A stretch of DNA of 64,000 nucleotides from Vermamoeba vermiformis (lineage: Eukaryota). Within the stretch, counting starts at the first letter, position 1. Each line of letters begins with the position of its first letter. Shown piece after piece: positions 1 through 64,000 of this stretch. Made by a program: the position numbers and the translations under genes. The notes under the pieces were generated by a model, which had not been told where the DNA came from, did not search any database, and was given only the letters and a program-made list of their open reading frames with translations. The DNA is taken from assembly GCA_045837725.1 (NCBI GenBank), contig JBEWZL010000213.1, forward strand, positions 1-64,000. The letters are read 5' to 3'.

Positions 1-291
1 TTTAAGAAGTATTTCTGATATTATACGAACGAGTAATAGAATAATATAAAACGACCCACCCTCCCAGCCCTTTTGTTCATGTCAACAGTGTGGACGAAAG
101 TCGCTCTCAAGAAGCAAAGGCAAAAAATGTCGGACAGGCCAACGCGCGCTAAAAACCTGGCGATCTACCAGGGTTTTGTATCACGCGACTAATTTGTAGA
201 TCGGAGCGTAGAAAATAGAGGAGGTACTCCAGTAATAAAGTTTTATATTATTCTATTACTCGTTCGTATAATATCAGAAATACTTCTTAAA
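1..291. repeat. Perfect 51-bp inverted repeat (1-51 / 241-291) around a ~190-bp spacer; MITE-like element or fold-back
   Basis: 1-51 tttaagaagtatttctgatattatacgaacgagtaatagaataatataaaa is the exact reverse complement of 241-291. The left arm may extend beyond the window. Confidence 0.9.
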
Positions 292-351
292 ATCGTATTT
301 CTTTCTATTATTTTAATTTTTAATATCCTAACTATATTATTATAAATCTAG

Positions 352-2710
352 GCCGCTACTTGATCGTTATTTCCGAACGCGAATCTGTTGGAAAAATTTT
401 GGACAACGAAGTTTACAAGATTACCCGCATTCAGCTTTTGGCATACAATGAAAAGACTGAATTGGATGCTAAGCAGGTACTATTATAAGATATTATCCTT
501 ATTTAATCCACTGGGATCTTGCAATTTCATTTGCGATCTAATTTTAGTTGCTTGAACGTTTTATGATGCTTTTAATAATTTAATATATTGCCTATATTAT
601 TCCGTTAAGTCTATATTTGACTACGTAATCATTTCTAAGGCGCTTTTAATTTGAACTACGATCCCATGGGACGTTACAACAGCTATCTTAATGCACCAAG
701 TTTAAATATATATGCTAATAATATTCATAGGAGGAAGATGAACAAAAGTACTTGGCTATGATGCAAACAGTTGCTTCTTTGCCTTGGATGTACTACTCAC
801 CCACCCTCGACTTGACCAACAGCTTCCAGCGCCAAGCCGATGCGGCTTACGACAAGAACGCTCCTATGTGGAAGAGAGTAAGCTATAAATACCATTATTA
901 TGCATATAGGAGCTTATAACATTGAAATTTAATGCGAGTATGTTATATTAAATTTTTCTATTATTAGACCGACAAGCGATTCTTCTGGAACAGCTACCTC
1001 GTTGAAGAATTGACCTCTAGCCCTGAGAACGTAAGGCATAATAACAATACTAATTTTTTTATTTTTATTTATATTTGTTTTAATTTAGCTCGACCAATGG
1101 ATTCTCCCCGTCATTATGGGCTGTAAGTTTGACTCAAATAATACTCTCTACGAACATATATTAATAATGTTGATAACGTACAGTCGTCGGCGTGTCCAAG
1201 AGCACCATTCGCACGACGTCGTTCTACTTTGGTTTGATTTCTCGTCGCAATGTCAAGCGCGCAGGCACTCGTTACAACAAGCGCGGTGTCGATCAAGACG
1301 GCAATGTCGCTAACAACGTTGAGACCGAGCAATTGTTCTTCAAGACTACCGAGAGCAACAGCACTTTGTACACTTATGTCCAGACCCGTGGTTCAATTCC
1401 TTTGTTCTGGAACCAAAAAGTCGACATTAATTACGCACCCAAGCCACGACTCACTAACTTTGAGGCCGCTGTAAGTCTTACAAAGCCACACCTTATTCGT
1501 GCTAATGTGATATCGGCATTAGAAAAACGCGTTCAAGAAGCACATCGATGCCCAACAAGAGCTCTATGGTCCCAACGTGATTGTGTGCCTCGTCAACCAC
1601 CACGGCTCTGAGGGAGGTTTGCACGACGAATACAGCAAGCACATGGCTGAATTGTACCACGACTCTGCTCACAAGTAAGAATAGGACGTTACTATTATTG
1701 ACGTTGATGCACGAACTTACACGTGTTAGATTCGTTGGCTGGGATTTCCACAAACAAACCAAGGGCATGAAATTCGAAAACTTGTCAAAGTTGTTGGACC
1801 AAGTCAAGCCCGATTTGACCAAGCAAGGGTAAGTGTGTCATTTATAAGCGAATGAACTGCAAGATCTTTTTTAATGACACATGTGTACAGATACTACAGC
1901 AACAAAACTAACTCCAAGCAAACCGGCACCGTGCGCACCAACTGCATGGACAACTTGGATCGAACCAACGTCGCTCAAGGTGTGTTTGCTGCCCACGTCT
2001 TGTCCGAACAACTGCGCAAAGAAGGTCTGTTGAACGGCTCTGAGACCATCAAGGACCATCCTGCTTTCAACCACATCTTCATGAACGGTAAGTGCTCGTT
2101 AGTCACGTGACATTTGAGCTGTCATTAACATGTGTATTTGTTAGTTTGGGCTGATAACGCTGACTGCATTAGCACTCAATACGCTGGCACTGGTGCGCTC
2201 AAGACTGACTTCACAAGGTATTTTGACACGTGTCAAAGGTAAACTTAAGCGCGGTGTCTAACACCTTGTTATTGTATCACAGAACTGGTGCTCGTACTAA
2301 GCTTGGTCTCTTGAACGACGGTCTCAACTCTGTGACTCGTTACGTGCTCAACAACTTCTACGACGGTTTCAAGCAAGACGCGTTCTCGTTGTTCTTGGGC
2401 GAGTACAAACCTAGCCTCAGCCAACCTTCACCGTTCAAGGCCGCTCCCACCATGAACTCTACTGTACGTTCTTGCCTTCTATTACACTCTATGACTCGTT
2501 CTAACTCATTGACAGTTCGTGTTTGTGACGTGCATTGCCTTCTTGTTCTTCACTGGCGTGGCACTGTCGCCTGTTGGCTTCACTCGCTGGAGCTTCAAAC
2601 TGTTAGTGATGGCTGCTTGGGGTGGCGCAGTCTTCTTCGCTCGCACCTACTTGAAGAAGAACGGCAAAGCACTCGTTGACAAGCCTCAATTGGTCGCTGA
2701 CGACGAGTAG
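352..2710 (+). CDS. SAC1: Phosphatidylinositol-phosphate phosphatase SAC1 (5' exons not in window; multi-exon)
   Basis: Spliced exons give [61 protein letters not shown], catalytic [28 protein letters not shown] and two C-terminal TM segments. Stop TAG at 2708-2710. Confidence 0.95.
2224..2235. promoter_or_regulatory. Recurrent palindrome TGACACGTGTCA (also at 17359, 28839, 46664, 48402, 55992, 60161; near-matches at 18105, 28896, 31014)
   Basis: Seven exact 12-mer copies read directly, all in introns or intergenic DNA. Function unknown. Confidence 0.7.
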
Positions 2711-2998
2711 ATCCGATCACTGGTCACACGCGACACTTGTAAACATCCAATGAATAGCATTATAGTTAGCATTAGCGCCCTTGTTACTGCAAATACGGTA
2801 ATTATTATTGATGCACACGGCAAGTTAACTTTACAGGGTACTTAGCTGCTGAAGAAACTTCAACCTATCATTTGAAGGTGTTGCATCTGTGCTTCAAAAA
2901 AGATTTAACCTAATAACAGGTACGCATTTTGGTTCTACAAAGACAATTAATTTAATTTTTCTATTATTATTACAATGGTAGTAATTTCAATTTTTATA

Positions 2999-4427
2999 TT
3001 ACAACGACGTTTTGCGAGTTCTTCTCTCCCTAGAAAAGAAAGCTTGTAAGTACGTTACTTGTTTCATATATAGTATTAAATATGTTATGTAATAGATAGA
3101 ATGCTTGCCTTGGTAACTCCGGAAGCAGATCTGTCGGTACGTGGACAAAAGTGACTACATATTTTCCAATGTTAAAGGTCTTGTCGATTAACCTCTTCCA
3201 AATCGTCTTATTCTCAAGCGATAGTAATACAATTTCCTTATTATCCTTGTGTTGAGCAATATCAAAAATCGGATTCGTCGCGATCTTGTTGGTCCTGAAA
3301 AAATCTTCAATCTTATCGTATATTTTTTGTCGCGGCATAGTCGTCGGGAATCCTTGCAACAAAAACAAGTAATTCGGAGTAATCCAAGGGTTGTCTGTTG
3401 CGTGCAAGGTCTCACTGAACATTTTCCTCGTCTTTTTTAAATTTAAATCGATTTAATACCTTTCTCAATAATATAATATAGTGCCGTACCTCTTCGCTAA
3501 ATCTGTTGCGAATATTATCGGTTTGTTTTTTCTCTGGTTCTTTTAGCTGAGTTTGCTGGTGTAGCGGATCGGATTATTTGTTTTTCTTTAGCAGGAGCCA
3601 CTGCTGCATTAGTGAATTGAATTACTGGTATGACTTTAGGCTGAGCAACAAAAGGTCTATCAATTCGTTCTCTATTCACATTGGTATCGAAGTTCCTCGT
3701 CGTTACATTTTTCGGGGATCGAGAGAGGACTTGGTTATTCGTGAGAGGTATTGATACTGCTAGACCATCACTCATCTCCCTCCAATTAGTACTATTGTTA
3801 TTATTGGTGTTGTTTTCTTGGTGAATTGGCGTCCCGGGACCTTCTTCATCCGTTCTTTGAGTATGATCCGAATTGAGCTTTCGTTTCTTCTCAGGAGTTT
3901 GGTTATATTCATCGTCCGTATCGTAGTCTAATTTTCTCTTCGCGTTAGGACTTTGTACAGGCGTTCTCGTCGCCGGTTTCGGCGCTTTTTTTTCTGGCGG
4001 ATCTCGTAAGTACAAATTTATAAGATGGGAATATTTTACCTAGAATATGGTACCATAAGCTAGTAGGTGGTGTTTCTGATCGAATACTGGCTAAAGGTGT
4101 CAATACACCTAAATACTCGGAATCTTTTTTCAGCGACAACTTGAGCTGATCCGTTCGTACGCCTAAAAATATTTAAAAATCAGAAAATAATACATCACGT
4201 ACAATAGTCTAACAAGTCCTTTATTTTCAAGCGATACTGAATTTTTGTACCAATTCGAGAAATTTTTCCACCTTACCAACGAGTTCTTGCGGTGCACTCG
4301 GAAATGAGTTTGCGAAATGAGCAATACTAGTCACTAAGCTACCTACTATATACATTCCAGGTTCTTCTCGGATCACCACAAACGCATCTGGATCTTGCGC
4401 GGACTGAATTGCGTATAAGTGCTCCAT
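2999..4427 (-). CDS. Hypothetical protein, paralog A of a tandem family (ubiquitin-like N-terminus, low-complexity linker, RRM-like C-terminus)
   Basis: Exons MEHLYAIQSAQDPDAFVVI / GVRTDQLKLSL..SLWYHI / basic linker (KRKL, KKRK) / YLFLLQGFPTTM are homologous to the two neighbouring genes. The 3' end is approximate. Confidence 0.6.
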
Positions 4428-4606
4428 ATCCGCATCCAAACACTATCTTTTGCAAAAATTGGTGCTCGACAATTTAAATTTGAGTAACGACAAGTTTTCC
4501 GTCACTTTCAGTCGAAAGATATCGCGACTAAGTATCATGTAATTCATCTATTCGAATATATTTATTTAGATTACGAATACTAGAGCGCTAAAATCCGTTT
4601 ACATAA

Positions 4607-5750
4607 TCAGTATCCAGAATTACGGAACACTCGCTCGTAACTTGTTGCAATAATGTTCAACGTTTTGAACTGGATGTGAAACTGTGTTCCATCTTTTTTA
4701 TCGGTAACCGTATATGTTTCTCCTCTATACTGTTTAACCATAAACTTAGCATCACAGGCAAGAATAATTATCGTCGGATCCGTTGGATGCCTGCGAGTCT
4801 CCGCAAAACGCCCGATCCGAATAGCTTTGAGGATCTTTACTACATTCTTCACTGTCATATCCGTCGGAAATCCTTCGACGACCATTAGAGCGGACATCGA
4901 ACCAAATTGGTCCAAAATAGCTAGCACTTTTTCTTGGATCTGGCTTAAGAAGTGAGATCGGTAATCCGAATCGCTTTATCACTTACTGCGTCAGAAACAT
5001 GGTAGTCTACTAATCGCTTGCTCTTTCTGCGATGAATTATTGCATGTTTACTATCTTTCTCCTTCTTCTCGATGGCGAAATTTGTATCGTCAGATTCGCT
5101 GTCACTCTCAAGATCCGATGCACAATCATCGAATTGTAGGTCTCTTGCTTTAGCAAAACTGACACTCTCGGACATGCTTTTAGAACGGCCCTTTTGAACA
5201 GGTGTGTTTGTCTTCATAACGACCTCTATCAAGTTGTCCTCGTGAGCGGTATTGCCTTTCGTTACTTTGTTGCTATTATTATTTATTATAGGCTTCTCTA
5301 TATCGAAAGTATTAGCTTCGCTCACAGAATACGAGGGTTTATTCCTTATAACGTACCGATATGGTACCAAAGGCGAGTAATATTTTTGTCTTTCACCTTT
5401 ACTTCATCAATCAACGTTTCTAGGTCGAAATAAGGAGGCTTTTTCTCGTTCGATAGTCTCAAACTCTCCGGTTTAACTCCTATCAAAAACGCGGCAAGTT
5501 AAATTAATACAAATGACGAAATGTTTGAATAATTTAATTAAAACAGTAGTTAAATAAAGTTACCTAATAGTTCGGACGGCGCGTTCTTATTTGATGCGGC
5601 ATACTCAGCTAGATACTTAATTAAACCTGCAACAAGTACAGGCCAATTAGCCTCGCTTTCTTTGACTAGAATAAAGGCGTTCTCACTTGTGCTAGATCGA
5701 ATTAGAAATGAATGATCTTGCACGCTATTTGTTTCTGTTGTTGCAGACAT
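4607..5750 (-). CDS. Hypothetical protein, paralog B of the same tandem family
   Basis: Exons MSATT..FLIRSSTSENAFILV..APSELL / GVKPESLRLS..RLWYHI / acidic-basic linker / ALMVVEGFPTDMT. N-terminal intron positions match paralog A. Confidence 0.6.
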
Positions 5751-5820
5751 GTCAAGCTTGATTTGGCATTAAAAGGTTTTAAAGATCTTAGTTGACATTT
5801 AATTAGCTCGCGCGCTATGA

Positions 5821-5903
5821 AATTTAGTAGTAGGACAGTCATACGTTTATTTTACGGGCATATTAGAAGTTATAAATTGACACATCCGGCGAGATCAAGC
5901 TCG
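5821..5903. repeat. Duplicated ~85-bp upstream element (copy 1; copy 2 at 7384-7467), probable shared promoter of paralogs B and C
   Basis: Both copies contain tagta.gacagtc...ttattttac.ggcatat...aattgacacatcc.gcgagatcaagctcg, just upstream of the respective start codons. Confidence 0.75.
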
Positions 5904-6086
5904 GAAAATTATTGTCGGATCTTATGCTGCATCAGGATAACTGTTCTCGATTTAGCGAATTTGAGTCATTAGTCCTACATAGTTTACATACAGGTTCTTT
6001 ATTTAAAATGCCACAGCAGTGGCTGAACATCATTATTTGCGTTTGGCGCGATCCTTCGTTGCCCTAGGAACCAAACAATTAGTGTT

Positions 6087-7291
6087 TCACGAATGAGATA
6101 GTACTTTGATTGGGTACCTAAACATACGAGGCATGCTGCCCATGGGCACGCTATAAAAATACAAGGTGTCAATTTCTGGCAGGCCTGTAATGAACGTATC
6201 AGCCAGTCTTTCGTAAAGCTTCTTTGGACTCGAAATTCCGAGTAAAACAGTGCCGCTGGGTCCTCGCGCAATACTCTTGTAAGGATTTTTAGGTGGGTGA
6301 CGCAGGTTGTCCAGAATATCTTCGATAATAGTGGTGATGTCATCGGATGTCGTGTCCCTGGGAAATCCTTCAACGAGGAGGTAATACTGCGAGGCTAATA
6401 TAGCGTCTGTCTTAATAGCGTCGAGTTCCACTTGAATCTGGCGAAGAGATTCTTGGAGCTCTTGTTCAGTCTGAAAAAGTCATGCGTTAGAAATGATAGT
6501 AGAGAATCGACTGTATTGACTAGTGAATGATACTGGCGGGCAAATTGATACTGATATAGTTGCTATTAAGTTTTCAGTTACCTCGTAATTAAATTTCTGC
6601 GGATTTGGAATTTTTCGGGGTTCGTAGTACTTATCCTCGTCGAGATCTGAAGCTTCTTGTTCGTCCATATCCCCAGATCGATCATGCGCTTCTTCTTCTA
6701 CATCCATCGCATCAAATTCTTGCAAATTAGCTTCACCTGAATCGTTGGTTCTCGCACGCTCGACAGAAAAATCATCACTGTCCGATATTATCTTCAATGT
6801 AGATGGCTCTCGACTAGTGTTTGCATTTGAATCATATCCGTCCGCATTGGTGAGCTTACTAGCGTTGAAAACGCAATCACAAGAGCCTATAAAACTCCGT
6901 TTCAATTTGAGTGAAATTGATATGGTAAATCGCAGGAATTACACTTACCGAGGTGATAATATAATATAGTCGCGTCAGATCCTTCGGTGTACAGTATTTG
7001 TAAAGGATCCGCAATGTCAAGCTCATAGAAAAAAAGATCTTGTGTCAAAGATAATCGAATGTCGTCATACTTCAGGCCTGGAAAATACATTAATAGGCGC
7101 GAAATATTATAAAATAGATATTTTTTACCGCAAAGTTCCGCTGGAATGTGTTCGTCTGTCCTGGCGAGGTCACAGATCCTTTGGATCAAGTAGGCTACCT
7201 TTTTATTAAGCGGAACATCGCTAATTGTGACAAAAGCCCTCGGATTATGCGCTGACCTAATGAGCCACTCGTATGTCTCTGTAATTTCCAT
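6087..7291 (-). CDS. Hypothetical protein, paralog C of the same tandem family
   Basis: Exons MEITETYEWLIRSAHNPRAFVTI..IPAELC / GLKYDDIRLSL..ILYYHL / acidic linker / YYLLVEGFPRDTT. The 3' end is approximate. Confidence 0.6.
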
Positions 7292-7479
7292 CCTTTGGTG
7301 GACACATGTTGCAACAGAAAAAATAATTCTGATCGCAGACTTGTCAGAAGATCCTTTTACGAGTTAATGAATCAAAAATATTAAATTAATAGTAAGACAG
7401 TCGCAGACTTTTATTTTACAGGCATATATAAGGTTATTAATTGACACATCCAGCGAGATCAAGCTCGCTTCTCCAAAAA

Positions 7480-10176
7480 TTACATTATGGTACACTTCTT
7501 GTTATCTTTTGAGTTCCTTAAACTAGGAACTGAACTGAAGTCCCAAACCTAAGCAGAAATTAAAGATTAATTCTCAATACTCGATCGCGTACTGGCAAAA
7601 TAAAATTAAAATTCAAAAAAAATTAAAAGGTTTTAAATTAATATGGCCATAATAATGCTTAATACACGCGTTTAATGCATATTATGCTATTTAAATCGCT
7701 ATTTACCTTAACTGTCCGGTCCTTCGATCCAGTAATTAATTTGTCGGAATCAAATTGAAGTGATGTAACCTTGTCCTTATGTGCAGACAACTATAAATAA
7801 TAGTATTAGTATCGTTTCATAATGCTCTAGCGTTATTTTCTCCTTTAAGACTTTGGCGCCAAAAATAACGGGCGACATCCGTTTAAAAATTGCAAAATAA
7901 CTTACAGTATTAATGCAGTTGCCATAATTAAAGTCCCATATCTTCACCGATCGATCAAATGACCTATATAACAATTAATTATCAATAAAACTACTTCTAA
8001 AAATATAAACAAAATTTGTCGGATCTGATGCTGCATCAGAATAGAATTGTTAAATCAAGAGCTATACGTACCCTGATATGATCTTATTGTCGTCAAACTG
8101 CAGGCTAGTGATCCAGCCAGGCGGAAAATGACCCGTATGACCTTTTAACGTTCGGATCAATTGGCCAGTTTTCTTATCCCAAATTTTAATGTATTTATCG
8201 CCACCAGTGACTATGTAGGTATCGTCAAACTTGACCGCAGCTAGAATAATACGTATTAGTCATTAACACTACTAATTTTTCAAGGCGGCGCTAGTTGTTT
8301 CTACATCCGAAATCAATTTGTGACACAATTTCCGAAATCTTTGGCACAAATAAGCTAAAAATAAGGTCCGGCGTTTGTGTGTGAAGTATATTAAACCTTA
8401 ATTAACGATTCTACGAGCGCAAATGTGCAGAAAAGAACAAAAAAGGAATTATTTGCCAAATCCAAAGTTTGATTCGTAAAATTGGCTTAAAATACTTACA
8501 AACCCAGCCCTTATGCGCAACAATGGTCTGTTTGCACACTCCTCGCTCAGTATCCCATATTTTCATCGTTTTATCGAGTCCTCCTGAAATTATCGTGTCT
8601 CCATCCGACGCTACGGTAAAAACGTCTTTTGTATGTCCGCCTAAAATGCGATGATATTAGCATAACTATAATATACATCTATGGTATTATATTATTAGCG
8701 AGTTAGATCGTGATTACAAAGAAGTTTAACTGCTACGACAAAGCCTTGCAAAAATTATGAATTGGAGGCCTAGAATATACTTTGCAAGTCCTTATTGCTT
8801 ATAATAAGCTTATTGTTTGTGTTGGTAGTATTTTTTTTTAATATTGCGCGCGGTGACACATCCAAAAAAATCTCCGCTTGAAAAATGATTTGAATTATGA
8901 CGTACTTAATGTTCGATAGTGCTTTCCATTAGTATTCCATATTCGCACCGTCTATATTATTGTCATTAGTCCCTTTGCAAGCTGAAATGAATTCTTTTTT
9001 CAAAACGGCTTACTTGATCTTTGGATCCGCTTACGATGATGCCTTTGCCGTAGTAGAGCGAATAAATCGATTTCCTAGTCATAATTAGCATTACTTAGCG
9101 CTATATTTAGCCGACATACGTATGGCCTTTCCACGATTTAACCAAATAATTATTTCGTTCTTCAGGAAACTCGTCATTAAAAGCGAGAGTAGGGTCATCG
9201 GGAATATTCCAGACCTATATATAGTATTAATATAGTAAATATTAAATATACTGCAAACCATAATTTAAATTTTTGGGCTTTGCCGCTATTGATCCCCAAA
9301 ACCGCGTTGCGGATGTCGCCTTACTTTAATCCTTCGGTCGCGTGAACAACTAACTATAGTATTGCCTTCGAATTTAATGTCGTTGACTGACTCTAAGTGT
9401 CCGTAGAGCGTATGCAAGAGCTCTCCGGTTCGAACATTCCAAACCCGGATCTAATTTTAAAATTATTTAATTATTCGGATTTTAAGTACCTTTTTCATAT
9501 CATAATATGGACTTACAGATTTGTCAACGAATAGACTGCTCAGATCGAACGTCTCATCGTGAATACCACCACCAGCAACGATCCATCTGTCATCGAATTG
9601 AAGACATGTGATAGCTTTTAAAAAACGGAGGTTAATATTATTTATCCGATATATAAACGGGGTGTATATATATGAATAAATACAAATGAATAGGTGTTCT
9701 AATTATAGCGCGAGATCCGCACGTCAAAGGCTCAACAAAAAAGAATGCAGGCCAAATCAATGATGCAATTATTATTCCCCTTAATAAATATGCTGTATAA
9801 TATAGTATTATAATACACGTACCTTCAAATTCGTTGGACATGACCATGCTCGGCTTTATTTTGTCATAAGCCCAGTTTTCATTTTCTATTATCGTCTTAT
9901 TATAATATAAATATTTCCAACTATTTGATTTGCGTAGTGTATCGTTGGATAGATTTTGTCCATATCGTTTCACACATAAATATTTCCAGATCAGATCGTC
10001 TCGTGAAAGCCTGAGCCACTTTTTGCAAACAGAACCTGATTTCTTTAATTGAGCGTCGTCTAGGAAGCTCTGTCATAGTAATAATAACGAAATTAATATT
10101 TCAGTATTCCTGAATCTTTAAATCCTTTCGGGCATACCAACAAATAAGCCACTATTTCTTCAGGTAACTGATTCAT
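7480..10176 (-). CDS. F-box/WD40-repeat protein (FBXW/Cdc4-like), ending in a CaaX motif
   Basis: F-box MNQLPEEIVAYLLSFLD..VCKKW..LSRDDLIW, followed by several WD repeats (GHLESVNDIKF, ISGGLDKTMKIWD, VTGGDKYIKIWD, SFDRSVKIWD). Last exon VWDF..KDNKKCTIM*. Confidence 0.88.
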
Positions 10177-10697
10177 GGATGAAACGGTGGGGTAGGGGTG
10201 GTGGGGCCCACGGAATGTTGTTCTTTACTCGTTAAAGCAGACCAACAAATAAGATCGAACGCTCAGGACAAGTTTAGTGAAAAACCCAAATTTTCTATTT
10301 AAGGAAATAACGAAACAGAATCTTAATATGAGAAGTCCATTCGTATGACATCCTCACACCATTTGCCATCAAGAAGCGTCTTTTTCTTCCGATAACTGAT
10401 CGAGGTTCACTCACAAGTACATCTGCCTCAGAAAGCTTTGCCGGGCCATAGCAGTCTACCTTTCGAGCATATTCTAATTACATGCCGCAGCAGTTATTGA
10501 GCATAAAGAATCAATTTTTGACTTGGCGCCAAGACGGATCCCGCGCCTCATTTTGTTTTCTTGCCGCGGCGTTAATATACTTTCCAATATTATACTGAAC
10601 CATCCTCGACGAGATTAATATGATGCTACGTAAGATTAGTCGTATCAATGCCTTGAATTGTTACAAAAAAGGTGCGATCTACCTTGATCACACAGAT

Positions 10698-11505
10698 TTA
10701 TTTATCCACACAGTCGAAATCCTGGTCTTCTAAAAATTTGTGCAAACCTTCCTCAAATCGGGCCCAAGGGTGGTTGACTACTGAGTTCAAAAAGGCTTCT
10801 AAACCCTTTCTTCGCTCCTCAATGAATTGCGCGTCATAACGACCTGGATCGCGAGAACAAAATTAGACAAGTTAAAGGCAAAAATAGAAAGATAAAATAT
10901 GCACGCTAAAGTATCTATTATTATTATGCGTTGCAAATTGATCTAAAGAAGATCAAACGGATCGCACGAAGTTTTCAAAGGAAGGTTCAAGTTAATTGAT
11001 AAGACGTGAATATTAATATAGGACTTACTCCATCCAAATAACGAGCCGAATGTGTTTCCAGGCAAGTCAGCAATAGTCAATCGTTTTCCTTTCTCATCCA
11101 ACTTGTCTTTGAGATGGTTTCGCAACCACGCGAAATCTTTGTATCTTCGTCTTACTGAAAATTCCTTCTTTTTAAATTGAGGCAATGTAGTCTTAAATAA
11201 GCAAATTAGGCATTAGTTCGAATAAATAACAGCGTAAATAATTAGACGATTTTTCGTATTATTAAAAAAAATTATTCTCGATGCTTCTATAGCGTTATTT
11301 GCAATATGCCAATTATAATACATACAATGACATTAATTTTGTAAGTAGTATAGCTGTCTTTTCCGTTTTCTTGGTGGGTGATCGGCTCGACAACTTCCAC
11401 GTCGATGTACTCTGGAACTTGGTACTCAGACGAGAGTTTCTTGCGGTCGACCTTCTTCTTCTTTTGATCGTCTGTTTTATTGGTATTATTGTCTTGGTCG
11501 CTCAT
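10698..11505 (-). CDS. PX-domain-only sorting nexin (SNX3/SNX12-like)
   Basis: DVEVVEP..YTTYKI, FSVRRRYKDFAWLR..L, LPG, FIEERRKGLEAFLN..HP..LHKFL. Three exons. Confidence 0.88.
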
Positions 11506-11787
11506 TGTGGTGCTTTGGGACTGATCGAAAAAAAATGATCGGCGGATCCAAACTCGACCTTTCTGCGCCTCGGAACGAGGTACAACGACAGGCGAACTGG
11601 TAATATATGCTAATCAAGGTGTTCCTTCGATAATTTGACGAAGCTGCGCTGCTGGCTAGGCGCCTCAGTCGTTAAATTCAGTTATTTTTTTTTGTTCTTG
11701 TCCGTCAGACGCAACAGCACTCAAATTGCATCAAAAGTAATATTAATAAGCTAATATACATATTCTTATTCGTTAAATCCTCCTAGG

Positions 11788-13167
11788 ATGGGCTGCTTTG
11801 GAAGTAAAGAGAAAGCCGCTCCTTCAAACGGGTCAACACAACTAAAAGAGGTAGGCACCTCTCCAGACTCAGAAAAGCGAGACAAAAAAGCCGTTAGGAA
11901 GAAGAAGAAAGAAAAAACAATATTGCTGCTCGGACCTGGTGAATCCGGCAAAAGTACTCTATTCAAGCAGCTGCAGATCATTCAAGATTCTGGAGGATAC
12001 ACTGAAGCTCAACTACGAGAATTTATTCCTAATATTCGTAACAATATTGTGGCCAATTTGAAGATTTTACTGGATGCTCGAACTTGGATTAAAACCGAAA
12101 CTGACATAGCCGAGGAGAATATGGCTCATGTTAAAGTGCTCGAATCTGCTGGTATTAGTGATTGGAACGATGCTATTGCCGAAGCAGCGGAGAAGATTTG
12201 GGCCGAACCTGCGATTAAAGAAATTTATTCCAAGGTACAAATCCGTTACAAAATTTCTGAAAATTGTAAAAATAGCCATAATTATCACTTAGCCCTCATT
12301 TGGCGTATCTATATAGCCCCTAATTAATTGCATCGAATATTACTATCCCTTATTCCTCAATACCAGTTTATGATCTGATTGTACGGTACAAATGTCGTCT
12401 GAAAAAATTAGAATGACCTTAGTACTGCACAACTTGCGCACTAATAGCATTTACACGATTATGAGAGCTTAAATGCACTAATATGAATAACGTAAATATT
12501 AATTTTCATACCACTACAGGAACACAGTCCGGAGAATTACAACACGAGACACTTTCAAGTCAGCGAGACGTGCGAGTACTTCTTCAACGACATAAAGCGC
12601 ATTAGAGATCGTAATTACTTGCCTACCGCTGAAGACGTTCTTCGCGCGCGTACGCGTACTACAGATGTGATCCGTACTTCGTTCAAGTTCGACGGCATTC
12701 AGATGGAGTTCGTTGACGTCGGAGGACAGCGCTGCGAACGATCCAAGTGGATGCCGCTGCGAGATGAGGCTACTGCTGTGATCTACATTGCGGGCATAAG
12801 CGAGTACGACCAGTTCCTCAAAGAAGACAAGCAGACCAACAGATTGACTGAGGCGCTGGTCTTGTTCGAGGACGTCAGCAATGCGTTCGCGGAAAAGGCA
12901 GTTATATTGTTCTTGAACAAGCACGACTTGTTCGTCGAGAAGATCAAGCGACGTGTGCCGTTGAGGATTTGGGACTACGCCGGCGACAACTCTTACGAAG
13001 ACGTGGCAACATTCATCGAATCACGATTCAGAGAAGCGGCTAACAATCCGAAAGACTTTTACATGCACTTCACCTGCGCTGTGGATACGAACAACATCCG
13101 AACTATTTTTGACGACGTGAAGAGCATCGTGATGAAAGATACTCTTGAATCGATTTTACCAATGTAG
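11788..13167 (+). CDS. Heterotrimeric G protein alpha subunit (exons 11788-12234, 12520-13167)
   Basis: MGC lipidation motif, LLLGPGESGKST, DVLRARTRTT, DVGGQR, LFLNKHD, TCAVDT. Confidence 0.95.
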
Positions 13168-13371
13168 AACATGCTGTTGCATTGTAGTGTAGACTTGAGA
13201 AGCGAGATCTGATGCGTTAAAGATTCTTTGATCTTCTCCATCTGAAAAATAAAATATCAACAAAATTATTATTAAATTAAATAAATTCCTGAGGTAACGT
13301 TCGTACTAACAGATGTAAGAATGAAGTCAAATATAATTTGCGAGCAATATTTACATTATTTACATTCGTAT

Positions 13372-14429
13372 TCAGTTTTGTTTGGTGAAGTACATCTGCT
13401 TCAACTTGTCGTATCCAGCAAGCGTTCCTGCACCAGCAATGGATCGCAGTACATTCGCGCCAGCACCTTTGTACAGTGCGTGTGCTCCTTCTTTTCTAAG
13501 GATCGTTTTAAATGCGTCTGCAGTGCCGCGATACTTGACAGCTTCAGCTGATGTCATCATCATTCGTCGCTGCACGGTGTCGATCGGATAAATCAAATAG
13601 CCCGCGCCGACTGTCACACTCCAGCCCAGCATGAACGCGGTCCAAAAACTGTTCTCCGTGCCTTTCTCAGCATTCAGGACCAGAGGCTTGAGCGTGTCAT
13701 ACACGCCAAAGTAGATCCCGCGGTAGAGACCAGTGCCTACGAGCGATATCATTGCACCTCGGTATAGTCCTCGCGGTCCATCGTACTTGAGCGTCTTGCG
13801 ATACACATCCATCAAGCCATTGAATTGGCGCGGTTTGCCCTCGCGGCTGTTCTTGACATCGCTTGCGAGTCTGGTGCGGCCATAATCGAGTGGATAGACG
13901 AATATGAGTGCCGTGGAGCCTGCTAGAGCACCAGTACCAACATTGGCTGCGAAGAACTTCATTGGATGTTGTTTCCGATCGACCACTGGAAGATGAGCTT
14001 TAAAAAAATCTCTGAAGGCAAAATTAAGCGCTTGTGTGGGGAAGTATCGCAGCACATTCGGCAAGTTGCCACGCCATAGTGCTAAGAAGTTTTCCTCGCG
14101 GACCACTCGAAAAAAACAATCGGCTATTCCATTGTAGGGAGTCGATAGCTTTCCTTGCTTGATCAATTCATTCTATGAAAATAAATTTTTAGATTTTTTT
14201 TGGCATTATTTTTGATTTTAATTTCGGAAGGCGTCAAAAGTTTATCTGTCTAATGCAAGCTTGCCTTGTTTTAACATACCTGATTCTGTAACAATAATTT
14301 TATTCGTTCAGCAGGTGCTGCAGCTGTTTTACCGATCGCAGCAGCGACGCCACCCAAGAGAAAGTTCAATCCAAACTCGTACTTGCTTACTGCGCTTTTC
14401 TTAGCGACAGTGTCTGATTTAGTTTGCAT
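13372..14429 (-). CDS. Mitochondrial ADP/ATP carrier (AAC/ANT family), two exons
   Basis: [70 protein letters not shown]. Confidence 0.93.
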
Positions 14430-14967
14430 GTACTTGTGGTATCCTACTAATACTATTTACTACAACGATCCCTGCTGAAATTGGACTAATTTACGTAGAA
14501 GTCACGTGCTGCTGAATTCAGTTGCTAAATTCACCGACCTTGCTCAGCTGAGTTTGTTCGACAATAGTGCAGTTAACGTTATAATGAGGTCTACAATAAT
14601 ATGGTTAGATAATCGGCACATAATTATAGCGATTGTGGGTAAAGTTAGAACTGCTCGATTGCGCATCCGTCGAGTCTTGTGCTAGCAAGAAAACTTCAGT
14701 ATTCCTAACAAATATATAGCACCGTTAAAGTTAAAAATATTCCCAACGGTATTAGTAAAGCTTTGTTGACTTGTTTGAAAGTACATCTTGTAAACCTGCA
14801 GTACCCCGTCCTGAAAACAGGTCTAGCGCATAATTACATTGCAAAAATATATTCTACGATATTTCTCTAATATTTCATTGTATTGTGTGGCCTTATTTGT
14901 GCCGTCGATAAAGCCGCAAGCTGAAACAGTTTGTCAAAATATCTGAAACACATTGAACAACAGCACA

Positions 14968-17900
14968 ATGGCCGAACAAAAGAAATTCGAATGGCGCGAT
15001 CAAACTGATGGCACTGCAGTCATTGCTGACGACCCTTGGCTCGAGCCTTACGCAAATGTCCTCCGTGCACGGTATGCGATCTGAAAAATTTTTCAATAGA
15101 TCGAGCTCTACGATTATCGTATTGCTGTTATTTTATCGTTCATATAATTGGACTTCCATATTTATTTACCAAGTTGCAATCTTCTTTTTTTGGTGCTGTA
15201 TGAAAATTTCCAATCCGCAATGAAATGAAAAGAAGGGTCTGAAAATCTAGTTTACCGAGAAAATAGCTTATTTACATCATATACAGCAATATTATAACGT
15301 TTATTTAATTCTCCCTGTTTTTGTTGATTTGTGGTTTGGATCCGATCACTTTATTCGAAAGATTTTCAATTAACCCAATTGATTAAACATACAAATATAG
15401 CTAAACAATATTTTATATGTCGCCTTTTATCTTGATTTCTAAAATTGACCCTACCTGATTTATTTAGATCAAAAATCAAAATTGTCAACAAAAAAAATTA
15501 GAAACTAATCAATCGATTAACTAGATATGCTCGATTCAACGAAATCAAGAATCAGATTGAACAAGCTGAAGGCAGCATGCTCGACTTTGCAGGCGGCTAT
15601 AAGAAATACGGTCTCAATCGTGTCGGCAAGTCAATTGTCTACCGCGAATGGGCCCCTGGAGCTCAAGAACTGAACCTCATGGGTGAATTCAGTAAGTATA
15701 TATTAAATATAATTATTTCAGCAACAAAAACTTTGCTGGACGAGATCAAATTTTTTTGGGGACTTGAAATTACTTTGTATTGAGACAAAGAAGCTATATT
15801 AATGTTCTATTTAATAATAGATAACTGGAATTGGCACAGCCATCGCTGCGAGCGCAAAGAGTACGGTGTTTGGGAGTTAGTTTTGCCTGACAACGCGGAT
15901 GGCACTCCAGCTATCAGACACGGCTCTAAGATTAAGGCAAGTAATATACTAAATGAAGTAGAATCTCTTTCATATTGATATACACGCTTTTGCCCGTTCT
16001 TAGCTGATACAACAAATTTTTAAGCGATCGAGTTTTTGACTGGCTGGATGCGCCTTAGACCCAGTAATATAATCGATACTAACTCGTTATTATGCTACAG
16101 ATCGCCCTTAAAACCCCCTCAGGTGAATGGGTGAGTCGTATCCCTGCTTGGTGCCGTTACGTCACGCAAGAGAAAGACAACCCGGTCTACGATGGCGTGT
16201 ACTGGGAATCGCCTCAATATCAATGGAAGAACAAGAAGCCCGCTAAGCCTGAGCGTCTTCGTATTTACGAAGCTCACGGTACGTAAATAACAATTGAAAT
16301 TTCTTGGGTAGTTTTTTTTCGATCGCATCCGAAACTTTTTGCTGACAAATGGATTTGAATAGTTGGTATGGCTGTTGCTGAGGCTCGTCTTGGTACATAT
16401 AAGGAGTTTACTAGAGATATCTTGCCCTACGTTAAGGACTTGGGCTACAACTGCATCCAGTTGATGGCTATTATGGAACACGCTTACTACGGCAGTTTTG
16501 GCTATCAAGTCACCAACTTCTTCGCTCCTAGCAGCAGATATGGTAAGCTACATATTCTAAGCTCAATTTACATCGTTTCTTTCGCTCAAATTATTCTCCG
16601 AAAAATTTCTTCGCAAAATAAAATTGGATCCAGTACGCGCAATAGTAAGAAACGACCATTTTAGCTAATAAAATGTTACAGGTACTCCTGAAGACCTTAA
16701 AGAACTCATCGACACTGCTCACGGCATGGGCCTCACAATTCTTTTGGATGTGGTACACAGCCACGCATCAAAGAACGTAGCTGACGTAAGTTAATTACCT
16801 CTTTATATTATATATGGTAACTAACATATTATTTATCATATTATTAAGGGCCTGAACCAATTCGACGGCACGGATCACTGCTACTTCCACGAAGGAGGAC
16901 GCGGCTACCATCCTATTTGGGACAGTCGCTTGTTCAACTACTCCTCGTGGGAAGTTCAACGCTTCTTATTGTCCAACTTGCGCTATTGGCTCGAAGAGTT
17001 TGGATTCGACGGCTTCAGGTAAATTTTAAACTAAAATTCTAGATTTGAAAAAAGTACCGGATCTGATCGACTTTTTTTCATAGATTCGACGGTGTAACTG
17101 CTATGGTCTATTATAACCACGGTGTTGGCAAGACTCCGATGAGCTACGACGAATATTTCGGCGGTGAAGTCGATCACGAGGCCTTGTTGTATTTGACGCT
17201 GGCCAATCACATGGTCCACAAATATTTCCCCGAATCAATCACCATCGCTGAAGGTACGCTCCTTAATAACACTAGTATAGTACTATTCACATATGAAGGC
17301 ATTACCTTCCATAAAATGTTTTTGTTTTTGGTGAGATCCGTTTGACACTTTCTAACTTTGACACGTGTCACAGAGGTGTCAGGCTTGGCGACGCTTTGCA
17401 GACCCGTTCATGAAGGAGGCGGTGGCTTCGACTACAGACTCGGCATGGGCATCCCTGACAAGTGGATCGAGCTCATGAAAGTGCCTGACGAGCAGTGGAA
17501 CATGGGCAACATCACCTTCACACTGGCCAACAGACGTTACAAAGTAAGTCATTGCCAAATTAGGCAATAATATAGCGACGAGGTCCCGGCTACTCGTTAC
17601 TGACCACACTTTCCTTTTATAGGAAGAGACCATTGCCTATTGCGAGAGTCACGATCAGGCCCTGGTCGGCGACAAGACCATCGCGTTCTGGCTGATGGAC
17701 AAAGAAATGTACTGGGAAATGACCACGCTCAAGCCGCTGCACCCTGTCATTGACCGCGGCATGGCCCTGCACAAGATGATTCGCTTAATGACGATCGGTC
17801 TCGGTGGTGAAGGCTACTTGACTTTTATGGGCAATGAGTTCGGTCACCCTGAATGGATCGACTTCCCCAGATTAGGAAACAACTGGAGGTAATGTTGCCT

Positions 17901-18524
17901 TATATGGAAATATACTATAATTGGTGCTAATAGTATTCATGTGTAGCTATCACCATGCTCGTCGCAGATGGGATCTCGTTCACGATCCGTTGTTGCGTTA
18001 CAAATTTTTGCACGCATTTGACAAGGCCATGATTCACTTAGAAATGGACAACAAGTTCATGAAACACTGGGTACGCTAACAAATTATCTCACGAATTCTT
18101 TTTTTGACACGTGTCTAATGCGCACGTTCAGCATCAATACGTCAGTTTGGCGCACGAGTCCGACAAGGTCGCAGTGTTCGAGAAGAACGACCTTCTGTTC
18201 GCGTTCAACTTCCACCACAGCAACAGCTACAGCGACTACAAGATTGGTGTGGAGTTCCCTGGCAAGTACAAGATTGTCTTGGACTCTGACTGGAAAGAAT
18301 TCGACGGTCACGAGCGTAACGACAGAAACGCAGAATTTTTCACGCGTCCTGAAGGCTGGAACAACAGACGTCACAGCATGTTCGTCTATTTGCCGTGCCG
18401 CACTGGCATCGTGTTCAAGAAGGTCGATGACTTCACTCCTTTCGGTCACGTGTGGCAAGAGCCTAAGAAAGAAACACCGACTGTTCAAACACAAGCTACT
18501 ACTACTCCTAAGATCCAATCTTAA
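14968..18524 (+). CDS. GBE1: 1,4-alpha-glucan (glycogen) branching enzyme, GH13
   Basis: [101 protein letters not shown]. Multi-exon. Confidence 0.97.
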
Positions 18525-18663
18525 TGTGTCATATAGAAGCAATGTATTATCACTGACACACGTCCTGTTGAGGAGTGAGTCAGAACATCGTGCAAATCCA
18601 AAAAATAAAACCAAAACCAACCTTTTTTGTTTAACTTTTTCAATTTATTAATAACACAGATAT

Positions 18664-21508
18664 TTAAATGCAAACCAGTGCATATACAAAAGGCATCAAA
18701 TTGTTGACTACAAGTACAAAAATAAAGGTACGGGTCTTACGGCACATAATCACCTTCAGGCACGGTGTAATTGCTCGGGAACATGCCTGTCTTGCCGTCA
18801 GCTGATTGGCCCATCCACCAGCCTGAGTCGTGCTTCTGTAACACAGTAATACGATCACCCTCGCGCATAAGTAACTCATTAGGCTCCTGTGAAAAATCGT
18901 GTTAGATCTGGCCTGTCAAAATTATTGGCGTGTCAAATACTTACATTGCCCATGTACTCGTACTGCGCAATAACGACTTCAAACTCTTGATTCTCGTCTT
19001 GGTGCTCGTCACGCGGCTGTTCTTCGGTCTGCGCAATGCTGTCCTCGTCAATGCCTTGCAACGGCGAGTGCACGGGCATGCTTTGAGGTTGGGTGGGAGG
19101 CGTTTTACGATTGCCGGGCCTAGAAGGTTAATTACTATCCCGTATGATGAGTGCAATATGAACACTTACTTGGGCGGGGTTGTGTTAGTGTTAGAGGAAG
19201 TTCCTGAAGTTTCAAGGGAGTTAGTTTGGGATCGGTTTCGCGTCGGCACTGGCGGAGGATTAGCAATCGAATGCGGAACTTGTGGCGAAGCAGGTGCGCT
19301 GTTCGTGTTACTTTGAACAGACAACGAGCGATCACTCGTATTACGCGAGACTGAGCGGATGTGACAAATAAATAAAGGGATACATAGATAATAATACACA
19401 GTACATACGCGAAGGGTTACTGCTGCTCAAAGAAGGCGAAGATCCGCCGGTAGGAATAGTAGCAATGTTGTCAGGCTGGGGAGAAAGAGGTCAGATCAAC
19501 AAACAAAAAATAAAAAAGAAAGGGGCGCAACCCGGAATCGAACCGGGACCTCCTGCACCCGAAGCAGGAATTCTGCCACTGAACTATTGCGCCTTGCGTT
19601 GAAAATTTTTTTGGAGGGAGACGAGAGTCGCCAAAAAGGACGGCGTGGACTTCGCGAGAAAGATCTGGACTTACGTTGAACGGGAGGAAGACGGGGACAG
19701 GAGGCGGTGTAGTTCCCGTTTTGTTCGCACTGATCCACTCTTCCATATCTGTATCAATATTCACTGTCCGGAGCTTCTCCGCGACGGCTTCGTGTGACTC
19801 GTTGATTTGTTTCTCCAATGGCTGCAGGACTGATTAGCACCGCGCAAGGCAATAGCCGACATTACCTTTTGAGCGTCAATATATTTCTCTAATGAATGTT
19901 GAACCATTTCCATTCTCGTCTCTTCCAACATTTGTAAGGACTTGCGCGACCAGCGTTAGTCCGTTGATTATAGCAATAAGACTATTAACGACTTACATCA
20001 ACCAATTGCGACAACTTAGTCTCCCAAGCAGGTTGATAGCTGGCTAACTTTTGTACGGTGGCTTGATACTCTTGCTCGGCAGTCTGTTGGTCCTTTTGGA
20101 CTTTTTGAAGTTTTTGCTGACCCTATGTTAACATTAATTCTTTTATTCTATTATGACTGGGGTACCTTTGGCGCAGATTTTGATTTAGATTGTTCGAGTT
20201 GTTTCTCGGTATTAACAGCTTCAAGACACCTCTGATCGTATTTGCCCTTCGCCTGCAGATCCGGTCATTAGTACATGTGCCAGGGCATCACTATGAAGTC
20301 ATATTAATATGATAGTATGTACGTACCCGCGTGATATTAGTGTGCAAATGATTGTACTCGCGCATCAATTCTTTGACTTCAATCAACTGTGTTTTTCGGG
20401 TCTCTTTCTGTTCCTTGGCAAATGTCTCAATAGGGCCGTACACTGCTGCGCGCAATTGATTGGCCATGTTGATGTGGCTCATCGCTATTTTATCCATCTC
20501 AACTTTCACTGCCTCCCATACTTTTTGTACAGATCTGCTCGCAAACACGGGTCAGTAACGAGCCTGAAAATCATCGTGCACCGCGATCAAATCGGGAATT
20601 TCCGGATAATTTCTACGAGCGATAATATTAGCTTGGTTGACACGTACCCGATCTCTTGGAGCTCTTCAACTTTCTTTAAAATTTTCTTGAGTTCTCTGCC
20701 GTAATTTTCTTCGAGTTTGTAGTGTTCAGATACTAATACTAACAATAATTCCATGGCTTTTTTGCCTTGATTCATTTTATTCTCGACGACAAACGCGCCT
20801 TTCTCTCCCTAAATTTAGAGTTCCGTTATTAATATCTTCGTCTGAAAATTCGTGCGGTTGATTACAAGATATTGTGATTCGAATCGTAAAGAAAGACTTT
20901 GGCTTATAATAGCACCGTGATGCTAATTAGCTCGGGCATAGTTTTGGTGTTAATAGTGAAAATGTGGTATAATTACAGGAGGGTTAACAAAAAAAGAATA
21001 TTTGGAATAATATCTTTGGATCCGATCTATAAATCGTGGTTTTAAAATAACGCTTAAAAGTACGACTAAGCGAGAGCTAATATTATAGCCTTGGTTTAAC
21101 CGACTAGCTAGTCATTTTCGCGGGTCATGTTGTGGACGCAGATCTCGCTTAAAAGATCTCCGCAAAATAGACTACTAATTATTGAAATAAATATAAAATA
21201 ATTTATGGTTAAGTTGGATCGGGAGTAAAGTGTAACGATCTTGGAGTCGATCGCGCCAGTTGATTAAATAGAAAGGATAGCTTCGCTTTAAAGTTGTATA
21301 TTTGAGCTCGAATATAACCAATATGATATATTTATGGCAATATAATAACGGAGCTGAATAATCTCGCGAAAGGAGGTTTGATCGGATTGTACCCCCAATT
21401 TATCATACGTAATGAAAAATCGCAATAAAAATGTTATTTCTCGTATATAAATGATATAAATAGACTTACCCAAAAGTTTTGAGAGAATTTATGGCCAGTC
21501 CCGCTCAT
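18664..21508 (-). CDS. F-BAR (FCH) plus SH3 domain protein (PSTPIP/Cdc15-like); 3' end approximate
   Basis: N-terminal FSQNFW, LEENYGRELKKI, QMLEETRMEM, DTDMEEWISANKTG, then a Pro-rich linker and SH3 ..QYEY..EPNEL..EGDRITVL..SGWWMG..GKTGMFPSNY. Confidence 0.88.
19523..19593 (-). tRNA. tRNA-Pro (anticodon CGG), inside intron 19476-19674 of the F-BAR/SH3 gene
   Basis: GGCGCAA TAGTTCAGTGGCAGAAT TCCTGC TTCGGGT GCAGG AGGT CCCGG TTCGATT CCGGG TTGCGCC C. It has a 7-bp acceptor stem, D-loop GG, a 5-bp anticodon stem, TTCGA T-loop and a downstream T-run (Pol III terminator). Confidence 0.95.
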
Positions 21509-22060
21509 CTCTACTATTGTTTTTTAATTTCTCTTTATTTCTTTTGTAATAGTTTGAGCTGCATAATAAAATATTAGTGACTTTATAATATCGCTTATTT
21601 AAACGGAAATTAATTATTAATGAGTCTGTATGCAAATAAACTGTAGTATTGATAAACTAATTTGCTGCTTCGTTGATAATTAATTATACTGCTCATAAAA
21701 TAATAACATTATCTTATAACCATAATTACACAACTTTAACGAACTGCAGCTTTGACCTTATGAAATTTAATTTCGGATGGAGTTGCGCTGCTCGTTGTCG
21801 ACTTACACTTTCCACTACTAACAATGACAATAAGTTGACTTGCAGTTGTGTATAGTCCTAATAATAATACGAAAGGATTAAACGGTGCCACTTTTCCGTC
21901 CAGCCGGAAAACAGATCCATTTATGGAAAATTAAATTTATGACAAAAGTTATGACCGCGCGCTACGAACATTTCGATAATGGGCTTTATTGGTAATTTAA
22001 ATAAAACAACGAGGGGTTGGGTTTCTATTTATAATAAATTATTGTTGCGGTGGATCGAGT

Positions 22061-24374
22061 TTACTGATTAGAACTCTCTAATCTCGTAATCAATTCATCG
22101 CACAATTGGGTCAATTTTTCGTTCTCGGTCAATTTCAAGTTCAGTTGTTGTTCCAAGGTCTTAATTCGGCTTTCTTGTACCTGGACCTTAGCGCGATAAA
22201 CGGCCAAGTCTTTGACCGCCTGAGAACTCTGCGAGACTAACTGATCGTGCTTAGTCTTCAATCCACCGAGTTCTGACTCGAGCAATGTCGTCTTTCGCTT
22301 CAGAGCCTCGTTTTCGTCGAATAATTTATCGAACTTCTCTTTGTTCTGAGAGGCTAAAAGTACATCCGTTAGCAACTGCTAGCTGAGTTTCATTGGAAAA
22401 TAATATGCCTACCTGAGTAATTCATCATCAAGCTCTCGTATTCGTGCAAAACATCGCGGAACTGCTTAACCATTCTGTTGCGGATCTCCTCCAAGTCGCG
22501 CTCGTTGAAAGATTTGCTGTAGATTTCTTCAAACTTAGCCTTCTTTTGCAAGTTCATCAATTCTCCTCTCTGAGCGTCGTTCATAACATCAGTAAACAAA
22601 AATTCATCGAGTGTCTTGGAAGGCGTGGACGATCTAGCCGCGGTGTTGGGTGACCTGACTTGAGCGGCTTGTTTCAACTGGGCCTGTTGTTCGCGGAGCT
22701 GCAGTAACCGTTGTTGTTGGTCGAGTTGTTCCTTTTGTTGTGCCAATAGATTCTCTTGTCGCTGTTGTGTCTGTTGTTCCTTGACCTTCAACGGATCAGC
22801 TCCGAATCCGTTATCCCTGAGCTTGGTCAATTGTTCAGCCTCGAAGGACTTCTTCTCAGCCTCGAGCTGTTGTTGCCTCAGTAACAGCTGTTGCAAATCT
22901 TCTGTAGGCTTAGGTGTGCTGAAAGCGTCAGTTTGAGGTGCGTGCACGGGTGTGGCGGGGATGTTGGGCTTGGGCTTTTCAACGACAGGTTTAGGTTCTT
23001 CAACGACAACCTTGGGTTCCTCGATAACAGGCTTGGGCTCCTCGACGACAAAAGTAGTGGGCTCCTCGACCATAGGCTTGGGTTCTTCAACGACAGGTTT
23101 AGGCTCCTCAGGCTTGGGCTCCTCGACAACGGGCTTGGGTTCCTCGACTTGAGGTGCGAAAACCTCGACTGGCTTAGGCTCCTCAACAACAGGCTTGGGC
23201 TCTTCGACAACGGGCTTGGGCTCTTCGACGTGATTTGTCTTAGCTTCCAGAGCAGCCTTGATCTCGCCCATATCTTGCGACTGGCTCGTGTTTGGTGTGC
23301 CTGACAGCGAATCAGGAATGCCAACGCTGAGCTCAGGCTTGGCTTGTCTTTGTTCTTTAATTCTTGCTCGCAATTCATCACGACGCTTCTTTTCTAATTC
23401 TTGTCGTTGTCTAGAAGAAGAAAGGTCAGCCCGCGTTAAAACTTGTTCATTTGTTTCGTGCAACTTACCGTTTCTTCTCTTCTTCCTCAGGAGTGAGCGT
23501 TTTAACGGCAGCAGGTTTTGGTGCGCGCTTAACAGGAGCAACAGGTTCGATGGGTGCAGTGTCGTTCTCCATCTCCTTCATGAAGTCTTGCCAGCTCGGC
23601 ATACCAGAGTTATTTCCTCCCGAGAGGGGCTTGATGGGAATCTCCTCGACAGGTTCTTCTGGTTTTGGGGCATCAGTGGCGGGTGTTGGCTCGGGTGCGC
23701 TTTCAACAGGCTTCTCAACAACGGGCTCAGGAGTTGTTTCTTGCACTGGTGCCTCGACGGGTGTGGGCTCGGGTTCGGGCTCAGGAGCCTTAACTTCGAC
23801 GGGAGTGGGTTCAGGCTGTGCTTGCGGTTGAGGTGCAGCTTCACTCGTGCCATTGGAGGTGTCAGGAACCTCTACTGGAACGTCGACTGCGACGGGCTTA
23901 GGCTCGGACTTGGCCTTTTGCATTAAGGCACGCAACGCAGCTCTGTTCTTCTCCTCTTCTTCTTTGCGTTTTCTGCACGAGCAGTGTTACAATCTTGATA
24001 TTTGACAGGTTTACAGTGACATTTAAAGCCTACTTACCGCTTTTTTTCTTCCTCTTCTGGTGTCAATGCCTTTGCCGCTGCAGGTGCTTTTTTGACCGCA
24101 CGCTTGACTGTAGTTTTTTTCTATAGGCATAGTGTAAATAACAATAAAAAAGTATATGTTGATAGTATTTGTGACTTACGGGTGGGGGAGGTGCGTTTGC
24201 CTCGTCCTCTTCCAGCTGTTTCATAAAATCAGCCCAGCTAGGCATGCCGTCGCCTCCACCTATAATATTATTAGTATTATAAGGAAAGCAAGAGTTTGCA
24301 CGAGAATTACCTCCGGAGATAGGCTTGGGTGGCGGTAAGTCCTCGATCTGATCTTGAGGTGTTTCTTCCGACAT
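22061..24374 (-). CDS. TACC-domain coiled-coil protein with Pro/Glu-rich repeats
   Basis: The C-terminus ESRIKTLEQQLNLKLTENEKLTQLCDELITRLE resembles the TACC terminal signature (EQK..ENEEL..ICDEL). It follows a long P/E/V low-complexity region. Confidence 0.75.
22960..23230 (-). repeat. Coding tandem repeat, ~21-bp unit encoding (V)VEEPKP, about 10 degenerate copies
   Basis: Repeated ggcttgggctcctcgacaac-like units, translating as EEPKPVVEEPKPVVEEPKP... Confidence 0.9.
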
Positions 24375-25030
24375 TAGAGCAAATTAACTAAATATGATAA
24401 ATATTAATATCAGTACTGCATTATTACAGAAATTTGAGTTGAGATCAATCAAATTTTTTTTACAATTTAACTAAATAATTAACGCTGGCGGTATATTATA
24501 TAAATCTCGTGTCATATTGCAATTTTAAGTGTTATTATAATTGAGGACAATTATTAATGTTATATTTAATTTTTGACGATCGAAAAGAAGAAGCGTAACA
24601 ATATCTTTCTCGCATTCTCCATATATTTTGTGGTCTTGTCCTATATTTTTTGATCGTCATATAAATATTTTCGTTGCTTGGTGTAATATCATAAATCTGT
24701 CGTAAAACCGCCAGCTTCCTACGTCTTCTTGTCTGAATATCCACAATGCTGATAACACTTACTATTATGATAACAACTCGCGTGCGGTAACAAAAATAAA
24801 GAAAATCTGCCTTCTGCTGGATGTAAAAAAGTTGGCGCGCATTTTTTTGTTTGAGGACAAACGGTATCTTCCGCGCTGTGAGAACTCCAAAAATGCAATA
24901 ATCACAACTTTCTAGTACAAGAATTCAACGACTTACTTATTGTCAACTAACACGGCTTTTTTCTGAACTTTCCACGCATCCAAACGATCCACTACACGAC
25001 ATGGCAAGAAATGCTACAATTTATTCACAT

Positions 25031-26942
25031 CTAAGTAGTACCATCGTAGTCAAAGGCGGAGTCAGCTTCGGCCACGCGCCCTAATAACATTAGTTAGATA
25101 CGATCGGATATTTTCTTGAATTCTACATCGTCCGACTTACAAGTACGACCCCAAGTGAAGATTTCAGCAGCAGTAGCAGGGAAGTTAATCGTAATGCCGT
25201 CCTTGGTCACGAAGTCGTTGGCGCGCAAACCGTCAAAGTTGCCGTAGAATCCTTTCAACTTGCCAGCGAGACCACTGCCAGCACCAACACCGATCATAGT
25301 GAAGCCTTCTTGGAGTCTGTACTGCAACGACAAACTGTTCTTGGCTTGAATTTCAAAGTTCATGGTATCAGTCTCGCGCAAAATGATGAGTTCGCCACCG
25401 CCAATAGAGTACGGGAATTGAGCAGAGCTAAGATCAAGAGTGTTTGAATCCACACGGAGAGTGACAGTGTTGCCAGAGGAGTAGAGACGCACTGAGTGGC
25501 CGTAGCCTTTCACTGCAGCAGCGGTGGTGCACGTGGCGTCCATGCCAGCCTTGCACTTCTCGAAGCGAGCTTGAACTTCGACAGCGTCAGAGTCAGTGCT
25601 TTGAGCAATAGTGAACTCGCCAAGGGCATTGAATTCGAACCTAATTTGGCGATGTTAGCGATTGGCTACGAGGGGTTGACGTGTCAAAAGTGGTGTCAAG
25701 AGAGATACTTACGGGGCGCCATCGAGGGTTTGGAAGTGAGGGTCTCCGTAAGTAAATCCGATGGGCAACGGTTTGCAGCCAGGAAGCACTAAGCCGCAGC
25801 TATCGTCAATTTCACCATCAGAAGGAGGAGTATAGTCGGTAGGTCGCATGAAGGGGCAAGCGAAGTAAAGGTCTTGACAAGTCAAGTCGCAGTTCACGTT
25901 GATCTGGAACGGATCTCCACCAGTACATTCGAGGAAAATGTAACGGCACAACATGCGTTGATAAGCTTGGTAACAGGTGTCAGCTTGATCGAGCGTAGTA
26001 GTATTATCCATGAGTGCAGCTTGAATAGTAAAGTTGACGTAGAAGAAGTAAGAAGTGGTCAAACTTTGGAGCAAGGCGTTGACTTGTGGATTTGGTCCGG
26101 TAGGAGTGGTATAAGTAACATAAGCAGAGCAAGCTCCGAGGTCAAATGAAGGGAAAGAGCAAGTAGGAAGAGGAGCAGAGAGCATTTTGGTGCAAGCAGT
26201 AGTGCCATCCGGAGCGTAGTGACGAGTGTCTGTGCAGATGCCACCACTGCGAACAATAAGTTAGTAAACTAAATCTTGATCAGTTAAATCATACGTGTAG
26301 AAGGCAGCGCATTTAGTAGTAAAGTCAATGCATTGGGATCTGCATGGAGGAATGTAGCGGACCGATCCGTCAGGTCCATTGAAATCGCAGCCTCTGAAGA
26401 TAATAGAGCAAATCAAATTCTTGAATGAGGCACTGCAGTTAGGGTCGTCTATATTCGAAAGAGATCGTATTAATTCACTGAAAATTTGGAGCCGATCGTT
26501 AAAACTGAATTACCATTAAAAGTTTGGTTAAACAGCTCGCTGAAGTAAAGTTGTTCCACTGAAGCATCGGTAGTCGAGGCGTAGTTAACGTTGGTGCAAT
26601 AGACGAGGCCAGTAGGAACTTTACACTCGGTTTGCTCGATCGAACGCTTTTTGGCTTCGCGATCGCTGATCTCCAAAGCGAGTTCGTAGATTTGGGCGTA
26701 TTTAGCTACATGAGTGATCAGAATCCATATTTTTTGAAGCGCAATAGATTGACTTACCGTTATGCACGTCGTCTTTTTCGACATTTTTGAAGTCGTCTAC
26801 TGAGATACGAGCCGAATCTAAAATGAAATAATAGTTAATTAAATATCGGTGCGTAAAATCTTGGTGCGGAGTTCTTGAACTTACAAACGCTAGACGAGAT
26901 CGCAAGTAAAGCGATCAATGATAATACCAATGTAGCTTTCAT
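25031..26942 (-). CDS. Secreted protein with two Frizzled-like cysteine-rich domains and a von Willebrand factor type D (VWD) domain
   Basis: Signal peptide MKATLVLSLIALLAISSS. CRD-like C..F..LIC...F..C..PCRSQC..F...C and C...Y...LC.YIF.EC...C..TC..LYF.C. VWD motifs YGDPHFQTLDG..FEF...GEF and GFYGNFDG...NDF. Confidence 0.75.
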
Positions 26943-27486
26943 TTTGGTTGAGTTGTGGTAAACGATTATCTACCTTTATCGTTATTGAAGGAATTGTTTC
27001 CGGTACTTTGAATTTATGCTGTTTGGAATCACAGTCACGTGCTTTCATGAATCCATTAGTGTATCTTTGAAAGCAAGCTATCGATTAGTTCAAATGCATC
27101 AAACTGATATCGTACTATGATACTAAAAGGTATTGGGGAGGTTCAAGTAAGGATTTAAAGCTTGAGTGTCAAGATCCGTAATTCGAGCAACGGTAAACGA
27201 ACATTTCATGAAGTTTTTCAGTACGTTTAGAACATCGTAACTGATTTCGGTAAATATTTCGAGAATACAGCTTTTTGAGTCCTTTGAAGCTTGAGATTCA
27301 AACTCCGGTAACGTAAGGTCTGGAATTCCGTTCACACATCAGCGCCAACTGTCAATCCCAAATTTTTAAGAGATACGCAAGAACGAAACGGAGGGACATT
27401 TGCAACGGATATTTAGTTAATTAAAACCTCCCCAAAATCCCAAGATGTTTTCATCCACTTACCCCAAAACTGGAACGTACCCCAAT

Positions 27487-29856
27487 TCACCTCCATTCCT
27501 TTATTGCTCTCTGTTCTTGGATGCAATTCCTGGCATGTTTGTTATTCTTAATGTGATCTAAGAACAGGCCGAGTTGCTTCAGCTCCGTTGGAAGAGTAAA
27601 AAGTCCGGATGCTTGATCCACCACCTTAGCGTACTGTTCTCTGTAGTCTGCGCAATTAATAAGGTCAATAAGAGTATGTGGCGCATAAAAGACGTATTAA
27701 CCTTGATTTCTAGGAGGGTCACTCTCTTCACCAGCCGAATAACTTAAGACGCGATCTACTCGGCCAACACCAACAATCGAGCTTTTTTCTACGAGCATCA
27801 CTTTGCCACTGTAATTCTTTTCGAATACACTTGGTTTGTAGGTCTCAATGTCGTAGTGGATCAGTGGTAGGAGGATCGCTTTGGCTTTTCTCAGCGTTGG
27901 TTTTGGTGGTCGAACATAGTCTTTTCCTTTTTCGGCTTGCAACTTAACGTGTCTTTCTCTCGCCTTCGCGACTTCAATTTTGTATTCTTTTTTCAAGTTC
28001 TTTCGAGTAATGCCGTTATGGTAGTTGTTCAAGTTAGGTTTCACCGGCATGTCTTTGTACTCAAGTTTGAATTTTCTCTCGCCTTTGTAGCGATTTTTGC
28101 CGTCTTCGGGGAAGATCCACCACAAGATACACGGAATGCGTGCTGTTCCGTAGAAGACAGTGTACGTTTGATGTTGAATAAATCGATCAGGTCTCATCAC
28201 GAAAATGCTGGCTCGAAAGGCGTAAGTGCAGTTTACGCTCTGCGTTTGCCTATGATTCACGACATAACTGAACCTACGCGGTACCTCTCGCGTGGACATA
28301 CGTCTTATATTAAATCCGACGACACTGCCTGAGGGTGAGAACATTAGATCATACGTCGTTTGTCAAGTATAATTAAACGAACAAACCTGGTTTCGCCTCT
28401 CTCACGTCTTCATGATATTCCTCAATAGTACTAACCTCGGATATTTTGGTATTTGGATGAATGGCGACTAAAATGCCCGGTCTAAGCACACCGCCTATTC
28501 AAAACGTGTCAATATTATTAATCACGATGAATTTTTCATTTGACGTACTTATCACACGTCCGACTGCCACGGTACCAATGCCGCCGATCCTGTACGTGCG
28601 ACGTAGTTGAATTTTCAAAGGCACTTCGCACAGTTTTTGGAACGCTCCTTCGTCGAAGTTTGTGCGCAATTGATCTTCGAGAATCAGTTGCATTAACGGC
28701 GGTCCACCGAATGACGTTAGTTCAGGTGCAATATTGAGGCTTGTCTTAACATTCACCGGAACAATCTTGTAGCACATGCCGACGGTCTTATCGAGAAGAG
28801 TGGCTATTTTGGCTTTGGCTTGATTGAACGCTGAAAAGTGACACGTGTCAGTTTCGAAGCTCGTTGCTCATTGGTCAAAGTTGGCACGCATGTAAACACG
28901 TGTCATATCAAAGATAATTATTGTTTGCGGGAGCACTTACGATGACTCCATAAAGACTCTGTGGGTGGATAGTTATGCAAGTCAACGGCCACAATGACGT
29001 TGCGTGCACTCATCATGAAGCACGAGCCAAAGACGATCTCTTTGATCTCTTCCAAGTGCTCGTCAATCTCTGTTGGATCCACGACGAACAACAATAAATC
29101 TGCCTATAGGATTGATAAGGGGTTCAGTAAATTGTGATGGGTTGGCCTGTTTAACTTACAGCAACAGAATGTATCCACAATTCTTTTCTACGAGGTCTCT
29201 CATTCGGAGGTACTATCATAGTAAGTCGCCGGTTTTTGCCGCCATTAGCGACTTGACAGGTGTGCGCCATTGTATGATGCTGAAATCTCACGCGTTTTGT
29301 TGGCCCATAAGCGACGGTGCAAGCTAACAAGGCGGCGCCTAAACGATGCAAAATAATAAAATTAATTTCATAATAAATAAATTATTTAAATCTTACGAGG
29401 AGCACGTGTAGATCCTCTTACTTGCTGCATGTCCGGATCAAGGGCCACAATATCTTAAAATAAACTGTTAATTAATTAAATCGTATATTTTGCTCGAATT
29501 ACCATGTTCAGTAGGTAAGGATACGACTAACACGCGCAAATTATCGCCGCAAAGTCGGATCTTCTTTTTGTGCTCTAGAACATACTGAGCCAGCGCATGA
29601 ATTCGTTTATTAACTCGCACTAAGTCAAATAGTTGGATTCGATTCAGATTATCAAATATTTCGAGCAGGATCTATTTTTAAATTAATAAATTAAAATAAC
29701 AATAAATCCAAGGCACCTTGAAATGCTATTATGGCGAACATATTGCATTTATCCACTCGAATATCATTAATGGAATTTAAACTAATATTTTAAGGGAGCT
29801 TGAGTCTTTACCTCGTTTGGCAGTTCAATTAGCCACGAGAGCCGAGAGGTCTCCAT
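27487..29856 (-). CDS. F-box fused to a degenerate EF-1alpha-like protein, copy 1
   Basis: Exons 1-2 LIELPNEILLEIFDNL..LVRVNKRIHALA form an F-box. Later exons: [72 protein letters not shown] (EF1A domains I-III). Confidence 0.75.
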
Positions 29857-30004
29857 ACTGCAAATAAACAAATATTGAATTAAAAATGTTAGCTCATCGA
29901 GTCTTGTACGGGTAAACAAAAATACAATTTATTATTTACCAGCATTTTGGCAGTCTCTTCTCTGCTATTGGTCGTGCAGGAAAAACGGTGCACCATAATA
30001 CCTA

Positions 30005-32162
30005 TCAAGGCAACTGTGTGAGGCACCGCTTAGCGTGTTTGTTATTCTTAACGTGATCTAAGAAGAGATCAAGCAATAGTTGTTCTTCTGGCAGCGAGAA
30101 AAGTAACGCAGCGTTGTTGATAACTTCTGTAGGCTTGTTGTAATTGAGATCTTGATAGCTTGTGATTAGTATATATGATGTATGATTCAGCGGCATCGTT
30201 CAGAAACTTACGAGGCAATCTTATAGCCCGATCCACTTGTCCGACACCAACAATCGAGCCTTTTTCTACGAGCATCACTTTGCCACTGTAGTTCTTTTCA
30301 AATACGCTTGGTTTGTAGGTCTCAATGTCGTACTGGTGCAGTGGTAGAAGTATCGCTTTGGCTTTTTTGAACGTTGGTTTCGGTGGTCGAACATAGCCAC
30401 TCGCATTCTCTGCCACTAATTTGGAAACTTCAAGTTTGAACTGTTGCATTTCTCTTTTGTAAGTCTCTTCATCCATCTCACGTTTCTTAGGCTTTTGAGG
30501 TAATGATACGCCATGGCGTTCAAGTTTGAATTTTCTCTCGTGTTTGTCGTGATTTTTGCCGTCTTCGGGGAAGATCCACCACAAGATACACCGAATGCGT
30601 GCTGTACCGTAGAAGACAGTGTACACATGATGGAGCATGAATCGGTCAGACTTTTTCACGGCAATACTGGCTCGAAAAGCCAAAGTGACGTTCACTTCAG
30701 CATTGACAGCGCACAACATGTAGGGAATTCGCTGTGACATCTGGTACTTACCGATGCCTCTAGCATTAACGCCTATTACATCATCTACAATACCGCGATT
30801 AGACTTTCTATGTACATTAAGCCATACTTAACTTGGTCTCGCTTCGCGAGCGGGCCAACGATTAATTTCAATGCTCGAAACTGTGCCTGCTGTTCCTGTC
30901 GGAAAAAGACAAACGTCGTCCTTCGGCTTAAGTACTCCACCTGTACGGTACTGGTTGGTAACGACTATCTATCATCATGACGTCAATCAGATCTGCTATG
31001 ACTTACAAAGGACGACACGTGTCATTTTTTAGCGTTCGATCAAGCCCGGACCAAAATTGCTGAGTTGCTCGACGATGCAGTGGGTCAATGTTACCAGATT
31101 ATTCCAGTGGACTCTGACAGAGATTGCAATATCAGAATGATAACCACCTTCAAGTGGTTCAAGGGGCCCCCGCTGAAACAACTGCTGATCGAAGATCAAC
31201 TTCGCACAAACTTTGACGAGACAGCCTATAAAAAGTTGTGTGAAGAACCAGTCAAAGTTCAAATCACTGACTGTCATAGGATTGGCGGCATTGGTGCTGT
31301 GTCAATTTAAAGTGTCACTTTTGACGCATCGGCAAAATCAACGTACCTTGTTCGGAGGGGTCATGGTACAAGTCAACGGCCACAATGACATTGCGTGCAC
31401 TCATCATGAAGCACGAGCCAAAGACGATCTCTTTGATCTCTTCCGAGTGCTCGTCAATCTCTTTCGGATCCACGACGAACAACAATAAATCTGCCTAAGA
31501 TCAAGTTACTATTAGCGTTATATCTACTAACGACGTCAGAATTAACGCACAGCAACGGAAGTGAGCCATAATAACTGTCGGTAGTGCATGTCAGTATCAG
31601 CTCGGATCAGATTAATTTCTCGTGATTTGCCGTCCGTAGAGTGCATGTAGTTGTGTACCACGGTACGGTCTTTGATTTGGTCGCGCGACAAGTACGGATC
31701 TGCCATAAATCGCTGGACTACTCGATACACTGCTGCTAAACAGAAGTAATTATTATGATCGAAGGTAAATTATAATACTATACTATAATTAGAGCTTACA
31801 AGAGGTTTTGATGGAATTAAATCCCAACACCAAAACACGCAGCTTGTCCCCGCAAAGTCGGATCTTCTTTTTGTGCTCTAGAATATATTGGGCGAGCGAA
31901 CATAAATGTTTGTTAACGCGCGTTAGTATTGTTAGCTGAAGTCTATCCAATTGATCGAATATTTCCAGCAAGATCTGTCAGAAGAAAATTTAAAAAATGA
32001 AAAAAATCAAAATTGTAATCGAAAAATATTTGAATTCCATAGAATACCGACTGTAATTAATATTTATAACTTAATTTTGCGAAAGATATCAAACGAAAAA
32101 AAGATCCCGACTTTTACCTCGTTTGGTAGTTCAGCAAGCCATGAGAACTGCTGTTGATCCAT
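30005..32162 (-). pseudogene. F-box fused to a degenerate EF-1alpha-like protein, copy 2; one exon (~31019-31298) is inverted, so the gene is disrupted as assembled
   Basis: Homologous exon by exon to copy 1 (LAELPNEILLEIFD; HKKKIRLCGD; YDIETYKPSVFEKNYSGKVMLVEK; LFLDHVKNNKHA). The exon FDQARTKIA..HRIGGIGAV reads on the + strand. Confidence 0.75.
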
Positions 32163-32334
32163 TATAAGTAATTATTTAATACTTATAATACTTGCGTTAT
32201 ATTATTAAAAGGAAAGTATTGTTCAACATTCGGTGAATGAAAAAAATGAAGCACGAACTTTGTTCAGTCTTTCCAGACAACGAAGATGATGACAAACATA
32301 AACGAATTAATTAATTGGAATATAACAAATAAAT

Positions 32335-33578
32335 ATGAGTGATAATGCAAATCAAGAACCTATAAAGGTGTACTTACAAAAAGACAGATTTTTCGTGTGG
32401 GATCCAAGCGGTAAGCGAGTTATTTTCAACAATTACGATGAATTAGAGCTTATGTATAGTATTAAATACTATTATGATTTTTTTGCTGATTTGTGTTGCA
32501 GATGTGCTTCGGTTAAGAAAAAAGCATCACATTATTGGCAGCCTCGTTGGTTCTATTGCCGATAATTTTACACAAAATCAACTTCAAGGTCTACCAATGC
32601 TATTAAACGATTTTGAGACCGCTATACTCGTGAAAAATGGTAAATAATATTCGAAAAAAATCGTAAAATTCAACTGAGGCTTATTTTGCCGTAAATATGC
32701 CTCTAATAATTATATTGTAGGGTTTTGCATAATATTAGACGGAAATACACCGTATCCAGTTCCAACAGCAGATGACGTTACAAAGTTTAAAGAAGAACGA
32801 GAGGCAGACTTTCAGAGACAAGATGAAGATGCGAGAATTAAAAAGAAATTAGGAGAATTACAGTACAAAAATATAAAGAACGTCAAGCGAGCTAAAAATA
32901 AGAAAACTAATAATAGCGACAGCCAAGAGATCAAAGCAGATCAGCTCGATAATAATTCGAATACTCAAAATAATGTAAATACTAGCGAAGATAATCCCGG
33001 TGTAAATAATAGCGGCGAAATTAGCGAAAAAAATAATCAACAATCGAAAAAATCGAAAAATAAGCCGAAAGAACGACAGAACGGAGTGATTACCCTATTT
33101 GCGGAAGATCATTGGCTCAAACGAGACATCAAAACGATAGATATATCAAATATATTAGAAAAAGTGTATAAGGACCCGAAGTACTTAATTTTTGAAGATT
33201 TATGGAAACGAGGATTTTTTGTTACTGGTGGATCCAAGTTTGGAGGTGATTTTCTGGCTTATCCTGGTACGTTAAATCCAATTATAATATAATAAGCTTT
33301 TTATTATTCTTATTTTGACTAGTCAAGTAAAAAGTCCGCAATTTTTTCTGGATCCGCTACTTTTTGGCACTACGTAACCGTTCTATTTAGGCGATCCATT
33401 TCGATACCACGCGCATTATATCATTCGTGTCATTGGTTGGACAGACCTATTAAGTCCGCTTGATTTAGTAGCGTTTGGTCGTTTGGCCATGAGCGTCAAC
33501 AAGTCACCTGTCATTGCCAGCATGGATACAAACTCAAGTCACATAACTTATAACACTTTCCAGTGGAGTGGTAAATAA
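32335..33578 (+). CDS. TSEN34: tRNA-splicing endonuclease catalytic subunit Sen34
   Basis: LRKKHHIIGSLVGS..QN..GLPMLL, then [41 protein letters not shown].SVNK. Confidence 0.92.
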
Positions 33579-33621
33579 AGAAAGCATGTTTATTGAACTG
33601 AGAGAAATAACTTATTAGGAT

Positions 33622-36529
33622 CTAGAGTGGGTACTTGAGTTCCACGCAAGCTCGAATCCAATCGTCCACTGTGTAGTGAATAGGAATGTTATCAAGCAGG
33701 GCAAAGTCTTCAATTTGATAAAAGCCCTCGTGCGAAGGCTGTGTGGGCTCTTGCGAATAGAAGATTTGACCATTTTCGCGGTAGTAATAGTTTTGTGCCA
33801 GCATGGTTGAACTTGGTTTCGCAAAGTATCCGAGATATTTTGTCTCAGGATACAAGCCACCAGACTTGTAGTGACAGGCAAGCAGACCGGGGTATTGGTT
33901 TGAAAACACAATGGCAAATGTTCCTGCTTTGCATGTTTTCAATTGCTCCAAAACGTCTTTTTCGTTAAAAGAGAAGTAACTAACAAAAGATTAAGTGTTA
34001 CAACACATATTTGGATAAAGAGATAGATCTTACTCTTTTTCAATTAAAGAAAGGGCAAACTGAATCTGTGCATAAGTTTTGAAAACAGCAAGGAACTTCT
34101 TGCTTTTTTCGATATCAATCAGCAGATTTTGACTCTGTTCTGCCAAGTCCATGTCAACCATCTGTTCCAGGTCATATCTGGATTGAGAATTGGAGTTATT
34201 CTCAGACAATGACTCAACCATCTCTGTATCTATAGTACACAATATTAGAAGCCTTATTAATAATGACAAAAAAACTAACTGCAAAGAAGCTTGGCCAGCA
34301 TATCTTCCTGCCCATCATAATACTCAATGCCAAAGATTTGTGTAAGCTGTCCTAATGTTGGCCTCAAACTAACAGTAGCTTCAATTTGTGCTGCTTTATC
34401 TTCAATTGTTTTTTTGATGTCCAATTTGTATTGCTTCAATTCATTGTTGCAGATTGGGATCGGAGAGTATAATACGCCAGAATACAACTCACTCATGTAA
34501 TTCATTGTCACAAATAGCCGGTAAGGATGTTTGCTATCAGGTTTCATAATGTCCAGTCTGAGTGTTCCATTCTCGGTCTGGTTGAAGGTGCCGATCGCCT
34601 CTGCATAGAATGAAACTTGTCCTTCCGTTTTTCTTCTAATATTCCATAGCACAGGTGTGCTATAGAAACATTTTCTATTGTCATGGATAATTATTTCAGC
34701 AGATATTATGTTCACATTTGGGTCTAGAATAATCACATCTGCTGATTCAGCCATGGCATTTTGAACAACTAATTCTCCTAACCCTGACAGCTGCTTCCTT
34801 TTATAAAGAGCATTAGAGATATTTAACCCAAGAGCTGTGGTTCATTGGTTTAAATTACCATCCATTGAATAGGCCAATGGTTGGAGCTTTGTTGCCTGAC
34901 TCTTGTTCAAAGGTGAAGTTATTTTTCTCTATTGTGCTTAATCAAAATGTTAATGCTGAGGTGAGATGTATTTGTCAATTACTTTTTGGGCCTGTCATAG
35001 TTCATTGCATCTTCATCAAGATTGGACCCTACAGCAATTTTAAATCTGCAAACAGTAAGAAAGTGTATTCATATCAGCCTTTGAGTTACCTGTTTTCTGT
35101 TGGTAGATTGCCAATATTTTCATTAATCATTTGTTCTTTTAAGCGTATTAATTCATTACTAAATTTTGTGTTATCTGATCGCTGCAATGAAGCTTCTACA
35201 TCACTAACAAAGCATTCATAGATCTCTATCAGTCCATGTTCAGTAAGCTTGGAAATGATGTCATCCTTGCATTGAAGAATGTGCCAATGAACATATGATG
35301 GGCAACGGATGTAGACAAGAACACTGCCGTTTACAACTACAGCTTCAAAGTCACTTGCAACTTTCAGTCCCAATGCTTGAAGTGAGATTCTGGCTAACTC
35401 AGTGAATATTTGCACACTTGGCTCATATTTGAAGCATAAATAAATGTTCTGTGGAACACTCCGGCAAACTGGAGCAAGAAACCATTCTATAAGGAAATTT
35501 GAAAGTGCTTCATGTTTTTGTGCTGTAACAACTTCTTTCTTGCAAGTGGCTCCTCCAAGTATTCCAAGAGACTGATAAATAGTCAACAATAGCTTAACTG
35601 AGGGGTCCAAAGTTGAGTATCTTAGCTCTATGCATTGGAAATGTGTGGTCTTGAGCAAAAAAGGCCAGTGAGTAACAGCAGGGTTGTTTGATTGCATGGA
35701 GTTGACATCATTCACTTGCACAATTGAATGGATGTCACTTTCTTGCTCTGCTTGATTCTCAATCAATAATATAGGTGGTTGAATTGTGTTCTGACTGTTG
35801 TTTTGTGGACGTTCTGAAAAAACATTTGATTGAGACTCATCCATATAAGCATAAGTAGTTGGTGGTTGAATTGTGTTCTGATTATTGTTGCTTTGTAGAG
35901 GTTCTGAAAAAGTCGTTGATTTAGACTCTATCTGCATTTTGTCATAAGACTTCTGAATGCAATGCACAATTTCTTCTGTACCATCAATAAATTTGAATAA
36001 AACAGAGCCTCTTCTGCTGCCGAATTCTACAAGATTCAAATAATGTACAACTCCACGATCATCAGCTACCTCAGCTTTCTTCAAACTGAACGACTTTGCG
36101 TCGAATATAAGCTCTACATATTCGTCGGTCACAAACCAATATTTGGTTCTTCCAATCAGCGTATTCCCTTGAGGCAGCTGGGTGGCAATCTCTACGACCT
36201 TTCGCTTGCATCGTTCGTCTGCTAGTTTTGACCCCACATCTTTTAATCGTACGTAGCGCAGTCGTGATCTAATTTGAAAATATTAATATCCACTAACTTG
36301 ATTCGATAACATTTAGAATGACCTACGTGTTGATTCGAGAATCGTTTTGACAGCTGTCTGAGAAACCCAAATCCCTTTGAAAAATAAATTAAGGAATTAA
36401 ATTAATAGAATAACCAGCACTAAAAACGTGCATTTATAATAATTTAATTTTGCAACAAAAAAAAAAGGGATTCGAATCTGGATTAGATTTAACATACTGA
36501 AAGTCGAGATATTCTGTATTTTCGTTCAT
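33622..36529 (-). CDS. Divergent STAT-like protein with a degenerate C-terminal SH2 domain (multi-exon; internal junctions uncertain)
   Basis: The first three exons splice in frame (MNENTEYLDFQ/DLGF../SRLRY). SPIPICNNELKQY and LEQLKTCKAGTFAIVFSNQYPGLLACHY resemble the dictyostelid STAT linker and SH2 patterns. Confidence 0.5.
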
Positions 36530-36781
36530 CGTTGCAGGAGAGATTTTTTCGCTTTATCTGCTTAATAATTGAATCAGCGTTTACTTCTAATTGCAATCAA
36601 CACCGGATCTGCAAGCTGCTTACCCAGCGTTGGTTTTGCTCACTGTTAGTTGTTAAAGCATTGAAATCAAATCTCTCATGTCAATATGATTTCCTCTGCT
36701 GAGGATACGACGAAAAACGGTTCTATCAACTGTTAAGGACTGGTTTATCGCACCGTAAAACTAACAAATAAAGTTTATATA

Positions 36782-39700
36782 TTACTGGTTGTGTTCAATC
36801 TTAGTGAAGGTCCAAGCACCGTGATCTTCCAACTTCAAGAAGTACTGATGGTACTTCATCAACTGCATGCGGTGCGAGACAGTGATGAGTGTGGTGCCGA
36901 GTTCTTGCGATCTGCGGTACAAATGTTCTTCAATGTCAGTCGACACGGCTGAAGTGCATTCGTCCAAAATAGCAAACTTGGGCCTAAAAACAGATTGCCA
37001 TCGTTAGTATTTCCAAATAAGGTAAATTTTAACTTCAAAAAATTTGCCGGATGCAGACGTACTTTTTGTAGTAGATTCTAGCCATGCTGAGACGTTGCTT
37101 CTCACCGCCAGACAAAATGTCGACCCATTCCTTGACAGCGTCCCAACCTTCTCTCGTGCACAAATAAGCCAAGTCAACTTCTTCCATAATCTTGAGCAGA
37201 TCCGCGTCCGTAACACCCTTGCTCTTCATGTCTTCAATAGTGTCAGGGTAGATAATTTGTTCGCGCAATGAACCAATAGGGAAGTAAGGTCGTTGAGGCA
37301 CAAACATAATGTCGCGAATGGAAGGCTTGGTAATAGTACCGGATCTCAAGGGCCACAAGCGATTCAACACGCGGAAGATAGAGCTCTTGCCAGAACCTTT
37401 ATAAATATTAATATATTGGTCTTCGTATATTTATTGATAGCACGTACCGTTAGGACCAGTAATCAACAAGTTCATGCCGGGTCGGATCTCAAAGCTGAGA
37501 TCTTTGACGAGCATTAACTCTTCGTCTGGGGACTCAATGTCGACGTGATCGAAGGAGATATAGTCCGCAGACTCGATGTAGTTGCCTGTATTCTTAACGA
37601 GCTGTTGTGTACGCGATGAAGTGTCGCCTCTAAATCCGAATCAGGTTAGATCCGTTACACGAACTTTGATAAATCTCCACAACCAAAACAATCGTGCCAA
37701 ATATTACTAAAGTAGATATATATGCGATATAGCACTTACTTAAAGTTCTTGGATAAGAAGCCGTCGTGATCCTTTTGCAAAGCCTTGAGCAGCTCGAGCA
37801 ATTCGGCAACACGAGTAGTGTACTATATAAATACAATATGGTTATTAAATATATATTAGTATATGCCTCCTATTGATGCTTACGCCTGCCAAAGCGGTAA
37901 TTCGTTTGTACAACAAGACGACTTGGCCGGTAGCTTGCGCCAAATTGACAAGAATTTGAGAGTTTCGGATGTAAATGCCTATGAACAGTACAATATGGTT
38001 AATATAGACTATTGCGACTATATTTTAAGCGTTATACGTACCGGTAATAGCAGCGGTCTCGTCGGATGTGTCTTCCTTGTTGCCGTCTTGGTTCGGATTG
38101 AATTTCGAGGAAAGAATGCCCATAGCCAGCACTGCGTAGCCAATCATAGTAGCGCCGTACTTGACGAGCCATGAATCGAATACTAATCAATAGAGTTAGC
38201 GACGAAAAAATAAAAGTTTCAGGACTGAAGAATTGAAGCGTCGTAGTAATCTTGTAGCAAATAAGAGTAAATAAATGAAATGCTACGAGCGCTGTTACAA
38301 ATTATTTTGGGCCAAATTTCTTCGGAAAATGTTTCGCTGAATTTTTTGTATGCGGTAAAGTACTTACTGCCTACGATGGCTTGCTTGAAGAACAAGCTGT
38401 TGCAGTGCTTATATAACGCATCGAAGCTCTTGTTGACCTAATGAAACAATTAGTACGAAGAACAGATCCGAAATTGAATTCTTGAGATCTTACCAAGTTC
38501 TTTTCAATTCCCCAGCCTCTATAAAAGGCGATTTCTTCAGCGTGCATTAACAAACGGCTATGATTGAAGCGGAAATCTCCTTCGAGCTTTTGTTGCTTAG
38601 CAGTCATCTTGGCGAAGTTTGGCAACAATTTACGCATGATGAATCCGGAAAGTACGTAATAGAAGTACATCAATATAGGACCGCCATAGCCAATAGACTT
38701 GACTAAACGACGAGTAAACAAGACAATATCGACAATAGGCTTGAAAGTTGATGAATACAACTCGCTCGTGGCTGTACTGAACTTTTCTACGTCTTGTGTA
38801 ATACGCTGATCACTAATAATATTATAATATTAATATATATACATAATAATAAATCTAGAGTATTATTTTGGGTCATACTCAAAAAAAATTATAAAATTAA
38901 GTTTTGTGCGCGATCTCGATTTTGGATCTAAAAATCTTGGTACGTACATGTTATCAATAGCATCGGAGCTCATGCTCTTATAGAAGGTCAGTGCGTCCAT
39001 ATAGCGCGTGTGCAATTGATAGCTCAATCTCTTTCTGAAGCGAATGGCCAAGGTCGAAGTGAAGTACTTCAACAAGCTGTTCACGACTGAGGCGGGAATG
39101 GCCACGAGACCTAACTTGATCACACCCTGTATATAATGATATAAATACACGTGGTCAATAGTTAATCGTTGTAAGGTCGTGTTTTGTAACGAGATCCGGA
39201 ATGACATGCGGTGACATTTAGAACTCTGTAAGCTCTTAAAGTACTTACGCGAATGAACTTTTGGAAATTCTGTTGGACTAAACCTGAAGCAGTTCCACCT
39301 ATAATATTATAGCACTTAGTATTTGCAAATCACAAGCTGAAAAATCATCGAGCCAAATCCGGATCTGGATCAGCTTTACAATACTCGATTGAAATCGCTC
39401 AAATTTTATATATTAAATAGGAAATAATGAATATTGTTGGAATTTATCCTTAGTCTTATAAATTGAGACTTACCAATGACTTCAGCGACCTTGATCGACA
39501 AGATTGTTCTTAACAACAAGCAGGCAGTCAAGAAACATAGCTGCATGAACTCAATGGACTTGATTGAGGGCATTACTATTCTCAATAAGGACCATAATCG
39601 TGCTGCAAACTTTTTGTCCACGGATACTCTTGGTCGCTAGATGTCGAGTCAATAAGGAATCAAAAAATATTACGAGCATTGGGACGTAATTATTGTAATA

Positions 39701-40134
39701 TATATTATATAAGCTATACAGACATTGATTTAATTGTGAAATATGGATTATCAAAGTGGATTTGCAAAGCAAGAAATTTGACGGAGGTTTACTGTGCCTG
39801 GTGCAAAATGCAATACCAATATTATTATAATTACCTTTTGTTCTAGTATGCCCTGGCTAGCTCTATTTCGTGCTTCAGCGCGTCTGTAATTTAATAAATT
39901 AATTTTTTTAGATCCAATATTTAATTACAAATACAGTGTCAAATAATACGCTACTTACTGCTTAGACTTGTTATATGCACGTATTCCGCCTAATATTGAT
40001 GATCCAACTAATATTATAGCGACGCGTCCTCTTTTCGTGGCCCACGCAGCACGAAACGACTGGCCGTGCTTTGCCCACAGTTCTTTGGACTTGGCTCCAA
40101 ACTTACTGCCAAGATCGTACAATAAGTATTCCAT
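36782..40134 (-). CDS. Peroxisomal ABC transporter, subfamily D (PMP70/ALDP-like half transporter)
   Basis: DQRITQDVEKF, KPIVD, EGDFRFNHSRL..HAEEIAFYRG (EAA motif), LAGYTTRV, Walker A GPNGSGKSS, PQRPY, LSGGEKQR, ILDECTSAVS. Confidence 0.96.
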
Positions 40135-40210
40135 TATGGTATTCTATTTACAAAAATAAAAAGCTGAGCGGCCAGATTCGCACCCGAAATTTTTAGGTCA
40201 AGATTATCTC

Positions 40211-40457
40211 GCAAAAAAAAACATTTGAACAACGTCTTCAAGATAAACGCAATAACACTTCATTGCAGAATCGTTATTATGACCTATCGAGGCATCAGTA
40301 CGGGTCTGGAGAGCGGATCGTAAAAAGTAACGAATTTTCATTCAGAACTACTTCAATAGTGTGCACCATTTGCTGTGATGTCTGTTGCTGGCTATTTATC
40401 AAACTTTAATCGATAGATTGCAATCGAGTACGATGAGGTGGGTACCAAAGATTAATA
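40211..40457. repeat. ~245-bp direct repeat, copy 1 (upstream of ABCD)
   Basis: Aligns at roughly 90% identity by eye with 43178-43426 (e.g. atcgaggcatcagtacgggtctggagagcggatcgtaaaaagta). Confidence 0.92.
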
Positions 40458-41026
40458 AAGTCGGTCTGGAGGATGCAATAAAAGAACCCAAGTATCTTTT
40501 CGAAATTTTATTTATCACGAGCACATAGCATGTAATGTATTTTTGATACGTTTATATTTGAATTTTAATTTTTGGTCAGCAGATTCAAAATGCATCCGAG
40601 ATCAGATAAAAATTGGGCATCCTCGCACTTGGTGTTGATCATTGCTCGTGCCTTTCGTTGGTCGCGCTTCATGGTAAGTAAATTCACTGCCTGTGAATAC
40701 CAGTAAGCCTCTGATCGTTTTTTTTCAACAGGATTTGTTCTGAACGTTGCTCGATCTTCCCTGGTGACTCGTCAGAGGCCTTCTTAGACGGCGTGCGCGT
40801 TGATTTTTTAGTTGTTTTCTTCACTTCCCTTCTCTTTGGAACCGTATCGCTAATTGTTTGGTGCTTTTTTGCAAAGTGGCTCGATCAACTCTGCGTCAAC
40901 TCTTTGCCTAACTTCTTCTGCATATTTATTGCAAGTCCTTATACTACTATGGCCTTCTGCACTTCCCGTTTTTTCTTCGACTGTATCGCTAGGTGTAAGC
41001 CATTCTAATTTATTTTGGATCCTCAT

Positions 41027-43053
41027 TTACAGTATTGTTTCGGTCAACGACTTTAAAGGGTCTTCAGCAAGCCAAGGGATCACAGTTAAAGCTCCATGGC
41101 AAACTTTTCGCACACGTTCAAGTTGCTTGACTTCGCTTTCCATTCGTTTAGCCAAAACAGGGTCAGTGGTGTTTGTCAGTAACAAAGACTTGTTTACAAT
41201 CCAGCCATATGGAGATATACCAGCTCTTTTCAGATCTTCTTGCAGTGTTTCTGCTTCAGTAACTGGTGTATTTTCAGGGTGTGTGACGATAAGAATTTTT
41301 GTGTATTGTGAATCTTGCAGTCGTAACAGAGGTGTTGTTATTCGGCCATGAAATTCGGTGTTGCCTGCAAATGATCTTAAAACATCTCGGTGATAAGAAC
41401 CTGTGGCATCCAATAATAATAATGTGTGTCCAGTCGGTGCAGTGTCCATGACCACAAAGCTGTTCTTCGCTTCTGAGACAACACGCGAAAATGCATGAAA
41501 CACAGCAACTTCTTCAGTGCAAGGAGACTGTAAATCTTCTTTTAGAAACAATTTTCCTTCTTCATCAAGCTTGTCACCTTTCGAAGCAATAACTTTGTCT
41601 GTATAATTTTGCGTCTCCTGCTTGGGATCGATTCGGCTGACTGTTAAATTAATTGGCAAGTCTTTTTGCTGTTGCAATGCAATGTTCAAGTGTGCGGCAG
41701 GATCTGTTGTGGTTAAGTGAACTCTACTTTGACTTGATTGTGCTAATTTGATCGCAATGGCTGCTGCAATTATAGTCTTTCCAACACCTCCTTTGCCCAT
41801 GATCATAATCAAGCCACTCTTTTGATTTGAAGATAACAGTGCTGATATCAAATTGTCAAATGATAAGTCTTGGCTGACCAGAGCATTGTTTCGAATTTCT
41901 TCAACATTGATGTTGTTCTTTAATTGAGGGCCAGGAACAGCAAGCAATTCTTTAAGTGCATCAATACCAACAAAATTAATTGGCTTCAATGGAATTCTTA
42001 GCTGAGGTAAGCTTGCCAAAGACTGTGGAATTGCATCCAATGATTTTTTGGCTGACTCTTCAATTGCCACTGCAACTTTATCCGATGGATCTGCTGCTTT
42101 AAATACTCCATTAATGACTAATTGTTGGTTTTGTAATGAAAGCTCATTCAATTCTTGCTGTGTTCGTTCTGCTTCTTTCAGTGCACTAAATTCTGGTCTG
42201 CTAACAATCACAATTGTGCATTGTTTGCTGTCGGTAAGAGCGTCAAGTGCTTTATGGAACTTGTTTCGATGCATTGTCAAGCCAGAGTGTGGGCCTATAC
42301 AAGAAGCACCTCTTTGATTAGTATCCAAAAAACTACTCCAGGCCATGGGTAGTTTCAAAAGTCGTAGAGTGTGACCAGTTGGAGCAGTGTCAAAGATAAT
42401 ATGATCGTAACTGGATTTGATTTGTTCGTTGGCCAAGAGCTCTGCAAATTCATCAAATGTTGCTACCTCAGTTGTGCAAGCTCCTGATAACTGTTCTCGA
42501 ATTTGAGGCACTAGTTCACTTTTTGCTTGTTCATACGGTTCTAGCACTCTACGGCGATATGATTCTGCAGCACTGGTCGGATCCAAATTAACGGCGTATA
42601 AGTTTGATATTTGGGTGATAGTTGAGGGCTTGAAAATAGTCTTTGAGAGCGGGACCGAGAATATTTCGTCCAAATTACTCGCTGGATCCTATTATCGAAG
42701 CGAAATTAATAATAAAATTATTGTTTTTTTTTGTTTTCTTGACACTTACCGTACTAATTAGAAGTACTTTCTTTTTAAGAGTAGATGCGAGCACGAGCGA
42801 GGTTGAACAAGAAATAGACGTCTTTCCCACGCCACCTTTTCCGGTGAAGAAGATAAATTTTGTAATTGGCTGCGTGATATCAAAATTCGAAGCTCCTGGA
42901 AGCCCTAAAAGCTCTAACGATGATATAAAAATTAGGAAAAATACTAATAAAATATTTGGCGTTACCTCCAGAAGCAGAGGATAGTCGCCTATGTGGCACG
43001 GGCAAGCCAAAAACCCGCGCTCTTTTAGCAATCGAAATTATTCCTTTGAGCAT
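41027..43053 (-). CDS. arsA: Bacterial-type arsenite-activated ATPase with duplicated nucleotide-binding domains, a probable mitochondrial presequence and two introns (42914-42965, 42689-42749)
   Basis: Two GKGGVGKT P-loops, STDPA/TTDPA and two DTAPTGHT motifs. Metalloid Cys motifs SGACTTE, ASCIGP and SPCTEE are present. Exon 1 is MLKGIISIAKRARVFGLPVPHRRLSSASG. Confidence 0.93.
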
Positions 43054-43177
43054 GCCGTTGGTTGCAATATGTATCGCCGCTTTGCGTAGTTCAATTCAAA
43101 ATTATTTCGACCAAATAAAATCTGTGACAGGACTTCAGTTTTTTCATGAAAAGTTTCGTTGTGTTGGCGTGATCCGA

Positions 43178-43426
43178 GCAAAAAAACATTTGACCAACGT
43201 CTTCAACATCAACGCAATAACGCTTCATTGTAGAATCGTTATTATGACCCATCGAGGCATCAGTACGGGTCTGGAGAGCGGATCGTAAAAAGTATCGAAT
43301 TTTCATTCAGAACTACATCAATAATGTCGCGCCATTTGCTGTGATGTCTGTTGCTGACTATTTATCAAATTTTAATCGATAGAGTGCAATAGAGTATGAT
43401 GGGGTGGGTACCCAAACATGAATAAT
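43178..43426. repeat. ~245-bp direct repeat, copy 2 (upstream of arsA)
   Basis: Near-identical to 40211-40457. Confidence 0.92.
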
Positions 43427-43535
43427 AGAATATTTACAAATGCCTAGCATTTACGTTTAATGCTTATAACAATTAAATATAGTATTAAAAATCATAATAT
43501 ATTAATATATTAGTTCGAAAAGTATTTCTACCGCG

Positions 43536-44601
43536 ATGGGCCTGTTTAAGGGCATTGTCGCGCCCGTATCCAAGTTCCTTGGCATTTACGTGCTGGACCG
43601 TAAGTAAAAAATATATGCATCGCATAATTTTAGTAGAAAAATATTGTATATTAATCTGAGGGTTTGTGCAAAATCCCGATCGAAAAGTTTCTTGGATCCT
43701 AACAATTCCATAATTAGCAATCGTTTTGACGGCCATTGAGTACCCGAACGGCAGTGCGGCGACATTAAAACTAAAGTTAGAATCGAAGAAACACTTGAAA
43801 AAAGCAGTACGTAATTAAAAATTAAGCATCGTTGCTACATCCGAAATTGAATTCATTTTGTAACGATTCGATCTTGTAGATTGTAGGAGCATATAATAAG
43901 ACATATGGTACTGATTTTAATGAAGACGAAGTTCGATATTTATCGCGCTATGTAGAGAAGCAATATGCGATTCCTATCAGACAGACGGATGTAGGTTCAA
44001 CTATTGACCATTTTAACGCCGTTAAAATATAGAATTGTCCTATAGTATTTAAATACGAAGGTATAAGCTTATTGAATAATATTTTAGGACCTTACATTCG
44101 TCAAAACGGAGGATCTGATCTTGTGGTCTCGGTAAGAATGATAAATATTAAAAGAATTAAATACTAACGCGCATTTATGATTAGAAATGCACCTATTCCT
44201 TACAAAGGCATCGACCTATCTCCTGAAGGAGAGTTGGATCTTGCTAAAGGTACTTCAGAAATTCCGTTCATTGTCTTAGTATATTCGCTCGTCTTAAAAT
44301 TTTGATAATTTTATATTATAGAAGTAGCGGAGGCTATCAATTACATTTCTTCGCTGGCTCAGAAGCGGTCGAAAGCGGATGCAGAAGAGAACGAAGAATT
44401 AATGATTAGATTGTTAGCGGAGCATAGAGACACCTCTTTATTAACAGTAAGCACCACATTATACTATACTACGTAATTAAGTCTATTATACAGTATTATC
44501 ACAGCTTTAAATCAGATCCAGAACGGTTCCAACAGTACGCGAGAAAATATATCAGCACGAATTATCGAAAGGCCAAAAAAGACGATAAAGACGATGACTA
44601 A
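43536..44601 (+). CDS. Small multi-exon hypothetical protein (possible ubiquitin-like domain)
   Basis: GT-AG exons splice in frame: MGLFKGIVAP../AIVLTAIEYPNG../IVGAYNKTYG../YLNTK/DLTFVK../NAPIPY../EVAEAI../YYHSFK..DDKDDD*. Confidence 0.6.
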
Positions 44602-44656
44602 TATGTGCATAGAATATCAAACAAATTGTATATAATTATAAAAGTTATTTACATTA

Positions 44657-45720
44657 TTATAAGAACGAGACGTGATCTCCGCTCAAGTATTTTTCTTCTT
44701 CAGGCGTGTTTGGCCTATTTAATAATTTGTTTCGATAAGGAAATCGTCCAAATCGTTTGATCATGTCGCGGTGCTGCTCTGAATATTTCTAGAAAAAAAA
44801 AATAAGAAAGTTGAAAACCGATGCCGTTTCAAGAACTGCAATATCGTTTTTCATGCTAATAATAGGATACATATACTTACAATAGATGCTGATACATATT
44901 CGCGCAAGGTTTTAGAATGTTGATCGTCAAGATTCTCAAGATCCGCTAAAATTTGGCGCCATAACTTAACGCCTTCTTCTTGTGCTTGTAACGACTCGCT
45001 AAATCGTTCATTAGACTCATATACTACCATAAAGTATAATTCATATTACGTACGCATGCATAAAGGGCATATACAAGAAGGTTCGGCAACAGTTTGAAAT
45101 GTGGGGCGGTCGATCTACACCACGAGCAATAGCTTCACGTGCAAGCTCGAGCGCTTTCTCATCTTGTGCAAAGGCGCGGCCGGTACCTCGATAAATTACG
45201 CGGGAGAATTGGTCGAGTATAATCACCTAGCTCGTTAATTAGGACGTGTCAAGATCTAGGTATTAAAAAATAAAATAATTACCTTCGCTAAATGTCCTCG
45301 CGGCGTTTTCCATATCTCCGTGTCTAATTTACCAGAAATGGCATCTTCTAAATCTGTTTTGAATTTATCTGTAATTTCTCTGTAGTAAAAAATTTTTAGA
45401 TCTAACGGAGAAACTTTGCGAGGAAGGAGTCCGTCAATTAATTACAATATTTAATTATTTAAAAAAATAATAACGTACTTATCGACTACTGGCTGGTTCT
45501 CCTTGCTCGGGAACCAGATTTGCCATTGTATTGACTTTTCCTCGTTTCCGAACCAATATTTAATGACTTTGTCGATTTTTGCTGTCGAATTTTTGTTGTC
45601 ATCAACCATTGTTGTATATTTATTATTGATACTAAATAATTTTTTGGCAAGATTTTTTGTTGTGCCATTACAAGATCTAGCTCGGTTTAGGCCGCCAATG
45701 AGAGAAATTCGTAGCAGCAT
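44657..45720 (-). CDS. DUF924 family protein, possibly mitochondrially targeted
   Basis: VIKYWF..WF..VDKEITDKF, IILDQFSRVIYRGT.RAFAQD..AL, FLYMPFMHAESL..Q, H..IKRFGRFPYRN..L.RPNTPEE..YL. The N-terminus is Arg/Ser/Leu-rich. Confidence 0.88.
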
Positions 45721-45831
45721 ATGATATATTATTAAATTAAATAATGTTCTATTGAGTTCTTGATTGAGGAACGAATTGGATCTAAAAAAGTTTTTTGGTT
45801 TTATTTTCAAACTCGCGATGATATTAACACA

Positions 45832-48366
45832 ATGAGACCGGTAATTAAATTTAACAAGAAAACGCCAACTATAGACGACTCCTTCTTAAAGCAATTTGAG
45901 AAGAGTCCGATTATAATTTCCGTAGTTGGTGGGCTTGGATCCGGCAAAAGTAATTTTATTAAATCAATTTTTGGGTTGGAAATACCCCACGGGCCTAGAA
46001 GACATCAACACGATGTTTTTGGGGCCAAGAGAACGGGATTGGACCCAGATCTTGTCTGTTTAGAGTGGCAACTCGAGCTGCATCCGCAGATATTAAAAGA
46101 GGTAAGTTAAATTCAAATTTTTTTATTAAAATCACGTTATAATTATAATTATTTATATATTTTTGATTGTAGTTTGATTTATTAAGAACAGAATTATAAA
46201 TTCTTTTCTTTCGAACTGACATTTGTTTCATTAGGACGCTCGTGTGTTGCGAACTGCAACACAAATGAGCGATATACTAATTATTATGCCGTATGTGCGG
46301 AATAATCCAATTGATTACTCGGAGTAAGTTAAATTTAATCAAAAAATTTTCTGACCCAGATTCAGCTTTATGTGCCGGTTTCTTGAATCGACTGAAGCCC
46401 TCTTTGTATTCTCTCCCTGCTCTGACATAGAGGGTAAGTTCGATTGTACGTGACATATCTTTATAACGATGATTCTAGCTATAAACGAGCGTGCCAAAGT
46501 TGCTCTGTCGAAACGCAGAGTTTACGCGTTACCGCACGTAAATAGCCCAGACTTTGAAAAAAATGTTGCAATTATTAAAGAGGCAGTCTACAACGAGATA
46601 ACTCAGTTTCAATCGCGGCCACTAAACGGTAAGAACAAAACATTTTTAGGCGAGAGTCAGATCTGACACGTGTCATTCTCCAGAATACCATACTATGCTC
46701 CATAATCTATCGATACATGTAGACGAATACGACCACTCATATGAGATCGATGCATTCCGTAAGTCAAATTTAAATTCAATCCCGCTTTGTAATCGGTTTT
46801 TAATTCTTTTTAAACAGTCGAACAGGAATGCTTCAAGACCTTAAAACAAGTCGCTAGAACAGCGTTCTTGGCGAATCTTAAACCTAATCTGCCAATAGAA
46901 GAGGCCGAATTGGCTATTGAAGTCGAGAAATGTCTTGAAGGCCTCATCGCTTGCGGTAAAAAGATCGTTCTTCGTCCAACGACGACATTCTCTGCCGACG
47001 TTAAAGTAAGCTATCAATTCTATCAATTATCGCTTTGCTAATGTATTGGAGCAGAGCGAGCTCGAATCAATCTTCAACGAGTGGAAGAAAGAGAATTACG
47101 GCTTGAGCTCCGAAGCGTGCGAGAAAGCGTACCTTGAATTCAAAAAACAACGGGCGCTTGACCCGACGGTCACTTCTAATGCTGTTAAACTGATTGGCCC
47201 TGCAAAGCGAGAGTTTATCGCCAGGCTAGCGGAACTTGATAGTAAGCCATAACGCTTCAGGGTGTCAAAATGTCACGTGTCAAAGTGTCATACTAATCGT
47301 TGTTACAGCGATACCGGTTGTGACCAGAAAACGAAAATTAGATGCGTCTCAAGATGGAAGCGCAAAGAGACAGAGAACAGTCGCTGAACAGCCACTAAAG
47401 AAATCACTTTGCTTCAACACTGCTAGTCTAGATCCGAAAAGCCCGCCAGAAGTGCAAAAAATGAACCGAGATCTGACACCGTTGAAATTATTCCGCAATA
47501 TCTTCTTCAGAAACGCGCTTGGCGAGACTCCGTTTTATCGCTTGACCAACGAAAAACAAAAAATAATCGTTTACATGCCTCAGAACAAGTCGTTTGTGGA
47601 GTACGTCGATGCGTATCGTATCGACCCTGACAGCGGCGAAAAAATTCAATTTGACCAGGCAACGCGGAAAAAAATTGACGCGGCACTTCTTTCAGCCAAA
47701 CAACGAGGTCTTATGCCGCCTTCAGCCTTGCAAGAAGTCGTCAAGTCTGCATTTGGATTCAAAGCCTCTTCAACGAATGGAAATTGGATAATGAGTGCTA
47801 TGGGCATCGAAGAAGACATTACTTTCCACTTTAAGTTAATGGAAGTCTTGGTCAATAATGAGCCACGCAAATTCAACAAATTCACCGTCAAAGGAAAGAC
47901 AAGAATGAGCATTATCAAGCACATCGTTGCTTATTTCAAAGGTTAGTAGTAATTTTCTTACCTTGCTTTCGTTAGTCTTATCGTTTTTTTGTAAGTTATG
48001 ACGATGGCAGAAAAAGAGAAACAACAAGAAATTTTTGACGCTTTTCGCGAAAGTTGCAACTTTGGCAATGCAGACATGAAGAACGAACATTTTGAACTGT
48101 TCTTCGATGCGACGGACCACACGACTATTGACGTGCCTGATGACCCAACAGACGAAGAGCCCTCGCTGCACCTTTCGCACGAACAACAGCCAATGGAAGT
48201 TAGTGAAGACAAAGCGAAGGTCAATCTGCCAATAGATATGATGGGCGAAGACGAATCGTTGTTCACGACCGGAGTGTCTGGCGAAGAAGAGGACCTGCCA
48301 GTGCCATCATCGTCACAATACTCATTAGGAAACAATATCATTTTCCTTTCGGACGATGAAGAGTAG
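45832..48366 (+). CDS. GBP/atlastin-like P-loop GTPase with a helical region and an unrelated C-terminal domain
   Basis: IIISVVGGLGSGKSNFIKSIF (GBP-like G1 context), then helical exons, an NLS-like RKRK..AKRQR and an acidic tail ending at 48366. Confidence 0.5.
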
Positions 48367-48429
48367 AAGTAATGCTGTCTTGACTTTATTTGAACGGTCA
48401 TTGACACGTGTCAAAAAAGTCAACCAAGT

Positions 48430-51428
48430 TCAGCTTGAGAATTCCATCTCGAAGCGGAATAACTCGTTTGCGTTCTCCTTCATGTAGGGATACCACATTA
48501 TATAGCTGTAAAATAGTTAGTAAAATCTTTTGGTTTTTTTTGTGACTTACTTCGTGGCCCAGATATTATTGTAAATACAAAAATGAACTCCGTCGGTCAC
48601 GGATGCGGGAGTAAAAGGTACGGGGAAGGGGTTCGTGGTGCCTACTGATAACAAAGGTACATCAGGCGTTCGAATATGCAACGTGTTCTTATCAGCATTG
48701 GTGAATTTGACGCCGTCCCAATGACCGTGCAAGTGTTGGGACCCATTTTGCACGATATCAACTACAGTCCTATTAGCTCATATTATACTATCTAAATATA
48801 TAGTACGTACTAGGCGAGACCCACTCTCCTAATTTGTTAATAAAAGTCTCTTCGGGCTTCGTGATTCGTGGCTTGAATGACAGCCAAAGTGCCTCGGGCA
48901 ATCGGGTCGGAGTTTTGTTGAACATTTGGAACAAGAATTTAATGCTGAAAAAACAGTTAGATTAATAAAATTATAGTAGTATAATATATATTGAGGTACC
49001 TTGTGCCATTTTTAGGAATTGTAACGGTCATCCAAGAGCGTTCTGGCGCGCCAAAATTTAGGATCGAATCTCCACTAGTAGTCAAGTAAATATTGAAAAT
49101 CCACGACTCCTTAGTCTCCTTATAATAAAATTGTTCCGCTTTCGTGGTCCATTCAAAATGTTTTGCGCCGCCTTTGCTCGTACAATTCGGCTTGGCAAAG
49201 TCAAGTTCAAACCAAGGACAATCCGTGTGCCAATCGCAATAGCCGTATTGATCTATGTAATCTATAAAATCTTGTTCACTGAACGTAGTATATACGAATC
49301 GAGCAGCGGAATAATTGCCAGATGTAATTGGCACCCAATCGACTCCCGAGATCTTGTCGCTGATATAAACTAGGCCACCGTGAGATCCAAAGGCTACATT
49401 AAATCTTCCGCATTCAAAAATCTCATTGGCGAATTTTTTGACACGAGTAAAGCCGTCCAAACTCGGTTCCTAGAAAAAATAATGGATCAGATCGAGATCT
49501 TTTTTTGCGCCGAATAATATACCTTAGGAATAAGTTGAATGACCTCTCTGGATATTAAAGAGACTAATGGATGGTCTTGAAGTGCATCAATAGCGAAGAA
49601 AATGAATTGCCTTTGTTCTTTCCACGAGTCTTTCATCGTAACAAAATTCGGATCGTTCATGACTTGGCCAAAAGCAATATTAGACCAGTTCTCCCTATTA
49701 TAGAAGTATGAGTATAGTCCTATCATTTTAGTATAGTCTAATCTTACCAATCATGCAAAAAAGTTTTAACATCCAGACCCCATGTATGTTCAGCTGCTTT
49801 GACTAATAGTCTGTCGAAGTCTTTAATGCGCTGATCATCTAACTTGCACTCGTTTTTCTCGAAGCAATAATCACGAGCTCGAAGAATAGCTCTGAACAAT
49901 TTGTTTTTGAACGGATCGGATGCGACTACAAAATTTAAGGATTAATTTCGGTATTACTGCTTATATAATAATATTAACGTACTTCCATGGATCCAAGTGT
50001 CGCCTATTTCGCTATTAATAGTTGGCAAGTTCTTTTGATAAGGCAAGAACTCGTTGACGAATCTATCGAAGGTAGATGCGACCACTTTAGCGTTAGGAAA
50101 TTCAGTTTGAACGTCTTTGTAGTTTTGTAGAATTTCTGCAACACTTTCTGGAGGACCTTGGTTGTCTCCTCTAAATGCGGAGACTAAGGCATGGTTCAGA
50201 TCCGGAATAATAACTGCATCGTCAACAGAATAGCCTCCATAGCCACCTATCGTATACACCATTAATATTAAGTAATTTGTGGGCAATTTCAGGCAAAAAT
50301 AATAGTTTTTGAGCGAGATATAGTACCTGGATGATACAGCGTCAAAATGCTCTCGCTGTGCTCGGGATTTCGCTTCGAAGGAGACCATAAAAATGCTTTA
50401 GGGACTGCAGGTGGTGCAGAACCTCCATTAACACCGACAGTAATGGCCTTAACACCAGACTACAAGAATGTTAATAAAAGAACTAGATCTTGTTCGAGAC
50501 TCACATCTTTCAATATCTTAATGACGCTGCTAGTCATGCCAGGGACATCTCTTTGTGACATTACGATAGTTTTGTTTCGTCCGTACTTCGCGTCCTGGTG
50601 AATTAGAGTCCGTTACAAATTGCCTTTTTAGGAAATAGCAATAAAAATGAATACTTACCAAATCTCGAGCGATGGAAAGACTATCCTTGAATAGACGAGC
50701 ATTAAGGTATTCAGGCTAAATAAAGATAATTAACTTCGATAAAAATTTAGCGGATCTCATTTTAGACTTACTTCAGCATTGAAAGGAAATACGTGCCAAG
50801 CAATATAACCCTTTCTGATACCCTCTTCGAACTCTTTAAGAGCTGTATTGTTAGGACAATGTAATGAACCTTGGCCAGGCAAGCCATTTAACGAAGGGCA
50901 ATCGGTGTACATTGACACTAACCACGGATGTGTCGTGTAAATGAATCTAAATGCACATTCAGCAATCATTTATCGTTCTTATTATTTAATATATTATTTT
51001 TATCCTTATTTAAGCAAGTACTTACGTTTTGCCAGACCCGCCATTTTCAAGTTCTTTAGCCAAGCGGATGGCGCGAGGGAAATATTCATCAAAATATTTA
51101 TTCATAACATTAACAGCAAATCCAACTATTTTTATTGATAAATTTAGGATTAGAACAGATATCTCTTGTTTGAAATGTTTGCAAATATATTTTTTACCTG
51201 TTGGATCAATGCCATCAAAGCCAACATCGAGATGATTCATGAATACTATAAGCATTAATATTAATTCATAATATTATCCGAGTAGATTCGCTTACCTAAA
51301 TGAACATATTTGACATCTGACGGATTCACTCGCTCATTTTTTGTTCGACTAGCACTAGCCACGCAAAATAATACATAAAATGCTATAAAAGCGAGTATAG
51401 CTCTATTTTTGAGCATATTCGCACCCAT
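48430..51428 (-). CDS. Secreted/lysosomal glycoside hydrolase, GH38-like (DUF5054-type)
   Basis: Signal peptide, FMNHLDVGF, FIYTTHPWL, AWH..PFNAE, QRDVPGMT, VGVNGGSAPP.VP, DNQGPP, EIGDTWIHG..SDP, EHTWGLD, KTPTRLPEALWLSF, YNNIW.TNYIMWYP. Confidence 0.8.
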
Positions 51429-51724
51429 TACTCTTCTCTGGGTCCGGACTGTCGAAAAAATGAAAATTTCACCTTGGTACCAGGACCCAATCTCAAGTAG
51501 ATGCGGTCCATTTAAATCCTCTAATGTAGAATTCAACTAATACACGTCTTAGTATACAATCTCTGCAATTTCTTGTGAACCTTCCGTGTTGCAGCTTTCG
51601 CGCTCGAAAAACGAAAAACGGAAAAAACGGCGGCCCAATAAAAACAGAAATTTGCGAGATATTCATTCACATTAGTAGTTTAAGTACTATAGTATAACAC
51701 ACATCTAATAGTACGGCATATACT

Positions 51725-53534
51725 ATGAGTTATTTAGAAGACGAAGTTATTTGTCGGTTTTGTCACGAAGTTGACCCGCAAGAAGATCTGATCTCTCCTT
51801 GCTTGGTAAGATTTACTCGCCTATATTAATAATCTTATAGATAAATTTGCAAACTTAATCGATCTGTTTGTAAAAATAATTTGAATCTGTAAAATCAATT
51901 CCAGCGGTTCACAGCCTCCACGCATATCGTTAATTTAATTTGATATTATTACATATTATTTATAATTATTAATTATAATTATTGTGCTATTGGCAGTTAG
52001 TTAATTCGGATTTGTTTTTAGTGCAAGGGATCTATCGGTTTAGTTCACCGTCAATGCTTGGATACATGGTAAGTACTATAAAAATACTAATATAATATTA
52101 TGCACGAATTTTTTCGACAATTTAAGGCGATAGAATAGAATTCTAATTTTCGTATTTTTTTGTTTAGGCGATCTGTCTCTCCTAAGGCCGATTCATTTTA
52201 CAAATGCGATCAGTGCCATTTTGAATATAAACTCATCGAAAAGAAAGAAAACGATCGATCATGCAATAAATTTAAGGTACGTTGGACAACATCCACCTCT
52301 TTACTAAAAATAGAAACTGATCTTTTGCTTAGTTTGGCATGATGGTTACTCGAGACGTATTTATTGTCTTCTTATTATTAAATGCTAGTAAGTATTTAAA
52401 CCTACTTAACTATTTTGTACCGGATCTGGACTAACAATGGTTTTCAGTTATTATTGGTATTGGCTTCCTTGGCGAGACTATCGAATCCAGATACTTCATT
52501 AAAGTTAGTATATATACTACTACCAATCTTAAATTTCAAGCGGATTAAGATCCTTTTTTCTGATCGAATTCGTTTCTCAATTTTTTTTTGCGCTAGCTCT
52601 TCCCTGGCGGCCAGTTTATCAATCAATATTTAATGTTACGAGTCTACGCATTCGGCGGCATCGTTTTCTTCGCTTTAGCTGGTTTTATCGGTCTGATCTT
52701 GGTGTGCACTGTTGGACTCAGTGGCCCATCGACTAGTTACACTGCAGACACCTATCCTTATCGGTACGTATATATAGCCCACGCCTATAATACAATATAT
52801 CATATGCGACTGACACTGGTGTTCGCTAGATCTGGCGGCTTTTACATTTTTTACTGTCCCGGCCCTGGTCCGATGTGCGACTGCACTCCAGTTTGTAAGT
52901 ATAACCTTCTTATAGTATATATTATACGATATTATTATTTATATAACATGTTCTAATATGATAAATGCGTTAGGCTGCTCGTGCACCGGTCACCATCATC
53001 ACCACAGCAATTTGTGCGGCGGATCTTCTTCGTGCAGCGGTGGAGGCAATTCAAACAACGATGTTGGTGGTGGATTGATCGTTGTAAGTATTAATATTGA
53101 CCTGCTTATATTAACAAACCAAGCTACGGTCAGATCTGGATCTAATGTTTTGGATCGTTGAGTATGATACTAATGGTATTTTATTATAGATTGTCGTGTT
53201 GATTTTGATCTTAGTCGCCCTTGGCATTATTTTTGGCGTGATTTTGTTCACTGTTTTCCTCAGCAAATCAATCCACAGACACGCGCACATTATGCGACAA
53301 AAACAAGCTGCAAAGGTAAAATTGATTCGAGGATGTGGGTGTTAATAACATATCTTAATGTCTTATATATAGGTCTATTATGTGGCTAACTTGAATGACC
53401 CAATGGAGCGAGAACAAGCTGAAAAATCTCCCCCTTCACCCGCTGACATTGCGATAGTTATTCCTACCCAAGAACGCAGTCCTTTATTGGTTAATGATGA
53501 AAAGAATATGAAGGGCGTCGAGACCATCTTGTAA
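51725..53534 (+). CDS. MARCH-type RING-CH (RINGv) membrane E3 ubiquitin ligase
   Basis: CRFCHE..EDLISPCLCKGSIGLVHRQCLDTW..CDQCHFEY, followed by several TM segments and a Cys/His/Gly-rich loop. Confidence 0.9.
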
Positions 53535-53973
53535 AATTATGAATATGCAGCATAACATTATTTACTGTAAAATAGAATAAATGGAAAGTCAACAGATCCA
53601 GCTGGAAAATTTCCGAAACGTTATTTATTCATGTAACCTAAGGCATAACCTCAATAGCGGTTAGAAAGATTAATGTAGTTTAAAAAAAGCGTTTCTTGTA
53701 GATCCGATTTACTGTTGATTCCATAGATCTCAATTGCTCGTGTTTCACCAAATTTCATAAAAATCTTCGTGCGAAGCACAATCCTTTTTTGTATTTTGGA
53801 GAAATTTAGTAAATTTACTAATTTATATTGATTCTGAACCGCGATCGTTTGGATTCTTCGCATTATTTCTGCGCAGAAACAAAAGCTCGTGCAATGTTTA
53901 ACAGCCTGTTAGCACTGTGTGCCGCAGTATCTGCAGTAAATCATTATCTTTTCATTAAACATAACACAACGCA

Positions 53974-55222
53974 ATGAAAGCCCTCATTACAGCCTCACTG
54001 ATTCTCATACTCGCTGTAGCAGCGCAAGCTCTAACGTAAGTTACAACAAATCCAGCGTAATTACACCATTTTTCACATTAAATTCTGAAGAGTAGCCGCA
54101 TATGCAATAATTTAATTAGTATTACTCGTAAATGAGTTCGATGATAACAAGTAATTTAATAGGGCAACCCAAATTACGCAGGTCGTTAATGCTCACAACG
54201 CAGAAAGAGCCGTGTTCGGCCTCGCGCCAGTGACATACAACGCCTCTATTGAACGTAAGTAAAATTTCTGCTTTGCGAGCGATTTTATTCAGATCCGAAG
54301 AAATTAAACTAATGATCCGCTTCAGAAATTGCTCAAACTTACGTCGATAGCTGTCCTTCTGGTCACAGTGGAACCGCTGGCTTGGGCGAGAATATGTATT
54401 GGGGTTCTTCACAAGATCTGACATTTGCTGTCAATGCGTGGACCGCAGGCAAGTAAATCAAATCTTAAATTCATATCACAAAGTATCTAAACTATCTCTA
54501 TAGAAAAACAATACTGGAACTGCACCTCCAATACGTGCTGCAAAGACGGTACGTGCTCTTGGTATCCATGCGGCCACTTCACTCAAATCGTTTGGTCCTC
54601 GAGCACGCAGATCGGATGCGGTACGTTGAACGCTACTGCCACACGCTCAACAGCTTATCTTTACTTTCTATAGGCATCAAACTCTGCGGAAGCTGGTACA
54701 CTGTTGTTTGCAACTATTAGTACGTAGATCAGATCTTCACTATATCTTCGGTAGAGATTTCTTCGTCTAACCGTAAATTTTCACACTAGTCGCCCTGGTA
54801 ACTGGAATTGCAATCCATTCTGTGATCGCCCGTTCCCTCTCGCCAATTGCCCTGCTTTAGCCACCGCACCTCAAGTGACACCTGTCGCAACTCCAATCGC
54901 CACCCCAGTCGCTGTGCCACCAGCCGCACCTGTTGCCGCGCCAGTCTCTGCACCAAAGGCTGTGCCGATTGCTACTCCCGTAGTTGTCCCTACAGAAGCT
55001 CCCGTCGCTGCTCCACGAGCAGCTCCTGTGGCAGCTCCTGTCAGAATTCGAACGCCGAGACCGCATCCTAATAGGACGCCAAGAGCAGCACCCGTTGCCG
55101 CGCCGAGAACAGCCAGCAGTAGCTCTTTAACCAACGAGAATCCGCAGGCAGTGAGCACCGCTAATCATTTGGTTAGTGGATTTGCAGCCGTGTTGGTCCT
55201 CGTTTTAGCTGCTTTACTGTAA
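53974..55222 (+). CDS. CAP (SCP/PR-1) domain protein with a Pro/Ala/Val/Thr-rich stalk and a probable GPI-anchor signal
   Basis: Signal peptide, VNAHNAER, GENMY, AVNAW..E, CGHFTQIVW..STQIGCG, VVCNY..PGN, PVAAP repeats and a hydrophobic C-terminus. Confidence 0.92.
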
Positions 55223-55432
55223 AGGGTACCTAATTCTGAGAAATGGCAACCAATAAATAAAATTAAGTATTAGTGTGTGCGACATTTTTTGCCTCAATCA
55301 AATGGGACCAATTTAGAAAATTCCAGCGATTAGTATTTCCCGTTTCATTTTTTTCGCATTTTTCGTTGCACCTTAATTAAGCCACTATAGTGCATTGCTT
55401 TCGTGCTTCGGTATCGTTCCTCTGACGGCGTA

Positions 55433-57174
55433 ATGGATCCGCGTCTTCGATTCATTCTATTTACGCTGCTCTATATTTGTTTCGCGAGAGGAGACACGCT
55501 GCATTTTAATGCTGATTTATCGGTAAATTGCTCAAGTATAGGCCAAGTTTCGTGTTGTGATTTGCTGGATTCAAAATTCTGGATCGAAAATAAATCACCA
55601 GGTAATATTAAATAAAATCAAAATGATAAAAACTCACCTTAAAAATCAATATTAATTTATTGCAGTTGATGGCGATGGAATTATAATTAATGCAGCAGAA
55701 GGTGATCTTTGTTTCCGTTTATCCCATCCGCTAAATCTTTCCAGCGTGCAGACAAACCTCACTAAAGCAACTATAATAGTTAAACAATATCTGTCAGTTG
55801 TCAATCTAGTCGGACAAGACGTTTGGATGAATGTTGCAAGCGGATTGATTGTCTTCGGCACGGAACTTAATTTATCTCTTCTTGGAAACATTACAATAGC
55901 CAATATTCACGTAAAATCGTTAGCCCTACAATTTGAATCAACGCTCAAGGTAATAACACTGTTTGATCCAAAAGTATGTTTGACATTTTTGTGACACGTG
56001 TCATTCTCGATCCAGGTCCAGAATCTCACTGTCGACAAGGACTTCACTAGTGACTCATCAACGGCTATATATTGCAATTATTTGTACACGGGAGACAATC
56101 GATTCTCACAAGACGGACTCGTGGAATGTGATACTATTGTGATGGCAAACTCCCTAGTTTGGATAAATGGCTACATGAAAGCCAACACGATCAACGCGAC
56201 GACGTACTTTCATATTGAAGAAGGTGGCAAGGTCGATGTAAATACACTGAATTTGCGAGCTTTGTCAGTACACGGAACTCTCACCAGCACCAACGATATA
56301 CACGTGACCTATGGTCCTTGTACGTACGTACACTTTCTTAGCCGCTCATTCTAATCACTCCTATAGACGTCAGAGGAATCATTAATGTACCTAAACTGTA
56401 CTTGTCTCCAACAGCGCTATTGTACGGTACCGGCATTGTCAACGGATCCGTCGAGTCAACCGTAAGTTGGAACTTTTGTTAGTGAATAGATTGTTTAATT
56501 TTTAATAGGGAAGTATTGGACCTACCTTTACTATTCAAGACCCACCTGTTAGTTCAACTCAATTGACTATCACTGGTGACTTATGGGCTGCAAACAACAA
56601 GTTTCAAGTCGCTATTCGCAGCACAAATGAATACTTTTTGCAATCAAAACTCGTCGTGCACGGCACTGCTGTTATTACAAATATGACAATTGCAGCTGAT
56701 TTTGCAAATGGATATGAAATCGCACCGTTCAGTTGTGTTGTGATGGAGTTTGGATCCGCTGTTGGTGAGGCACATGTCGAAGCTAATTTCCGTGCACGCT
56801 TGGATATTTCCCGGAATGCTACTGCTCTTATTCTTAGCGGCTACGACTGTAAGCTATTATGATATTTTACTGGCCGATAAATATAATTACTAAGATATCT
56901 TTAGGGTACATAAAACCACCTGTCGCAGAGCCTCTTGGATCCGTAACCCCGGATGACAGTAAGTTGACTAATAGCAATGCATCCATTATAACTACATATA
57001 TAAGTATATTGTACTAATGAATGATATGTAGGCGACAACAATTTGTTCTATTGGAAGATCGGGGCGATCGCGTTGGCATGTCTTGCAGTCGTGCTTATAG
57101 TTGTCATTATAGTCATGATTATTAAGCGAAATATGGCAAAGAAAGCATATAGTTACAATCTTATTGTTGAATAG
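55433..57174 (+). CDS. Hypothetical type I membrane protein with a beta-rich ectodomain
   Basis: Signal peptide MDPRLRFILFTLLYICFARG, beta-strand-rich exons, a C-terminal TM IGAIALACLAVVLIVVIIVMII followed by KRNMAKKAYSYNLIVE*. Confidence 0.65.
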
Positions 57175-57270
57175 TTAGTTTTAATTTTGTAAATAAAGGA
57201 ATTTTTCTCGTACTTTTTACCACCAAGATGAATACAACAGATTAGATTATTAACTTGTAATATATATTAT

Positions 57271-59315
57271 ATGGAACACTCTCTAACATTTTTGGGTGCT
57301 ATTAACACCTTCGGAGGCCTTAATTTTGGTTATAACACCGGTAGGTAAAAATGTCTCGATCCAGATCGCATTTTATAATAAATGATTATATTTAGCAATT
57401 ATTGCATACGCATTAATATCGCTGAAACCTCAGTACGATTTGGACTCCTTTAACGTAAGTGAAATAAATTGCAATTATTAACTTTGACACAAAAATATCT
57501 AAAAATGTTATTATTAGGAAGGTCTACTCGCTGGATCCGTTCTTCTAGGTGGATTAATTGGCGCATTAACTGCTGGCATTTTTGCCGATTTTTTGGGACG
57601 TAAAAAGGTGGGTGACACAGTGTCACGATATGGCACGCAAGATCAGATCTGCACAGAATCCCGTGCTTATCAATATTTCATTATTATTGATATATTTGGC
57701 GATAATAAGCTGATTTTTTCCGATAGGCAATCCTGATCGTCTCAATAATCAATATTATTGCTGCCGTTGTTCTCGCACTCTCGCCTTCTTTCGTATTTAT
57801 GCTCGTAGTGCGTGCTATATTCGGTTTTGGTAAGTAATAATGCACTATAAACTCTCTATCAGATCCGCTAATAATTTCCTTTTTAGGTGTTGCTAGTTCA
57901 GTAGTCTTATGTCCTTTGTACGTTGCTGAAACAGTAGACCCTCAAAAAAGAGGATTAATGGGAGGAATTTTTCAGGTATTTATAATATGCGGAGGTATTA
58001 ATCTGAAATCTAAGCTCATTTTATTTATCGGATCTAGCTCGCCGTTACATTAGGCATCTTAATCGCCTATCTCGTCGGATTTGCCCTCATTAGACTAGCA
58101 GCATCTGTAAGTATATAATTACATTGCTACTTATCTTATTAACGTCTATGTAGGATATTAACTGGCGCGTAATGTTAGGCCTTGGAGGATTTCCAGGCTT
58201 AGGTCTGCTTATTTTAGGCATTAAAATGGAAGAATCTCAATTATGGATTGATAAAAAGGTATGAATAATATCAAAACTCGACTTAAATTAATTTCCTTTC
58301 TTGTAGCGAGGAATGAAATCGGATTTGGATCATCTTCTTGAAGACACAGAAAGGTACGTTAAAATAGAATTTATATTGTTATTCTGATATGCTATTATAG
58401 TCTTGAACCAAAAGCACAAGCCCGAATCTGCAGCGCTCACGGAATTAAATTGATCGTAACGATTATTGCTCTTGCTGCTACAGTACAACTAACTGGTAAT
58501 ATTTAACCCTTGCGTTATTAAACCTTTATTTATATATCCTATTAGGCATCAACGGAATTATGTTCTTCGCACCAAGTTTGCTTCAAAAAGTTGGCATCCA
58601 GCAAGAGAGCGAAATTTTAACTATTGTAAGCAATGCAAAGCCTTGATATAATCATATTAATCCTAATTATGTAGATTATTGGAGTATGGAACCTTGTTAT
58701 CACCGTTGGCGTCGTATTTAGTGGCTTTGTTGATAAGTTCGGAAGAAAGCCGATCTGGGTACGTTTTATACGCTTATTGAAATCATATCTAACTATAGCA
58801 TAGCTTATTACATCCATTACTATGGCCGTATCAACTCTCGTCTTAGCTATAGTCTCACTTCAAACCGTTGAAATTGATCCGCAAGCTCGATCTTGGATCT
58901 CGGTCATTGCTATTGCACTGTTTATTGCCGGATTTGCTGCTGGACCTGGATTAGTGTTCTGGATCATAGTCAACGAGATATTCCCGAAGTAAGACCTCAT
59001 TGTAGAAGTACGTTAGATTCGCGTACTGACCATTTCCGTTACAGACAATACCGCGAATATGGCGCTGCTATTGGCAACGGAGCATGTTGGATATTTAATT
59101 TAATTTTAACAAGCTTTTTCCAACGTAAGTAATGAATGAACCAACTTTGTACAGATGCGATCTTGCTAACAAATGATTTTCCTTAATTAGTAAGCATTGA
59201 TAATTATGGTGTTTCTGCCGTTTTCTTTGGCTTCTCGGGAATTGGAATTGCCATGGTAATTATAGCCGCAACAATGTTGCCAGAAACACGACCGAATCCA
59301 AGATCCATAAATTAG
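57271..59315 (+). CDS. MFS sugar porter family transporter (many short exons)
   Basis: GGLIFGYNT, ADFLGRK, PLYVAE..RG, WRVMLG, QLTGIN.IMFFAP, VDKFGRKP, WIIVNEIFP, LPET. Confidence 0.93.
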
Positions 59316-59353
59316 TTACTTCCTCTCAAAACACTTTAGAACCATTAGGCTTG

Positions 59354-61641
59354 TTATTTATTTTCAATCGATTCAGCATCGTCTTGCTTTTCTTCTTTGG
59401 GCTGCTCTTTGGGCGGTTCTTGAGCTTGATCTTCGGTTGCGCTCTTCTTAGCCTCTTTTTCGTTTTTTTCTTGTTCTTCTAATTGCGCCTTTTCTTCTAA
59501 ACACTTCTCGCAGTGGCAATTGAACAAATACTTCTCCCATAACATTTGTTGGCGAGATTTGTAGTCCGCGTCGTCATCGTCTAAATAATTAATAGTGATT
59601 TCTTCGCCTTTAGCAATAGGTCTTAAAGCTACGATAGAAATTCGTGCCTCTTCTCCTTCTTCCATAATACGTTCATCAGTTTTGCCTAAAAAGGAAATTA
59701 ATTAGATCCAGCCGAATTTATTTCTTTGCGCCTGCTTACCAAAGCCAAATCCACCAATTGATATAGCATTAGGACGACACGAATGGTTGAAGCAACTATG
59801 TACGAGGCACATGCCAATGCCTAACAAGAAATCATTAGAAAGCGTTATAACAGTTAATTTTTTCTTCTCGTACATGAAGCGAATGGCGGCACAGAGTTGT
59901 TATAATAGTTTCGCTTAAGTACATCTAGCGGCATCACTGTATCATTGAACGAATCCAATTCTGCATCACTTGTCCTGTTAGCTGATTAGTACTGAGTCAG
60001 ATCCGCTGTTTGGTACGTACTCCCGGGCATTCAGCTTCTTAATGTATGAACTCAATGGTGAATACATATTCATGCAAGCACAGTTCAAGTTGCCGATAGC
60101 CAATAGTCGGTCGAAGAAATCGATATTGAATACTGCAAGCCAAGATTAGTAACGTCAAAGTGACACGTGTCATTCGAATCTTTTACGAACCTGAACTTAA
60201 CACGCGCTCGTCATCGAGCTCAGGTTTGTATAAAATCTCTTTCAACATTTCAATGCCCAATCCAGCCCGTTCAATCAATGTCTTTCTAAGCACTTCGTCA
60301 TCGGCATCGTCTTCGTGCATTTGTCGAACCATTAGCTCGACCCATGAGCCCCTAAACAACCTTGTTAATACTCAATTATACTTTAAATATGTTACTACAT
60401 ACTGTAAATAGTACTGCCATGGCTCCCAAGCCTTAATAATATCACCCTGAAAATGTCGTCAGATCTACTACTTTTGAACCGGTAAGCCGGGAAGAGAATA
60501 ACTTACATTACACCGTCTAGCTTCTAATATGATCATAGCCAACATTCTCTCGGCCAACATAAACTACACGAACCAAACTTAGTTAATAATAAACCAAAAT
60601 TATAACTGAAACAGAGGTCCGTACGTTATCACAAAATCTCCATGCAAACTCTTCGAATTTGATTACCGGGTTGTCCGGTCCTGCATTAGGCCCTGCGCAC
60701 AATGCCTATATAAAAATTAATATTGAAAAACACGTACGTCAAGCTAAAAAGTAATTCTGCGTACCTCGTGAAATTCGTACCACGCACGCTCTTTGCATGA
60801 GTCGCTGCAGTATGAAACTAATTTGCAGTGCTCGCACTCGACAGGCTCGACTATTTTTGTAGGATAACACTCCTCAAAATAAGGCAGTTCGTATTTATAG
60901 TCTTCGATTTTCATCTGGATCGCGTGATTAAAAAAAAAATTGGTTTGAAAGATTATTTGAGACTTACAGCTTCGACGCCACATTTTTCTACTAAATAATG
61001 AATATGATTTTCGATAGGACCAATATATTTCATGCAATAATGGCAAGCAGATCTTTTCGTTCGGTACTCCGGCTAAAAAAACACATCAGATCCGCATTTA
61101 AGTATTATTATCATGATTTGTTATACCTCTGGTGGCACAATAGAGACTACGAATGGATTTTCCACTAAAAGAATTTCATCTTCTTCGATGTCTCGTTTGG
61201 CGAATAGACCCTTGCCCACTTCAGGGCTTACGTACTTCACTTCGATGTCATCTTGCAGTCCAATGATTCTTGTAGCATCAGTGATGTACTACGAAAGTAT
61301 AATTAGGTCGTGATCGCTAAACTGGGCCAGCTAATCAAGATCGCAAAAATAATTTCCACCCATAAATTACAGACCGCATTAAAAATATGATCTTTATGAA
61401 AATACAATGTAAAGTAATATGAAAAGCAAATATTAGGTATTGATTGCACCAACAAAAATTTGGACGCATATTTTTTTGCAGTTTTAGTAAATCCAAGCTT
61501 GATCTGAACTACTTCGGGTCTGAAATGGTATAATTATATTTAATTAATATTATTATTCGACGTTTTATCGCTCGCGATTGTTGAAAACGCAACAGTATAC
61601 CGTACCTGAAGCATCTCTTCGCGATCAGTAACAACTTGCAT
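59354..61641 (-). CDS. SET and MYND domain lysine methyltransferase (SMYD5-like)
   Basis: GKGLFAKRDI..EILLVENP, MYND C..C..YCS..C...AW..FH..LC, FNHSCRPNA, ALRPIAKGEEITINYL, YLFNCHCEKC. Confidence 0.9.
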
Positions 61642-61957
61642 GATTGTCAGAGTACTCTTTTTAAATGACAGGAGTGGCCTCGTTATCTACAAATAATACA
61701 ACATTAGATTTCGGCTAATCTCGCAATCTAGATGACAGCCCTGGTAGATAACGGCGATCCATCCGGTTTTATTCTTTGATTTATTCGCCGTTAAAATTTT
61801 TATCCTGCCTTCATAAATAAATAAGCGTATTCTTTTTGCAGCTACACGACGTTGTTATGGTTAAAAAAAGATTCTTTTATTCAGATGCAGATCCAAATGG
61901 AACACACCAAAAATGTCCACATTATTTATATATTCCATTAATGATAGCTTAACGTTC

Positions 61958-63575
61958 TTAAGCACTAACAGGAGTGTAACCACCCTTACCAGTGCACTTG
62001 CCAATGAGGAACTTGAAGCCGTCCTGAAAAAATCGTTGCATTAGACAAAGCGCAATTCGCAGTACATTTAAATGAATACTTTAAGCAATAAATAGCATAT
62101 TATTCCAAAAATAATTCATTACAAAGCTAAAATAGCTAATAAATTTCGTTCCCAAAAGAAGCTTCGGAAACGAAACAAGAAATTTGAATAGACAATTCCA
62201 ATTATCGATAACGAGACCGTAGTATTGTCTAAAATATGTATATAGCCATAAATATCGAAAATGTTAATAAGACTTACGCCAATCAAAGCGGGCAAATCGC
62301 ACCAGAACTCAGAGTTGGGAACCATTTCCTTGCCGCGTTGCTTCTTGATGGCAGCGTTGAAGATGAGACCACCAACGAAGTAGACGAACAACAAGCAAGC
62401 AACGCTATATTTAAAAATATTTGTTAATAAAAAAGCCTTGCTGGATCTATCAAAATTAAAACGGGACAAAACGAAGCAAATAACGAAAAAAACTGTTAGA
62501 CCGCAATAATAATCTAGAAGGGTTGTATGGTGTGATTTAATACCGCGTAATCGAGTTGAACGCCGAAAAAAATTGGATTAAGGTTTGATCCGTATGTTTT
62601 AACGCTACTTACATGATGATGAAGATCCAGCCACCATCCATACCGCCAGCAGGGCAAGCGTGAGCAGAGGTACCGTTGATATAGAAGACAGGGGGTTGTT
62701 GCTGAACAAATAAGTTAGATCTGATCGGATGTGTGCTGGATTCTAGAATGACATGTCGTCCGAGCTCAATAATAATACTTACAGGCTCAGCACCATAAGG
62801 AGTTCCCCAGTTGATAACGTTGGTAGCCTCTGTAATTGAGGAAATTTAGTAAATACGAAAAAACGTTTCGAATCGCGCATGCGACTTACTAGCATCGCAA
62901 ATAAGAGTAACAACGGTAGCACGAGGGCCTTGAGGGTTGCAAGAACCGCACATATCACCACCTTGGTATTGAATTTGGAAACCGTGACCATTGTCTGAAA
63001 AGAAAAAGTCAGATCGGGCGCTCATTTTAATAGATAAAGCAATGTAACTTTGTAACAATTATGAATTGCATATTACTTAATTATTTGATTGAATTATCGC
63101 AGTTTGGTTGATTTACTTACTCAAACCAGTGAGTTGAGCAGTATCCCAGTGACCGAAGCACTTAGCGTTGGTAGGAGCAGGACCCCAGCTCTGGCAAACA
63201 CCAGCAGTGTTGGGACCAATGCAAGAGCCAGCGCAACCGTAAGGAGAGTTGGCGCAGATAGAAATGTTAAAAGTGTAAGTGGAACCACCAGAATTTTGAG
63301 TAGCTTGCCAAATGCTAGTAAAATACAAAATGTTAATAAACATGCACGAATATTATGCGCGAAGTAATTTTAGACGTCGTTATTATTTTTGGAAAATATC
63401 TTTCCATTGAATCCGGACGCGATGCGAAAATTAAAAAATAACGATATACTTACTTGTTAGCGAAAAAAGAAAGGTCGTAGGCAGAACCGTCAGCAGCCTT
63501 GAGCTTAGTGCTGCAAGAAGGAGCTTCAGCCAAAACAGTGGCTACCAAAGCCAAGCAGATTAAAGCACGAATCAT
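61958..63575 (-). CDS. Cation-dependent mannose-6-phosphate receptor / ATG27-like type I membrane protein
   Basis: Signal peptide, YDLS, YTFNISIC, GVCQ, YQGGD.C..R.TVVTLICD, HACP..GGWIFII, YFVGG.IFN..G.EMVPN.EFW, tail GYTPV (YxxV). Confidence 0.85.
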
Positions 63576-64000
63576 TGTTTGATAGGATATAACACACCAA
63601 CGAATGTGGTTAGACTCTTAGTTGTGCTTTTAAACGTTTATGAATAAACAGAAAATAAATAAAATGATTTTGCTTCGTTTTGATTTTTTGGTGGAACTTT
63701 CTCACTCGCGCAAAAAAAATCAGAAGTTACCCACCGTTGTAAGAATGCACAACTAGGGACTACCAATCGAACAATTGTCGTTATGCTTTAGCTATGCTAG
63801 CAAGGCGACTCCTTTAGAGAAACACCGAGCGAATTGCGCCATAAGTAATTAACAGCTCAAGGTAGGCACCTTTATTATCAATAGAAATTCGCGACCGAAG
63901 ATCAATTTCGAGTTCCGTAGCGTACCATTAACCATGCAATTCAAAATCAATTGTTGAAAGACCGATCAATCAATTTTTTTGATCAAGTCGAAATTGAGTT

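Follow-up and report, generated by a model that had tools for sequence, protein, structure and literature searches.

A probable young inversion of one exon, flanked by 5-nt half-sites, in a tandem pair of F-box/eEF1A-like genes of Vermamoeba vermiformis

The window, that is, the whole 64-kb stretch of DNA analysed here, is free of gaps (0 N), and it is eukaryotic in character, with approximately 40% G+C and short GT-AG introns. Positions 27487-32162 contain two tandem paralogues on the minus strand. Copy 1 is intact, whereas copy 2 has seven minus-strand exons and a single plus-strand exon, which is homologous to copy-1 exon 6 (hereafter exon 6'). A search of the window with the copy-1 protein (tblastn) returned no third copy. 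The two genes are laid out as follows.

27487..29856, minus strand: copy 1, an intact 9-exon gene of 596 aa with an uninterrupted product
29856-29812, 29671-29503 and 29453-29397, minus strand: copy 1 exons 1-3, canonical borders
29338-29160, 29103-28941 and 28830-28549, minus strand: copy 1 exons 4-6, canonical borders
28494-28387, 28328-27702 and 27647-27487, minus strand: copy 1 exons 7-9, canonical borders
30005..32162, minus strand: copy 2 of the F-box/eEF1A-like gene, seven minus-strand exons with GT-AG borders
32162-32118, 31974-31800, 31735-31551 and 31494-31347, minus strand: copy 2 exons, 5' group, upstream of the flipped exon
30940-30833, 30784-30212 and 30126-30005, minus strand: copy 2 exons, 3' group, downstream of the flipped exon
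31369..31497, minus strand: recent gene-conversion patch in exon 5, 129 nt, 96.9% identity to copy 1 at 28978-29106

Between 20 and 42 kb, within about 10 kb of the pair, 17 ORFs reach 110 aa or more. Compared with Pfam, they matched VWD, tRNA_int_endo, ABC_tran, ABC_membrane_2 and ArsA_ATPase, which makes the neighbours a VWD protein, a tRNA-splicing endonuclease, an ABC transporter and an ArsA/GET3-type ATPase; no ORF (0 of 17) matched a recombinase, integrase or transposase family.

Judged by their relatives, both copies encode what appears to be an F-box protein with a degenerate eEF1A-like part. The relatives P0002 (618 aa), a Vermamoeba vermiformis transcript in EukProt, and P0154 (614 aa) each carry an F-box together with GTP_EFTU_D2, which is domain 2 of EF-Tu; for P0002 the scores are 35.7 bits for GTP_EFTU_D2 (cut-off 30.3) and 24.1 bits for the F-box (cut-off 20.5). 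The window pieces, searched as single exons and not as spliced products, stay below the Pfam cut-offs, with 18.1 bits for the F-box and domain 2 unmatched. Identity between the window copies and P0002 is only about 55%. Several diverged family members occur in related organisms, where 15 proteins matched with E-values up to 1e-30. Its best relative of solved structure is archaeal EF-1alpha (3wy9, E 1.7e-25), and in the alignment of P0002 to 3wy9 the DxxG motif (DAPG) is replaced by RPPN and the NKxD motif (NKMD) by AVDL; copy 1 has VPPN and AVDL at these positions. Because both motifs are lost, the family looks like a pseudo-GTPase, for which GTP hydrolysis is unlikely. The part of the protein that comes from exon 6 runs from the last stretch of the G-like domain through the linker into the first strands of domain 2, and in the relatives the Pfam match to domain 2 begins at the IGGIGTV stretch.

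In copy 1, exon 6 (28830-28549) is 282 nt long and runs from phase 1 to phase 1; on the minus strand it is preceded by the palindrome TGACACGTGTCA (28839-28850), read from 28850 to 28839, and then by the acceptor cttttcag. Exon 6' of copy 2 (31033-31298) reads on the plus strand, and every other exon of that gene reads on the minus strand. That a single exon reads on the opposite strand had been claimed in an earlier note on this DNA, and two kinds of alignment confirm it. When the copy-1 protein was aligned to the window with tblastn, 12 of the 13 segments were on the minus strand, and the lone segment on the plus strand was 31035-31307 (55% identity over 91 aa, E 1e-26). At the nucleotide level, blastn of the region against the window gave reverse matches of 31179-31304 to 28690-28565 (74%) and of 31014-31046 to 28849-28817 (91%); the remaining matches between the copies are collinear, so that the reverse orientation is restricted to the exon-6' piece. 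The frame of exon 6' contains 102 codons without a stop. Directly before it on the plus strand lies ttttttag (31025-31032), and acttac at 31001-31006 is gtaagt on the minus strand. The 5-mers GACAC (31014-31018) and GTGTC (31299-31303) are flush with the ends of the segment, and the arms stop at 5 nt, the c at 31013 being unpaired with the a at 31304; by our own arithmetic, chance would put a 5-nt inverted repeat flush with two given ends about once in 1000. The positions previously assigned to the two 5-mers, the acceptor, the stranded donor and the copy-1 palindrome all agree with the sequence. The features around the segment are listed here.

30915..30923, plus strand: GTCGTCCTT in exon 7', matching the junction flank AAGGACGAC (31008-31016) exactly in inverted orientation
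31001..31018, minus strand: stranded exon-6 end and donor region, GTGTCGTCCTTT followed by GTAAGT
31002-30997, minus strand: weak donor GTCATA, in frame, at the family-conserved phase-1 position
31006-31001, minus strand: consensus donor GTAAGT, out of frame
31014..31018, plus strand: left inverted-repeat arm GACAC, 5 nt
31014-31018 and 31019-31024, plus strand: present palindrome CGACACGTGTCA, one mismatch to TGACACGTGTCA
31019..31298, plus strand: inverted segment with half palindrome, acceptor and exon 6' body
31019-24, plus strand: half palindrome GTGTCA, inside the inverted segment
31025-32, plus strand: pyrimidine tract and AG acceptor, inside the inverted segment
31033-31298, plus strand: exon 6' body, encoding FDQARTKIA...HRIGGIGA(V)
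31299..31303, plus strand: right inverted-repeat arm GTGTC; on the minus strand, ttGACAC, closing the 5' part of intron 5
31304..31346, minus strand: 5' part of copy-2 intron 5, left in place, with the donor gtacgt at 31346-31341

Two ways of using the exon where it lies were considered and rejected. As part of a plus-strand gene, or of a trans-spliced product, exon 6' runs into a TAA at 31308-31310 with no in-frame donor earlier, and upstream of it there is only copy-2 antisense. If the antisense exon were included in the minus-strand mRNA through an acceptor-like gacacag site, a stop would follow within 8 codons. The copy-2 exons joined without exon 6' give a complete open frame of 1356 nt; since exon 6 begins and ends in the same phase (phase 1 to 1), its omission preserves the frame. 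The other introns of the two genes (n=13) measure 48-143 nt.

We returned the segment to the minus strand with a script, which rebuilds CTTTAAATTGACACGTGTCATTTTTTAG followed directly by CGTTCGATCA. The left join becomes aaattGACACGTGTCAttttttag next to CGTTCGAT, the same palindrome-plus-acceptor arrangement as in copy 1, and intron 5 regains a normal size; the earlier claim that flipping back restores the palindrome and acceptor is thus borne out exactly in silico. At the 3' end the rebuilt exon reads GGTGCTGTGTCGTCCTTT and then GTAAGTCATA. The earlier note had described this end as about 10 nt shorter than in copy 1 and apparently out of frame, and each description holds in part. Counted from the ATTGGT anchor, the end is indeed 15 nt in copy 2 against 25 nt in copy 1, but copy 2 carries 6 extra nt upstream, and the whole exon with the gtaagt donor measures 278 nt against 282 nt. 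The frame is lost if the GTAAGT donor is combined with the conserved acceptor, but it is kept with GTCATA, 4 nt downstream, which stands at the phase-1 serine-codon position common to copy 1 and to the homologue on metagenome contig L002, and which gives a 282-nt exon as in copy 1 and a 545-aa ORF for the whole gene. A third in-frame solution combines GTAAGT with an acceptor 10 nt upstream. The out-of-frame status of the rebuilt exon is therefore not robust. The intact gene and the un-flipped 545-aa ORF with GTCATA would equally fit an artefactual flip of a working gene.

While the left join rebuilds exactly, the right join lacks a glycine that the family keeps. In the family alignment, GIG[TA]V is followed by xxG[RHLF][VIL] in 12 of the 12 other sequences covering the column, a set in which P0001 and P0154 fall in one 90% cluster. 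At the same place copy 2 reads GAV/SSF, with the invariant glycine missing; GAV, at the repeat arm, is exactly where its homology breaks off, to be taken up again from (V)SGVLKPKDD. Judged from this conservation in the family rather than from an orthologue of copy 2, the event probably removed or replaced about 15-19 nt encoding xxG[RHLF]V at the 3' join of the exon. Because a glycine kept in all 12 relatives is missing exactly at the junction, the join appears to be unclean, and flipping the exon back would not be expected to yield a normal gene. With the glycine missing and an out-of-frame consensus donor present, a simple flip of a normal gene fails to explain the sequence.

The junction flank offers a hint of where the replacing bases might have come from. 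An exact inverted copy of its 9-mer lies in exon 7', at a distance of 85 nt, and the junction and exon 7' share a 21-nt inverted match of 81%, which could have been the template for a junction filler. In a control with 4000 random 12-mers, 4.1% were matched exactly over 9 nt or more somewhere within 300 nt, and because random sequences do equally well at this rate, we give the filler reading little weight.

The comparison with relatives indicates which arrangement came first. The homologue on L002 is collinear in 4 of 4 segments, and the exon-6 region is in line in copy 1, in L002, and in the transcript-derived P0001, P0002 and P0154. Because all of these are collinear, the inverted state of copy 2 is the derived one. 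The two copies are old paralogues, with dS from 0.6 to more than 2 in most exons. Between exon 6' and copy-1 exon 6, dS is 1.57 and dN/dS is 0.24, which points to purifying selection on the flipped exon; the other exons have dN/dS values of 0.17-0.57, and exon 6' is not above them. Nothing in the gene has decayed, since exon 6' is open and the other seven exons are intact with canonical splice sites, and the event would for this reason be young: the flip is probably very recent on the scale of the gene pair, or absent from the organism altogether. The 129-nt tract in exon 5, a patch of recent gene conversion between the copies, stops 66 nt from the right junction.

Several searches were made for an orthologue of copy 2. 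Exon 6' compared with longer proteins matched 1 of 19 candidates, P0001 at 58%, in a search insensitive enough to miss P0002 and P0017; compared with proteins of near length by the same insensitive search, it scored with 0 of 2 candidates. P0002 and P0017 share long words with the exon 6' query and yet escaped the protein search. Among metagenomes, a scan based on the exon-8 alignment gave 189 pattern matches and 2 loci, each only about 50% identical, with no copy-2 orthologue among them. In a collection of prokaryote genomes, a degenerate pattern for EDQLRTNFDE had 0 matches.

The palindrome of which the left arm is a part is strongly over-represented. There are 7 exact occurrences of TGACACGTGTCA in the window and 3 with one mismatch, 10 in all against 0.06 expected, and none of 100 shuffles reached 10; for the core ACACGTGT the count is 11, with 0.8 expected. 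No link of the palindrome to splice acceptors was found, the association being present at 5 of the 10 sites compared with 34% of 5000 random positions. It lies in intron 5 of both old paralogues, and the half-site TTGACACG lies in the same intron of L002; in the close relative from which P0017 comes, a protein 94% identical to copy-1 exon 6, the translated ORF has TDTRH instead of TDTCH, which means one change inside the 12-mer. The palindrome looks like a regulatory motif of the E-box type. A full-text literature search for the 12-mer gave nothing relevant, the matches concerning Ebola virus by title.

Because a palindrome shows its half-site on both strands, one arm of the repeat can be a half-site without any special fragile site, and any nearby GTGTC or GACAC is automatically an inverted partner of one half of the palindrome. 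The suggestion that the palindrome acted as a seed or fragile site for the flip would have a single case behind it. Since each half supplies inverted microhomology, one might go further and imagine TGACACGTGTCA as a genome-wide hotspot of short inversions, at which recurrent exon-sized flips remodel multigene families. We consider this improbable; if it were true, both orientations may be segregating, and in-frame products that skip the exon may be in use.

We conclude that copy 2 probably carries a real, evolutionarily young DNA inversion of about 285 bp and is probably a fresh pseudogene. A real inversion that inactivated the paralogue was among the explanations offered earlier, and it best fits what is observed at the locus: the exon lies in reverse orientation, in an arrangement that is derived relative to all collinear relatives, between repeats flush with its ends, in a gene that is otherwise intact, and with the conserved glycine motif missing at one junction. 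The inverted piece would have taken with it the last 14 nt of intron 5 (half palindrome, pyrimidine tract and AG) together with exon 6. The microhomology used would be a 5-nt inverted pair, of which GACAC belongs to the palindrome in the intron and GTGTC lies close to where the exon ends on its 3' side, and the event may have occurred through two template switches during replication or through microhomology-mediated repair of a break; the bases for xxG[RHLF]V would have been lost or replaced at the exon 3' join in the same event. The exon is now antisense on the minus-strand pre-mRNA. Its predicted fate is in-frame skipping from the donor at 31346 to the acceptor at 30941, a 406-nt intron, which would yield a protein 94 aa shorter and without the start of domain II; the alternative prediction is aberrant splicing. 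Because an antisense exon would be skipped or aberrantly spliced, copy 2 is most likely a fresh pseudogene.

The main competitor to a young inversion is an artefact of amplification or library preparation, in which a double template switch in vitro at GACAC and GTGTC would have flipped the exon of a collinear, working copy 2. Chimeras made by MDA share features with these junctions, being inverted, with 2-21 nt of complementarity and with deletions (PMC1855051); copy 2 is otherwise intact, exon 6' shows purifying selection, and the un-flipped gene can be read, in one model, as a complete ORF. The four sequencing runs that match the stretch well (X1-X4, with word shares of 0.94, 0.94, 0.90 and 0.64 among the 22 runs listed) have blank library descriptions and all belong to a single sample, possibly the one that was assembled. 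No matching run is listed as RNA, but the species label is shared by three raw RNA runs; at about 4 Gb, the RNA runs under this label suggest that biomass was not limiting. One chimera makes one junction, whereas here two junctions replace the segment exactly in place, and a consensus assembly would need both junctions in most molecules. The un-flipped exon, moreover, still lacks the glycine of 12 of 12 relatives and still has an out-of-frame consensus donor 4 nt ahead of the in-frame one. An error of assembly is likewise hard to reconcile with two exact in-place junctions in a gap-free window, because repeats of 5 nt create no ambiguity in an assembly graph. Weighing these points, we regard an artefact as unlikely, though it deserves to be taken seriously.

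Other explanations accept the inversion but read it differently. An older event, after which the exon-skipped copy 2 (451 aa) was itself functional and kept by selection, would agree with the ATG-to-stop ORF and canonical splice sites left when a symmetric exon is omitted, and with dN/dS of 0.17-0.57 in the remaining exons. But an exon long out of use should decay, and exon 6' shows no decay in its 102 codons and no raised dN/dS (0.24); skipping would also remove the first strands of EF-Tu domain 2 and leave a 406-nt intron, roughly three times the length of even the longest of the 13 others (48-143 nt), and we consider this history rather unlikely. It is hard to credit that the original exon 6 was swapped for an inverted copy from an unlinked paralogue rather than inverted in place, even though related organisms have several diverged family members and gene-conversion patches occur between the two copies, since the window has just two copies, exon 6' has 55-58% amino acid identity to copy 1, P0001 and P0002, in keeping with 47-60% for the rest of copy 2, and the segment carries its own acceptor and half palindrome, which match the stranded half of the intron exactly. 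The earlier note had also raised a switchable on/off segment; on such a reading the exon would toggle between the half-sites and so exchange a full-length product for a broken or shortened one. The inverted repeats are flush, one end re-forms the palindrome whichever way the segment lies, exon 6' is still open with dN/dS of 0.24, and an in-frame un-flipped model exists. The arms of such a switch would be merely 5 nt long, however, and flipping back gives an exon without the invariant glycine, in which an out-of-frame consensus donor competes; this is a single case, the other nine palindromes in the window having no paralogue by which orientation could be judged. With arms this short, with a recombinase in 0 of the 17 ORFs, and with the flipped-back exon lacking xxG[RHLF]V, the reading as a switchable segment did not hold up, and we give it hardly any credence.

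If the inversion is real, it is a datable inversion of a single exon, caught before any other decay of the gene, and it illustrates how little inverted microhomology, a few bases at a palindromic motif, is enough to inactivate a paralogue or to trim it in frame. Apart from this, the event is a single structural mutation of an ordinary sort, in a gene that is lineage-specific. Most likely we have a new instance of a kind of mutation that is already known, and likely a one-off.

Site-specific invertible DNA switches are well known from bacteria, where invertons such as Hin/hix and FimB/E are examples. The segment in copy 2 resembles them in being bounded by inverted repeats and in having an orientation that decides the gene product. 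It differs from them in its eukaryotic host, in arms of 5 nt, in that no recombinase was found among the nearby ORFs scanned, and in that the flipped-back gene is not normal. We know of no precedent for the regulated inversion of an exon in a eukaryotic nuclear gene.

Closer parallels come from short mutational inversions and from amplification chemistry. Of the chimeras that phi29 polymerase forms in MDA, more than 85% are inverted sequences with a deletion in between, and 2-21 nt of complementarity mark the start of more than 70% of the junctions (PMC1855051). The locus shares with them an inverted join, short complementarity and a likely small adjacent deletion, but those chimeras are single joins in individual molecules (PMC1855051), whereas here two joins restore the flanks in a consensus assembly. 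Short template-switch events have been described (PMC5453318), and template switching and microhomology-mediated break-induced replication have been proposed for the microinversions that separate human and chimpanzee (PMC8755829). Each of the 59 definite human-chimpanzee cases has inverted repeats on its flanks; these measure 3-75 nt, and in about half of the cases 4-8 nt. The published inversions span 17-33 nt, and most are exact (PMC8755829). Like them, the exon in copy 2 is an in-place reverse complement with perfect, flush repeats, and its 5-nt arms fall in the 4-8 nt class; unlike them, it is, at about 285 nt, roughly ten times longer, about 15-19 nt seem to have been lost or replaced at one of its joins, and one of its arms is half of an over-represented 12-nt palindrome.

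The two tandem paralogues, of which copy 2 carries the inversion, belong to one F-box/eEF1A-like family and differ in exon structure as well as in the orientation of exon 6'. Copy 2 lacks a counterpart of the third exon of copy 1 and instead has 6 extra nt in each of its exons 2 and 4. The features of the pair and its neighbours, which are ordinary eukaryotic genes, are as follows.

25097-25654, minus strand: von Willebrand type D domain protein gene
27487-29856, minus strand: family member, copy 1
29453-29397, minus strand: copy-1 exon 3, 57 nt (DIVALDPDMQQVRGSTRAPR)
30005-32162, minus strand: family member, copy 2
32678-33289, plus strand: tRNA-splicing endonuclease domain gene
37038-39306, minus strand: ABC transporter gene with an ABC_membrane_2 domain
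41030-42688, minus strand: ArsA/GET3-type ATPase gene (E 8e-76)

Across a 129-nt tract of exon 5 the paralogues are 96.9% identical (31369-31497 against 28978-29106), while dS in their other exons ranges from 0.6 to above 2. The tract represents a patch of recent gene conversion and stops 66 nt short of the right junction of the inversion. At the left junction, the flank (31008-31028) matches coding sequence of copy-2 exon 7' (30903-30923), 85 nt away, in inverted orientation over 21 nt at 81%, with 9 nt exact, a match that about 4% of random 12-mers from the window equal. The flank may have arisen as a templated filler during break repair.

The window is strongly enriched in the 12-nt palindrome TGACACGTGTCA: at up to one mismatch it has 10 sites in the window (2224, 17359, 18105, 28839, 31013, 46664, 47271, 48402, 55992 and 60161) against 0.06 expected, and for its core ACACGTGT we counted 11 occurrences where 0.8 would be expected. 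The palindrome contains the E-box core CACGTG, and additional TGACAC/GTGTCA half-sites often adjoin it. We found no specific tie to splice acceptors (5 of the 10 sites, compared with 34% of random positions), and a full-text literature search for the 12-mer gave no relevant match, judged by title. The palindrome is probably a transcription-factor site.

Outside the window, the relatives of the pair include three transcript-derived sequences (P0001, P0002 and P0154) and two metagenome loci (L001 and L002). The family is lineage-restricted and occurs in a Vermamoeba vermiformis transcriptome and a few metagenome contigs; among 1.84 billion representatives, just 15 proteins matched at E up to 1e-30. 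Its members have an N-terminal F-box fused to an eEF1A-like body without the DxxG and NKxD GTPase motifs. They may serve as ubiquitin-ligase adaptors that use an elongation-factor fold as their scaffold.

Follow-up and report, generated by a model that had tools for sequence, protein, structure and literature searches.

The gene at 41027–43053 on the minus strand of the 64-kb window (the whole stretch of DNA that was analysed) encodes a bacterial-type two-domain ArsA, and not Get3 or an organellar Get3 paralogue. The horizontal transfer from a bacterium is real, and ArsA is complete and selectively maintained in its eukaryotic setting. The protein begins with a basic leader encoded by an exon of its own.

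Gene structure and splicing

The gene is divided into three exons by two short introns, and it lies between the two copies of a direct repeat. The features, numbered by window position, are as follows:

41027–43053, minus strand: ArsA gene, three exons, spliced product of 637 aa
43053–42966, minus strand: exon 1, 29 codons plus 1 base from the ATG at 43053; leader residues 1–29
42976–42990, minus strand: RRLSS motif in exon 1, residues 22–26
42965–42914, minus strand: intron 1, 52 nt, GT..AG, 23% GC
42913–42750, minus strand: exon 2, with the end of the N-terminal extension and the first P-loop, GKGGVGKT, at 42819–42842
42749–42689, minus strand: intron 2, 61 nt, GTAAGT..AG, 21% GC
42688–41027, minus strand: exon 3, 553 codons plus the stop codon TAA at 41029–41027
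42476–42478, 42299–42301 and 41519–41521, minus strand: Cys155, Cys214 and Cys474, respectively, in exon 3
42371–42391 and 41426–41446, minus strand: DTAPTGH motifs in exon 3
41774–41797, minus strand: second P-loop, in exon 3
41009–41014, minus strand: AATAAA hexamer, 15 nt past the first stop-codon base; possible polyadenylation signal
40215–40458, plus strand: direct repeat copy 1; borders the ArsA unit on its 3′ side
43180–43425, plus strand: direct repeat copy 2, on the 5′ side of ArsA, 127 nt from its start codon

The ATG at 43053 is the first in-frame ATG downstream of the upstream stop. Homology to bacterial ArsA starts at approximately 42872, within exon 2, and intron 2 interrupts the bacterial-derived coding sequence between the equivalents of T44 and D45 of plasmid ArsA. 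The first-pass annotation of this DNA, made from the sequence alone, had proposed two short GT–AG introns at the 5′ end. Both were found to be removed exactly at the modelled borders in one RNA-type contig (365 nt) from run X6, which derives from a close relative, and the concern that they might not be spliced is answered by this contig. The joints are 42687>42749 (cut +1) and 42913>42966, with plus-strand ends CT..AC at both. This splicing evidence is a single contig with a depth of 4.5, and the RNA nature of run X6 is a guess, although its many intron-like joints speak for RNA. A second in-frame acceptor exists 9 nt further downstream of intron 1, but the X6 contig gives no sign of its use. 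RNA-type coverage extends to about 43068 and does not include the 3′ end of ArsA. Four differences between X6 and the window were listed within ArsA, of which two in exon 2 are synonymous and two in exon 1 are nonsynonymous.

Sequence, motifs and fold of the predicted protein

With exon 3 alone as the query (553 of 637 residues), TIGR04291, the NCBIfam equivalog model for ArsA, was matched over profile positions 40–564 of 565 with 660.3 bits against a cut-off of 650 (E 2.5e-198), compared with 296 bits for TIGR00345. The Pfam ArsA_ATPase family was matched with an E value of 7.7e-76. Given these E values for TIGR04291 and Pfam, the match to ArsA is far beyond chance. In a phmmer search against the PDB, E. 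coli ArsA (1f48) and L. ferriphilum ArsA (9nbl) scored 527 and 501 bits, respectively, and the scores were 87 bits for C. reinhardtii ARSA1 (5zme) and 49–76 bits for Get3/ASNA1 chains.

The two halves of the chain are 29% identical to each other (E 7e-25), and each carries a P-loop (GKGGVGKT, residues 54 and 382) and a DTAPTGH motif (residues 184 and 499). Cys155, Cys214 and Cys474, which lie in SGACTTE, ASCIGP and SPCTEE, align with C113, C172 and C422 of 1f48 when residues are counted by hand from the HMMER alignment. The motif positions and this alignment agree with the initial description of a pseudo-dimeric ArsA with two P-loops, two DTAPTGH motifs and three Cys motifs. The alignment with 1f48 is collinear and without a Get3-type insert, and no CxxC or CxC motif occurs among the six cysteines of the 637-aa product. 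Furthermore, C161, C220, C480, H196, H511 and S478 (in the numbering of P0248, the protein of a eukaryotic relative) are the same in every one of the 36 aligned sequences.

The fold was assessed on the AlphaFold model of P0248 (pTM 0.81) and not on the window protein itself. The best Foldseek matches of this model were 9nbo and 9nbw (TMt 0.89–0.90), followed by 1f48 (0.82) and 9nbl (0.80). ArsA1 (5zme) was matched with a TM of 0.50 at 19% identity, and Get3 covered only half of the model (TMq 0.34–0.39). A grouping with Get3 or with its organellar paralogues had been named in advance as the result that would speak against ArsA; instead, the tree described below, the bit scores and the fold all indicate ArsA.

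Bacterial ancestry and the eukaryotic relative

In a tree of 73 rows, the window ArsA and P0248 unite with a node value of 100 on a stem of 0.93, and the pair nests in a clade (node value 99) of 60 rows, the rest of which are bacterial or unnamed. The donor may have been Myxococcota-like or Pseudomonadota-like. The core of P0248 is 83% identical to that of the window protein (490/590 positions) and the leader 44% (20/45). The two eukaryotic species have each kept the full set of three metalloid cysteines, two DTAPTGH histidines and two P-loops. The genomic-type proteins of the relative (P0241, P0243 and P0249) diverge from its transcript-type proteins exactly at the intron 2 border, suggesting that the position of intron 2 is common to the relative. 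As the relative apparently shares this position and has a homologous basic, acid-free leader, the transfer would predate the split of the two species. Metagenome contig scans with the window protein and with P0001 yielded no confirmed locus, and a genome contig scan yielded five loci with 36%–48% identity, which served as outgroups only.

Genomic setting

A eukaryotic nuclear context had been assumed for the gene, and three lines of evidence bear this out, namely spliced neighbours, even DNA depth and host-like GC3. The flanking genes are spliced eukaryotic genes, with 11 further intron-like X6 joints in two neighbours. Word depth in the X1 DNA was 381–703 across ArsA and 355–748 in the other flank bins, with 260 at 40510–40710, and 30 of 30 bins were covered. 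The GC3 of ArsA was 0.324, compared with 0.29–0.63 in nine host exons and 0.54–0.78 in four bacterial arsA genes. Sigma-70-like sites (10 versus 7.8 ± 3.1 expected) and terminator-like sites (2 versus 2.7 ± 1.5 expected) near the gene occurred at chance level. Linkage to the flanking eukaryotic genes, assessed on short DNA contigs, also stood: an X1 DNA piece (41922–43280) runs from ArsA into repeat copy 2 and takes in the first 100 nt of that copy.

The two repeat copies are 92% identical over 246 columns and are the only copies within the window. Copy 2 contains the start of a spliced plus-strand host gene, which is represented by an X6 RNA-type contig from 43226 onward. ArsA is arranged head-to-head with this gene, inside the 245-nt duplication. 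In the interval from repeat copy 1 to the stop codon (40459–41026), no Pfam match, ars homology or X6 RNA depth was detected, and an Rfam search of the window returned one tRNA only, distant from ArsA. An ADP/ATP carrier gene neighbours ArsA, and the closest named homologues of this carrier reach only 54%–62% identity.

Two observations could be taken to favour an artefact, that is, bacterial contamination or a chimeric assembly join: no single listed X1 DNA contig piece spans the whole 6 kb, and X1 may be the source sample of the window assembly. However, this explanation is effectively refuted by the removal of the spliceosomal introns, the host-like GC3 and the even depth, and its probability is negligible. 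The X1 piece noted above links ArsA to the start region of the plus-strand host gene, and independent contigs from JGI and Logan, as long as 113,552 nt, carry the relative's gene.

N-terminal leader

The alignment with bacterial ArsA begins at residue 42 of the gene model, and the extension amounts to about 39 residues. The 29-residue leader contains six K+R and no D+E, the first acidic residue being at position 30; the leader of P0248 has seven K+R and its first acidic residue at position 36. Both leaders are basic, acid-free and serine-rich and start with M-L-K/R. The RRLSS motif at residues 22–26 has its counterpart in KRNSS at the aligned place in P0248, and the consensus of the processing peptidase has Arg at −2 or −3. 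The first-pass description of exon 1 as Arg-rich, free of acidic residues and provided with an RRLS/S cleavage-like site was accurate. A tblastn search with the exon 1 peptide did not reveal a source in other parts of the window (best other match, E 0.32). Exon 2 lacks an alternative Met, and every product therefore carries the leader.

Residues 1–46 of the P0248 model, except residue 5, have pLDDT values of < 50 and thus lie outside the fold; a short helix is predicted with low confidence at residues 3–9. Since the longest hydrophobic run in the leader is four residues, it is not a signal peptide, and the same holds for the relative. The maximal hydrophobic moment in an 11-residue window (0.68) was reached by 719 of 2000 shuffles of the first 24 residues and by 527 of 2000 shuffles of the first 29. 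With an 18-residue window, the observed moment was reached by 948/2000 and 1046/2000 shuffles, respectively. The amphipathicity of the leader is no better than that of shuffled sequence.

The original proposal was that a domesticated ArsA had been retargeted to mitochondria. Its first part stood, in that the protein is of the bacterial type, lies in a eukaryotic context and has kept its ligands, whereas the amphipathicity test did not separate the leader from shuffles. Mitochondrial import is plausible from the composition of the leader, the R-x-S-S site, the separate exon and conservation in one relative, and a mitochondrial location is somewhat favoured. The amphipathicity result would suit a cytosolic location of the same acquired and functional ArsA, which could energise or feed a plasma-membrane or vacuolar carrier of the Acr3/ArsB type, with the extension acting as a linker or a membrane-association segment or being neutral baggage. 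Bacterial operons are described as pairing arsA with acr3 as well as with arsB (PMC2963123), the L007 ars cluster includes an ACR3-family gene, and Acr3 is presented as validated in eukaryotic genomes (PMC11370035). Nevertheless, the extension occupies its own exon, has been kept in kind in a relative with only 83% core identity, and is borne by all products in the absence of an alternative start in exon 2; a cytosolic location is thus rather unlikely. The leader might also target a plastid, a mitochondrion-related organelle or two compartments at once, given that plastid transit peptides are likewise basic, poor in acidic residues and Ser-rich, and that the host is distant from the named homologues of its ADP/ATP carrier. 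However, the hydrophobic signal-peptide segment that a complex plastid would need is missing, and indications of photosynthesis are absent from the window, making such targeting very improbable. Import into mitochondria is the reading adopted below.

Arsenic partners and possible function

A tblastn search with the ArsR, ArsD, ArsB, ArsC and Acr3 proteins of three plasmid ars operons detected none of them in the 64-kb window, and the sole non-ArsA match was to Acr3 with an E value of 0.83. This is consistent with the first-pass statement that ArsB, Acr3 and ArsD are missing from the window. Operon linkage is unexpected in a eukaryote; therefore, the absence of a carrier bears on the pump and not on family membership. 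As no ars partner lies in the 64-kb window, to which the search was limited, a partner in the matrix is purely hypothetical. ArsA without ArsD is reported to have only millimolar affinity for As(III) (PMC12415280).

The lack of ars partners in the window might also be explained if the acquired ArsA had a non-arsenic job, such as that of a Get3-like chaperone or targeting factor, or were drifting toward loss. Near-nil coverage in two RNA-seq runs fits with this possibility: X21 and X23 gave 22 and 20 reads on 6 kb, with an ArsA depth of ≤ 0.1, compared with up to about 2.4 per direction for the ABCD neighbour. These runs, whose species label is that of the best DNA match and which are 95%–99% alike to the stretch, are too thin for conclusions on ArsA expression or splicing. 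ArsA homologues have, moreover, been characterised as functionally promiscuous (PMC2963123). In contrast, the metalloid cysteines, DTAPTGH histidines and P-loops have been kept in both eukaryotes, the protein is collinear with 1f48 and has neither the Get3-type insert nor a CxxC or CxC motif, and all 637 codons are open, with the 83% identity of the core between species. A non-arsenic role or ongoing loss is accordingly improbable. As(III)-stimulated ATPase activity is likely, and the conserved residues suggest that the protein might serve in arsenic detoxification in the host.

The nuclear gene was acquired from a bacterium and encodes ArsA, an intradimeric Walker-A ATPase of the type activated by As(III)/Sb(III). 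Since its arrival in the eukaryote, its base composition has shifted to that of the host, an intron has been gained within the bacterial coding sequence, and a 5′ exon together with a second intron has added about 39 residues before the bacterial N-terminus; the gene has also come to stand head-to-head with a host gene inside the 245-nt duplication. We propose that the leader could then route the protein to the mitochondrial matrix, a compartment with the topology of the bacterial cytoplasm, and would be cleaved probably between x and the first S of R-x-S-S, near residue 24. Once there, the two halves might close when driven by ATP and so create a transient three-cysteine As(III) site, from which the metalloid would be handed to a putative inner-membrane carrier, which may be a host protein or an ArsB/Acr3 acquired along with ArsA, and dithiol-dependent matrix enzymes would be protected as a result. 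The three-coordinate site and the hand-off mechanism follow the account given in PMC12415280. The whole chain, in which an acquired ArsA is imported to the matrix and passes As(III) to an inner-membrane carrier, is possible but held tentatively. That a bacterial ATP-driven arsenite pump has been rebuilt in mitochondria, with the imported ArsA docking on an inner-membrane carrier and clearing As(III) from the matrix, is unlikely. If it were true, this pump would be the first primary-active defence against arsenic at the level of an organelle, and also the first case of a eukaryote using true ArsA.

Comparison with known systems

Like the bacterial ArsA proteins of R773 (1f48) and L. ferriphilum (9nbl/9nbo), ArsA being the catalytic subunit of the arsenite pump ArsAB, the window protein combines two halves in one chain with P-loops, DTAPTGH motifs and equivalents of Cys113/172/422, and it is collinear with the ArsA of a Klebsiella plasmid at 49% identity. 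It differs from them in being encoded by a nuclear gene with two spliceosomal introns, host codon composition and an extension of about 39 residues, located outside an operon and with no arsD, arsB or acr3 nearby. With Get3/TRC40/ASNA1, its usual homologue in eukaryotes, it has the intradimeric Walker-A ATPase superfamily and the Pfam ArsA_ATPase domain in common. Get3 is described as a single-domain protein that dimerises via a zinc-binding CxxC and has a hydrophobic groove and insert but no metalloid cysteines (PMC6593721), whereas the window protein is two-domain and lacks CxxC. Chlamydomonas ArsA1 (5zme) and the tandem cytosolic Get3 of red algae are likewise eukaryotic, two-domain and single-chain, and these are treated as Get3-type tail-anchor factors (PMC5382584, PMC11170914, PMC6593721). 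In Archaeplastida, the Get3 paralogues of plastids and mitochondria are also superfamily ATPases with N-terminal targeting extensions. They are characterised as single-domain and Get3-like (PMC6593721), whereas the window protein exceeds the cut-off of the ArsA equivalog model and groups within bacterial ArsA in the tree.

As true ArsA is regarded as prokaryotic, its occurrence in a eukaryote is unusual. The class is assigned to bacteria and archaea only in the classification of a Get3 survey (PMC6593721), and the eukaryotic homologues in clusters 3 and 5 of Castillo and Saier average 345 and 401 residues, a single-domain size (PMC2963123). No description of a eukaryotic ArsA of the bacterial type emerged from our literature search, although supplementary gene-transfer tables could list one. 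The gene offers a worked example of the domestication of foreign DNA, including a reset of composition, intron gain, a leader exon and placement next to a host promoter inside a 245-nt duplication. If the leader is an import signal, it raises the testable question of how mitochondria handle arsenic and which membrane protein ArsA serves, and this may aid work on the coupling of ArsA to its carrier, an open question set out in PMC12415280.

The gene joins other prokaryotic arsenic-resistance genes in eukaryotes. Microbial eukaryotes have domesticated bacterial arsenic genes, as seen in the arsenite carriers of Galdieria and in arsM of several lineages. Those genes encode carriers or methyltransferases and not an ATPase subunit, whereas a spliced and conserved eukaryotic ArsA shows that the ATPase half of the pump can cross domains too.

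Gene structure and identity of the arsA product

Joined by coordinates, the three exons of the arsA gene give a 637-codon open frame. The gene parts and the two copies of a direct repeat surrounding them are as follows.

Features of the arsA locus
43053-42966, minus strand: exon 1
42965-42914, minus strand: intron 1 (GT..AG, 52 nt)
42913-42750, minus strand: exon 2
42749-42689, minus strand: intron 2 (GTAAGT..AG, 61 nt)
42688-41027, minus strand: exon 3
40215-40458: direct repeat, copy 1; the ABCD-type half transporter gene has its 5' exon ca. 80 nt away
43180-43425: direct repeat, copy 2, containing the start of the plus-strand gene

The start codon at 43053 is the earliest in-frame ATG following a stop, and exon 2 contains no Met; therefore, the leader encoded by exon 1 is present on every ArsA product. 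An AATAAA hexamer was located 15 nt beyond the stop. As proposed in the first-pass annotation, the product carries two P-loops (GKGGVGKT, residues 54 and 382), two DTAPTGH motifs (residues 184 and 499) and the three putative metalloid-ligand cysteines (Cys155, Cys214 and Cys474). It aligned collinearly, with short gaps only, to E. coli R773 ArsA (1f48), and its cysteines fell on C113, C172 and C422 of that protein, with residues counted from the alignment. No CxxC or CxC motif was found in the window protein. When the eukaryotic relative was aligned with 35 bacterial-type sequences, no variation occurred at the three cysteines, at either motif histidine or at the serine preceding the third cysteine.

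Exon 3 alone matched Pfam ArsA_ATPase (E 7.7e-76) and the NCBIfam equivalog TIGR04291 (660.3 bits; cut-off 650), and reached 296 bits with the broad GET3/ArsA/TRC40 subfamily model. In the PDB sequence comparison, the scores were 527 bits for 1f48, 501 bits for Leptospirillum ferriphilum ArsA (9nbl), 87 bits for Chlamydomonas ARSA1 and 49-76 bits for Get3 and ASNA1 chains. An AlphaFold model, made of the relative's protein P0248 and not of the window protein (mean pLDDT 82, pTM 0.81), matched the closed L. ferriphilum ArsA at TMt 0.89-0.90 and E. coli ArsA at 0.81-0.83, whereas Chlamydomonas ArsA1 matched at TM 0.50 only and Get3 structures covered just one half. The profile, the PDB scores and the P0248 fold all favour ArsA, and the identification as Get3 or an organellar Get3 paralogue was rejected; the protein did not group with either, in agreement with the initial assignment.

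Bacterial ancestry

In a search of 5.8 billion protein clusters, 8000 candidates were scored; among the best 120, the relative's cluster (P0001) was 83% identical to the window ArsA and all others were 50-55% identical. The named clusters besides P0001 among these 120 were all bacterial (Myxococcales, Polyangiaceae, Polyangiales, Ferrovibrio, Parvibaculum, Methylobacterium, Rhizobium and Sphaerotilaceae). Plasmid matches comprised 2196 records, the top-listed being a Paraburkholderia plasmid (51.8% identical).

A 73-row tree (quick method, LG+G4) was built from the window protein, P0248, 64 of the 119 other listed matches (all named and every second), three plasmid ArsAs and four genome loci. 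In this tree, the window protein and P0248 were joined at a node value of 100 on a long stem (0.93), nested in a clade of 60 rows (node value 99) whose other named members are bacterial, in agreement with the horizontal acquisition suggested earlier. This clade includes a 28-row group with Myxococcota-labelled rows and a 28-row group with Pseudomonadota-labelled rows. Since the placement of the eukaryotic pair within it is an open fork, and both eukaryotic rows have long branches and a letter make-up unlike the rest of the alignment, we assign no single Myxococcota- or Pseudomonadota-like donor group. The bacterial origin of the gene itself is not in doubt.

Residence in the eukaryotic genome

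Among the eukaryotic genes in the window are those for an ADP/ATP carrier, a SET/MYND protein, a G-protein alpha subunit and the ABCD-type half transporter (PF06472), the last lying directly downstream of arsA. Third-position GC was 0.324 in arsA, 0.29-0.63 in nine host exons and 0.54-0.78 in four bacterial arsA genes; bacterial promoter-like and terminator-like sites around arsA occurred at chance level only.

Four public runs were aligned to 38500-44500. Run X6 derives from a close relative (contigs 95-99% alike); its RNA nature is the tool's guess, and we took it as RNA because DNA contigs would keep introns. A single 365-nt X6 contig had both of the short 5' GT-AG introns claimed for the gene cut out exactly at the modelled borders. 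X6 also contained five joints (CT..AC) in the ABCD gene, and five GT..AG and one non-canonical joint in the plus-strand gene (start ca. 43226). The last skips 119 nt at 43401-43521 with GG..AA ends, all remaining joints of that gene being GT..AG, and may reflect strain differences that shifted the alignment.

The best DNA run, X1, covered 30 of 30 bins, with word depths of 381-703 across arsA and 355-748 in other flank bins (low of 260 in 40510-40710), and one piece (41922-43280) ran from arsA 100 nt into the segment that starts the plus-strand gene. As X1 is possibly the source sample, this is weak independent support. At 42927, in a T/A run, the X1 contig is one base shorter than the window at full depth (382.9/382.9); the difference lies inside intron 1 and thus leaves the protein unaffected. 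Two RNA-seq runs labelled with the species of X1 (X21 and X23) had almost no coverage of arsA and only 22 and 20 reads over the 6 kb, and therefore neither support nor deny its expression. Their reads on the ABCD gene (38500-39700) showed many fixed differences from the window (95-99% alike), and these runs are probably from another strain or a close species.

The direct repeat copies (244-246 nt, 92% identical, the only two in the window) bracket a 2.7-kb arsA unit. Judging from positions only, the simplest reading looks like an insertion with a long target duplication: foreign DNA would have gone into a head-to-head promoter region and duplicated 245 nt of the target, and arsA would then have stood head-to-head with the plus-strand gene, 127 nt from the repeat.

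Elsewhere in the window, a minus-strand ORF (48957-49469) matched DUF5054 (PF16477, E 2.8e-14) and adjoins another (49954-50397) with no Pfam match; the two may represent another bacterial-type gene 6-9 kb from arsA. Minus-strand ORFs 27697-28362 and 30069-30827 are paralogous with long identical peptide stretches in common, and look like a local gene duplication. The ADP/ATP carrier exon (13372-14172, minus strand) was 54-62% identical to its nearest named homologues (plants and a fungus) and 92% and 83% identical to environmental relatives; the host thus seems to represent a eukaryotic lineage of which few members have been sampled.

Conservation in a second species and the leader

The P0001 cluster has 10 members. 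The transcript-type proteins P0247 and P0248 (643 and 644 aa, on 3.4-kb contigs) are continuous through both intron positions and carry at their N-terminus a homologue of the exon 1 leader. The genomic-type P0241, P0243 and P0249 (contigs of 113,552, 22,732 and 17,127 nt) diverge from them exactly ahead of the D-P-A-S-N opening exon 3, which places intron 2 at the same position in the relative. Thus, at least two species had not yet separated when the gene was transferred and acquired intron 2 and its leader. Overall, horizontal transfer and domestication of the gene are demonstrated.

Identity between the relative and the window product was 83% in the core (490/590) and 44% in the leader (20/45). 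The four X6 differences listed in arsA (32 more on the stretch were not itemised) comprised two synonymous ones in exon 2 (T61 and T67) and two residue-changing ones in exon 1 (A9G and P18R). Purifying selection acts on the core, and the leader is fast-evolving, the pattern seen in targeting peptides. The leaders of P0247 and P0248 are distinguished by a single Arg, either allelic or from a shifted splice acceptor.

Alignment to bacterial ArsA starts at residue 42, leaving ca. 39 extra N-terminal residues. The first 29 hold six Lys/Arg, one His and no Asp/Glu, the earliest acidic residue being 30; the P0248 leader has seven Lys/Arg and its earliest acidic residue at 36. Hydrophobic runs are at most four residues long, and a signal peptide was ruled out on this ground. 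The RRLSS motif of the window leader is aligned with KRNSS of the relative, which would fit a processing site, of which Arg at -2 is the consensus. In the P0248 model, pLDDT was < 50 for residues 1-46 except residue 5, with a short helix predicted at 3-9. The maximal hydrophobic moment (11-residue window) was reached by 719/2000 and 527/2000 shuffles of the same residues, showing no excess. The basic, acid-free character and RRLSS motif noted in the first-pass annotation thus stand, and its mitochondrial retargeting is reduced to a plausible, unproven reading towards which we lean slightly.

Putative function and comparison with known systems

One study describes how ATP-driven closure of the ArsA halves forms a three-coordinate As(III) site, transient in nature, which activates hydrolysis and passes the metalloid to the carrier, and how ArsD raises a millimolar affinity to a micromolar one; it treats the ArsA-ArsB coupling mode as still open (PMC12415280). 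The window protein holds every residue required for this mechanism and, by its sequence, is likely an arsenic-activated ATPase. Neither an arsenite carrier nor ArsD was present in the 64-kb window, as first described, and we infer a membrane partner. If ArsA were imported, the mitochondrial matrix would be topologically equal to the bacterial cytoplasm, and an inner-membrane carrier would face it in the correct orientation.

Full-text literature searches turned up no eukaryote described as having a bacterial-type ArsA; supplementary tables, outside this search, might list one. A Get3 survey, in its text on the ArsA class, gives that class for bacteria and archaea only (PMC6593721), and Castillo and Saier, in their cluster descriptions, place eukaryotic homologues in clusters 3 and 5, with mean lengths of 345 and 401 residues (PMC2963123). 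The 637-residue product described here is a bacterial-type two-domain ArsA, spliced and in a eukaryotic gene context.
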